Source: Podarcis melisellensis (lineage: Eukaryota). From it: a stretch of DNA of 64,000 nucleotides. How positions within the stretch are numbered: the stretch's first letter is position 1; each line of letters begins with the position of its first letter. Below the pieces are notes generated by a model. It was not told where the DNA came from. It saw only the letters and a list, made by a program, of their open reading frames with translations, and ran no database searches. The translations under genes and the position numbers were made by a program. Of the stretch, positions 1 through 64,000 are shown piece by piece. The DNA lies in the NCBI GenBank assembly GCA_964234715.1, contig OZ174280.1; one strand, 5' to 3'.

Positions 1-3000
1 AATCTGTGGATGTGATGCCCCTGTGCTTAAGGCATGTTGGTGCCCATTAGGCCCAGAAGAAGATTTTCTGTTGAATGAACCTCAGTCTAATGTTGTGGGT
101 TAGCTGGTTGGATACTAAGTAAGGCTTTCCTCCATGGTGTAGATGTTAGACATGCTTCTACTTCTTTGTCCTGCTTTTGCCTCAGCCTTACAGAGTTTAG
201 ATCCTGGTTCAGTATGTTACATGCTGATGTGCCTAGGCACTTGCTGAGCCTCCTTGAGAAGGAAAGGCTACATGCTTCTTGCAGGAGATCCAGGGTTTCT
301 GCTGCACTCAGAGCATCTGTGCAATCCCCACTCAGTGTTGTGAAGGGCTCTAAACTGTGCAGAGATGACACACCAGAAGGGGCTTTGCACTGGGCCTCCA
401 CTCTCCTAATGGTCTTGTTTAAATGCAAGGAGATTGAACACCAGAATGGGGCTAATAATAGTGATGCCAATATTATCTACACATTTGTCATGTAAATTTC
501 CTCTTATTTCTGGTGTCATTCAGAATGTTCAGATGAGCTTTATTTACTTATTTCAGTCTCCCCGCTTTTCTGTAACTACAGTACCTGCTTTTAAATCTCT
601 CTCTTTTTTCTTTTGAACTTTTGTTTTAAAAATCTGCTTTCTTCTCTCTGTACAAAACCCAAACCCTTCTCTGTGGTCTTCTTCTTTTAAGGTTGACATT
701 CCCTTTGTAACGAGACTGAAGTTTTCTGTATCTACATGAAGTGGTTTGCAGCAGTCCTTATTGAGCTGCAACAAGTGTCTGAATTACTGGAATATCTGAA
801 ACCCTAGTGTCACTTTTGCTACAACCCTGTCAGCGCTGCTTCTGAAATTGTCTCTGTGCGCCCTGTATACTTGCATCAAAGCACTGAATTGCACTGCTCT
901 GTTCCCCTGTGCTTGAGTTAATGCACTTACATCCATCATGTGTTTCAGGTTCAAGGCCAAGGAGAGAAGAGACCATCCTTGTCTAGCAATACACATCTTC
1001 TGCGCTCCTTTTCTGCTAATAGAGCTCTGATACACTGCACTGTCAATTACTTTTATTTTGAGCATGATTAGTGAGCATGAAGGGACTGACTGCGCAGTTT
1101 CTAGTCTGTAGCCCTCGGTTTTTGTTTTGCTTTTGTTTTTTGGCTAACCCACACTTGACCTTTGGTGGGCGAACATTTTTTTTCTTTAGACTCAACTCCC
1201 TCTTCCGCCCATACAGCATTTCGTTTTCCCTGTCACTTCCATCTAAGGGATCCATGAGTGATGAGTAGATCTGGGTTTCTCCTTGTTTGTTTCCCTACAG
1301 TGCCATCTTAAGCCATGGTATGCAAAACATTTGTGTTAAGAAGGATGCATGTGAACCAGCATCCCAAAACCCAAAGTTGCTTAAGGAACCTAAATTGTGA
1401 GGAAAGGTTCCTTGGTTGCATACTTTGAAGCACTGCCACCCCCACAAAAAAAAGAGCATGGAGATCTCGGGGAGCCATAGCATTCATTTAGTTTATTTAC
1501 TTGTGATTTATGTCCTGCCATGTAGCCTAGAATGCACAGTGACTGTATATAAAAGCAAGAGAATAATGATTTTTCTCCTTATAAATCCTCGGAGCTCAGT
1601 ACAGATTATGAATACAGATTATGAATAGTCTCTTGTGATGGCGAAATTAGAGGGGGAAAGTTAAGGAAATGGAAGGAAAATTCCAAGATTGGAAGAAAAG
1701 TGAACTAGGCAGAGTGCCAAAGCTTGCTCCTTGTAGTAAATTCATGCTCTCCGTGTTACATTTAGTGTACAACATATAAACAGTATAAACAAACATCAGC
1801 ATAAATACCTCAACTATAATAACAGTGTCAATGAATACAGGGTATAGGGTCCAGAGTTAATGGTCGGGAAAAGCAAAAACAGTACGTATTAAAGGGGCAT
1901 GTGAAGTATATAGCACAGGGAAGGGCTTTCAGAAGAGAAGGTGCAATGACAGAAAATGCCTGTTTATGGGCCACTGCCATAATTTTCTGTATACCTATAT
2001 GTTTTTAATAGTAACCTAGGGAAGTAGCCTCAAAACAAAGTAAGGGATATATATATAGGCGTGCCTGTCGCACTTACAATAGTGTTGCCTGTGGAAAGCA
2101 TCTAAGTGTGAAGCGGGCACATGCATTCCCAGATAGTCAATATACCTGCCGTAAGAAGCCACTTTGAGAAATTGCCTTTTGCCATCACACTTTACAACAA
2201 GAGTGGGGAAACAGGAGATGAGGTTGGGTTCCCACCTGCCATCATCTTTGATTGTCTCCTAATGGAGGCTGTCAGACCCAGATTTACCATTTAGCATTTC
2301 TCCAGAGGCAGCAGCAGTATAAATGTAGAAAACATACCAGTCACTACAGAGTGTGATCAATCCCAAGACGTGTTCAGCAAACCAGCTTCAGGCCAATCTT
2401 CCAGATTTACCAGGCTGCAGTTCTCTACCATATTACTTGGGAGTAGGCCCAGTAGGATTTAGATCTGAGTTGAAATGCATTGGATCACACTCTCGGTCTT
2501 TTGGGCCTAGTAGCACCAATGCACAACTGCAGTCACCCTTCTTCCTGCTTTTCCTTTACCACGTCTGGCCTTTTTGGTTCTCTGTTACCGTCACTTATCA
2601 GGACAGAACACGGCATCTGTCTCGGAGAGTTCACCCATCTGATTAAAAACTGTGGTGACTTTTCAAGTACTTCCATTGTCACAGTGCACAATTCCTGTCA
2701 CCACTTAAAACTCCAGTTTGGATGATCGAGTAACACCATGCCCTACTAGAGACTTGTTCAGGCAAATGTTGACTATGGTAGCTGGCCATTCCAGTGTTCA
2801 CACACACTGCCATTATTTTTTGGATGTGGCATTCCTTCCTAAAATGATTGAAACAAATATCAACAAAACTTGTTCTGTAATCTCATTGCAACTCCATCTA
2901 TTCACTGGAACCTGGAATGGTGCTGTAATTGGATTCTTTGGTAAATGATTAGAGCTATGTATCACACAGGATACGAAACCCTCGCATCATTTGTTGTCTT

Positions 3001-6000
3001 CTTGCTTCTTTATGGACTGCATTTAGATATGTATTACTGTTGCAAGGATTCTTCTCAAATGATTAAGTGTCTTGGGTTCTAATAGCTCTCTATTTGTTTC
3101 GTTTTTTCAAAAATCCCGTCTACTGCTAATGGTTCCTGCTCCCCCAAAAAAACCTTTTCAACAAGAAAGCTGCTGTAGATGAATTGCTACTAATATGAGA
3201 ATTCTAAATCAAGCTAAAAATGCATTGCTTTTTCCTTGAATAAGAGTGTTATTGATTAAATTACAGAGGAATTGAGAGAACCCCACTTGACATTTCTCTC
3301 AATTATATTGCACAATATATGTTGATACTTCAAATAACCCAAGTCAGTCCTTTTAGGATTAATAAGCACATCAGAAGCACCACTTCCTACATCTGTGCAT
3401 GATATTTTATTTTAAGCCTTGCTTGGACCCAGGAATTCACTGGAAAATATTCAAGTGTTCCATTCATTAGCTGCACTGATTGAACTTGCAGTTTTTGTTT
3501 ACTTTAGCAAACCCATCTGTCCCTGAAAATGCGCAGTTGTACAACTGTGCACTCACAGCCGACATATCACTAATAATTATGTTATCCTTGTCTTTATGCC
3601 ACTGTTTTACTACTATTCATCCTAAGCAGGTGCAATCTTCCTCTTATTGGTGGATTATGATGGGACACAATGCAACATGATTGTTTCGTGTACCAGTCAT
3701 GTCTTTGGCAGGAAAATGTTTTGTGGATAATCCCGTTGTTAAAAAGTATATTTATTATAAAATATTGGGTACATTAGCTTGCAATTGAGACATGCTACAT
3801 AAAGAATGGCATGGCCAGCATTTTCTCCAAGGTGTATGCTTTTCCTCCTTAGAAAAATAATGCACTTTTTATAGCTAGCCGTTATTGGACAAAAGTTAGT
3901 TTATACATTCTCATCCCAATGCCGAGTCCTTCATTTACTCTGATAAATGTGCAAGCTTTCCAATTCATTTCAATGGAGAAAGCTGCTACGTACATGCAAT
4001 CCTATGTGCACAGAAATCAGCTCCATTTATTGCACTGCCTGGACCAGAACAGATTGCTGTACTGGAATATCTATCAACAAGTATTTAATATATTCCTGCC
4101 TTGGAATTGAGTAAGTTGCATTAGCTAACCAACCCCTCCACTCCACGTTTTTCTTTTATTGGGATGACGGGGCAAAGATTTGATAGAAATTATGAATATT
4201 TGGTAAGATTCGCTTTGTAAACTAGGCTTCTCACTTTTATTCTTTTAATTGCTTACTGTGCTTTGTTTCTTCCTTCTAGAGTTATGTACTTATTTCTCTT
4301 AAGCAGATGTTTCACGTCAAGATTGAAAAGTCATTGCATTTCTCAAGATTAATATCCAGCAGTACAAAAGCACCCCCCCCCCAAAAAAAAGATAACACAA
4401 ACGAGCCACCTCCCCTTAAAAGAAAGAAGGGCAGGGCACAATCGAATGGTGGGAATAGGAAATATAATATACATATAACACTTTTTTACTATGTTATGAA
4501 GCCTCAGGAGACGTACTTAAGACAACCTGGTTTTTCAGCACACCTCTGTTCTAAAGCCTGAAACCTCTGTTTTGCACAGGTTCAAGTTGTTTTGTGTGAC
4601 TTCTGAACAAAGTATCTATTTTTAAAGTTTATCAACTGATTAAATTTCAGACAGATTTTTAAAAAATAAATAAATAAGATACGCTCCCTCACTTACTTTA
4701 TTTATTTATTTATTTATTTGCTAGCCATGGTGAATTATGGTGGCTTTTTCTCCCTCCCCTCTCTACTCCCCTTCAAAGAGATTCTTTCTTTCTCTTCTTG
4801 CTTTCCCTTTGCTTTTGGTGCTTTAGCGAATGTCAAGCATTTCAAGAATATTTGCAAGGGTCCCCCTTTTGCTGGTTTGATGAAAATTCATTTGGTATTT
4901 CTAAAGCTATGAGATCTCAGAAGTTTCCATTTCGTTCAGTGGAAAGGGGCACAAGTTATATAGTGCATGCCACATAATGCTTGCTAAACCTCATTGTCTA
5001 AAAGTGACATACACAGCAAACTAGAAGCCATGCTGTTTCAGGATGGATAGGTGGATGGGGGTGGGATGGGGAGAGAGACGGAGGGACCGACGGACGAACA
5101 AGGAAGCTTGCCATCCAATACTGTCTCCCTTCAACCAGGGTGCAACAGAGACTTAGATCTTAAGTATCCCCATTCCATTTGTGGAAGGAACTGTAGTCCA
5201 TCAGTTGTTCCCAGCACATCAGAGGTGGAACAGTACTTTTTTGCCCATGTGCCCTTGTTCCTGCAGCCCCATGCGCCACACCTCATTCTGCAGTGCAGCA
5301 GATTTTCAACGGGCAAAGGTGGTGCAGGTTAAAGGGGAAATCAGTTCAGGATAATCCTGTGAATGGAACTCAACCCTTTGGGACTCTCCCGTTAGCAGAA
5401 GCTTAGTTGGCAGCTATAAAACTGCTTATTTTCTGCTCCTCCAATCAGCTTTCCTGTTCTGTCAGGGAGATGGGAGAAAGCCTTCCCTTGAATGAAAGGG
5501 GAAAGCAACTTATTCTCTCCTGCGGTGTGAGCTGGCTGCATAACTCTGAGCAAAGAAGGATATATTTCCACTCTCTGCCAGGTTGAGTCTTCTCATCCTA
5601 CATGAAGAGGGGAACCTCTTCTCTGAAGGTGTGGAACCAGCTATTTGACTCAGGAGAGAGAGGAGGAAAAAAGCACTTTCTCATTTAGCTAGGGAAATCG
5701 CATACCCTAACCTCCCTGAAAGTTGCTTCCTTTAATTTGGCAACAGCCATTTCAAAAAGAGGCAGCCTGCAGATTCTGGAAAAGTGATCTTGCCTCCCGC
5801 CTGGTGAGGCGGAGGAGGATCAGGCTGCTCGTGGAAGTTTATGTAAGCAGGGGAGAAATCAGTAGTGCCATAGAAATAAGTAATAGAAGGTGTCATAGCT
5901 CAGTGGCGGAGCAGATCTGAGTGAAAGAGTGAATCTGTGTCTGTGAGGGGTAGGTGATGGTTGTATTTGAACCTCACGTCCAACTTCAGTGTTCCTTACC

Positions 6001-6789
6001 TGCAAAACAAAAATGTCTTGCAGGATGTCTTCTAAATGCTTGTCTGCTCTGCATGCACTCTGTTCTTCTTTGTGCTTGAGACACAGTTTGATGTTGACCT
6101 GCTGAGGTCTGATATAATGTGTGAATGGGCTTGCATGTGGCAAGGGACCTGCTGCTGCTGCTGCACTTCTTACAACCAAGCAGGAAAGCACACGAAATGA
6201 GTCCTAAACTGAGCCTCTGTACAGATGTCCATTGTGCAAAATTTCACACATACACACAAAAATCATCTAATTTAGTTGCTTTCTTTACTTTCCTTTTTAA
6301 AAGGAACCTCTAAAAACAAGAAATGGTTGGTTTAGCAGAAGAGTAAAAGCTGACAAATAACTCTTGGTCTGCAAAAGCATGGAAAACGTAAGAGTTTCGC
6401 TTTAATTTCTGCACCATGTAAACAAAATGAGAGGTATGGTACAGCCTACGATATTGGACTGTATTGAATTCACGCCCCTGTTCAAAGGCTTTGGGTCCAA
6501 TGGGATGTGTCCACTAGAGGAGGAGGAGTGTAGCAATTTTTGACAATTTCTCTCTCTAGCAGCAGCCCTGAAAATATTTTTGGGGTGATCCCCTAGAACG
6601 GGGAGCTGCAGGGGCAAAATCAACAAAACACCCCCCTCCTTGGTTAGCAAATCCATAACACAAGGGGGACTGATTTGATTCCACCCAGTTGGGATTGCTT
6701 ACAGGTTCTGCAGCCAGGCTGAAAGATGAAGGGTGTGTACAGAGAGATAAGACTAGGGGCAGTCTTGTAGGGATTTGGGCATTAAACTA

Positions 6790-6883
6790 TAGATAGCTCA
6801 GTTGGTAGAGCATGAGCCCTTTAATCGGTTCAAGCCCCACATTGGGCAAAACTATTTCAACTCTACGATTACATGATTCTATA
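6790..6883 (+). mobile_element. tRNA-Lys-derived SINE remnant with CR1-like 3' tail (internally deleted)
   Basis: TAGCTCAGTTGGTAGAGCATGAG (A box), GGTTCAAGCCCCAC (B box), then CAACTCTACGATTACATGATTCTA tail. Confidence 0.7.
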
Positions 6884-7647
6884 ATAATGTTCAAACTTTG
6901 CTGGTTTTACATTTGGTTCAATATGAGCAGAGCTCGAAACCTTTCAAGAGCAAATATTTTATGAGCACTACCTCCCACATCTGTGTTGCCACCAACTTGC
7001 AGAGGAAGAGAGAATTAAGCCTGAATGTTAAGGTGAACTGTGTGTGCAATTTGTAAGCAATCTATGAGATTGTACATCTTTACTGCTTACATGGTGAGAA
7101 AGTTAACACATCAACCTTAACTTGTGATTTCTATGATTTTTAGAGCACGGGTGACTTGTTGAAGCCTTCACTCTTCTTAAACCAAAGGGTTTTTCTTATT
7201 TAAAAAATGTATATATAGTGACATACATAATACATCTATATGTGCATATCATATTAATAGAAGTTTTTTTTTTTTAAAAAAGATAAAGTTGACAGGATTT
7301 TGCTTGGGGCTTTGAAAAGGGAAGGATAGGTATATCATGCATTAGTCAAGTCTTTCATTATTTATTCAGGTTGACTAAGTGAAACTACATACGAGCATTT
7401 TCAGGACTGCCTCTTTAACCTACTAAAATGATTGATCCATGTTCACTTATGTAACTTTAGAATCTTTCTCCTGCTAGGTTTTCCTGTTGTCTGTTTCTCT
7501 CTATCCAATGTAGTGCACTTCTTATTCTCCCTGTGTTTAACATCTTGTGAACTAATTTAATCTTCGCCTAATAGACAATTTGTGTTAATCTTCTTCTTTT
7601 TTCCCTTGCACTTTTTTTTTTCATTTTTCTTCCGATGCTTGAAATAG

Positions 7648-7662
7648 AAGTGGAGCAAAAAG
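7648..7662 (+). CDS. ADGRL2: ADGRL2 splice-site-A microexon (15 nt, KVEQK; 12-nt MEQK form from distal AG at 7649-7650)
   Basis: Long pyrimidine tract, then gaaatag|AAGTGGAGCAAAAAG|gtaaat. Phase 1/1. Matches the latrophilin KVEQK insert between the lectin and olfactomedin domains. Confidence 0.9.
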
Positions 7663-8204
7663 GTAAATAACGTATATAGTCCCAAACCCCCCACCCCCAG
7701 CTCCTTGTTATGTGCCTTATGGATGTTAACCTCCTCCACCCCTTCCCTTCCCCACAACACTCTGGTAACTATGGTGGTCAGCAGGATCTCATAAGCGCCC
7801 CTCATAAAGAAGTCGACTTTGCAGTAAACTGGCTGGGCTGCTGAACTGACTCGGCTACTTAAAGCAGGTGGCGGGATTTAGTGTCTGGTGTACCTGCTCC
7901 GGGACAGAGGCTCCCTTTTGCTTTCTTCCTCCCTTTCTTTCTCTTTCCCTGTCTTTCTCTCACCCTTGACTAAATCTTGTTAATGAACCCTCATCTTGCT
8001 TGGCTTCCAGAACCCACTCCATAGCATGCCATAATTACAGGGGTCCCTGGTCTGTTTCATCCATCGCTTTGGTTGTCCTTTATTTTTTTGTTGCTCCTAA
8101 TGAAGATCTGTGTATATATTTTACACACACACACACGGGTTACACACACACACAAACAAACCCCAAAACTAAAAGTGCATATCTATATATCTATATAGAT
8201 ACAT

Positions 8205-8384
8205 TCAAACTTCAGTTCCCGAACGCCTACGTTTTGGAATGTTTCGGCTCCCGAACATCTGACACGAATTCCAGTCTGCAAAAAGCCTAGCTGTCAGCCA
8301 ATCAGAGGCCTTGGAATTCAAATGTTTCGGAAGTCGAATGTCCTTCCAAAACGGATTGTGTTCAACTTCCAAGGTTCAACCGTA
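8205..8384. mobile_element. Decayed mariner/Tigger-type transposon end
   Basis: CpG-containing GTTTCGG/CCGAAC repeats ending CAAGGTTCAACCGTA, which resembles the GAGGTACCACTGTA TIR plus TA. Confidence 0.45.
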
Positions 8385-8828
8385 TATATAGATATAATAT
8401 CAAGGCACTGTTGTTTTCAACCTCACAGTTTATTAAATTTTCTACAAGTTTTATGAGTTTAAATCCATTGAAGTGTTGTACACCAGTTGAAAGGTCTGGA
8501 GAATAAATCCTGTCTTCATCATAAATGCAAGCGTAGTTATCTGCTTCCAGATGCATAGATGCGCCATAGATGCGACCTTGGGTGATATTAGCGAAAACAC
8601 TTCACATACTGGTTACTATGGTAACTTTAAGAAGCATGGATGACAAAGGGTAATACATGCATTAATTACATATGAGCTACAAAGTATTGTTGCCAGTTAA
8701 TTGGATCTTTTCTTCTTTATTGTCACTTGTGATTTTTTTTTACCTTGACTTTAATTGGTAGCATGCACATTTTATTTTATTGTTTTAAAAAAATAAATCT
8801 TGTCTTGCTTCTTCTCTGCGACTGCTAG

Positions 8829-9629
8829 TTTTTGTTTGCCCTGGGACATTGAAAGCCGTTGTGGATTCCCCAAATTTATATGAAGCGGAACAAAAGGCAG
8901 GTGCCTGGTGCAAGGACCCTCTTCAAGCTGCGGATAAAATATACTTCATGCCGTGGACTCCATACCGTACTGATACTTTGATAGAATATGCTTCTTTAGA
9001 GGACTTTCAAAATGGACGCCAGCAGACGACATACAAGCTTCCAAACCGAGTGGATGGTACTGGATTTGTGGTATATGATGGTGCTGTCTTTTTTAACAAG
9101 GAAAGAACTAGGAACATTGTAAAGTTCGATTTGAGGACTAGAATTAAGAGTGGAGAGGCAATTATAAATTATGCCAACTACCACGACACTTCCCCTTACA
9201 GGTGGGGAGGGAAGACTGACATTGATTTGGCAGTTGACGAAAATGGCTTGTGGGTCATTTATGCCACGGAACAAAACAATGGGATGATAGTTATTAGCCA
9301 ACTGAATCCTTATACCTTGCGTTTCGAGGCAACGTGGGAAACTACGTATGACAAACGGGCAGCATCTAACGCCTTTATGATATGCGGGGTTCTCTACGTT
9401 GTGCGGTCCGTATACCAAGACAATGAAAGTGAAACTGGCAAGAACTCAATTGATTACATTTACAACACTCGGTTATTCAGAGGAGAATATGTAGATATCC
9501 CTTTCCCCAACATGTACCATTATATTGCTGCTGTGGATTACAATCCAAGAGACAATCAACTGTATGTGTGGAACAACAACTTCATCCTGCGATATTCTCT
9601 AGAGTTTGGTCCCCCTGACCCCGCTCAAG
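8829..9629 (+). CDS. ADGRL2: ADGRL2 olfactomedin-domain exon (801 nt; (I/V)FVCPGTLK...EFGPPDPAQ)
   Basis: ctgctag|TTTTTGTTTGC acceptor and CAAG|gtaagc donor. Corresponds to ORF 8849..9661, which is nearly identical to the latrophilin-2 OLF domain as I recall it. Confidence 0.97.
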
Positions 9630-10474
9630 GTAAGCATTCTTTATTATCTCTATTTCTTTAAATACTAAGTTATTTTAATAGAAGGCTTGCTAATGAAACT
9701 AGCCTTCAGTATTTTGGCAATTAAAGTACCTGTTTTGTAATGAAATGAAACACAAAAATGGATTTAAAATTGTACCTGTGCCATCTTGTTCCATAGCAAC
9801 ACACCCAATGGTAAGATTCAGCTCCACATTATTAGGCTCAAGACAATCTATCCATTTGGAATAAGAAGCATGTTAGCATTGGTGTTTTTATCTGATTTTA
9901 GTCCTGAGTACAATATTTTTAAAAACTTTAAAACTATTTTCTGCCTGTGGCTGGGAAAGATGTGGTTTGAAGAACCTGATGCAGTTAGGTGCAGTAGTTC
10001 TCAGCGTCGATGCTGCAAAGGTTTGTATTTTCCAAGTCTGCAGTTTGAGCCTGAAAAGAGGATTAGCCTCTATCTTTGTAACATGCTATAACATCCCATA
10101 ATTTCCCATTGGTGGAGCAAATGCAAGTCAGTGTATTCAATTTGAGAATAGCTATGGCTACTTAAAAGACTGCATCGTTATGTAAGCTGCCAACGAGTAG
10201 TCATTTGGGAACTTGTATCACTGAGGAAATGTCTCCAGTATGCAGAACCGCGGGTGCACATACAAATGTTAAATGCAGAGGATGTAGCTTTTGAAGACTG
10301 TTTTGGCAGTGGAATTAGGAAAAGATCCACACGCACACCCTTGTAAGCTCACTAAAAACAATTTGCATTCCCGGAATGTTATTTTAGTTGTAGTCTCCAA
10401 CAAAGCTGCTTTTAGTTACCTATTTTTTCACATGTTATTACTGGATATCTCTCTTCAGCTGTTACAAACTTTTA

Positions 10475-10694
10475 CAGTGGTACCTCAGGTTACATACGCT
10501 TCAGGTTACAGACTTTGCTAACCCAGAAATAGTGCTTCAGGTTAAGAACTTTGCTTCAGGATGAGAACAGAAATCGTGCTCCAGCAGCACGGCAGCAGCA
10601 GGAGGCCCCATTAGTGGTGCTTCAGGTTAAGAACAGTTTCAGGTTAAGTACGGACCTCCGGAATGAATTAAGTACTTAACCCGAGGTACCACTG
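10475..10694. mobile_element. Non-autonomous Tc1/mariner (Tigger/pogo-like) MITE, copy 1
   Basis: TIRs CAGTGGTACCTC(A)GGTTA...TAACCCGAGGTACCACTG, TA on both sides, and internal CTTCAGGTTA repeats. Confidence 0.9.
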
Positions 10695-11673
10695 TATTAC
10701 TTTCATTGCGGGAGACTGAAGGCTGACTGCACGGTAGGAATACAGAAATATTCTATGTAGAAGTATTTTATAGGAATGCAGAAGTACTGTATGTGATAAT
10801 ACTATATGGTCTCTATGAGGTTGTAATGTAGAAGCACTATGTAAATGTGCTATGTTGCCACATAACAAACATGTCACAGGACCATATAATAATACGGTAG
10901 GAATGCAGACATGCTCTATAAATGCCAGAAGCTGATTCTTACTAACATTAATATGATTCAAATGCTTGTTTGAAGCATTTAATTCATATTAATGTAAGTA
11001 AGAATATACCTAATGAATTCCATTGGTGTGTAGTCCTGTGACTGTTGGAAGGATGTTCTGTGGGTCATGGGATATCTCAGTTATCATCCCTCAGTTGGAG
11101 AGGCAGAATTCCCAATGCTGTAGACAGAAATCTGATGTCAGATTTCTTGCTCCCAACTAAAGGTTCTAGCACCCTGGCCCAAACATCAGATATGATAAAA
11201 AAGAGCTGGGCCAGAGACATGCCAAGAGAGAACTAAGAAACAGCTGGTACCTGAAGGATCCCAAGCCATTCTGGTCCCTTGATGCACTCCCAAACTAGGA
11301 AGAAATTTAAACACACTTTCAAACGGTGTCTAAATCTCTCTCATTTCTGTCCCATTGTTTCAGTGGGAAGAGGAAAGCATTAATGTTTTTTTTTTTAAAA
11401 AAAAAATGAAATAAAATAAATAAAACACAGGAAACGGACAGAGGAATGCAATACCATTCCTACACTCCCTGATGACTCAAATCATGCAGTGTTTGGAATA
11501 TGGTGGCTGAACCTTTGGTTTTTTGCTCCCTCCTCACATTAGGAATGCATCATTAGAAATTCTTGTTAAAAAAAAGTTTAAGACTATGAGAACATTCATG
11601 CATATATTTTTTTAACAGTGGGGGAAATGTCTCCATTTTTGTCATATTTTAATAGTTAGCTTGCTGATGTGTA

Positions 11674-11915
11674 CAGTGGTACCTCGGGTTACATACGCTT
11701 CAGGTTACATACACTTCAGGTTACAGACTCCACTAACCCAGAAATAGTGCTTCAGGTTAAGAACTTTGCTTCAGGATGAGAAAAGAAATTGTGCTCCGGC
11801 GGCACAGCAGCAGCAGGAGGCCCCATTAGCTAAAGTGGTGCTTCAGGTTAAGAACAGTTTCAGGTTAAGAACAGACCGCCGGAACGAATTAAGTACTTAA
11901 CCCGAGGTACCACTG
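11674..11915. mobile_element. Non-autonomous Tc1/mariner (Tigger/pogo-like) MITE, copy 2
   Basis: Perfect TIRs CAGTGGTACCTCGGGTTA/TAACCCGAGGTACCACTG and TA TSD. Highly similar to copy 1, with one extra internal repeat unit. Confidence 0.9.
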
Positions 11916-13844
11916 TATATCCAGTGCCTTTGTAAAGTTAAAGGATTTTAATACTTTAATATGTGATTTTGAGATTACGGTGAGAATTTTTCTAATTCAT
12001 TTGAGATGAATTAATTGGATTTCAAAGGTACGGATTGTGAGGATGTGAGCTTTAGAGTTCATCTCAAATTTTGCCCTCCATCTTCCATGAGCAAAACTGA
12101 ACTGTCAGTCATTAAGGAAAAGAAAATCAACTAAAGCACTTCTGCGATCATCATTTATGCGGTCAGAGTTTATACAGGCTGCTTAGAGCGATGGCATATT
12201 TGAAAATGAGGGCATGAAGTTAGTATTTCTGGGCCTTTTTGGTTTGGGAAAAGGAAGTTGCCCTAACATGAAGTTCTTAATGATGTCATGGGGTCAGTGC
12301 CTCTGCAGCAGAAGTCATGGCCTCTTCTGTTGGAATGCCTAATTTGGGGCCATTACGGAAAACTCAGCAATCTTTGCCACTTCACTTGTGATGGGAGCAG
12401 TAATGATATGTTGACCTACTCAATGAGCCCTCTGTCTTTCATCTCTCTGCCTTGTCAGCGCCTGACTGCACCATAGCTTCCTACCCCAAAAATGGTTCAA
12501 ACACTGTAGACTGTCTCGCCTTTTGAGTGAAACAAGTCCTTTGTCACATCCATCTGACTTGCCCTCCTGAGCTTAGATGTTATTTTCACTCCCAAGGCCG
12601 AATGGCATTCTTGACCCCAAACATGTGCGTTTTCCTGAGATAGAACAAGAGGTATTCCTTGTGTTCACCATATTTCAGTGGCTGTGGCGTTGCCAGAACT
12701 TCCCCTCTCCTTAGCCCTCTTATGGGTTCTAAAAGATGAGACGAACCTTCATAGATACCAAAGTTTCCCTGCTCCACAAGTTCCACTTTCCACAAGTTGA
12801 AAGGCAGCAGGAATGACAACAACAGATGAGGCTAACACTTTGTCCCCACTAAACTCCCTCCCGTGTTTATTGAACTCTTAAATGTCATGTCTGAAGAGGC
12901 TCCTTGATTTTTCCATTTCTGCAGTGCTGAAACTGTACTATAACACGATTTTGCAATCCCCTCCCAGCATGCAATATCCATCAGTCTTCATGCATACCTT
13001 CATGGAATATAAAATGCCGTTTCCAAACCAGTCCTTTTAGGGGCTAAGGTATTTCTGTTAGGTATGGCACAATGGCATGCTTCTGCATTGCATCATTTTG
13101 AGGATCTTATTGTCTTTGTTTTTACAGCAGCTGACTGTGGGATTGGTTTGTTCTCTCTTGCATTTTGCTTCAGCTTGCTTTGTGATGACAAGGAGACAAT
13201 GTGGCCACAGTCTAGCAAGGTCCTCTGTGTGTATTTACTGCGCCCACACACCAGACACGGTTTTATTTGCTGGGTTTTCAGCACACCTTTTCAACACGTG
13301 CCAATGTGTTAGATACATGAGACGATCCAGTTGCAAATTTCATTAGCGTTCTTTCCCAGCTTTCCCCTTCCCCTTAAATCAACCTATATCTATATAGCTG
13401 GTGAATAAACTATCACCAGGATAGTTTGCAGTGAACTCCAGACCCACACTGAGTAATGCTCGCTTATCCCCCCCCCCAAACTTTTCTAGTTTTGACGAAT
13501 CAGGTTTTGGGGCAGATGGAGAGGCGATGATTTTACAGGAACGAAAGTTCAATTTCCCTTGCATCTGAAGAACTAGTTAAATAGTTCTTTGGATCTCATC
13601 CTCTACATTTCTCAAATATGACTGAAAGTTTTTCTTCTGAATTTACTGATAGCTGCTGACCTACATGCTAAGGTTTTCAGATTTGAGAAAAGTATATTTG
13701 TAGGGTATTCCTATCCAAAGCTTCTCAGAGATAAGTTCCACTCAGTTCAATTAAAGCTTCTTCCCTTGAAACGTGTATTAAGGTTTGTTTCCAAGGTCCT
13801 TATACGATCATCACCTAATTTTTTGTCTGTTGTCACTGAATTAT

Positions 13845-14060
13845 CATTTATTTATTTCATAAAATTTATGTACCACTTGATTGTAGAAAAAACAACAACC
13901 AGTAAAGCAGTTTACAAAAAGATAAAACAATAAAATCATCACTAAAAAATGATAACCATAATTTAAAACATGCATAAAGTTAAAACCACGATAGAATAAA
14001 CTAAAACAAATCAAGACACACAAAGTTTTTAAACATCTGGGTAGAATTGCCTATTGATAT
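13845..14060 (-). mobile_element. L2-like LINE 3' end remnant
   Basis: TTTATTTATTT...ATTTATGTACCAC...AAAGCAGTTTACA followed by an A-rich stretch, typical of reversed squamate L2 tails. Confidence 0.35.
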
Positions 14061-17000
14061 CAGGCAGCTGCTTTCACTGAATTCTTCTTGGTTCCTGCCT
14101 GATATCAATAAGCGATCAAGTTCTTATCGATATGGTATGGGTAATAAGTAGCACCTGTAAAAGTGCCAGTAGGCACATATGGGGTAAGGCAAATTCAAAA
14201 GTGATGAAAGGATTTCCAGCCTGTGTGTTCCATAATTATCCATTTAGGTGTGATCTGGCACTTCCAGGGGGGTACATAGCCAGAAAGCGCAGCCAGAACG
14301 GTGGTGGGAAGCTGAACGGGTTGGCTGATCAGCTGCAATCTTCTTGAGACATATCTGTAAGGGCTGCTCTGGCTGTGCTTATTGTTTTCATGTGAGAAAC
14401 AATGCTGTCCCTCCTTAAACAGGAATGCTGTTGCGTGAAAGTGCTCCTTGCCAACACTCTTCATACCAGAATGCAGATGGGAACTTTATAATCCTAACAA
14501 GAGTTATTCTGTCTCTCTTCTAATCTACAGCGCAGGCTGGTCGCAGCTATGGAATTTGGTGTGCTAGACACTATTGCAAAACTACAGCTCCTGGCCACTT
14601 GCGGGGAAAATAATGCTTTCTGGGTGCATCTCTACAGCGAGTTTGGGCCCATTTTCAATTTATTGAATAGTTAGATACATTAAAATAAAGAAGTCCTGGA
14701 TTCTCATCTTTTTCCAAGAGCGTGTCCCACCTGCAAGCCTTTCTCCTTTTCTACAATTCCAAGTCTGCTTGGATGACTGTGGTGCCACCTTTAGGGAAAG
14801 AAGTGTGGACTTTGCCACTCCACTCAGCCTTTGAATGGTGAATAAATGCTGAACTGGTGCCATTTCTCATTCCAAGCAAATACACAGAGCTTTTAGGAAA
14901 CGATTTTCCAAAAAGGGCACCTCCCCACAAATTACTTAAAAAGAAAGATGCAGATCGTTTTTCAGACAAAGCAGATGTGTCTCAGTATTGATTTTAATAG
15001 CCACATGGGTGGCACTGGAACAGCTGCATCTAGAGTAGTGGATGAAATTATATGCTCTTGTGATTCTAACCTCATAACTGGACCTCAGAAAGGAGCCATC
15101 GTGATCCCTTTTAGTGATGTTAAGCTGTAGGGCACAAGTGTAGCTTAAAATGAGATAGAAGCTGTCAAAAGTAAGAGGATCTGTGAGAGTATTAATTGCA
15201 CTATTGTTGGTACAGATTTCTGTCGTCAGGAATGTCTTAATTAAGCACATGGTGTCACTGAATGTCTAAGATCTTAGTAATAAGGAAAAGCTTCCTAGAT
15301 TCTTCTCACAACACCCCAAGATCTGAATCAGTTGTGGCTTCTTGACACTTTTTTTTTTGCAAGTGCTTGTGACACTTTTGACAAACGTTAATTGAGAAAG
15401 CATCAAAAGCCTGGCTGCGTTATAATCAGAATAAAATTACTGAGGTTTCACACAATGTCAGGAGAGAACTTGCAGAGAAGATAGACAGATCTGGAAAGGT
15501 TTTTCCAGAAGCTAGGCTGAAAAAACAGCTCAGCAGAATCGTGCACAGGCAGCACTCACTCAGACTAGGGGGAAGAAAACCCCCCGTGAGGCTCAAGATG
15601 TTTTTGGTTTGAGATAGAAAATAACCAGAAAAACCATGATTTGCACTCAGCTAGAAAGAGGGAACAGCTATGAACAATCACGGTAAAATACCCGGGTTTG
15701 TATTAATTATTACTAGCTAGAGCAGAGGTTCTTAGACTGCATTCCACAAGTTCTGCTCAAGATGCTCCACAGAAAGATTGTGGAACAGAGAAGAGTACTT
15801 GGCTCTGCATTTGATTTAGGGTTTTTTCTCCTGATGATGGAAGTCAAAGTTGTTTTGACCAGGGACTGCTGGATTTAATGAACAATCTAACGAGGACCTG
15901 GTTCCAGGCCCTTGATTTTCATAGTATCACACTGTTTTTGATTATCATGCCAAATAAAAATATGTGCCTCCTTCGATTTCATCCAGAAGTTAAAAATGCA
16001 AGTTTTCTGAATTAGCATCACCCTACTGCTTTACATACATTCGGCTAAGGTAGCTTGGCCTAGGTCCTATTGAAAGTGTGATAAGTTAGTCTTAAGTTAT
16101 TTTCAGGGGGTTGAAGTATAGCTACAATCCCAACTTCACTTACCCAGGAGTAAGCACCATTGCGTTCACTAGGACTTAATTCTGAGTGGACATGGCCAGG
16201 ACAGCAGTGTTGGTGTGGCTCCATCCCATAGTTCCAACTGGTCACATTTTGTCAGCTGTGCCTGTGTGGTTTTCATTGGATGAATTTGGTTGATTGTGTG
16301 TTGTTTTCTATTGGTTATAGTTTGACACCTGTTTGGAAGGGGAATTGATGCTGGCTTCCATGCAGAATTTGATGTAAATAGAAATTTGTAGCTATTAAGG
16401 AATGAAAAACAAAATTGTATTCATATTTATGCAAGCCTTACCCCCCACTGGTTGCACCGCTGCATGTAAGCGGACAAATAACAGACTCCACATCCATCCA
16501 CTTTGCTCACAAAAACAGGAATATCCATTATATTAGAAAGGAAAGACAACGGTTATTAAAATGCTAGTTATGTATGTACTTTGATTTATAGGAAAACAGC
16601 AGCAGTGGTGGAAAAAAGGTTATTAAGTAGTCTGCCAAGACCCCAAGCAATTTTTAAGTGACCCAGGGAAAAAAAGTTTGAGAACCATTCTAGAATATAC
16701 ATAAAATATACGAAACTAATGAGTTCCACATACAACACATTCAATCATAAATTCTTACGGACATTTTAGCCTCTTATGTTGGCATCCATTGTCCTAAAAA
16801 TAATAAATAAATAAACCCACACTGAAAGATTTGTGCTTCAGTTTTCTGTGAAATATGTTTCCCTCAAATAGTAAATGGAGATGATGGGATGATTAGAGCT
16901 TTTGACCACTGTAGGAGTGCAGGAAGATTTATGTTAGGCTTTTATTTTGTCAGAACCCTTGTCCCTACTCTTAAAGAACTGGAAACTCCATCTCTTTTAA

Positions 17001-18257
17001 AAGAAAGAAACATTCTTTTCAAGTTCTTTGAAAAGACAGCCTGGTGCCTCTCTCCTTGTTTGCATTTTGTGGTTAAATTCAATTTACATTCAAGAATATA
17101 TGTTTTTGATAAGTTGTAGCCTAAAGACAGAAGAGGTTTAAATCGCTTTTTTTAAAAAAGAAAGAAAGAAAGAAAGCATAAGCCTTTAGGAAATAAGTGT
17201 CAAAGGGAAAATTTTAAACCTGAAAAGTGTCAGATCCAGTTGTTTCCAGAAGGCCTGACATGGAAAGGAGTGAATACCTGTCACAGTTTGTAAATTCCTC
17301 CAGGCAGGGACCTGTCTCTTCTTTGTTTGCAAAAGTGGCAGGCACACCTGTGGAGATGATGGAATAAAAAACCCTAAGTAATGAATTGTGTTGCTCCACT
17401 AGCCAATGTTGCTTTGAATTTCGCTGTAGCCAGCGGCACTCTAATACCCCAATGAACAGGCAGGCTTGCCCACTCTACCTTTTTTTGGAAGGAGATTACC
17501 CTGCCACTTTTGAATATTGAATGTACCCTTTGATGGTTGGCCTTTTTTGTTTCGTTTTGTTTTCATTTTGTTTTTTCTCTCTAGTTTTCCTGGAAGCCGT
17601 TATTTACAATTACGACAAGCTTTTCAAGAGCGGAGATGGATCAAATCAGAGACCTGTCCCTGCAAATTATGATAAGCAGAGCTTAATTTCACATGGGGAA
17701 ACCCAGGTTTCTGCCTCCCAATCCTGCAAACTTAAATTTATATATATATATTATTCAAGGGAGAGAGCCCTCGGAAGTGCCTGCTTTTCCAGCTGTTTCA
17801 TATGTTTATACACATAAAGTGGACCTGGTACACCCATTGTGAAATCCCTTCTTGGACAGAGATAGCTCAGCCACCACAGTTAGAAAGGTCCTCCTTCTCT
17901 CTAAGCGTGACTATTTCAACAATTGTATTTGGGGCTGCAAGAAAACAGAGACTAAAATACAAAGTCAAGGATGCTCATTTGTACCTGTCATTGGGAACAC
18001 ATTGTGCCATTATTTAGAGAGTTCCACTGCTACCAGATCATTTCCAACTCCAACAGAAAGCATAAGCACTTACAAAACCTCTGCAGCTTGAGAAGCTTGA
18101 GACTTGGATAACTGATAGAATGATTCTTTTATGTCAACCAGCTTATGTAGTAAGATAATATTCAATAGCTGATTTCCAGATATTTTGCTCATCCAAAGTA
18201 AAGTGGCTGGTGAGAATGAGGGGAACCTTCTCTGGGAGTGTGTGTGTTTGTGTATTT

Positions 18258-18420
18258 ATGGAGCCTTGGTTCAGTGGAAGAGCACATGCTTTTCTATGCA
18301 AAAGGTCTTGGGTCTCAGGACTGGAAAAGACTGCTGTCTGAAACCCAACAGGCTGCTAAAGAATGCAGGCATAACTACATTGAACAATGATCGGAATCTA
18401 TAAGGCAGCTTCCTATGTTA
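18258..18420 (+). mobile_element. Decayed tRNA-derived SINE
   Basis: TCAGTGGAAGAGCACATGCT head and TATAAGGCAGCTTCCTATGTT tail. Same family as the 24300 copy. Confidence 0.55.
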
Positions 18421-19487
18421 CACTTGCAGCCTAGTCTGATATCCTTTGGTATTTTCAGCATTTGAGGGATTTAAAAACAATGACTTTTCTTCTGCTGTTT
18501 TATTGATGGTTGGCGTTTTCTAGCATTTATTGCCCTGTTTTTGCTGGTTTTATTCCATAAACCACCATGTAGATTATATACTAAAGGGTGGTACATACTT
18601 TTAGAAAAAAAATATGATGCAACAGGTTAATACACCCGACTCCCCTGGAACAGCAAAACACGGTCACTCCTGCCATGTTAAAATGAGTAATATGACTGAG
18701 TGAGCTCATACACAAGGCCACTTGCCACACACAGAGGCTCCCCCCCCCCCATTCAGTCCATTTAAAGTGCAGTCGATGATTCTATGCCTTATTAATTATT
18801 GTATATAGAAAGTCTAGTTGTGATAATTATTAGTCCTGAGTGGAACAGTGTAATCTTCGGCATATACTAGGTTATTTACTCTTGGGAATCTTACGTACAA
18901 TGGGAATGTTTTGTATGTGGAAAAAACCCTATGTATTTTAATTTGAATGTTGTCAGCTTGATAGAACTACCAATTACAGAACCCAAACCAGAAGTTTCTT
19001 GTTTAAATCCAGTTTTCTTGACATCAGTGATTAAGCTGTCTGTGTACTTGCCATTGGCTTAAATTAGTTCTTTCTTCACACCTGCTCTATCAAAATAGGG
19101 AAAGGGGAATGTTTAAAGGCTGAGATGTTGAAACACTAAAACAACACATGCATGCGAGGCTTTTTTTCTGTTTGGGTCTAATCAGGCATGCTGGAAATCT
19201 CTCAAGCAAAAATGGCTGCCGGGTGGGAAGATGTTACAGTAATTATCTTGCTGTAAGTTGCAGAGTGGATGACATGAAGTTAGGGTGGTTTTTTGTGTGT
19301 AAACGGCCTGGTTATTTACAACCTACTTTTTCGTTTTGGAATGTGTTCATTTGTTGCTTCCTTGTTTGTTTGCTTTTCAAATATAGAACTTAGTTTTATA
19401 GTGTAGATTCTGCCATGTTTTCTTTGTTTAAAGGTATTCATACACATTTTATCGTACAGAAATAAATCAGTATTAAGGCCTCTAAGG

Positions 19488-19622
19488 CAGGCTTCCTCAA
19501 ACTCGGCCCTCCAGATGTTTTGAGACTACAATTCCCATCATCCATGAACACTGGTCCTGCTAGCTAGGGATCATGGGAGTTGTAGGCCAAAACATCTGGA
19601 GGACCGAGTTTGAGGAAGCCTG
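19488..19622. mobile_element. hAT-type palindromic MITE (135 bp)
   Basis: TIRs CAGGCTTCCTCAAACTCGG/CCGAGTTTGAGGAAGCCTG; the whole element is a near-palindrome. The 8-bp flanks CTCTAAGG and CTGTAGGG match 6/8 as a decayed TSD. Confidence 0.85.
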
Positions 19623-19669
19623 CTGTAGGGAGTCGAAGCTTTTAGAAATATAACTATTAGGTAGATGGC

Positions 19670-19680
19670 TGTGTGTGTTT

Positions 19681-19753
<73 letters not shown>
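19670..19753. repeat. Compound microsatellite (GT)n(GA)n
   Basis: Direct reading. Confidence 0.95.
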
Positions 19754-19761
<8 letters not shown>

Positions 19762-19983
19762 AAGAATATGTGCTGCCAGCAGTATACTGAGATTGCATTC
19801 CTGTCCACACTTACTCTATATTGCACTCCATGAGACTTTTAGTATAAATGCTTAGGATCCCTGGTGTTCCAGCCATGGAAAAGCTCCTTCCGTTTGCAGA
19901 GGGAATGGGTATCCAGGAAATGGTTCCTGCTGGATGAAGAAGGCAGGTAGATCATTTTCACTGATTAGGAACACAGGGATACA

Positions 19984-20175
19984 AGTAGAGCCCTGCTAGA
20001 TCAGGCTATCCAACATCCTGTTCTGATAGTGACCAGTCAGATACCTATGGGAAACCCACAAGCAGAACTTGAGTGTAATAGTGTTCTCCCCACTTGCGAT
20101 TCTCAGTAACTACGATTCCAAGGTTTACCACCCCTAGCACCCCTAGCAGTGGAAGTAGAACATAGCCATCATGAT
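19984..20175 (-). mobile_element. CR1 LINE 3' UTR remnant
   Basis: Similar to the first part of the 38905-39270 copy (CAACATCCTGTTCT...CAGATACCTATGGGAAACCCAC...GGAAGTAGAACATAGCCATCA). Confidence 0.5.
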
Positions 20176-20592
20176 TCCTTCTCACTCATTCCCCACGCTG
20201 TTCCAGAGAGTCCTCCTGAGAAGCATTTAGCAGGGAGCAATGGGGGCTGCAGGTGTAAGGTGGGATTGGTGAAAAAGTCACACTATATCTGTCAATTTTT
20301 TCTAAATTGTGTATTCCGCTATCTTGCCAGAAATGGCTCTTTTGGTAGCTAGGTGGCATATCTAGGTGGTCTGAAGATGATGATGATGTTGATGTTACTA
20401 CTGCTACTACCATCGTTGCTGCTGCTCACATATAATTTTTATCATCCAGACATTTCCCCAGAAAACCTGGTGATTCATTCTCATATATTGAATCAATGAG
20501 ACTTTAATTTTATAAGGGAAATACAGGTGTAAATGTTTTCACAACCACTTCTCTGGGTACTTCTCTGTGTAACACTGCTTTTCTCTCCCCAG

Positions 20593-20889
20593 TGCCTACC
20601 ACAGCCGAGACCATAACTCCTTCCACAGAGCTGTACAAGACAACTGTGTCAACTACAAGCACCACGCCACAGAAAATTCCAATTAGCACAACATTACCTG
20701 GGGGGAAGGGGGATGAAAGCAAAGGCCCCAAGCCACCGCCAGCAGTATCAACGACCAAAATTCCTCCTGTTACAAGCTTTTTCCCTTTGCCAGAGAGGTT
20801 CTGTGAACTTGAGGTGAAAAGGGATATAACTTGGCCTCAGACTCCAAGAGGAAACATGGTGGAACGCCCCTGTCCCAAAGGAACTCGTG
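20593..20889 (+). CDS. ADGRL2: ADGRL2 exon: Ser/Thr-rich linker and start of hormone-receptor (HormR) domain (VPTTAET...RPCPKGTR)
   Basis: ctccccag|TGCCT acceptor and CGTG|gtaaga donor. 297 nt, phase 1/1. Contains PLPERFC...[17 protein letters not shown]. Confidence 0.95.
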
Positions 20890-21452
20890 GTAAGACCTTA
20901 AAACTGGATTTTCAGCTTAAGTAAACATTCCGGTGTCTATATCTTGAACCCTCTTTTCCTTAGCCTCGGACTATCTTTCTTATGATCTTGGCTGCTTGCA
21001 AGGAAATGGCACCTTCAGGTTTTAAGCTGTAGAGGGCATTGGAGCCTAGGTACAGAATTACATTCCAGCCCCTTTTCAAGGATTCCAGATCATAGGTCTT
21101 TGCAACAGACAGGACTTCAGCCACACTTGCTTTCTGCTGTATTTCTCATTATGAACTCCACTTTGGATGGTTTCCAGAAAATGCTAGAGCTTTTTCTTTT
21201 TCTCTCTGTTTATTCAGTATAAAGTCTGATATTTTGTCCTGGCTTTCTTAGCATTGCTTTTAATTGGCATCATTGCCTTTTGTTACCTCATTTTCCTACA
21301 GGCTTCCTTAGTCTCTTTTAAAGCGACTTAAGTACTGAAGCCCTAATCCAGTATCTCCCAGGTGCTTACGAAACATTTTTTAAAAAATGTACACATGCAC
21401 AAACAACTTGAACACTCTTACTTCCATTTCATTTTTCTCATCCTTTATATAG

Positions 21453-21556
21453 GAACAGCTTCATACCTCTGCATGGTTTCCACTGGAAAATGGAACCCGA
21501 ATGGTCCTGATCTTAGCAACTGTACTTCACACTGGGTAAACCAGCTGGCTCAGAAG
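21453..21556 (+). CDS. ADGRL2: ADGRL2 exon: HormR domain ([35 protein letters not shown])
   Basis: tttatatag|GAACA acceptor and AAG|gtgggt donor. 104 nt, phase 1/0. Confidence 0.95.
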
Positions 21557-22989
21557 GTGGGTTGGAAAATATTTTTGATATGATACCATGCCCATGATTA
21601 CCAGCATAGATGCTTATGACAAACACTGGGAACGTTGCACGAGACTAAATCAAGTGCCCTGCCATCCCAGGGCTTTAATAGGGATGTCATGATATTGCCC
21701 ACTTCAAGGGTTGGGGCAAACACACTTGTGGTTTCACCATGCAAACTGCTGCTTCTGGCTTACTCTGCCTCAAGGCAAACAATGTTGGTTTCAGCCAGGT
21801 GAAAGTTAAAGCAGAGGATGTGGCAGTTATGGGGCTCTCCTAGCTTTCAATGGAGCATCTTCTCCTTCCAAGAGCTACAGTTCCCACATCCTTCACAGGA
21901 AATGGTGCTGAACATCATATTTGCACCAAGTAAAAGGCTGTCTCCTCTGCTTTGATCTTTGCCTAGCTGGAGCTAAGGGATTTTTCAGCAAAGGGACACA
22001 AGAATGGAGACATTAACAGAACAGCCATTCGTTGAGCACCTGCTCTGTATTTTTGTTTTGTTTAATAAAGGGTGGTCTATAAGTAAAATGAGGGCAATTT
22101 TTAAAACACTGTGTTACTAGCAGGAAATCCCTATGAAAGTTAATATGCATAAGACAGGGACAGGATGGACTGTTTCTGTCCTTAGCTATCAGCTCTTGTA
22201 TCCCATTCTCGTTTCCTAAATATTTGAGCTGTACTGTCACATTCTGCCTGCCACATTGACAGCCTCCGTAACTGCTGGGGTGAAAAGCAAATAAAGATAT
22301 CCTATGTTACACTCCCCACCCCACAAAAGAATCTGTGTTTCAGATTGACTTCCCTGTGCTGAAACCCAGCTCTTGGAGATTGCGGGTGGAAGGAAACATC
22401 ACAAACAAACTGCCTCATTTCCCGCCGCTTCCTCCAAAGAAGCACAAAGGGGGAAAAAATCTCAAATGCCTGCAGAGATTGGTTGGTTTTGCTCCCTGCA
22501 AATGCAGAGCTCTCCATGCAGCACTTTATCATCCCACCACGCGATGAATGGTGGCCATTCACTCCTGGAGAAGAAAGCGAAGGCACTTGGGAAAAGGGGG
22601 CTCATTCCTTAGCCCTGCAGATCCTTGCGATTAAGAATCAAGTCTCCTACTATTTCTGTAGCCCCATTCTGCATAGAATTTGTTGGTCACACTGAAAATG
22701 TGATGGAGCACTGAGAGAGTAGAATGGAATGCTTGGAATTGACATGATGATAGATAGATAGATCACCATCAATGCATATAGCACTTTACTAAATCTAAGC
22801 AGTGTTGCATATTATCTCTCATTTTTTGTGGGTGTAGGGCAGTAGTTGTTTTTTTAAGGACAAAAGAACTTTGAAAGATAAAAAAAAGATGTAACAAAAA
22901 ATAACCCACCTTTCTATTTAGAAATAAAGTGTTCTAAGAGTTAAGTGGCAGTGGGGGCATCACTGAAATAATTTAAATTGTCATTTCAG

Positions 22990-23175
22990 ATCAGAAGTGG
23001 AGAAAATGCTGCTAGCCTTGCCAATGAACTGGCTAAACATACCAAAGGACAAATCTATGCTGGTGATGTGAGTTCTTCAGTCAGACTGATGGAACAGTTG
23101 GTGGATATTCTTGATGCTCAGCTGCAAGATCTGAAGCCTAACGAGAAGGACTCTGCTGGACGGAGTTATAACAAG
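22990..23175 (+). CDS. ADGRL2: ADGRL2 exon: GAIN subdomain A (IRSGENAAS...AGRSYNK)
   Basis: tttcag|ATCAGA acceptor and AAG|gtagat donor. 186 nt, phase 0/0. Confidence 0.96.
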
Positions 23176-23904
23176 GTAGATACCAACCTGAATAGCCTTC
23201 TCTGGTGTGCATTAGAACAACCTGGCCTTGTGGCTTTCTTTCTTTTCTCTTGCAAAATATCTGCCTGTATTTTGCACTAGTCCTTTGAAGTAGGGCACAT
23301 TTAGGGGGGGGTTGGGGGGGGAGGAACCAACAAATTCATGGAGACATGTGGATTCTGATGCTGTGTCAGAGTCCCCAAAGGTACACCAGAACGGAATGTG
23401 ACCGTTCCCATGTGGGCAGAAGGAATTGAACGGATAATGTTAATTATACTTTAGCAGCAGCCTGAAACAGAACAATGATTAAGGCATCAATAAGAATCAG
23501 ACCTGTTGTGTCCTTTGATCCTTTATAACTCTCAACCTGGGGGGGGGGGACAAACTGCGGCAGGGAAAAATGAATACTCTTCCGCCCCCCCCCCCCCGGT
23601 GACTTTCTTACTAACGTATTTGACGTATAATACTAACGTTTTAGAAGTATTTGACATACCAAGCCATGAACTAACCTTAATGCATTGGAATGGCCTTGTG
23701 CTTCATTCACTCCCTTAAAAACCCGCAGATTCATCTGGAAGTGATACTTTAACACACTTTAAGATTGTTAATTTTATCAGCAGATCTTATTTCTCCGGTT
23801 AGCAAATAGGCGTTTGAACAATGATCAAGTAGTACTAATCCTATTACCCTTAAAAAAATAATAATGTCTAACCTCTGATGTGTGTTTTTTGTCTTATTAC
23901 CAAG

Positions 23905-23943
23905 CTCCAAAAGCGAGAGAAGACATGCAGGTCTTACCTTAAG
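23905..23943 (+). CDS. ADGRL2: ADGRL2 alternative cassette exon in GAIN (splice site B; LQKREKTCRSYLK, 39 nt)
   Basis: ttaccaag|CTCCAA...CTTAAG|gtatct. Phase 0/0. Matches the known latrophilin insert LQKREKTCRAYLK. TGCATG lies downstream at 24015-24020. Confidence 0.92.
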
Positions 23944-24299
23944 GTATCTCTCCTGTGCTGTCACCTTGCTTTGTCCCTGCTTCAGTCACCTGCTGCCACG
24001 CTTTTCCCTCCTGCTGCATGTCCCTATGTATTTCAGTCTTTGATAATTGTGCACTGTGCCTTCCCCACAGCAATTGTACAAAAAAAAAGGTGTTGGCTTT
24101 GCACGGGTATAATACCTTCAGAAAAAGCCAGTCGTAAATAATAAATCAATAATTGATACTTCCTTTCCTCCTCCTTTTATCAAAAAAAAGAGCAGCCATG
24201 GAGCTTTTAACTGAATTGGAAATAAGAACAGCTTTGCTTCCTCGTGGTATTGTGCCTGTGGAAGGAAAACAAAACTGGCAATGGGCACAAATTGTTTGA

Positions 24300-24493
24300 C
24301 ATGGGAACACAGGAAGTTGCCTTATACTGAGTATAGATCCACATAGCTCAGTATTGCCTACACTGGCTGGTAACCGCTCTCCAGGGTTTCAGACTGGGGA
24401 CATTGCCAGACCGGCCTGGAAATGCTGGGGATTAAAGTCGGGACTTTTCTGCATGCAGTGCAGATGCTCTATCACAGAGCTACGGCCCTGCCC
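24300..24493 (-). mobile_element. tRNA-derived SINE
   Basis: On the minus strand, a GGGCCGTAGCTCTGTGATAGAGCATCTGC head and a TATAAGGCAACTTCCTGTGTTCCCATGT tail. Confidence 0.7.
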
Positions 24494-24767
24494 CTTGCAC
24501 CTGGGTTTTGTGTTTGCAGATCTGTGTATCAAAGACTGTGTAGCCATATCTAGTGGAATCCACTAATCACTGCTGCCTCGTGACTTCCATTGGTTCAGTG
24601 GAGTTTGTGTGGCAAGAGTGTCTTATGGATTACATCCCATGCTTGTGCATGACGAAAAAACAAAAACCCCAACACATACACATGTTAAACTACCCTACAT
24701 TTTATTTTATTTTTGTGCACTCTTGAATTCAGCGAGTTCTCTTTTGTGTGTGTGACACCAGGGAAGC

Positions 24768-24786
24768 GTGTGTGTGTGTGTGTGTG
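24768..24786. repeat. (GT)n microsatellite
   Basis: Direct reading. Confidence 0.9.
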
Positions 24787-24885
24787 GAGAGTTAACAAAG
24801 GCCAGCTTTGATCATTTGAGTTACAGATACAGTGCAAACTTTCCTCATATTCTCCTGGAAGCATATCCTGTTTCCCATATACCAG

Positions 24886-24957
24886 GAGAGGCATAAAGAT
24901 ACTAAGGAACTTGGAATGTCTTGCAGGTCTTATTATGTGTATTCTGTTCTGGTTAAT
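24886..24957 (+). CDS. ADGRL2: Candidate additional in-frame cassette exon (ERHKDTKELGMSCRSYYVYSVL[VN]); end at 24951 or 24957
   Basis: cctgtttcccatataccag|GAG acceptor, open phase-0 frame, and phase-0 donors CTG|gttaat and AAT|gtcagt. Shares TGCAGGTCTTA (CRSY) with the 23905 exon. Not confirmed. Confidence 0.4.
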
Positions 24958-27900
24958 GTCAGTATTTCAACTGTGGTGGGATGTTGGATGAAAAACGAAA
25001 GCCTGCTGCTGATTTGTTTTGAAACATGCATTCCATATGTCTTCGTAGTTTTTTCTTTTGCAATGTTACCAATTGGTATTAAAAATAGCAATTAAAAAAA
25101 AAAAACCCGAAGCAGCGCAGCATAGAATAAAATCAATAATAAAAAGGCTCCTAAGAGATGTAACGTTGTCCAACTGCTTAAGAACAACTGTGCAACTGAG
25201 AGCGGACCAGTTTATTGTTCACTCCTTTTCCTTAACCCTTTTCTCTGGAGTTACAAATCGTCCCACTCCGCGAAGGAACTAGCCATGATGAAAGCTATAA
25301 CATCTGCAGAAATGCCAACTATGGTTGGAGCTTACCAGAACTTAATGCAGAATTACACCACGCTTTCTCATCTGGGGGTAACAGGGATCCCAGTTAGTCC
25401 TAGGTGCAGACATAATATTCAACTATGGGGTATGCATCTTACCAAAGGCTGGAAAAAGGTCCTGCACAATCCTTTGGCTGGCTGTTGATTGCTTAACCAT
25501 GGAACATGTTACATCTGCTCTCAGCCCAGATGACATTTTGCCCTCTGTTTTACATTCAGCTGCTGATAAAACTTTGGGGAGACCAAAGTTCAGTTTTATC
25601 AAGTGGTTTTGCAAGGAAAGGAGAGTAGGAGGCGGGGGGAACCACATGTATCTTAAAATTATATCATGATAACTGCTCTCTTTTAAAGCCAGTGAGTGGG
25701 GACACAAAGCAAAGTCTGCTGAATTGGGTTGATTTCTTTTTTACAGTTGCATTTGCACTTCACCTTTGAAGATAAATGTCATTGGATAAAATGTAATAAC
25801 CATGTGTGTGGTTGCTACTGAAAATGTTTTGTCACTGTGATGGCAAGCATCTAGAGTTACAAGCCGGTCTTAAGTGAGGCGTTAATTCCCAATGATTTAT
25901 TTGAATGAGGAGGTTGAGCACAGGCATAAATATTCTCCACTGAAATCAGTGGGGTCTCAAGCCTCCTTCACATTTTACTCTTGTAAAGGGGCAATATGAG
26001 TAGAAAGGGGCTCCTTCAGGCCCCACTCTTGCCACCTATGTATTAAGTGTGGATGTCTGAGGTGGGGGAAGCCTTTGCACATAGATGTCCGGACACATAG
26101 GCTTCCAGTACCCAAAGAAGCGTACATTTGTTGGATACCCCACATTGGAAGTCTATACTAATGGCTGGGCATGTGTACATCTTCTACATGACCCCCTCCA
26201 CCCTTGAGATTATTGTTGCTACATTTATATACCATTCATGAATTCAGTTCTCTAGTGGTTGGTATTCAGCTATGTTTTACTCAGAGTACTCCTGTTGCAA
26301 TTGATGTACCTAACTTAGCCATGTTCATTACTTTCCACGTGCCTACTCTTGAGTAAAACTTAATACAACTCATAGTTTAAACACACACACAAATTCCAAT
26401 TATACAAATACAACTTAAGCACGTAAAACCACCCCAAAGCCAGCACAAACACAGCAACACAAAATCAGTTTTAAACCGGCAAGGGGAAAACATTTATGTT
26501 AGCAATTTATAGGCAGCTTAATGTAAAAACAAAAAACCCTCTCTAAGCAATTTACCAAGTTGTTTAAAAAACACACACACAAAAACAACCAATCCATAAA
26601 ACTGTAAGGCTAGAATACAAATAAGATGAAAATACATGTTGTCACTAAAAATCCATAATTGGAATACTAAAACAAAATACTGAGGAGTGCATATGGGGGG
26701 GGGGGGCGGATTAACAGTCAAAAATGCCCAAGCAAATAACTAAGCTTTTGATGGGCATCTAAAATACGTCACGATTGACATCTCCCGGATTGTGTGGGAG
26801 AGGAGGCAAGGAATTAAGCATATTTTAAAAATGTGTGTGTCCTGGAAGAATATAAATGTCTACACTTGGCACAATGCAGGTGGGCACCAGGCAAGCTTCT
26901 CTGACAAGGATGTTCTGTGTATGGGGCACCACTACCAAAAAGACCTTGCTACCTTTGGACTGTGGCATTATGGCCTGGGAATTTATTTTAACTCTCCACC
27001 TCCCTCCCCAGCCACCTTTGACAAGAAATAGTGTCATTAAAGAGCTGACTATTTTAACGTGACCAAAGAAAAGCAGCCAGTCAGACAACATTAAAAATAT
27101 AAGGAGTGAATCAGGCTAATGAATGCATGCAGCCATCAGGACGCGTATATACACGCAACACGAACTGCAGCACAGCCTTAATTTCTCGCTGAGATCATTT
27201 TTAGTAGGTCTCAAATGAGCTTCCCAGTTTGGCTAAGACTAATAAAAACCTCTTAAAATTACAAATCGAAAGCTGGCTGATGCTATGCAAATGAAGCAAG
27301 TCCTCACTTCGCGACAGAGGATTCATTTGTAACTCAGATCAGAGGCTCCGATCCGTATTTCTTGGTGACTAATGAATATGGCCTCTGCAGACCAATTTCT
27401 GTTCCACTCTATTTAATGGCTGAAGCAGTATCAGTGTGAGCAGTTTGACTCTTCTATTTCCCATTAGAGAAGGGGGGAAGAAAATCCTTTCATTCCACTC
27501 CAAAAGTATCTCCCACCTGCCATTGTAGAGACTCACAATTCAGACAGAAAGAGGATATTAAGATGGATTAGGCTAATTAATTTTGCTCCTGACAATAGAT
27601 AGTCCTGACCCAACTTTTTTCTATCCATTCAGGCATGGAGCAGTGTTCTGGGCACGACATCTTTTTATTTGTGTGACACACGCTGTTTGCATTTCTATTT
27701 GTTTTCGAAATCAGCCAAATCATATGCAGATATAGATATATGCGCCTAATGACACATTGTAACTAGGTAAATGGGACATGGTGATTCAGCAATCACCCAC
27801 ATTACGCATTAACGTAAGAGCCTCTCTTCAATTGACGAATATCGTGTTTTCACTAAAATCCTCCTTAATTGCATATTATTTTGTGAGTATCTTAATGTGA

Positions 27901-28279
27901 GTGTAAGTATGTAAGATCAGGCCGCTACTGATCATTCTTCAGTTTTGAATAAATGGGGAAATCCTCTGTTCCTGCCAAACCTAACATGAACATCGGAGCC
28001 CAGTGTAGCTCTAGCCTCGCTGGAAGAACTTTAAAATTAAAGCCATGAGTGTTCCCTTTTTATATGCTTCAGTATGCTAATAATATTCTTTTTCGCTGCT
28101 GCTCCAAGGCTTCTTATATCAATGCTCTTTGTTATAAGGGGAAAGCGGTAGCCTTTTGGTCTTTAAATCACTGCAAATCATGTTGACAGTTAAATATTGT
28201 AATTGTCATCAGATCATGTTAAGGACTCTCTCCTGTTGCCTTAAGGCAGTAAGGCCTAATATTTTTCTACTGAATGCAG

Positions 28280-28463
28280 GCTATTGTTGACACGGTGGAC
28301 AACCTGCTTAGGACCCAAGCGCTAGACTCCTGGAGAGATATGAATTCCTCTGAACGAGCACATGCTGCAACCATGTTACTTGATACCCTGGAAGAAGGGG
28401 CCTTTGTCTTGGCTGACAACCTCTTAGAACCAACAAGGGTCGCAATGCCTACAGATCACATCG
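28280..28463 (+). CDS. ADGRL2: ADGRL2 exon: GAIN ([10 protein letters not shown]...VAMPTDHI)
   Basis: aatgcag|GCTATT acceptor and ATCG|gtaagt donor. 184 nt, phase 0/1. Confidence 0.96.
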
Positions 28464-28679
28464 GTAAGTGAATACGTCTTGAAACGCTTGGCATCACACC
28501 GTGGGAAGAGTCCACCAAACCTAGTGGTTTGGGATGTCCGTATATTCCACATTAGATGGAACAGTGTAATCTGCCCAATTAGAAATATATTACGTGAAAA
28601 TAATACAGAAACCCCTGCATTTTAAAAATGGAAAAGCATTGTAGATTGATGTTCTGGTTATAGAACAGATAGCGACTAA

Positions 28680-28880
28680 GATTGTAAATTCCTAGTTCAA
28701 TTATTTTTGGCTAACAAAATTAAGTCAAAGGACTTAGGCAAGTAACCATTATCTTATCTCATCCGAATTATGGAGCCAATAATGTTGGGCTACTTCTGAA
28801 GGATTATTGTAAATATTTCTGGATAAAATGTGTATGTAGCGCTTTGAACACTTTGAAAAATGTGCTACATAAATGATAGA
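28680..28880 (+). mobile_element. MIR/CORE-SINE-like remnant
   Basis: GACTTAGGCAAGTAAC...GGATTATTGT...TGTAGCGCTTTGAAC...TGCTACATAAATG pattern. Confidence 0.4.
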
Positions 28881-30591
28881 AAATACATACATATTTTTCA
28901 GTCCTCGTGGTAGAAACTCTTTCTCCTTTATACATAATCGGTTCCTAATGAATGTAGATTACTTTCAGGGAGAGCGCATTGCCAACTTTGGGCACATAGC
29001 ACATAGACTAAATGTTTGCATTAAACACAACTGCCTTCAGGTGAAAGTGTGTTCAGTGAGCCACGTCTCCCACAATACAAAATAGCCATGCTTCGCAGAT
29101 TGCAAAATAGCTACCGACACTTTGAGCATAATTTATCATTTAAATGCTGGCAGGGAAATGAAACTATTATGTATTAGGGACATACAGGTATATCTTGTTG
29201 TGCTTAAGAAGGTTGTTGTGTATAGATGTAAAATGCCATTCTCCTTGCGCCTTTGAGGTTTATACCAGTCTACATATTAGGAGATAGAGCACACATATGT
29301 CACAGACATTTCGAGGCTAGACCTTAAAATGGAAAAACTAATTTATGAATGGGAGAATGTCAGGTACGTGGATTTGTGAATGAGGTGGGGCATGTTTCTG
29401 TTGCTAAAGGTGAAAGCAGAGTTTGCAGATGATCAGCTGTGGAATGCTAAGGATGTCTACTCCAAAGTAAATTCATCTAGGTTAAGTGGGCCTTTGCCTG
29501 CAAAGCAAATCCCCTTTGTACCAGGCCTGGTGGGCTGGGGAAATGGATTGGCTGGAGGCGACCCGCCACCCAGCCATCGCACTGACAGCCACTATCAGCT
29601 TGCAGAGCGAGGTCAGCATGTAGAGTCTCCCCCACAATGGGCAGAAGTACCGCCAGTGGAAGCCATGTTCCAGGAAAGAGGAGGTGCTGAGCTGGACCTC
29701 TTCACTTGCTGGCATCGGTCCTGAGCATGGCTGGATCGCTGCATCACCTCCAGGCTGCTGCAGCAACCTGCTTTCTCCCTCCTCCAGCCATCTCCCCTGG
29801 CCGGTGTGAGAGTTGTGGATGCAGCGGTGGGTTCCACCATTCCATCATACCCTGCCCCTGCCCAACTACTTGCTATCTAGTAACCATATTTATTTTATCT
29901 ATTTACGTTTATAAATATATACCCATTGTTTTCCTAGAAAAATAGCTGCTGGTACTCACCCTGCTACAGTTTTTAACAATAACAAAAGAGGTGCTGTTAC
30001 TGCATACTCTTGAGTAACCCCTGAAAAAAAGCAGTGTCCATATCCTACCTTTCCCCAGAGTTGTGCCCATTGTTATTACCTCCACCACCCCTTTAATTTA
30101 AGTAGGTTAGGCTAAAATACAATGACTGAGCCATGGTCACCCTACAGAGATTTAAGCCTGGATGCCCCCAGTCCCATTCTGACAGTTTTAATGATCTACT
30201 CCTCTGGCTTCCTGTTGCTGAGAGATTAGGCATAGCAATAGCAAGTAGGACACAAACACTAAAAATTCATGCATCATGGCTGCTTTGGTCTCCAAAAGTT
30301 AAGCATTTCTTCCAACTAAGAACTCTTGGGACTTTTGAAGTGATCTCTCTTAGGCTCACATTAAAACCAGGTTGGCTGTCATGTTCTTTGAACTGGCGTG
30401 CTGTTACTTTTGTGCATCTGCACTCGGGTTTGATTAAAATTTAAAGGAAAACGACTCCAATGCTACCGGTATGCATCTGTCATGTACAAGCAAGAAAAGA
30501 AGCATCCCGAAAGGAAAAAAGGAAAAGGAAAACATCAGCCAAATCTGACCACAGAAAACAAAAACCTTCTTCTTGCTTTTTGTCCACCTAG

Positions 30592-30714
30592 TCTTGGAAG
30601 TTGCAGTGCTGAGTACAGAAGGACAGGTGCAGGACTTGAAATTCCCCCAGGGCAACACGGGAGGCAATTCTATCCAGCTCTCTTCGAACACTGTGAAGCA
30701 GAACAGCAGAAGCG
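30592..30714 (+). CDS. ADGRL2: ADGRL2 exon: GAIN ([12 protein letters not shown]...KQNSRS)
   Basis: ccacctag|TCTTGG acceptor and AGCG|gtatgt donor. 123 nt, phase 1/1. Confidence 0.95.
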
Positions 30715-30981
30715 GTATGTCTTTTGCAAACCATTTATTTTTCAGCTGTAGCAACTTAATTTTGGAAGGGTTTGCTGTGTTATAATAATACACCCTCAGC
30801 AACATTAAAAATAGCCAGTCGATAGCTCTCATTTGTAAATAACATTAGGCTGGCCTTTTTTCTTTCTTTCCTTCTTTTTTTTTTACTCGAATCAATCTTT
30901 CTGCACTAAAGCTGGGGAGGGATAGGCTATTTAAAACATGCCATGTTACTTAAAGTGACTATAATAGCTTTCTTTTCACAG

Positions 30982-31187
30982 GGTTAGCAAAGCTGGTTTT
31001 CATAATTTACAAAAGCTTGGGCCAGTTCCTCAGTACGGAAAATGCAACCATCAAACTGGGAGGAGAGTTTGCTGGCAGGAACAGTACCATTGCTGTGAAC
31101 TCTGACGTCATTGCGGCCTCCATCAACAAGGAGTCCAGTCGCGTGTACTTGACAGACCCTGTTCTTTTCACCCTGGCACACATTGAT
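30982..31187 (+). CDS. ADGRL2: ADGRL2 exon: GAIN ([23 protein letters not shown]...LAHID)
   Basis: ttttcacag|GGTTA acceptor and GAT|gtgagt donor. 206 nt, phase 1/0. Confidence 0.96.
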
Positions 31188-31674
31188 GTGAGTTATGGTA
31201 ATGAATTAATGGGAAGGTCATAAAATCAGCAAGAGCAAAGAAGGGACGGGGGTGGATCTTTCAATTTGAATTTTAAATGTCGGACTAGGTCAGAGGCACA
31301 GGTTTGTTTAAGTCTACGAACATAAAATTAAATGAGCCTGGTTCAGTGATTATTAGAACTTAAGTGTATTCTTAATGAAAGCTAATTCGGTAATCAACAT
31401 GAAAATGTAAATGGCTCTAATTTGTTCCTAAGTGAAAATTAACTCTTACCTTAGCAGCAGGACAGAAAAACACCAGCTCTTATGATTTTGCTTCCTTAAT
31501 GCAGCAAAATCTTAATGGAACTTAGAACATTTTGCTTTAATTCCATACTGTCTGCTGGAGCCCATTCACTAATCGTTCAGATAGGTTTTAGTCAACAAGG
31601 GAATCTGGTGCTGTTTTCTGCATTCTGCTTGACGCTAGGTTTAACTTCTCTGTGCTTGAACTAGTCAGGTGTTA

Positions 31675-31862
31675 GTATTCCGACTAAACATCAGGAAGAA
31701 CTTTTTGACAACAAGAGCTGCTCAAGAGTGGAACAGACTCTTTAGAGTTGTTATTTTTAGCAGAGGTTAGATGTCCATCTATCATGTATGATCTAGTTGA
31801 GATTCCTGTATTGCAGGGATTTGGACTAGATCCCTCAGGATCCCTTCCAATGCTACGATTTT
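31675..31862 (+). mobile_element. CR1 LINE 3' end fragment
   Basis: AGGAAGAACTTTTTGACA...GTGGAACAGACT...CAGAGGTTAGATG...TTGGACTAGAT...TCCCTTCCAA..CTACGATT, a typical CR1 terminus. Confidence 0.7.
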
Positions 31863-32490
31863 ATTTTCCCAGCTGAGATTTTCCATTTACCAAAAGAGAA
31901 GACTCTTAAAAAAAAAGAAAGGAAAAATCCCCTATCTAGGTGTTTTCCCCCAGACTAGTTTTTCAGTTCAGTGTAATCTGAATTATTATGTCTAGTGATC
32001 CTTTAGACTTGATGGAAATTGAGAAAAGGAAAGTGAATTCGTTAGTAAATCCTCAATTATTCAAGAAGCCTTTTAGAGAAACTTCATGAATCTACTGCTG
32101 CAGGATCGGCAGAAATGGCCACAAGTGCACAGTATGAACATTGAACAGCAAGTAGGAAACTGATTGATTAAAATTAGATCTATAGTAATGTGGATTGCAC
32201 TTTGGCATATTTTAAACTATTAGACTCACTTTATAACTAGGTGGTAGGCTTGTTCAACATGTTCTTGTTGGGTTTGCTATGCTGGGTACAATCCACCACA
32301 GTCTATCCTAGGTCACCTTAATTGCTGTTTAATGGTGTATGAACCTATGCCCCTTATTCGATTGTGCTCCAAAACAGAAAACCACAAAAATGTGGAGAAT
32401 GTAATCCAAATTGTATTCTATGCCCATTGCGCCATACTTGTCATTTCTGGGGTTACAGTTCTAATTTTCTTTCATCCTGGTGTTTTGCAG

Positions 32491-32664
32491 ACCAAGAATT
32501 ATTTCAATGCAAATTGCTCCTTCTGGAACTACTCTGAACGGACTATGATGGGCTATTGGTCAACTCAAGGATGCAAGCTGATTGACACAAATAAAACGCA
32601 TACCACGTGTGCATGTAGCCACCTAACCAATTTTGCAATCCTCATGGCACATAGGGGAATTGCG
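32491..32664 (+). CDS. ADGRL2: ADGRL2 exon: GPS motif with HL|T autoproteolysis site (32625/32626) and Stachel TNFAILM
   Basis: ttttgcag|ACCAAG acceptor and GCG|gtaagg donor. Encodes NCSFWNY...WSTQGC...[15 protein letters not shown]. 174 nt. Confidence 0.97.
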
Positions 32665-33556
32665 GTAAGGAACAATGCCTTTAATCGGCAACCAAATGAC
32701 ATTTAGAAAACCCACTTTAATTTCTCTATGTTTGAACTATCTATACAGTCGGATGTTAGTATAATTTCAGAATCCTTCTGGACATCTCATTTCACAGTAT
32801 TCCAAATATGACCTTTGTGTTCCATAGGTTCAGATGTAAAATGAAGAAAAAGAATGTGTCTGTTCAGCTCCTTATATTTAATGCTGAATGCCATTTCATT
32901 AAAGGAGCTCAAATATACAGTCATCCCCTATCATTATATACCAATATTTTCTGCTTTCTGGCAGTTTTAAGTTCTCTGACATACTCATGCTTTCTCAAAG
33001 CATTTTGTAGATTTCTGATAGGATTGCAGTTAAGACTGATTACTTGAAAACCCTGCAAATTCACATTGGGACTGGTTAACTGTTGACAAAGTGATGGATA
33101 TTGACACCTTTCAAAAGCATACTTAAAAGGGAAGTGTGTATTCTGCTCTGCATTCTCTAGACCCAGGTAATAGGTATCTGGATGGCATCAGTTCTGAAGC
33201 AAAATCAAAAACTACCAAGAACTATAAAGTACAAGTTCTTCTAGATGTTACTGAGCTACAGAGCCATGGAAATGATAATAAAGGATGTTAATTTTCTCTT
33301 ACCTGGCCATGAGCTGTATCACTGGCCAAGGAGCCTGACAGCCTCACCTACTCTAACTGGATCACACAATGAGAGTTATTCATCCATTCCATTTATGGAA
33401 CATATGGCTTTTACTGAAAATCTCTAGTTTCCTTAAATTTCCTTTAATGACCTGAACAATGCTTTATTTGTGCATTCAATATAGAAATTATGTTTTCCCT
33501 CCCCTGCCCTCCTTCCAAAACACCCCTTAGGCTTCAAATGTGGCAGGTTATTGGAA

Positions 33557-33589
<33 letters not shown>
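33557..33589. repeat. (AAT)n microsatellite
   Basis: Direct reading. Confidence 0.95.
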
Positions 33590-33756
33590 TTTTCAAAGTT
33601 AGTTTATCTCCAGTGTTTATCTCTGTAACTGCCAATGGCTGTTGTGCTGTCCTTTGAACAAAGTTGGAATTTCTACGCGTTAGCAACATACATGATACTT
33701 TAGTTTTGTATTGATCAGTGACCACACTAATTTTCTTTACTCTTCATCATTTCCAG

Positions 33757-33963
33757 TACAATGGAATGCATGGTTTACTCCTCACTGTCATCACCTGGGT
33801 AGGGATTGTCATTTCCCTTGTCTGCCTGGCAATTTGCATCTTCACTTTCTGTTTCTTCCGCGGCCTTCAAAGTGACCGGAACACAATTCACAAGAACCTT
33901 TGCATCAACCTCCTCATTGCAGAATTTATTTTCCTAATAGGCATCGATAAGACGGAGTACAAG
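33757..33963 (+). CDS. ADGRL2: ADGRL2 exon: TM1-TM2
   Basis: tttccag|TACAAT acceptor and AAG|gtaagc donor. Encodes [42 protein letters not shown]. 207 nt. Confidence 0.96.
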
Positions 33964-35503
33964 GTAAGCCCTCTATATTTAACACACATCTGAAGATACC
34001 TCACTGAAAGGAATGGTAGCAGTAAAGGATTTGATGGCCAAAAGAAGTTTCTGAGTTGTCTGCTTTTTTGATGCAACATTTAGCCACTTACTCCATGGAC
34101 GGGTAGGTTACTCAGGAAATAATGGCAGGCAGAGAAAAGGTTGAACAACTAATGTCTGAAACTTCTCATTTAGATGCAAAGATGGAACTATCTCATTCAG
34201 CTCGAGAGCATTGAGATTTTGCGTGGAAGATGAGTTTACCACTGTATATGGCTTAGAATTTACTACGCCACAAAGACTTACACCAGTTTAAACAACAAAA
34301 AATACTGATGCCATAGAAGGTACAGGAGGGTCCACTGGCACCCACAGGTGTTGCGTTGGCGACCTCTGTTGTAGAGAAAGCTAGAAAACATGCCTGTTCA
34401 ATGTTGTTAAGTTGGGAACCAGTAGAAGCTTAATAAGCCTGTCAGAGAGTTTCTTGTTAGGTATTGTTTAGCATTTAAGCCACCTATTGACCAACAAGTT
34501 TTTTCTTCAATATTGTGTGTGTATTAGGGAGGGAAGGAGAGATCATAGCTGATGACAATTCAGAATGATGTATGGTAGTTTCTGTGATTTATGATCATTG
34601 TTCAAGATCATTTACTGTAATCCAGTGGAACAGATTCTGCAGCTCCATTGGGACTAAGGAAGCAGTTAAATGCTTAACTCCCTGTTGGCTGCAGTGGGTT
34701 CTTAGATAAACCTGCCTCTTGTCCGGTAGGTGTACCTAGTGCCCCCAGATACAGGAGAATGTTACACAGAAATAATACACTCCTATCCTTAAGAGATAGA
34801 AAGCTATGGAATTCTTTTCCTTTGTGTGTCTTCACTTCTCATTTCAGATTAGCCTTTTCCTAAATCTCACGGCATAAGGCTGAACCCATGGTTTTTCTAA
34901 AATAAGATGCCCTTAGAATTGAGTCAGTCGGTAGGATTTTGTTCTGCACTCATCTACAGAGTGTGGCTAGTGATATGATAGCAGATCTTCCTAAAAATAG
35001 AAAAAGCAACGATATTTGATATTTAAAGGGAAATGGAATATTCTGACAGAGGCATAAGAATTTTCAACAGAAGGTATAAATAATACATCTAGTAGCTGGG
35101 GCTCTTTATCTTCTTGTAGCAAATCATCTGCAATATAAGCCTTACAGCGGAGTGTTAACATTGCGCTACCAAAAATTAATGGACTGCTTGCCACACTTGA
35201 TATTCCATTGCGTCAAAGAATGCTAATAGGCACATACTTTCTATATCTTAACTCACAGAGTGCAAGAGAGTAGAAGCTGCAGCTACTGGGAACACAATAC
35301 AGTTTTCAGTAGTTATGAAGTTTTATGTTGGGGGGGGGGCAGTGTGTGTGTGTATGGGGTGAGGGTTTCAATTATTGCATATACAGTATGCTGCCATTAC
35401 AAACCAAGCTGTTAACATCCACATTATTTCGTTTTCTGAATACATCAGTGGGAAGGTTGAGAAGTGTTGCACCTTGCATTTGATTGTTTCTCTTTCTTTG
35501 CAG

Positions 35504-35724
35504 ATTGCATGCCCAATATTTGCAGGCCTCTTACACTTTTTCTTCCTGGCAGCCTTTGCCTGGATGTGCCTAGAAGGGGTGCAGCTCTATCTCATGTTAG
35601 TAGAAGTATTTGAAAGTGAATATTCTAGGAAGAAGTACTACTATGTTGCTGGCTACCTCTTTCCTGCCACTGTTGTTGGTGTCTCGGCAGCTATCGACTA
35701 CTCCAGCTATGGAGCGCAAAATGC
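35504..35724 (+). CDS. ADGRL2: ADGRL2 exon: TM3-TM4
   Basis: ctttgcag|ATTGCA acceptor and AATGC|gtaagt donor. Encodes [29 protein letters not shown]. 221 nt, phase 0/2. Confidence 0.96.
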
Positions 35725-36272
35725 GTAAGTAATTGCTAGTGACCTGAGTGTTTCAGGCGATTTTTATTTTTTAAGCGTGTTAGCTGTCAGAGCCCCTGAC
35801 AGACTAAAATAGCACCAGAAAGCTTTATTGGTACGAGAATGGCAAGGCTGTGTGCAAATTCCAATCAGGTCTTTTGTAATTTTCTAGGTTCAGAGAATTT
35901 GTACCCTGGAGAGGCAAGATTCTAAATTACCACCTTTCTTTTTAACACAAAAGATTGACCCGAAACAAATTGGGAGAAAAAGTAAATAACTTTTTGGGCC
36001 TCCAATGAATATTAAGTAAAATAAAACAAAATAAAATTCTACTATACTTAAAAGTATCTGGTTTGCTTTAACCCCCCTGCCCTAGTTTTAAGCTAACACT
36101 TCATTAGATTTCTTTGTTCAGCATGCTTTCCAGCCAGTTCTCTTTCTGGAGAACGATAGTGCAGTGTTTCTGCCCCAGTGGTTCAATTTGATAATATTTA
36201 TTGGGAAAGAATCGGATTAAAATTAGCCCACTGTTTTCTATTTGTAAAAAGTAGGGATATTTATACAAAGTG

Positions 36273-36449
36273 NNNNNNNNNNNNNNNNNNNNNNNNNNNN
36301 NNNNNNNNNNNNNNNNNNNNNNNNNNNNNNNNNNNNNNNNNNNNNNNNNNNNNNNNNNNNNNNNNNNNNNNNNNNNNNNNNNNNNNNNNNNNNNNNNNNN
36401 NNNNNNNNNNNNNNNNNNNNNNNNNNNNNNNNNNNNNNNNNNNNNNNNN
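36273..36449. other. Assembly gap (177 N)
   Basis: Run of N directly adjoining the palindromic array. Confidence 0.99.
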
Positions 36450-36490
36450 GGCGACGTTTCGACGAGGTCTCACTCGTCATCTTCAGGCTG
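36450..36490 (-). ncRNA. Minimal type-I hammerhead ribozyme motif, - copy 1
   Basis: Exact reverse complement of the + strand motif; abuts the assembly gap. Confidence 0.62.
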
Positions 36491-36552
36491 GTGCTTTCGG
36501 CTTCTTGTTACTGGAACAGAGCTCTGTTCCAGTAACAAGAAGCCGAAAGCAC

Positions 36553-36594
36553 CAGCCTGAAGATGACGAGTGAGACCTCGTCGAAACGTCGCCT
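36553..36594 (+). ncRNA. Minimal type-I hammerhead ribozyme motif, + copy 1; predicted cut after 36590
   Basis: CUGAAGA at 36557-36563, extra U, helix II GACGAG/CUCGUC, GAAA at 36583-36586, palindromic ACGU helix III and a GUC triplet. Helix I has only ~2 canonical pairs. Confidence 0.7.
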
Positions 36595-36780
36595 AGACAC
36601 CCCAACTTTTACACGGGAAGACACCCGAGGACACCAAAACCTGCATTCCTGTACCCGTGAAAATCTACGAAAGCAAATATATATATATATATATATATAT
36701 GCTTTCGTAGATTTTCACGGGTACAGGAATGCAGGTTTTGGTGTCCTCGGGTGTCTTCCCGTGTAAAAGTTGGGGTGTCT

Positions 36781-36822
36781 AGGCGACGTTTCGACGAGGT
36801 CTCACTCGTCATCTTCAGGCTG
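36781..36822 (-). ncRNA. Minimal type-I hammerhead ribozyme motif, - copy 2
   Basis: Exact reverse complement of the + strand motif. Confidence 0.68.
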
Positions 36823-37193
36823 GTGCTTTCGGCTTCTTGTTACTGGAACAGAGCAGGATCTCAGTGTTTGAGTTCCTATAAATACTGTTGAGGGGGTGTG
36901 GTGTATAGCCTCCAATGTTCTGGGCAGAGAGGAAGTTCCCAGGCTAGTGTGCCTTTTCTTCTTTTGTTCCTTAATTACTTGAGGGATATCTTGGTACTCA
37001 GGATATCACTCAAGAAATCACTCAAGATATCCCTCAAGTAATTAAGGAACAAAAGAAGAAAAGGCACACTAGCCTGGGAACTTCCTCTCTGCCCAGAACA
37101 TTGGAGGCTATACACCACACCCCCTCAACAGTATTTATAGGAACTCAAACACTGAGATCCTGCTCTGTTCCAGTAACAAGAAGCCGAAAGCAC

Positions 37194-37235
37194 CAGCCTG
37201 AAGATGACGAGTGAGACCTCGTCGAAACGTCGCCT
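37194..37235 (+). ncRNA. Minimal type-I hammerhead ribozyme motif, + copy 2; predicted cut after 37231
   Basis: Identical to copy 1 (CTGAAGA at 37198-37204, GTC at 37229-37231). Confidence 0.7.
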
Positions 37236-37282
37236 AGACACCCCAACTTTTACACGGGAAGACACCCGAGGACACCAAAACC

Positions 37283-37285
<3 letters not shown>

Positions 37286-37340
<55 letters not shown>
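37286..37340. repeat. (TA)n microsatellite fused to pLTR 3' end
   Basis: Direct reading. Confidence 0.95.
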
Positions 37341-37344
<4 letters not shown>

Positions 37345-38712
37345 CTGAGGGTTTGTGTTGCTAGAGGCATAAATGTGCCTTCCAATAGAGTTTGTCCTTT
37401 GATGAAATTAGTTACAGTATGGGCAGATACTGTTGGAATACAAGCAAGCTGCTTGATTCTGCTGTTGATGGAAGACAAACAAAACCAATTCAGTAGGGAG
37501 CTGTGCTATATGAAAAGTGAATGCGTAAGTGAAGTGAGTCCCAATAAACTGATGCGTAATTTAGTTTAATCCTGTTTGGGTTTTTTTGTTTTAACTATTA
37601 AATTTGCAGCAGCGGGGCTGAGGCATTTAGTTTGCATTATGCTGCTCTGCAGAAGAAGAAATATGACATTTAATCATTTTCTGAGTTGGCGTTCCTTGGG
37701 GATAGTCAAGTGATGGACAGCTAAAAGCATGTTTTAAATGCACAAGGAAAAGCTGTGTGGGGAGAGGGGGACCCACATCTATACTTTTGCCTGGGTTCAC
37801 AGCCTATATCAAATACTAACCCAAAAGGAAGCCGAGTTGCTTATTTAAATACCAGGCTTTTTGTGGTTGCCCTGTACTTCCAGGTACCCCTTGGGGTTGA
37901 TTAGCTGTACCACACAGGGCATCTTTTTAACGCTTGATGCTTTTCAACTTGTTGGTTGACCCCATTCTAAGGTGAGCTGTACCAGTGGCAGCATCACTAT
38001 TTTTTGTTGCATTTTATTGAAAAGAAGTGGGGGCGGGGAGAGAAGGTGGAAATAAATAAGCTTGAATGAGAAGCATTGAGAAAGGAAAATGGACGTGGCC
38101 TTGAGTTTCATTCTGAGGTTTGATAGGTTCCAGATTTGAAAAGTGTAAAAGGTACTGTAGCACCACCATCAATTGGGAGCGTGGGCATGCAGGTGGTTTG
38201 CAATAGTGTGAAGAAAATGGACTGATAGGCAACAATTAATGAGCGTAAAGATGGAAGCAGGTGATCATAAGGAAGTCTTGTTGAACAGCCTTAGTGAAAA
38301 GCTCAATAAACAGACACATTCTCAAGCATATGCTAGTGTTCAGAATTACATCTCCATGCATTTAACTGAAAGAGAGAGTTGCACGGCTGATTTTCTCAAC
38401 GTAGAACACTTATGGTGTGCTAATGCAGTTTCCCTTGGTGACCATGCCATTGAATGATGTTAATCTCCTCCCACTTGACACTCCAAATCATGCTCAGGAA
38501 TAACATACAAACAAGGAAGCAAGGCAGCCAGTTGTGTATCCATTTTCAAGAAAAGGTTTCATATGGATGTCCACATGGGATTACTACTAAAAAAAAAGTC
38601 ACATCATAGCCAGTCCACGTGAATAAGTCCTAAGAGATGTCTACTTTCCATTGGTAACATAGAGTGAATGTGCTATTCTCACGCCACTTTTCTTCTTTTT
38701 TTTCTGTAACAG

Positions 38713-38779
38713 CTGCTGGCTCAAAGTTGACAACTATTTTATCTGGAGTTTCATTGGGCCTGTTACCTTCATTATTCTG
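38713..38779 (+). CDS. ADGRL2: ADGRL2 exon: ECL2-TM5 ([22 protein letters not shown])
   Basis: ctgtaacag|CTGCTGG acceptor and CTG|gtaaga donor. 67 nt, phase 2/0. Too short for the ORF track; read manually. Confidence 0.95.
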
Positions 38780-38904
38780 GTAAGAATATTCTCTCTTTCC
38801 TTTCCGCCCATCTGCCTGCCTCTCTCCCAATCCACTTTATTTATTACAGTGGAAATGACCAAAGTACTTTGAAAGTCAGGTTATATTTGCTGTGAAACTG
38901 TCAT

Positions 38905-39270
38905 AGCAATAGCCCTTTTGGATAAGACCATAGGCCCATGTTCTCCAGCATCATCTTCTCACTATAACCAACCAGATGCTCATGGAAAGCTCACTTCTCG
39001 TGGGTTGTCTCCCCCCCAAAAGCAACTGCTGATATGATACCGATACTGGAAGTAGAAGACAGCCATCACAACTTCTAGCCACTGAAAGTCTTGTCTAACT
39101 GCCTTTTAAAGCTATCCAAGTTGGGGGGGGGGCAGCGCCACGTCATGTGGCAGCAAATTCTACTATGCACTGGGTTCATTTTGTCTGTCCCAGTATCCAA
39201 CACTCCAATATTCAACTTAATTGGATGACCTTGGGTTCCAGTATTGGGAGATACGGAAACCTCTCTCTGT
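38905..39270 (-). mobile_element. CR1 LINE 3' fragment (ORF2 C-terminus and 3'UTR, decayed)
   Basis: Minus-strand translation TQGHPIKL...LDSFKRQLDK resembles the CR1 ORF2 C-terminal TRGH..KL...FK..LD motif. Confidence 0.7.
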
Positions 39271-39442
39271 TGTTTGTACACAAATCGGCGAATTTCGACC
39301 AGAGGCTTTGTACAATTGTGATGGCATATGAATCACAAGTCTTAGTTTTGATTTGGGCACAGTGCTATCCCCCCCCTTGAGATGATACTTTTGGGATTTC
39401 TGTATTGCCTTCTGGTTTCAGAGCCTTTGAGATATCTTTGCA

Positions 39443-39535
39443 GAATCATAGAGTTGGAAGGGACTCCAAGGGTTGTCTAGTCCAACCCCCTGCAATGCGG
39501 GAACCACAGCTAAAGTATCCCTGACATATCATCAT
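39443..39535 (-). mobile_element. CR1-type 3' tail fragment
   Basis: GAATCATAGAGTTGGAAGGGACTCCAAGGGTTGTCTAGTCCAACCCCCTGCAATGC is the reverse complement of a CR1 terminus like that at 31800-31860. Confidence 0.7.
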
Positions 39536-39610
39536 TTATTGAATATTATCTCTGTACCTGCTGAACTAAAGCAGTGCTGTTTAAAAGCAGGACTGTTAAT
39601 AGGCTTTTAT

Positions 39611-39612
39611 TT

Positions 39613-39670
<58 letters not shown>
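39611..39670. repeat. (TTTC)n microsatellite
   Basis: Direct reading. Confidence 0.95.
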
Positions 39671-39671
<1 letters not shown>

Positions 39672-42600
39672 ACTTTGCTCTTCATCCAAGAAGTTCAAAG
39701 CTTTGTATAGGTGGTTTTCAGGTGGTATCCCATCCATGTACTTGTTTAGGAAATGACCCTATTCTTCCTCACACATTCTATAATGCAAATGCTAATGATC
39801 CTTTTGGGAGGGAAGGTATCATTTTTCATTTTACCAAACATCGCTGCAACATGGCTGATGTGTTGGTGCAAAATTCAGCCTTGTTCAAGTAGAAACTTAT
39901 CTTCTTGGAATAGTCTTACAGTCTCAACCTTTAAGCCACTATATGTATTGAGTCGTACCCATGGCACCTAATGTCATTCTGTAAGACTGAGTTGCCAATC
40001 TTTATCCTTGATTGCCAGAGAAGGCAGTTTTTTTCTCAGCAAAGCTGTACGTTATACACAGACAAATAGTATTTATTTTCCCCATCATGTTCATTGCGTT
40101 AATCATACTGTAAATCACATTATTGAAATGTTTTGAAAAACACTGTACATAACGCACAGAATTGAAATCAGTGGCTTGGCTTGCCCCTCCTCCACATTGC
40201 AGAACACTCCTGAGAGTCAGGGAACTGACCCCTCTTGCATAGTGTGGGATGTGGTGTAGAGGGAATCAGTATCACTTGTGACTTATACATCCCATTGCAT
40301 CCCATACAACATAACTCATGCCAATCAGGAAGATTAATCTGTATGTGCAATATTTATTGTGATTGAACAGGAAAAAAAACCCTATTTGGGTTGATTATTG
40401 GCATAAGGTATACACAGATTGCACAACATAGCAGTCTGGTGGCAAAATCTGATTCTAGCTATTTCACAGTATGGCTGAGGATTTGACAGGAGGTAAAATA
40501 CTCCTGTGGTTTAACAGGATTTCTTTCTTCATTCTTGAAGTTCTCACTGGCATATAAGAAGTGTGCATCATAGAGCAGGTGCATAATTCATAATCACACA
40601 ACTATAAGGATAGTGTTTTGTTTTTTAAAATTTCTCCTTTCATCATCTCAAGCAACACGGCTGATAGAAGCGTGTGCAGAGGAAACATGACACAGCAACT
40701 TATTTGAGATATGCCAGTATATATAATATGGGAAGTGATGCTCCCACTCTTGACTTTTTAGATCGTAATTAAAAATGGCAGCTTTTAATTCTGTATAGCG
40801 GCATGCAGGACTCCTTGGTATTTTTTGAAAGAAACATTGCAGGCTGAATCATCCAACTGAGCACTTCCTTTCCTCATGGTACAATTTTTGTTCTTCATGC
40901 AACACAACACGTAAGCTAGAATCGCACCGAAATAAGCCATAGCCACTTCTTTTCTCTCCATAGGGGCAAAACGTGATTGTTCCACAGTAAGTGAGATAAT
41001 CTTGCATGTTATGCTTCCCCTTCCTGTTTGAAGCCTGGAGTGTGGCAACAGAAGTTCTGCCACATCAATAGCAGAGGGCATTGCAGTGTGGCACCACCAC
41101 TCCTGCTCTCCAGTTGGGCTGTGTCGCTGCTGTTTACCAGGAGGCAGAGGAGTAGTTAGCCAGCAGTGAGCTGGTACAGTGCCCAACACACCGGAGGAAC
41201 CAATCCAGTTCTCCCGCCAGTGCCTCTGTAGTGTGCTAGCCTCACCGCTGCCTCATTCCTCCTCTCTACCTCCCAGAAAGCAACAATGGTGAAACAAACC
41301 AGAGGTCAGGTGAGTGGTGCCAGGCCACCATGCTTGTCTGCTACTGCTTCCTAAATTATTAAAAATGATAATAATCCCAACAAGTAGAACTTCAGTACGC
41401 CAGGGAGAAAGTTTCTAGCCCATATTGCACACTTAGAATGCTGAGGACTGTGAGTGTTTTATGTATTTAAAAATTGCATCTCCTACCTGCAGCCTGAAGT
41501 ACTAGCCCATTCTGCCACCTCATTCACATGTAATTCTGTTGCAAGTGGACTGGTCACAGGCGTGGGAATAAAGTGGCTGAAAGTAATGTGAGAGCTAAAG
41601 TTCAGTGAGCCAGGGTCTTGGTATGTCTCCTCCCCCCCCTCTCTCTTTTTTTACAAAAATAACAGCATCATTTACTGTGAGCAGTACTTTCTTTGGGGTT
41701 TTTTCTCTCCCCCTCCCTCTCTTTCTCTGTCTTTAAATAACATTACACTTTGTGTGGGCCTTGGGCATTGAGGCAGATATTGGTGTTTCCTCATAACCAG
41801 GTCAGAGTGAAAATCGGGGTGAGGGACATTTAATCATATTGACCATGTACAGTCAGAGTCTACTATTATTTACCGGCCATGACATTATTATCCTCCTGCA
41901 AATCATTTAGACTGAGAAGTGAAAGGCCTTTGGGAGCAGTATTCCCAACTTCAAAAAATATGAAACAGCAGGTAGCAATCACTGCACAGTTCCTGGGAGT
42001 AATTCTTCTCTGGCAATTGCTTTGCCCTCTAATCGTACCGACCAAAAGAAAAGAGAGTGTAATGATTCGAGAACAGTGTAATGTGAACAGTGTAACTGCA
42101 GAAGAGGTATGGGTGTACATTAATGTATATGCGCCATTCAAGAATTTACCATTACAATCCTTACAAACATATGGTGATGGTTGTATAACAACAACAGCTG
42201 TTGCTGTTGCTACTATTTAACAATTTATTTAGCCACAACAATGTGCTGCAATAATCATGGAATATTTGTTAGCTGGAATGCAACTCTCAATGCAGAGTAT
42301 GCTAGAGTCGGCCCAATACTGGGCTGCCTTCAAGCACATTATAGAGAAAGTACTGTAGACTACTGTGTATGACTCTGTTAAATACAGTGCACTGAAAATG
42401 GAGTTTGTGTTTGTAGTCCTTAACAGAAAAGCTCATAATATGTGAGCTACTTCTAATGGACTTTCAAACTCTACATTATAGGTTGTACCAAGCTTTTTGG
42501 GTCACTATTGAGTATGAAACACAGAAAAAAAAAACCACCCCCTCATTTCTTCCTTACACATATGTGGGCACACCCAGCCAGGAAAGGCAAACAGCAGATA

Positions 42601-45600
42601 GTTAATTCTATATTTACAAAAGCAGCTCCTTAGGCGCACCGGATACCCACACTATGTAGTTGTCTACATAGCTGTTTTCCAAGTTTGTGTCTGGGCTTAG
42701 GTACCGTTGTCTGACATGAGTGCACACACGCAACCTGAGCCTTCTTGGATACAGTGAGCAGTCTCTTCCTCCACTTCCAATTTGTCCTGCATGCCCACCT
42801 CCAACTCTTGACTGCTCGGACCCATCCTCTTCTCCTTTCCTGGCTCCTGGGTGGCACCCAACCCCCAAAATCTCTGCCCCTCCTCTCCTGGGTTCGCCTC
42901 CGCCCCCTTGCCTCCATCACATATTCGTCAGAGTATTTCTAGTCCCTCTCAATATGTTACCTTGTGCATAACTGTTATCATGTGTACACAGAACACAGAT
43001 GTGTACACTGAATTAAGAACAACCACAGTTTTAATTTACTGGCTTTAGAATTTGAGATCTTATTCTTTTCCCACCTCCAGCCCACATACACAAAATTGTA
43101 GACTCCTTTGGGGGGAAAGACTAATACACCCATTAAGGAACAGTTAGATAAATTATAGCCTATACTGATCTTAATTGATAAGTTGCAGAAAATAAAAGCC
43201 TGAGTGTCGGTGATTTAATGGACCGCTATCAGCATTTATATGATCTTGAGGCTTTAGTCCATTGTAATTCAAGCAAAAGATTTATTTAGTACATTCTCAG
43301 ATAAGATTCTGTGGCCATGATAATCTAATATAAATTTAGGCACTCATGATCTTGTTGAAATTGGCTGCTAATTTGAGGGAAGGAGATGGGCAGTATAATG
43401 TTATCTATTTGTTTTAAAGGAACTGGAAGAAAATTGTGTTCTTTGGGAACAGTAAGTGTTCAAGGGGAAATCTGCAACCGGACGTTCCATTGACTTCGTC
43501 CTTTTATCGGAATTTTTGATACATACACCGATTTTTATATAAGCTTTTCTGCCTTCCTTAAAAATAAGAATTGGGCATATTGGTCAGAATTAGGATCTCA
43601 TTGTTTTGAACGGGATCAAGCACATGCAGCTCTGCACTGCGTTGTTGACTATGTATTTCTGTGTTTCTTGATCACAGCCTTTTTATTTATTGCACGCCTT
43701 GCTGTTTTTTGCATTTAAAGTAAATATCACTACCCTCCCTTTCCTTTCCACACCCACCCGATGCTTTCCCTCTTAAGGTTAGGTAGGCCTGCCTTCCCAA
43801 ATAACCTTGCCCGTTCTCGGCGCTTTAGGAAACATAAGGCGTTCAGATCCTTGAAGGAGAGCAGTTGACTTTCCTTTCAGACTACGGGGCACCGGGGTTA
43901 TTGTATCTATGGAAGAAAGCATGTGTGAGAGTAATGAGCAGTGGAACGCCATTAGTATGCCTGAAATGATTTAATGAAAGCTTGGATCATGACACGTCAG
44001 GAGCTGTTCTTATCATTTGGACAGCTCCATCTGCATCCTTAATAATTAATTAAGTTCAGGGAGAGTTCAGCTTTGCGCACTCCTTTCGAAGGGCTCCTTC
44101 AGACAACACTTCTCGGGCTGCCAGTCCCAGAGAGGAATAGGCTTCTGCTTGGCTAAGAGCAAGGATCTGCGAGATAGAAGAGCAATTTTAGAGCTTGCCT
44201 CTGCCAGGTAACAAAAGCTCCAGGGAGGACAAACAGGGTCAGAACATGTGCAGTTCAGCTAGGTTACCTCGGAGTGGTGTTTCTGTTCTTCTGTCTTATC
44301 ATATCCATGTCAGCACTTCAGGCTGTGTGGAATGAATTTTAAGCTGCTAAGCTCAATGTAATGCAATTGAGCAGCTTGATGGCTTTAATAAAACAAACAG
44401 TGCACTCTGGCAAACTCTGGTCAGAAAAGCCCACACTTTTGACTTTTTGTGTTTTGCCTCTTTTCGCTTTAATATAATTCAAGGAGGTTCGAGGTTGGTT
44501 AGACTTGTCATTTGTGTTGCGCTCCTGAGAGAGATTCTCATGAGCCTTAGGAATCGCCTGCAGGAAGATGACTGACCCAAAGCATTCTGGATGTGGTTCT
44601 GTTTCATGAATAGGGAAACATATGATCTCTAAAGAGACAACATTACTTCTCCTTAGTGATACTGTCCATCCAAGACAAAGCAACTTTGCAGTGATAGCAT
44701 AATAGGCATTGGGCAAATCCTCAGTGTGAATAATGGAAGTTTTAGAAATTTAGGCATAGTTCCTGTGCTGGCAGTATGGAGAGGGATGTCTAATACTTTA
44801 TACTTACCACATCCTAGAAAAATGAATTCACCATAATGTGATAAGCTTCTGTGATTCAAGTACATGTTTCCATAGCTGCAGATGCCTTGTCAGCAATACA
44901 CCATTCACTCGCTTATTAGTTTGGTTTATCTTCATTTGTATGCCACTATTTGATTATTCAGAGTGACATATAGCAAATTAAAATGACCACTTGGTGGAAG
45001 CTGGAGAACTGAAACTAACCCTGAATTGAAACCAGTCCCCCACTACTGCCACTGAAGAGGTGATCAGCATAAAGGTGACATTATGCCAAGTTGGGCTTAT
45101 TACATCTTGGTTTTGTAAGCCTTTTCTCTACACACATTGCCTCTTCTCTGCCCTTCTCAATTACACCAGTAACACTTCAATCAACTGTCCTTTCCCATTA
45201 CATCTGAACTGGGAAACTATGGTTACAAAGTTCTCAAAACACAGCTTGAAGTTGGTTTAAGATCCTAACTTTTTCTGTACCTGGTAACCATGGCTTACCA
45301 GTTCAGGCACAATGAGAAGCTATGGCTAAGTAAGTGATGTCTTGCTTTAACTGCATCGAGGAAAGGGGTTGCATATGCAGGCACAAAACTTGTTCACAAT
45401 ATAATATAACAAAGCTTATATCCAAAATATCACTATCCTACACCACACCCAGTTCTACTGGTGCTACCGGATGGGCCTTTTAGCATTTCAGACGGCTTTT
45501 GTATAATAATAGTGCAGTAGTAGAAATGGTTTTGTTGACTTTAGTTTACAGAGTTCATAACAGTGTGTTGTTTTGGAAAATTGTGGTTTACAAAATATAG

Positions 45601-47900
45601 ACAATATATGTATTCTGCTCTTGTGCCTGGGATTTCATGCATGGCTCATATTGCGAGCTAGGACTAGGCATGCAGAAAAGTCTCCTTCTCCACACACTTC
45701 ACCCTCACTCAATAGGTCCACAGTTCTCACACCCTTTGAGAGGAATCATTAATCACAAGAAAATTACAAGATCATTTTATAGTGTTGTGACAGCAGAAAT
45801 ATTTCCGTGAGTCAGTTTGAATCAATTCCTTGAAGGAATCAATTCAGTGGCTTTCAAGGCGCACACAATATTAATGTTCTTTAAGAAATTAAGCATTTAA
45901 ACTGTCATATATATATCACCCAATCACACCTTACAAATATTTGTGATTTCTTAGATAGCAATGAGAAGAATCAGGAGAGTGAAGAATAAGCAAAACATTT
46001 TCTTCATAAAAATTCCGAGTACAAGTCATTTCTTGTGAGTGTATGCTCTTCAACAAGTTCCTCTGCTCTGCCCCTTTCTGCTTTCCATGTTACATGATAT
46101 TATGGCAATCTGTCCGAGTTTGTTTAACCCTTGATTAGAGGTGATTTATCTAGAGGAGAGGCATTTTCCCAGAGCTCTCACCTACCATGGTGATGTTCTT
46201 ACCAGGTGCGTGTGTTTAATAGCAAGAAAGCGAATACTTTTCTAATGGGTACTTGGAGCATAGGCAAACCAGGACTTCTGAATGTTGCTTTCACAGAGCG
46301 AACTAGTGTGCTTTGGTTTGCTTGATACTTTAAATTGTATCATATTTCACAGAGATGTGGTGAACAAGTATCTCATGCTCTGTTGTCATATGTCTTAGTT
46401 ACTTTGCTTTAGAACTACAGTATGTTGTATTCTTAAAGAGACTTTCATTTTCACTTACCATCATATTACAGGACCTTTATCAGCTGAATCAAAGTGCAGT
46501 GTTTCTTGTTCTGCCACCCTTTCTCTTTCTTTCACTTTCTATGCTTAAGCAGACACTCAATTTTTTATTTTTATATCAATCAATAAGTTTTATTGTTTAT
46601 AGCCAATGGCCATCACAATACAATATGAGCACAAATCACACAGCTACAAAAAACACTGTATGCTCCAGACCAGGAAAAATCCACCATGTCCAAAATTTAG
46701 GAACATTCCTTCTACTCAGCACCCCCCACCACAAAGGATTCTTTTGGCACTTTCAAATCTGATTAGCCGTCTACTGGCATGAGTAGCATGATGATATCAC
46801 TGACCCCAGTTATGGATAGTGTTTGCTGTCTTGGGGGGTGGAGGAAGAGATGTTTGCTGTAGGGAGGTAGGAGGGCTTGCTTCATAAACCACATTGGTTT
46901 CCACAGCGGATACCCACAGGGATCTGGCTGATGTTATAGCATCTATGGCAATCCTCAACTCCTGCCAGTGAGGAATCCAGTTGGAAGTAGCATATGGCTT
47001 AAAGGCCCAATTAGGGCCACTATTCCAGCACTAAACATGAGTAAAGAAGTCATGATCCTGAACACTCTAGTAGCAAAGTAGAAAGCAAAGCTATGCCAGC
47101 AGAAACAAGAGATATTAGCATAGCAGCATGGACAACCACATCCACAGTATCCATGGAAATCTTGCACCAACACTGGTCACAGCCAGGCAATTTATAGTGA
47201 CTTCAGGGGTGCTGTGATGCTATCACAGAAACCGTTCCACCCCCACCCCCAGTGCACGAGCATGCTTGCTGGAAGAGATATTTGTGTCTCAGAAGCATCT
47301 GTGACTCACTGGTTAGGAGGACAGCAGCTGATCCCTGCAGCCACAGTGGCATCAGCAGGATTTTGGATTACAAGGCAGCCAAAATACAGAATCAGAAGCA
47401 GCCTGAAATCATAACACCTTTTGCCAGAACCAAACAGTGTCCACTCCAGTTAAAGCAGGCAGCCAGTTTGTATAACCCAGAGTGTAGAAGGCTTGGGTAT
47501 AGAAACTACAGGACGATGGCCTCACTGTTCCTTCCTCTGATAGAATGCTTAGTTAATATAACAATGCACATAAAAGATGTGCGTTACTGTCTGTGTAAGG
47601 GTGCAGCCATTTTGCAAGGGAGAAAAGATAGCCAATTCTGCTAGGAAGAATACACAGCAAAACAGCAAGGACAAAAAAAGAAAGCATTGTGAGCTGCCTG
47701 GTTGCTATAGAGTACAAAATAAATGCATTATTTACACTATGGCTTTACAGGGAAGTGGAAAGGGCAGTCTTTGAGTCATTGCTAATTCCTGCAGTTGCAA
47801 CAGGGGATCAAACTGGCTTCAGTTTAACTCCCAGTATTGGTTGTAGTTTATTGTCAAGTAGTTCATATGTAAACAAGGTCATTAACATGCCGAAATTATT

Positions 47901-48230
47901 GGACTTCCGGGATAGCGCGATCCGGTAATGGCGGATTCCCTCCGAGCTCCGGAGGGAATCGGCTCCGCAGAGGACGGGTCTTGCCGTGCCGGCGACACGG
48001 GGACCCTCAAAAACCGCAGGCGCTGAAGCCTGCGGACTTGGTGACTCGGTGGGCACCTTAAACGCCCTCCCCGACCCGCGAAGAGCCTTTTTAAAGGCTG
48101 CGGAGTGGACTGGGGTGCGGCGCGGTGCTGAGAGTCCATCGCTACCTCGGCGGAGCGAAGCCGCGAGCCATGGCTGGAGAGCGCTGTCTTCCTTCCTGAA
48201 ATTTGGACTGAAACAAAGAACCCGTGAGTA
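47901..48230 (+). promoter_or_regulatory. CpG-rich 5' region of the retroposon; putative internal Pol II promoter
   Basis: The densest CpG cluster in an otherwise CpG-depleted window. ETS-like ACTTCCGG at the very 5' end. Position is analogous to L1 5'UTR promoters. Confidence 0.55.
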
Positions 48231-48709
48231 AAATGAAAATTCGACACTAAAATTTTACCTTTGATTGGAGTACGACCGGGGGATGTGCTAAAAGGAAGTC
48301 CACACTCCCCCCCCCCACAAAAAGATTCAAGCAAGGAGAGGAGCACTAAGGTGGAAAGACTTTTGTGTTTAGAAAAACAACTTGCACGAAATGGATTAAA
48401 AGTTATTGTGCTGGAGAGGAAAGAGGAATATTAGAAGCTTTTGTGTAATCCCCCCCCCATTCTGGACCCGGGAGTGTCCTGCGTGTGAGCCTGAGGAAAA
48501 AAAGAGAAAGTTTGACAGCTGTCAAAAGAGCTGTTAAACGGACGATTAGAGGCTGGAACTGTGATATTTAGAAATTTCTCTTTGGATTAAAGGTGACATA
48601 TTGTATCTGAACTGATTGGAAACAAAGTATTTTGAACAACAAAGTAACGAATTGCTGGAAAAGAACTATTAGACTGGCAATCCCCCTGGAGGGAACAAAG
48701 GATACTGCA

Positions 48710-49384
48710 ATGGCTGCAGAAGGAAAATTATGGGCAGAGATAGAAAGGATGTTTTTTCTCGTGGGAACTTTACAAGAGCAGACTGCAGATATGAGCAAAC
48801 AACTTGTGACCTTGAATCTGAAATTGAGCAACTCTGCTGACAATACAAAGTTGGAAAAAAACCTGGCAGCCGGAAAAGAAGAGACAGCTTTGGAAATGGG
48901 GGGAAAAGAAGAAGAAGAAGAAGGAGAGGATGTTCAGATGGAAAGCACCAACCAAAAGTCTGCAGCTTTAGGAAACAAAGGAACTGAAGAAGAGGACCAG
49001 TGGACCGTAAATCTGCAAAAGGAGAGAAGGACAAAGGAAGAAGCCCCTGGAATATCTGGAATACTGAAATACAAAAAAACAAATAAACATGATTGGGACT
49101 TCTTCCTCAAGTTCGAATATGGGAGACTGGCAGATCCATGGCAGCAATTGCTATTGACTGATTCGGTGGAAAGAAAGAACAAGCATGATTGGGACCTTTT
49201 CTTTAAGATTGAACATGGGAGATTGGCAGATCCTTGGCAGCAATTGCTACTGACTTTGGTGGAAAGAAAGAAGATGGAACTTGGGACACAACTCCTTCGA
49301 GAACTGAAGGCCAATAAGCAACAAAACAGATGGAGAAAGACTAACTGGGGCTTGAGAGCCTCGGATGTGAGAAATCCGGGCTGA
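48710..49384 (+). CDS. Retroposon-encoded 224-aa protein of unknown function (putative N-terminal coiled coil, acidic linker, two 32-aa repeats)
   Basis: Uninterrupted ORF (track 48632..49384). First ATG at 48710 is in a good Kozak context (gcaATGG). It lies inside the TSD-bounded element, and the internal repeat shows codon-respecting divergence. Confidence 0.6.
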   Translation: MAAEGKLWAEIERMFFLVGTLQEQTADMSKQLVTLNLKLSNSADNTKLEKNLAAGKEETALEMGGKEEEEEGEDVQMESTNQKSAALGNKGTEEEDQWTVNLQKERRTKEEAPGISGILKYKKTNKHDWDFFLKFEYGRLADPWQQLLLTDSVERKNKHDWDLFFKIEHGRLADPWQQLLLTLVERKKMELGTQLLRELKANKQQNRWRKTNWGLRASDVRNPG

Positions 49385-51234
49385 GACTGTTCTTTTAGAA
49401 TAGTGATATGGGAAGGGACAGAAACCGGGCCAGGGAGGGAGGGGGAGAGTAGAATAGTAAAAATTTATGATTTTTGTTCTTTTTAATTTTGATATGGATT
49501 GTTTAATAAAAAGGGAGGATTTCGTGGGAGAGAGGGTAGGACGACCTTAGAGAAAGGAGCTAATGTGTAAAAACAGGATAAGTAAACTTGAGCCCAACAA
49601 GAGATGTTAAATATTAAGAACAGAGGATAAAAATATAATAGAGAGAAGAGGAAATAACTTGCTGAATTAACTATTGAAATTGGAATGGGGGAAGGAGAGA
49701 TGTGGGGAAGTCAAGGAAAGAGGGTAATGAACATTATATATGTTTTGTTTTGTGTTTTGTGTTTGTGTGTGTGTATGTCTATAAAATGTGAAAACTCAAT
49801 AAAAAATATTTTTTTAAAAAAAAAACATGCCGAAATTATTATTTTGCTTTGGGTGTCCCATGCTTACTATAATCAATTGTTCTTTCTCCGTGATAATAAC
49901 AGCAGCAGCATTTGAGATGAGTTTGTTAATGTGAACCAGATTAATTTCACCTTGAGTTTCTATTCTCTTGATCTATAATGGCTTATTCAAAACCTGGCTA
50001 GTTCAGAATTTCCTTGTTTTATTACACATTATTTATATCACAGGCATGTAAAGAATCCACATACAGGGCTCATTCATATGTAATGCTTAGTTCAGTGCTA
50101 TATGATTGAGTTGGAATGAACCCAAGCAAAACATCTGACCGCGTTCTCCCCTCCTTCCTTCTCCTTCTCTCACATGGCAAGGAGGAAGCCTGGTTGGTTG
50201 TTAAGTTCAAACCAGGGGATCTGGTTTAAAACAAGCTCTGCTAAGTTTCCAATGTAGCCAATTTCAGACCATGAATTGTTAAGCTGTCAAGGCCAGGCTG
50301 AACACTGGTGAGCAGGTAGGGCTGCCATACGTCTGGATTTGTGGGGTGTGGGTGAGTGGGGTGTGGGTGGGTGTCTTCCTAACTTCCTACTTTTTGAAAT
50401 ATGGCAACCCTATGAGTGGGGCCTCTCTGTTGCTGCAACTACCTCATTGGGTGCACTCCTAGGAGTAGCTGAGAAATGCAAGACCGATACACACATTTTC
50501 CTAACTTGTAGGTGTAGTTTTGACATTCCTTGCCTGACAGTGCCGTGACAGAAGAGTTTGTTTTAAAACAGGATCCCTGGCTGAAACATAAAGGCACACC
50601 AGGATTCTTCAAAATTGAAACTAGACCCTTTCAACATTGTTCTGCTGGCAGCATTGCAGGCGTGCGCAGTTGCACAAGTCCAACGCAGTGCTCATTCTGG
50701 CTCATCCACAAAGCACTAAACTTAGAGGAGAACTGCTGCCCTGAGTAGGAGACTTGGGTTCAGGACTCCCAACTTGAAGGGCCATTTCATAAACTAGGCA
50801 ATGGCTTACCTTGTCACCACCAAGTGCAGACTCAACATGGAGCAGTGGCCAGTATTCACACTTTAATTTTTTAGACGGACACATGAAGCATCTTCGGTGT
50901 ACATTTAAAAAGACATTGAAATATGTTTCCTAACGTTCTTTTGCACAGGAATGTTTAACATTAGGCAGTATGAAGCACAAATAAACTCAAACCAAAACGT
51001 CAAACCAAAATGAACAATATTACAAGATGTGCACTGAGTGAGAGTGGCTGGGCTTTGGCCATTCTTGATCTAATCTTTCTTTGCAGCCACTTTGTGCAGA
51101 CTGTTCTGTCACCAGCTCCAGAATAATTTGGAAAATAACCACTTTTTTTTACTTTTTTTGTTTAGTCTAGAGCATCATCATTACTTAACTTGTTACTTGA
51201 AGTAATTTAATTTCATTGCTATCTGTTTTGACAG

Positions 51235-51326
51235 CTGAATATTATCTTCCTGGTGATCACACTGTACAAAATGGTGAAGCACTCAAACACTTTGAAACCA
51301 GACTCTAGCAGGTTGGAAAACATTAA
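51235..51326 (+). CDS. ADGRL2: ADGRL2 exon: TM5 end-ICL3 ([30 protein letters not shown])
   Basis: ttttgacag|CTGAAT acceptor and ATTAA|gtaagt donor. 92 nt, phase 0/2. Confidence 0.95.
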
Positions 51327-52406
51327 GTAAGTGCTTTGTGTTTGAATCAAGAACTGTGATTATTTTTTCTGATTGTTCCAACTGATTGAAAGCTCCCCCT
51401 TTCCATTAGCAACACAATGCTTTGTTTCCCAGCACCCACAGATGTCAATTAGAAGTAAACAGCACCAATCCTGCTCTCGTCATATTTGTTGCTATAATGA
51501 TACAGGCAACGCTTGAAATTAAATAACTTCTGCTTGGAACAATGGCCAAGAATTTGTTTTGGTGCATTCACGGAGATTCCTCAGCAATGTAGCAAGTTCA
51601 TTTGCATTTAAAATGCAGCTTCCAAACAATGTTCCCCTTTGCATGGCTGGTGTTGTTCTGCTGAGTATGTTTCGTTAAATTATTTTCAGATGCTAGTGAT
51701 TCTCAGCAGTTTCCCCATTCATAATCCCACTCCCCTAAGAGAATTTGCTTCTACTTCTTTTGTTATCTTGAAGATTATCTGTTGCTTTTCATGCAAATTT
51801 AACAAATATTTACTTTTATCCTGTGACTACACAAGAATCACAATATTCCCTTTCTTGAAAGTAGAGCAATGGCTTAATATTCTTAATGAGAATCTTACAG
51901 TGGTGGATCATGCTTTAGGTCAGAGGTAGGCAAGATAAGATTCCACTGTCCAATACCAGCCCAAGCATCCATTATGTGGGTAAAGGGAAGGAACAGATTT
52001 CTGGGAGGGAAGCTTTTGGTTTGGTTGGGTGGGATAAACACTTTGGACTTACATTGCCTACCCCTGCTTTAGATTATTCTATATTTAGACTGGAATTGTT
52101 TTGCCAGACTTAAGAGGGACAGGACTTTCCCCCCTAATCATAAGCACTCTTACTTGGAGGTCAGATCCACTGACGTCATTGGTGCTCCCAAGTGAAATGT
52201 GCTTAGTAGTGGGCTCTTGAATTGTCTTTGAATGCAGAATATGGCAAGGACAGATTTGCAACAAAGCTAGCATTACAAACTAGAAGTTGCTTAGATAGGT
52301 CACAATATCAGCTTCATTGCATGTTGCATGTTAAGAGAGAGAGCTAATCTTTAGCACCTCTCTTTTCTTCCTTTTCTTCCTCTTTCTGTCTTCTCATCCA
52401 CACCAG

Positions 52407-52451
52407 TAATTACCGTGTTTGTGATGGCTACTATAATACGGACTTACCTGG
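52407..52451 (+). CDS. ADGRL2: ADGRL2 alternative ICL3 exon (45 nt; NYRVCDGYYNTDLPG)
   Basis: Long CT tract, then caccag|TAATTAC...CCTGG|gtaaga. Phase 2/2. Known latrophilin-2 ICL3 insert. Confidence 0.92.
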
Positions 52452-52772
52452 GTAAGATAGAACCCTACATTAACAAATTTAAAGCATGACTTTTTAATTT
52501 TTATTTTTTTAAAAAAACAAAACTTTACAAATATGGACAATTTTCTGGATTGTCCGTAATTTTAATTAACAACTTTGGAGATAATCTAATTTGCTAAACT
52601 ATTTCCAACTATTATATGCTTTTTATTATTTTAAACTGCTTGTGTCTGCACTTTGAATTTTCTAATTTTAACTAATTTTTGTATAAAATTACTAAAAATG
52701 CTTTCTTATTAATTTCAATTTAAATTCTGTCTAATGATTTTGTTTCTCTTTTCTGCTTATAATGCTTTCTAG

Positions 52773-52799
52773 CTATGAAGATAATAAGCCATTTATCAA
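52773..52799 (+). CDS. ADGRL2: ADGRL2 alternative ICL3 microexon (27 nt; YEDNKPFIK)
   Basis: ctttctag|CTATGAAGATAATAAGCCATTTATCAA|gtaaga. Phase 2/2. Homologous to the latrophilin YEDN(K/R)PFIK insert. Confidence 0.9.
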
Positions 52800-53431
52800 G
52801 TAAGATCATTAGTTAGATGTGGAATGCACTGAATAAACCCCTTTCCCCTTCATTCTGTGCTGTCCTCTGCAATTTCTTTCCCCCCCGAAACTATTCATGA
52901 CAAAATATCCTTCAAAGACCTTTTTTTGTGATTAAATCCATATATTTGTCACATTTCAGTAAGGCACTTTCATATGAAAGTTAGACTACCTAGTTTAGCA
53001 GAGTCTTCAAACTTTAGGTTATCAGCTTTTGATCTGCCATTTAACTTTTGTGTATTTGTGTTATTTGTGTATGTGTGTGTCAGATGCAAGCACAATTGTT
53101 AAAATATGGGCATCCATTAGTGGTTAAAAGAGACTTTCAGATCTCCAAATATACACGCATACATACAGATAAAGCAAAGGGGTTTCTGGACCTGGTACTA
53201 GAGCATTGCATTTTAAAATAACTACCGCTGCTGTTTTCATTGGAAACTAAAACGGAATTGCTCTTCCTATAATAGATAAAAGGTTAAAGCCAATAATTTA
53301 TAATTATATATGACTAAAAACCTAGTAAAAATAAATTGCAGCAAGTAAACTTTTAATATGCAATTTTGCAATGTGCATTTTTTTAAAAAAAACAAAACGG
53401 CAGTGTTACTTAAATTGCTTTTCTTTTTCAG

Positions 53432-53600
53432 GTCTTGGGCCCTAGGTGCATTTGCTCTCCTGTGTCTTCTGGGCCTAACATGGTCTTTTGGACTGCTTTA
53501 TGTCAACGATGAGACCATTGTGATGGCATACCTCTTCACAGTATTTAATTCTTTCCAAGGAATGTTTATTTTCATCTTTCATTGTGCACTCCAAAAGAAA
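53432..53600 (+). CDS. ADGRL2: ADGRL2 exon: TM6-TM7 ([20 protein letters not shown]...HCALQKK)
   Basis: ctttttcag|GTCTTGG acceptor and AAA|gtgagt donor. 169 nt, phase 2/0. Confidence 0.96.
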
Positions 53601-53813
53601 GTGAGTCATTGCACATATACACTTCCTCTGTACCTCCAAAATATTTTCCGTATCTCTTTTTAAACAAGGCATTATATATAAATAGTGCATAGACAGGTGG
53701 AACGTAGTGCTCTGTTGTTTAACTTGTGATCCAGCTGCCAACAAAATTGTTGTTAGAAGTCCTGATTGTTAGGTTACCATACTTTTACCCATTCTTCTAC
53801 ATTCTTGCGATAC

Positions 53814-53832
53814 TCCCCCTAGGTGGCAGTGT
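53814..53832 (+). promoter_or_regulatory. Possible CTCF site
   Basis: CCCCTAGGTGGCAGTG closely matches the CTCF core CC(A/G)C(T/C)AG(A/G)TGGC(A/G)G. Motif match only. Confidence 0.35.
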
Positions 53833-56531
53833 CACAGACGAAAGTGAACACATGCCAATAATTGGGATTGTCTGGATGCAGTAAGTTCCACATTACCATG
53901 TTTAATGTAGGTGAATTAAAGCAGAATTCTACATGTGTCTATTCCGAAGAAGATCTCAAATGAGATCAATGGGGCTATTTTCCAGGCAACCTCTTACTAA
54001 TCTTAGCGCCAATGACTTGCAAGGCAAGTTGGGCCAAAAACTAGACATGTAAATGTGCCTATCTTTAAAAAAAGCCAAAAAACCATTTAAGAACATGGCC
54101 ATAGCTGCCATCCCAAATCAAATAAATCAATAAAAATACTTAACTAACAGAGGTTTTCCCCACTAACATGAAGCCTGGCTATGCCCATGCTTAAGAAAGC
54201 AAACAAATAGATAAATGGAATCAGAAACCATTCTAAAAATGGATGGGTTTTGTTGAACAAACATTTATGGCCTCTGTTATGCAGCATGGAACAAATAAGT
54301 ATATTGTGTTTAACTATTAAAACAGGGTAACAGCAGTTCCTCTCCCCTGAAACGTATTGGTGGATGGGGAGGCACTGTTAGCCATTGATCAACCCCTGTA
54401 GCACATCTTTCTTTTCATCTGTGATTTTTCTGGCTGATGGTAGATTGTTCATTATGAGGTGAAGCTTTTAGCAAAAGTTGATCCCCAGGAGGGCTCTTTT
54501 CTTTCCATCCTCCAAGAGCAGGATTGCACTTAGATATAGGTAAAATACTATTTATAATCAGCATTTTAAAGGGAACTGTGAAAATCAAATTACTGTTCAC
54601 ACATTGGGATCCCTGATTCATAGGACATTTCATTAATTTGAGATCATTGGATAAAAGGCATGCTGATTATTGGCTGCTAGTTTAATAAGAGTTGAATCAG
54701 AAGTAGCCTTTTGTATTTGAAATGAAGTTGGCATTTCATTATTATTATTTTTTACAATTGGTATACCCTCCAGTTTGAGTGTGGCTGCTATGATACAGGT
54801 AAAGTGATTTGCGTCATGAAACAGGGAATTGCCAATAGGACAGCAGGTATTTCCTCTGAATTAGAGGAATGGAATGAATATTTGAAACATTTTAAAATGA
54901 AAATAGTCAAGATACAAATGCTTCCTAGAGTAGGGTATTATAAAACAATGTTGTTGTTGTTTTAAAAAATAACATCAAAAGGCAAATTGCCTTTATTCCT
55001 TACTCGAATTATGCATTGTTTTTATACTATGTTGCGGTAGTCAGAAGCAATATTAAGTGCCAGTTGAGCGTGGAAAAAGCTTAACCTTCGCACAAGATGT
55101 TTCATACCTGCAAGAAGCATTCAGGCTGCCGTTTAAGCTTTAAAAAGTTTCAGTGTCTTTCCCTGGATATCATTCTACTTCTGTATACATAGCTAATGTG
55201 TTCTTTTTATTCTGTTATTACTAGTTGGCCACTAAATTGAACAGAGAAATAGAATTGTGAAAGTGAAAACTATTATGTTTCTAGTCCTGACAAGATGATA
55301 GTGCTGTTACTTCCTTCAGTTTTGAACAAGCTGTAATTTAGAAATAATGACAGTGGAATGTGCTGCACTGACAGATAATGTACATTCACAGCAGTATAGA
55401 CATTAGGCAAAAATCAGCCCCAGGGGGTGGTATTTGGGAGGCGGGGGAATTAAAAAGACGGTGACAGTCGCTGGTCACACACACAGAGACAGACAGACAC
55501 ACAATTTTGCAGCTTATATAGGAAACCCATACTATGCCCATTCTCATCCCTGGCCTAAATTTCTAAGGCCGTTAAAATCTTTTAGGCTGTAATCCTATAT
55601 AAACCTGAGAGTAAGCGCCATTTAAACTGAATTGGACTTGTTTCTGACTTGACATGCATAGTATTAATCTTATTTCCCTGAGGGTATTAGCATCATTCAC
55701 TTAGCTATTTATTTTTGTGAACTTAATCACACTAGACATTGAAATACAACTTTTATTTTGTGCCATCCAAATAAATTCAATCCCAAATATGTATCCTTGA
55801 AATTAGCAGTGTAGCTCCCAGGGGTGGCAGCACTTACCTAATCTCCCATTCCTAGGTTTACTTTGGAGGAGCGAGTGAGGTGGGCATGATGCAAATGCAC
55901 CAGTGGGAGCACCAGATTGGCTCCACCGATGCATTTGCACCATGGTAACCTCACCGTTGGGCTCCCCATAAACCTTGGCTGCACTGGTGAAGTTGCTGTT
56001 CCATTTCCCAAGCCACTACAACTTATGGTGCCCAGCTGTCTTCATTGCTCTCGTTCCACTTTGTTAGCCAATAGAGCTGCTTGGCACAGACTGGCTCTCT
56101 TCAAGCCGTAAGTGGTCACACCAGAGTACGTCTGGAATTGTTTGCCGTGTACTGGGAGAGCCAGTCGAGACACAACCTCCACCGGGTCATGGTTTGAAGC
56201 CACACTGGAATGTGAATCATGGGGGACATTTTGTCTATGATTTCCTTCTACCTGCAGTTCCCCAGCTAGGAAGTAATCTAGAGAAAGGATAATTGCAAGA
56301 CATAAGAGAGGCAAGGATTTTGTGCTTCACTGACATGCTTTTAATTTTGTAAAAAATTAATACATTTTTCTTAATTGTATTGGAAACATAAAAATGGCCC
56401 TGTTTCAGAAGGGCTTGTTTACCTTTGCTGTCTGCCTCAGATCTCAGGAGCAGGTAGGCTAGAAATATACAGAAATAGATTATTTAAAAATGAAAGCATG
56501 AATATTTATGAGCATCGTTGTTAACATACAG

Positions 56532-56660
56532 GTACGTAAGGAGTACGGCAAGTGCTTCAGACATTCGTATTGCTGTGGAGGATTGCCAACAGAGAGCCCA
56601 CACAGTTCAGTAAAGGCATCGACTACCAGAACTAGTGCTCGCTATTCCTCTGGCACTCAG
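56532..56660 (+). CDS. ADGRL2: ADGRL2 exon: helix 8 and proximal tail (VRKEYGKC...SSGTQ)
   Basis: catacag|GTACGT acceptor and CAG|gtaaca donor. 129 nt, phase 0/0. Confidence 0.96.
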
Positions 56661-57803
56661 GTAACAAACATTTTGACAGAACCTTTTAATGACAGCATCT
56701 TTTAATTAACCTTGCTTATAAAAAGCCCGCTGAGATGCGTTCCATTCAGATGCACTAATTGTGTTCTCATTATAACAGCCTTGATGACAATTGCATGCTT
56801 TTTTTATATATTCTGGGCCCGATTCTAAACATTCCTTCAAGGTTGAGCTTCATAGTAGTTTTTTTTTTTTTTTTTTTAAAGAAGACATTAACAACAAACT
56901 CTCTTATTGGTCCATAAGCAGAGTTAGAGCTTACTTATGGCCAGAAAGTGGCCAAGAGATGTGATTTTAAATAGCATGTATCGTCAGCAGTAAGTCTGAG
57001 ACATTAAGTCTGCTTAATATAAATCAGTTCAGGAGACTACATGTTTCACAACTGACTTTCCATTTTACAAAGGTAAATATAACCATTTTCAGGAAGTTTT
57101 CCCATATGCATAATAATACTACATGTAGAGAAAGATAGTAGCCTGATTGGACTGCCTGTTTGATCAGTGACACTAAAGATAAATACATTGTTACCCTTCC
57201 TTTGAAAAAGAAGTCCAAACATTTGCTTTCTGTTAAATTTATTTATTTTTAATGCAACTAAAGCAGCAACCATCAAATGCATTCAACCTCACTTTTCTTT
57301 ATGTAGCCTAGGCCAGTTCCCTTATCAAAATGCTGCAGCTCCAGAAGACCTTCCTAAACTTTAATGCCAGAGCTCAGCTAAAAGAACGTGCATTAGATGA
57401 CTTTCCAGTCTTAATAATTAAGTGCATCACTTCCCTAGTTGCAACTCAGCCTGGGCGCAAGACTGTCCAGCACTAAGTGCCCAGGCTGAAGAGAAAGATA
57501 CCCAGCAGCATGAACCAACTGATGTCCTAAGTGTCCACCAAAGAACCAGAAACTAGTTTGAAGCCAAGCGTACCACAACCAGTTCCATACTCCTCTCCAA
57601 TACTTTGGTCGTAAGAACATGCATCGCAGCAGGCATGACAGAGAAGTAGGTTAACAGTGCAATTCTGTGCATGCTGACTTGCAAGTAAGCCCCACCGTGT
57701 TCACTGGGTCTTACTCCAAGGTACGCTTCCGTAGGATTGTAGCTAAATGTGCCAGGTTGCCATGTAAGATGTGACAACTATGCCCTATTTCTTCCGTTAA
57801 CAG

Positions 57804-57900
57804 AGCCGAATAAGGAGGATGTGGAATGACACTGTGAGAAAACAATCTGAATCATCCTTTATCTCAGGTGATATCAATAGCACTTCAACACTTAATCAAG
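57804..57900 (+). CDS. ADGRL2: ADGRL2 exon: cytoplasmic tail ([32 protein letters not shown])
   Basis: gttaacag|AGCCGA acceptor and CAAG|gtcagt donor. 97 nt, phase 0/1. Confidence 0.96.
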
Positions 57901-58053
57901 GTCAGTTGCTGGACACATCACACTCTAGTTTTGTTCTTTCGGCGGTATTTTTTTCAAATAAGAATTTAGGAGAATTGGGTTGCAGTAAATAAATCAAATA
58001 AGCAGATGTGCTCTGGGGTAGGTAGGTTAAATATCTCAGCATTGGAATGGAAG

Positions 58054-58080
58054 CACACACACACACACACACACACACAC
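58054..58080. repeat. (CA)n microsatellite
   Basis: Direct reading. Confidence 0.92.
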
Positions 58081-61000
58081 CCCAACACACAAAATGTATA
58101 AAAGTATTGCTCAACTCGGTCTTGAACACATTTAAAACTTAGTTCCCTCATGCTCTTTGCTCAGGATTGAATCTGACATTCTTATTCATGGAAATCGTAT
58201 TTAAATAAGTCTCATCAATAATTTAAACATAAAAGCAAGAACATAATTTTAAACTTTTGCTAACCTTTGTAGTCTAAAACTGAAACAGAACTATACCAGC
58301 ACAGTGACATTGTAAATGCATAAGATTTCCATATGCGGACATTTTGCCTGTGAAATCAAATTGACATCAGCTCTATACAAAAGACATCTGCAAATAGGGT
58401 TTCCCCCACAGTATAGTTTTGATCATATCTATAATGTACAGCATTTGTCTGCCACATGACAACCTGAAAAGAAGGAAGGGAGGGGAAGCCGCAGAACAGA
58501 CTTAAGATGTCTGGTCACAGTTTTATCACTATAACTCAGATTGAATGTTCTCAGGCATTCAAGACTTCACAGAAGTATACTAAATGATTATGAAGGCTAC
58601 CCATGCCATCTCCAGCAGTAAACTAACCAAAGCTTCTCATCCAAATCTTTATATATAAATAGACACTTTATCAAAAAATACTAATGTACAACTCTGTACC
58701 CCCCATCTCAACCCAAAGCCTGCAGTATTATCTATTTTGTTAAAATCCAAATTGAGTTTATAGGGAGGTCTTTCCTGGTGGTTTGTAATAACAAAAAAGA
58801 AAAAAGCCCAATAAATCTATGTTGATCCACAAGAAAATTCCAAAATCCACAGTTGATGTTGTTAGCTATGAGGAGTCTGGAGTCTTGATGGATGTTTCAG
58901 TTCCTTTATTAGGACCAACTAAAATGTCAGAAAATAGTGAGCCAGCTTTCGTATTTCTCAGACTCTTCACCAGGCCAAAAGTTGAACAAAGCAGGGAATG
59001 TGGGGAAAGTGGGACAGATATGGAAATCCACCTTTGGAATAAATCTAGATCTGCTTCCCCCAGCCTAGCATTGTCCAGATTTTTTGAACTAACAATCAGC
59101 CCTTTGGCCACAGCCAGATTTTCCAGCAAACTGAAAATGCTGCTAGATTAGGGGACCACTGTGATTTTAACAAGGAAAACAACAACCCAATTAAAGCCCC
59201 CCTCTCTCCCTTCCCAGAGGAAGTAACCTCTTATCTAGGCTGTTACCACGTTTTTCTGAATGCTGTATCTCCCTGATGCCACAATAGGAAGTTTCCATTC
59301 CTTCAGGGATTGGTGTTGGGGTAGAGGAGCCAGAATGTTTTTTGTTCAAAATCATGGTACAACCAAGCTCAGATGCTTTTTTCTCCGTAAAGAAATAGGA
59401 AATGGATGTAGAATAGCTGCTGGCTGACATTTATCCCTGGCAAGCAACATCTGCATAGGCCCCAAGCCAGATTTTTATTTTTATTTTAAATGGCATGTGA
59501 ATAGAACATATAGCACTTCTTTTTGTTGGAAGAAGTAGAAAATAGTCCATTGTCTGACTGGTTGTACTGCCAGCATCTCCTCCAGTTTCCTTGCAATTCT
59601 AGGGGCTGCTGTATTGAGCTAGCTAGTTGGGCACAATCTTTAAGAGAAAACAGCAAGTCCCATTTGGAAGCTTCCACTAATTTCCATGAGTTTTTGTGCA
59701 CTGGGACTTTCCCCATGAAATGTGCTCTGAACTTCTAGGTAGCCGGTGCTGCATTTTTCAGTTAATAATAATAAAAAAGACCATGACCTTTGAGTTCTCA
59801 GAGCCAACACATTAGAGTTAGAGAATCGTTAGTCTTTCCGCCACAGCGCAGAAATTAAGACAGAGGTGGGGAATTATGGTAATTAGCTGAAATTGCCATG
59901 TGGTGTAAAGTTTGCAATGTACAGCATAGGGGAAGATTATCTGAATTGCACTTTAGATTGCATCTTTTTAAAAAAATGTGAAAATCAAATAAATGAAACC
60001 AAACACCAAATAAGATTAACATAATCTGTCAGTAAAGCAATTCCCTGAACTGCAGGATTTTTGCTACCTACAGTAATAATATTTTGAGTAGTGATAAAGG
60101 CATTAATATTTAAAATGTAATATCTGCTGCTATTGCCACAATGAGAACCTAATCAATTTAAATTTTGTATGTAAATTTTTTGGCTGCTCTCTATCTCATT
60201 CTGGACATGTAATATATTCAGACAACATCCACCTCTCCTACCCCGTCACACTGCTCAACGGAACGGCACTTTCGCCTTGCTTGTGTATATATGATGCATT
60301 TGGGCCCACAAAGACTGCACTATAATTCCATCTCCCCTGACAACTGTATTAATTTAAGATACCCAAGATCAATATGGGTTTTCAAATGCCTAGTTTTTAA
60401 CAAATTGCTTAGAAACTTTCTCTGCTTCTTTAGAGGGCATATGCAAAAAGTGTTGATGCATTGGGATTGAAATTGCAGAAATAAGCTGTTTGCTCTAGCT
60501 TTCGGTGTGTTCATTTAAGATTATTGTTGCAGGGAGGACAGACATAACTTAAACATAACTCACTTAAAAATCCTAACAGATAGCATTGCGGCATGAATCT
60601 GTTTCTCCCGTAAGAATTTATGAATGATTTGCCCTCAACTCCAACCCCCCCACCCCCTCCATGCCTCCCCTTAAAGCATGCGCTCCTTTGCATATAACAA
60701 GAAAGGCTTCATGCAGCTTGCCATCACTTACCTTTGGCTGAAGAGGTTGTTTTTCACTTGCTCTCCCCCCCCCCCCCGGCTAAGTTAGTAATAAACCCTG
60801 TAGGTTTCCGAGATTGACCGGCGTGGCTCTAAATTAACACAATTTTGATTTCTCTATTACGGCGCCTATTACCCATGCTTAAGGTTAGAGACATTAAGCT
60901 GTAACATCTTGAAGTAGAACATTGGTCTTTGCGTTTAATTGCTATTCTTGTTTTAACAGTGATTTTGTATAAATTAGCAAATGTCATTCTTAGCAGGTGT

Positions 61001-61234
61001 TTACTTTGGGGATTTGGCCAGCACCTGTGAATTACTGAAATCTAACTACATTTTCCCTCTCGTCCTTCAAATTAGTAGTTCAAATACATTCAGAAATGTT
61101 CGGCTGAATCAAATTTGACAAGATATACACGACTCATGATGACATTTTTGTAAAAAAAATATATATATACTTTATTAGAACTGTCAGAATCAAATTAAGG
61201 AGCTGATGTCTCTCTTTCTGTTTCTTTGCTTTAG

Positions 61235-61363
61235 GAATGACTGGCAATTACCTACTAACAAACCCTCTTCTTCGACCACACGGCACTAACAATCCTTATA
61301 ACACATTGCTCGCTGAAACCGTTGTATGTAATGCCCCTTCAGCTCCTGTGTTTAACTCACCAG
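61235..61363 (+). CDS. ADGRL2: ADGRL2 alternative tail exon ([43 protein letters not shown])
   Basis: tgctttag|GAATGA acceptor and CCAG|gtgtgc donor. 129 nt, phase 1/1. Confidence 0.94.
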
Positions 61364-61626
61364 GTGTGCCCACACTTTGGGATATGTTGCTTTTGCTTTT
61401 GTTTCTTGATGGTATTTTGCTCAGAGCCTCCGTCGGTTAATTTGGCCAGAGACCTAGAATTGCAGTCCATATATTTCTCTCTCTCCGTCGAGAAGTACTG
61501 CTGATAACGCCAGGCTTGTAAAACTGCACTATATTATAGTGATAATGCCTTTGCCATAATAGTATTTGCCAATAATCCTCCCATGTTTTTAACACAGGTG
61601 GCATAAATCTTAATATACTATTACAG

Positions 61627-61679
61627 GACTGACACTCCATGGTCCGAGAGCCCATCTTCAAGATATATATCACTTAGAG
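61627..61679 (+). CDS. ADGRL2: ADGRL2 alternative frame-shifting tail exon (53 nt; GLTLHGPRAHLQDIYHLE)
   Basis: ttacag|GACTG...TTAGAG|gtatca. Phase 1 in, phase 0 out. Resembles the mammalian short-tail isoform sequence GLTSHGLRAHLQDLYHLE as I recall it. Confidence 0.85.
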
Positions 61680-62377
61680 GTATCATGTCTATGCAATATA
61701 AAATTAATCTGAAGCTTGCTGAGAAACAATCTGCTTACGGAGTCGATCAGACAATTAAACGCACAAAGAGGCATATTGACACCCGGATCGTCCTGGTGTG
61801 GGAAACTGAATCCGGAGTCATATTTAGAGGCAAACTATAGTATAGTGCAGCTTTATAGGAACTCCCCATTCCCCCTTTGGCTAGAATTAGAAGAACATTG
61901 TTTATGTGGGATGCACAGTCTGATCCTAAGACGTATTTGCTGCACCAGCAACTATGTGCTTAGGATGGGGCGTACCTCCTGCTATGCTATGAGCAACTGT
62001 CTCCTAACTTGACACTGCTCTGATGCATTATTTAGTTGCCAGTACATTAATTCAGCACTACGGGCAGCCATGGTAGCATCAGGATGTCAAGGCTTTATTA
62101 CTAACCCTACCTTTGTTATACTATACTATCCAACTGCTTTTCTTAACTTCTGAGCCAGTTCAAAAATTAATGCATCTTTATTAATTATTAGTGGAATAAG
62201 CCATCAAATATACTAGCCTCGAATGTAATTGAAATAGTGTTAAGAATTTTATACTTTGTTATATATCTATATATAAAAAGCTGTTGTTACATGTCAAAGT
62301 TCCTTATTCTTTAAAACTGAACTGCAGTTTCTATGTTCATTCTCGTGTTTTCTTACTTTCCTTATGCTTTCCTCTAG

Positions 62378-62433
62378 CAACCTACAGAGAGACAAGTATG
62401 GGAGTAAAACTTAACTTTGCCTATCAAATGTAA
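62378..62433 (+). CDS. ADGRL2: ADGRL2 alternative tail exon ATYRET(SMGVKLNFAYQM*): 18-nt microexon (donor after 62395), 52-nt form (donor after 62429), or read-through to stop 62431-62433
   Basis: cctctag|CAACCTACAGAGAGACAA|gtatgg, extendable to CAAAT|gtaaat. Homologous to the latrophilin (P/T)YRETSMGVKLN(I/F)AYQ exon. Confidence 0.88.
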
Positions 62434-64000
62434 ATTTTTTCAGCATGATTTTTAATGGGCACAATTAAAATATAACTAGCGGTCATGAAGTAGACTCAGC
62501 GGGCAAGTGGTTCACAATTTGCAAATGAAATATTTCCACGCTCAAACAGTACATGTGTACTGCTTTTCGGAGAACAATCTAAAAAAAAAAATCAATCAAA
62601 TATCAAAAATCAAATCACAAGAGGTCTGTAGCAAGCCCTATTGGTAACCTATGATATCCAATGCTGAAATAATTTGCTGCTTAAAACCAGAGCACAGTTG
62701 AGCAGAAATGCTTAATAATTGACTTAACATTTCCACATTCCCACAGTAATCTTGCTACAGGCTATGAAAGACTTCAAGTGAATTACCTGATCACGGGCAA
62801 CTAAACTTGCCTCTTTAAAACTGGTTGAAGTACATTCAAGTGTGCTTAACTCTGCAGTATATCATAGAAAATTCATTTTGGATTATTAAATATGCTTCAA
62901 TATCTCTTTAATAGAGGATAAAGTATTAGATTATTAAAAAGAGAGAAAGAGAGAGAGAATGCCTTCAGAGGGGAAATTAATGCCGGCATGTGGTCCAAGT
63001 GTTGCCTCTCTCTTATAAATGCCATATGTTTCATATGGATAAAGCTTTTGCAAGAAAGATCTAGGAACATATATGAAAATACCCAGCTACAAAAGTTGTT
63101 TAATCAAAGCCTAGAAAGGCTTTCAAAGAACTGCTATCCTTTTCACTAATTCAGTACGCATGGATGGCTAGAACAACACAATACAAGATTAGCTGCAGTT
63201 ATTCCACTTTAAAAAAAAAAAGTATTCTTTGAGCAAAGAAAAGTCACTTTTGGGCATCAACCCAATCTTTCTATCTTTATAGAAGCAACTTGAATTTTCT
63301 TGCTTAAGCTGCAGCTTTAAGTGCAGTCTGAAAGTAAAACAGGAAACATTCTTAGAGGCACACACAATATTTTATTTCTCTGTAACAACTCCAAGCCTTG
63401 CATGTGATGCAGCAGCCTCACAGTGGTCAGCTCCATTCCAACAACAGTATTTCATTCTTTCTTAATTTTCCCCTCCTCCAAACATTGTTCTAGAAGTCTA
63501 AAAGCGATTCTTCTAAAAGTTCACTAACAAACCATCTAACTTTATCCATGACACATGCCATTCAGTTTCTTTCATAGCTTTCTTTTTCTTCTTTGCCTGG
63601 GAAGCACTGTGATGTCTTAGTTTACATGTCTTTTGTGTCTCCAGAAAAATGGAATTTCTTTGTATAGAAAAAGAGCATGTCGCCATAAAATTCCAGTCGC
63701 GCCCCCCCCCTTTTCTTCCCAAAACTTCTTTTCATCTTTCCCGCAGATGTATCCAATTTCTCCATTTCTCCAGCAGTTGAAAGATATCGGCCCTGGCTGA
63801 TAATCTCCTCCCATTCCACAGCTAATATCTCTTCTTTGGTTAATTTCTGTGACCCATGCTTAGAGAAACCCTTGACATTTGTGCTTTTGACTTCCATACG
63901 CCCATAATGTCTGTGGGCCTAACTCTTTAACAGACTATGCTGGTTCATTCAGTGCTGTCACTGTGACTGATGCAAGCTGCAGGCGAACTTTGACCTCCTG

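Follow-up and report, generated by a model that had tools for sequence, protein, structure and literature searches.

The insertion and its target site

The window, which is the whole 64,000-nucleotide stretch of Podarcis melisellensis DNA that was analysed, contains a complete retroposon copy of 1,923 bp (47901..49823) on the plus strand, as are all parts of the element for which coordinates are given below. The element starts at 47901 with GGACTTCCGG and is flanked by a 17-bp target-site duplication (TSD), AACATGCCGAAATTATT. The 5' TSD (47884..47900) and the 3' TSD (49824..49840) are identical at 17 of 17 positions; the number of such 17-mers expected by chance within 2.5 kb is approximately 2e-4. 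Both the TSD and the sharp 5' end had been noticed earlier in the sequence, at exactly these coordinates. With 17 bp, the duplication has the length produced by L1-type target-primed retroposition (approximately 7–20 bp). The element could be aligned with Logan contigs of other species from approximately +150 through the poly(A).

The original prediction also held that the family was recently active, and proposed a search for the orthologous empty site. This site was found in two contigs, each carrying the 17-mer once, from which the element is missing as a block. One is record 1 of the X1 contigs, from another sample under the same species label, in which 47883 is joined to 49824; the other, record 24 of the X6 contigs (a related or sister species), continues unbroken from 47883 into 49824. 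Contigs of run X2 represent the filled site and span both element junctions. A second individual of this species thus has the precise empty site, so the insertion is young and polymorphic, and this polymorphism indicates that the family is still jumping, in line with the predicted recent activity.

The top-strand target of the insertion is CATT|AACATG. The consensus for the L1 endonuclease is TT|AAAA, with which TT|AACA agrees in 5 of 6 positions; as far as a single site can show, the target resembles the preference of that enzyme. The copy sits in an intron of a latrophilin (ADGRL) gene, with its polyadenylation signal in the sense orientation.

Organisation of the element

The first part of the element (47901..48230) is a CpG-rich head, presumed to be an internal Pol II promoter on the basis of its base composition, its conservation and the shared 5' starts. 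It has a G + C content of 63% and contains 34 CpGs, with an observed/expected ratio of 1.04 vs 0.27–0.45 in the rest of the element; these are the roughly 330 bp of retained CpGs that had been noticed earlier. The head contains two motifs, ACTTCCGG (47903-47910) and AATGGCGG (47927-47934), which we take to be ETS-like and YY1-like, respectively. The start (G)GGACTTCCGGG is common to other copies in three runs, where the contig ends are loose. In lineage L013 (lineages of the family are given L numbers) 73% of the nucleotides of the head are conserved, while the protein is 36% identical. Since every copy contains the head, which is conserved between lineages, the copies carry their own putative promoter.

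No small-RNA origin of the head was found when the element and its flank were scanned with Rfam (E up to 1) and for tRNAs. A SINE was rejected as a candidate, as these scans gave no tRNA-, 7SL- or 5S-type head, the element is 1.9 kb long and AATAAA is present. An antisense ORF of 154 aa in the GC-rich head had no matches in a protein search.

Three further features were distinguished in the 5' leader. A conserved motif resembling a 5' splice site, GTGAGT (48224..48229), reads CCCGTGAGTAA in the window, L003 and L013. A perfect 16-nt palindrome, TTTGACAGCTGTCAAA (48511..48526), is invariant or nearly so across all lineages, and its conservation is at the sequence level, without covariation. Finally, a GC-clamp palindrome (48682..48693) is located 17 nt 5' of the AUG and reads CCCCCTGGAGGG, CCCTCTAGAGGG or CCCCCTAGGGG, depending on the lineage. 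It is retained even where an in-frame stop shuts the upstream reading frame.

At the other end, the 3'UTR (49385..49797) is G-rich and then GT-rich, with a GC skew of +0.45 to +0.71 and a GT-rich run at approximately 49740-49772. The window copy has conserved blocks, GGGGAAGTCAAGG and AATGTGAAAAC among them, in common with L001, L003, L004, L009 and L010. AATAAA (49798-49803) is followed by a short A-tail from 49816 (signal and tail together 49798..49823). The purine- and GT-rich 3'UTR and the AATAAA were as predicted; the predicted A-tail is present as well, and has to be corrected to only 8–10 A (49816-49823/25) with a T-run just 5' of it. In L004, L009 and L010, which are from other species, AATAAA is followed by A15-18. 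The element thus ends as expected of L1-type retroposition, with a poly(A) tail after a polyadenylation signal. A tail of 8–10 A is short for an insertion so young, which counts against the interpretation favoured below.

The ORF and its protein family

As predicted, a stop-free ORF of 224 aa is present at 48710..49384. The length is counted from the ATG; an in-frame TTG upstream would give 250 aa. The start codon is in a good Kozak context. This is the only long sense ORF of the element and the only one of its ORFs with relatives. The translation starts with a coiled-coil helix (residues ~2–45), followed by an acidic low-complexity linker, a duplicated 32-aa module, a basic tail and the C-terminal LRASDVRNPG. 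The module is encoded by an in-frame tandem duplication of 96 nt (49074..49255), of which the two units are 83% identical. It is lineage-specific, being absent in the other lineages.

When 1.84 billion proteins were searched exhaustively with HMMER, approximately 10 relatives of 129–215 aa were obtained, all unannotated, which have in common the N-terminal helix and, at the C-terminus, a motif whose last residues are RASDVRNPG. All members of the family derive from Logan contigs; there were none among the annotated NCBI or UniRef genome proteins. No ORF1p was retrieved in this search, and no longer protein sharing either terminus. In Pfam, no domain (Transposase_22 included) matched the ORF at E up to 10, and four divergent relatives also gave nothing above noise. 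A profile of 12 family members searched against all PDB sequences, including the L1 ORF1p structures, had a best E of 0.68, with generic helices only. A feature search of the ESM Atlas with the protein gave no usable match.

AlphaFold2, run on the family alignment, gave a mean pLDDT of 52 with a confident helix only at residues 1–40, and the low-complexity middle of the protein is predicted to be disordered. In the homo-oligomer model, residues 3–42 form a parallel in-register coiled coil with residues 7, 11, 14, 18, 21, 25, 28, 32, 35 and 39 at the a/d positions of the interface. The score was 0.52 vs 0.12 for the best control, the runs agreed in at least 76% of the contacts and the partner pLDDT was at least 69. 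Of the 30 solved homomers in the calibration set, 21 pass the mark applied, and of the 23 single chains none does; the set consists of two-copy models of microbial proteins. Neither an RRM nor a CTD fold appears in the model, which is confident for residues 1–40 only. The earlier failure to recognise an RRM, a CTD or a host gene in the ORF thus holds for the Pfam and PDB searches and for the predicted structure.

Among the nearest known counterparts are the HAL1 ('half-L1') elements of mammals, which are non-autonomous, transcribed by Pol II, polyadenylated and L1-dependent, contain only the first ORF and no ORF2, and reach hundreds to thousands of copies (PMC5753468). The lizard element is likewise non-autonomous and polyadenylated, with a single ORF and no ORF2. 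It could therefore be read as a HAL1-type derivative, i.e. a lizard L1 minus ORF2, whose ORF is a shortened, diverged ORF1p or the short ORF1 of an extant autonomous L1-like lineage. The half-L1 layout fits, with an internal-promoter 5'UTR, a YY1-like box near +26, an ORF that begins with a coiled coil, a 3'UTR and poly(A), and according to a passage in PMC5753468, which cites Bao and Jurka 2010, HAL1 families arose repeatedly in mammals. However, the ORF of HAL1 is a recognisable L1 ORF1p (Transposase_22, RRM, CTD), whereas the lizard ORF, compared by this protein criterion, has no detectable similarity: the Pfam, PDB profile and HMMER searches all lacked an ORF1p match, and RRM and CTD are absent from the prediction. 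Moreover, the assembled units of other species run from stop codon through 3'UTR to poly(A), with no ORF2. As the ORF has no RRM, CTD or ORF1p match, the element does not belong to HAL1 by its ORF1p, which agrees, on that criterion only, with the prediction that it is not a classic HAL1. We consider a HAL1-type derivation unlikely, although the UTRs may descend from an L1.

Selection on the ORF

Purifying selection has kept the ORF open in lineages whose proteins retain as little as 27% amino-acid identity; the family ORFs were drawn from a protein database, so that the intact ones are an ascertained sample. Between lineages, dN/dS was 0.35–0.58 (Fisher p 1e-2 to 3e-7), which bears out the prediction that the family keeps its own protein. 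Among the closer pairs, dN/dS was lowest in the N-terminal helix and the C-terminus. For the units of the internal 96-nt duplication, pS was 0.55 vs a pN of 0.10 (dN/dS ~0.11). The differences between near-identical copies were mostly synonymous (9 synonymous vs 5 nonsynonymous in one comparison, 6 vs 4 in another).

Alternatively, the ORF might be incidental, with selection acting on translation itself or on RNA signals (ribosome loading near the poly(A), palindromes) and the peptide being functionless. The non-coding blocks are indeed conserved as much as the coding sequence, and the disordered, low-complexity middle of the protein would suit this reading. Against it, synonymous sites evolve 2–3 times faster than nonsynonymous sites throughout, linker included (omega 0.31–0.70), all indels among the family ORFs are in frame, and where codons of the C-terminal peptide have changed, the changes are synonymous or conservative and preserve the peptide (L012, for instance, has CTG in place of GTG and CCA in place of CCG). 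An incidental ORF is therefore very unlikely.

Copy number and family status

When the whole window was searched with the element by BLASTN, the only matches were to itself, to its internal duplication and to low-complexity sequence, and no related L1 was found nearby. The number of loci was approached through contigs, of which 1,076 to 2,071 were placed per run; those of the source genome are only 120–300 nt long. Summed contig depth over the element was 577–26,185 in X1 (flanks ~8), 9,190–85,130 in X2 (flanks ~94) and 39–42,967 in X6 (flanks ~10). The ratio of element to flank was thus approximately 70 to 3,000 across the three runs, with the restriction that contig depth does not equal copy number. 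The first ~240 nt of the element are 5–10 times deeper than its body, so part of the apparent abundance belongs to other elements with the same head.

In L004, L009 and L010, near-identical units end in poly(A) and then continue into three different, unrelated flanks. This, together with the excess in depth, shows that the element belongs to a repeat family and is not a lone processed pseudogene. Depth, contig counts, the common 5' start and the 3' flanks agree in indicating many loci that share both termini. The copies and shared 5' ends for which the original prediction had proposed a search were hence found, and the multi-copy state and the head carried in the copies also agree with its view that this is no ordinary processed pseudogene.

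A burst of processed pseudogenes or retrogenes would be a different matter: the germ-line-expressed mRNA of a fast-evolving small host protein would be copied repeatedly by L1, and the selection observed would be that on the parent gene. The unit is mRNA-like (5'UTR, good-Kozak ORF, 3'UTR, AATAAA), the leader contains the conserved motif resembling a 5' splice site, and a dN/dS below 1 between species is also expected of orthologous host genes. Processed pseudogenes are substrates of L1 trans-mobilisation too; unlike the lizard element, they have no promoter of their own and do not form self-propagating families. Known pseudogene families of single genes fall far short of the depth seen here (~70–3,000 times the flanks) and of its more than 1,000 contigs in each run. 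Furthermore, the CpG-rich head is present in every copy and conserved across lineages, several divergent lineages occur in genomic contigs, each with an intact ORF and a poly(A) junction, and Logan contigs are the only source of the family, which has no annotated protein in any NCBI or UniRef genome. Such a burst is very unlikely.

Interpretation and proposed mechanism

The window copy is probably a full-length member of a lacertid lizard family of poly(A) retroposons that is non-autonomous, exists in many copies and was recently active, has its own Pol II promoter and protein, and uses L1 ORF2p in trans. Pfam finds neither a reverse transcriptase nor an endonuclease in the element, and 1.9 kb is too short for ORF2. 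The element was found in no RNA run, which counts against this reading.

By analogy with the L1 5'UTR, Pol II transcription would start from the fixed G inside the CpG-rich head, and the head, being downstream of the transcription start, would travel with every insertion. The mRNA would consist of an 810-nt leader with the conserved palindromes, the single 224-aa ORF, the 3'UTR and its own AATAAA. As the element has no reverse transcriptase or endonuclease, this RNA would be copied via target-primed reverse transcription, for which another element would provide an L1-type ORF2 protein in trans. The length of the TSD, the TT|AACA target and the presence of a poly(A) tail point to L1 ORF2p; among vertebrate LINEs, the combination of poly(A) tails and TSDs of 7–20 bp is known from the L1 clade. 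The ORF protein may act as a minimal ORF1p-like factor, oligomerising through its N-terminal parallel coiled coil, while the basic tail and the invariant C-terminal peptide may bind the RNA that encodes it, or the borrowed machinery, in cis. The resulting RNP would compete for ORF2p.

L1 ORF1p is approximately 340–370 aa long. The lizard protein, at 224 aa, resembles it as a functional analogue only: it has a predicted self-associating N-terminal parallel coiled coil and basic residues near the C-terminus, and its cistron likewise comes first, after a long 5'UTR that is presumed to contain a promoter. It differs in lacking a predicted RRM/CTD fold, and no sequence homology was found. Drosophila HeT-A, a non-LTR retrotransposon of the Jockey clade, encodes only a Gag-like ORF and has its reverse transcriptase supplied in trans. 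The lizard element would share the single retained ORF and the reverse transcriptase in trans; in contrast to HeT-A, which is telomere-specific and has a Gag with zinc knuckles, it is dispersed (the window copy is intronic) and its protein is unrelated. SVA elements produce a poly(A) RNA that is copied by L1 ORF2p in trans, with TSDs of 7–20 bp (PMC3287187). They are non-coding and composite, whereas the lizard element codes for a protein.

A search for literature on a protein-coding non-autonomous L1 passenger in lizards or Podarcis found only HAL1 and general reviews. It looks as if the element is a new kind of protein-coding L1 parasite. More tentatively, the protein could represent a new class of retroposon proteins that does not descend from ORF1p. 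It would be a minimal adaptor built on a coiled coil, in which the invariant LRASDVRNPG attaches the element's own mRNP either to L1 ORF2p or to a host factor associated with poly(A) or with ribosomes. A 1.9-kb parasite would thereby out-compete L1 RNA, an independent answer to the cis-preference problem. We regard this as possible, though doubtful.

Non-autonomous passengers of L1 are usually non-coding (SINEs, SVA) or retain L1 ORF1p (HAL1). In the lizard passenger, purifying selection preserves a protein of another kind, specific to the family, over divergences at which only 27–40% of the residues persist. The family thus offers a tractable natural system for defining the minimal protein features that help an RNA to capture ORF2p in trans, for asking how parasites of this sort persist alongside the numerous L1 lineages in squamates, and for asking whether the conserved C-terminal peptide points to a surface on the L1 machinery that takes part in a hitherto unknown interaction. 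In addition, polymorphic insertions such as the one in the window can serve as markers for the population genetics of wall lizards.

Structure and age of the insertion

The element (47901-49823, + strand) lies between two copies of the 17-bp sequence AACATGCCGAAATTATT (47884-47900 and 49824-49840), which match without a single mismatch, as had been claimed; the chance expectation for such a pair of 17-mers in a 2.5-kb stretch is ~2e-4. All other features listed in the original prediction were also confirmed. The insert begins sharply with GGACTTCCGG at 47901, and its initial 330 nt (the head, 47901-48230) have retained their CpGs, with a G + C content of 63%, 34 CpG and an observed/expected ratio of 1.04, versus 0.27-0.45 in the remainder of the element. 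A single stop-free ORF is present on the sense strand (48710-49384, 224 aa counted from the ATG), and the 3'UTR is purine-rich (GC skew +0.45 to +0.71) with a GT-rich run at its end. The expected AATAAA is found at 49798-49803 (+ strand), followed by a T-run and then an A-run, but the A-tail is short (8-10 A). A tail of this length is unexpected for so young an insertion.

Contigs from four public sequencing runs were aligned to 46700-51000 of the window. In run X1, which has the same species label but comes from a different sample and study, a contig of 1,865 nt joins 46700-47883 directly to 49824-50420. A contig of 1,909 nt from run X6, a related species with 44 substitutions in the left flank, joins 47883 to 49824 in the same way. 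Both represent the exact empty site, the search for which had been proposed with the original prediction, and contain the 17-mer only once, so that the TSD is proven and not merely inferred. Run X2 also carries the species label of the window; its flanks have a depth of 94 and show no differences, and its contigs span both junctions of the filled site. X2 is possibly the assembled individual. Since the site is empty in X1 and filled in X2, the insertion is polymorphic within the species, and it is very young.

Copy number and family members

Per run, 1,076-2,071 contigs were aligned with a likeness of at least 85%. The depth of the flanks was ~8 (X1), ~94 (X2) and ~10 (X6). Summed contig depth across the element was 577-26,185 (X1), 9,190-85,130 (X2) and 39-42,967 (X6), which is not a copy number and can be read as an order of magnitude only. 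This order is 10^2 for the body of the element and 10^3 for the first ~240 nt (47901-48140), where contig depth is 5-10 times that of the body in all three deep runs. Given this excess, the head is probably common to other retroposon families or an L1. Loose ends at 47925-47927 indicate that further copies in three runs likewise start with (G)GGACTTCCGGG.

Logan contigs from other species that encode relatives of the ORF match the element from ~+150, across the ORF and the 3'UTR, to a shared AATGTGAAAAC-CAATAAAA end. Contigs L004, L009 and L010 run beyond A15-18 into three unrelated flanks and therefore represent three independent genomic insertions. The many copies seen by contig depth, their shared 5' start and the polymorphic insertion bear out the proposal of a recently active family. 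The alternative considered at that time, a single-copy processed pseudogene, was ruled out: the element is high-copy and has its own conserved head.

Selection on the ORF

When the window ORF was codon-aligned with those of six other lineages, dN/dS was 0.35-0.58 (Fisher p 1e-2 to 3e-7), the ORFs from the protein database being an ascertained sample of intact ones. The closer pairs gave lower values for the N-terminal helix (0.16-0.31) and for the last 29 residues (0.17-0.25). None of the ORF indels between lineages shifts the frame. Between near-identical copies taken from separate samples, synonymous versus nonsynonymous differences numbered 9 to 5 and 6 to 4; synonymous sites are four times fewer in these copies, yet more changes are found there. 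An in-frame 96-nt duplication (49074-49255) is specific to the window lineage. Its units differ with a pS of 0.55 versus a pN of 0.10, so the source lineage had maintained both as protein long before the present copy was inserted.

At 48842, 49067, 49172 and 49265 this copy has A, whereas nearly all other family contigs have G (N45D, K120E, R155G and R186G in the ORF); these sites either mark a subfamily or changed from G to A in this copy alone. In L001, L002 and L014, contigs from other lineages, an in-frame ATG is located 12 codons upstream (ME-PLEGT-DIA), corresponding to 48674-48709. This ATG is missing from the window copy, and L013 carries a stop in the frame, so the start codon shifts between lineages.

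Relatives and predicted structure of the protein

The ORF had no Pfam match at E up to 10. A word-index search with its protein yielded three relatives of 201-208 aa, and an exhaustive profile search covering 1.84 billion representatives yielded ten proteins with E values of 1e-3 or below: one 762-aa low-complexity match and others of 129-215 aa, unannotated. L1 ORF1p, longer proteins and fusions were absent from the latter search, and every family protein that was traced derived from Logan contigs. A 12-sequence family profile, compared with all PDB sequences, gave matches at E 0.68 or worse, and a search of the ESM Atlas returned nothing.

In the protein alignment, a conserved N-terminus (MAA-GK--AEIERMF-LVG-LQ) and a conserved C-terminus (DYQQNR-RGTE-DLRASDVRNPG) are separated by a variable acidic middle. 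The sole confident part of the AlphaFold2 model is a helix at residues 2-45 (pLDDT 84-93, remainder <60); neither an RRM nor a CTD is seen in it, in line with what had been noted. The heptad pattern of the helix is clean, with positions a (L7, M14, L21, M28, L35) and d (I11, V18, T25, L32, L39), and a three-copy model of residues 1-60 gave a parallel in-register bundle with contacts through exactly these residues. The bundle scored 0.52 versus 0.12 for the best control; in a calibration with two copies and microbial proteins, 21 of the 30 solved homomers and none of the 23 single chains attained the mark on this scale. Agreement between runs was at least 76% of contacts, and the partner pLDDT was no lower than 69. 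The modelling thus supports a predicted self-association through an N-terminal coiled coil.

Conserved non-coding sequences

Several non-coding blocks, among them parts of the 3'UTR, are conserved to the same degree as the ORF across all lineages. The head is 73% identical in L013, while the proteins are 36% identical. It contains, at +3, ACTTCCGG, which we take to be an ETS-type site, and, at +27, AATGGCGG, which presumably resembles the YY1 box defining the start site of L1; TGACAGCTGTCA is assumed to be the palindrome recognised by homeodomain factors of the TALE class. The head showed no sign of small-RNA ancestry. Approximately 320 nt from the start, CCC|GTGAGTAA with GTGAGT (48224-48229) resembles a consensus 5' splice site and is conserved in L003 and L013 (140-150); spliced copies were absent among the joints listed for the contigs aligned to the window.

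The perfect palindrome TTTGACAGCTGTCAAA (48511-48526) is present in the 5'UTR of every lineage (L001 3-18, L013 472-487, L012 191-205) and is conserved as sequence, without covariation. It may serve as a protein-binding site or form an RNA hairpin. A GC-clamp palindrome (48682-48693), 17 nt upstream of the AUG, is retained even where the upstream frame is closed by an in-frame stop.

Mobilisation and relation to known elements

The 1.9-kb unit, which lacks RT and EN, has given rise to many insertions ending in poly(A); at this position the insertion has a 17-bp TSD and the target site CATT|AACATG. L1 is the vertebrate LINE clade in which poly(A) tails occur together with TSDs of such a length; the target agrees with TT|AAAA in 5 of 6 positions. 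Based on tail, TSD size and target, we infer that an L1-type ORF2p would reverse-transcribe the element RNA in trans. The head, which travels with each copy, would drive Pol II transcription from G47901. The protein might act in cis like ORF1p, as a coiled-coil oligomer with a basic conserved tail, but we propose this role tentatively. The element as a whole is probably a recently active L1 passenger that encodes a protein other than ORF1p.

HAL1, a non-autonomous L1 derivative encoding ORF1p alone (PMC5753468), is the closest known kind, and the element functions in the HAL1 manner. However, HAL1 is defined by an ORF1p-type protein, and neither sequence (Pfam, the exhaustive profile search, the PDB profile search) nor predicted fold (AlphaFold2) matched ORF1p, so the view that this is not a classic HAL1 was correct in this respect. 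The element is not a SINE, and it is unlike SVA because it is coding. In full-text literature searches no description of a lizard family of this type was found; this concerns the literature only, and a repeat-library consensus may exist. 

Genomic context

A 270-aa ORF at 8849-9661 (+ strand) corresponds to an exon with an olfactomedin-like domain (PF02191, E 1e-82), which identifies the host gene as a latrophilin-type ADGRL gene on the + strand. The element is in sense orientation within a downstream intron of this gene, and the AATAAA brought in by the polymorphic element could cause premature polyadenylation. A further interspersed repeat is located at 50300-50587, where, in organisms A and C, contig depth is ~40-50 times the flank level. 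Its G/T-rich core (~50337-50392) varies in length, and many contigs skip 47-54 nt.
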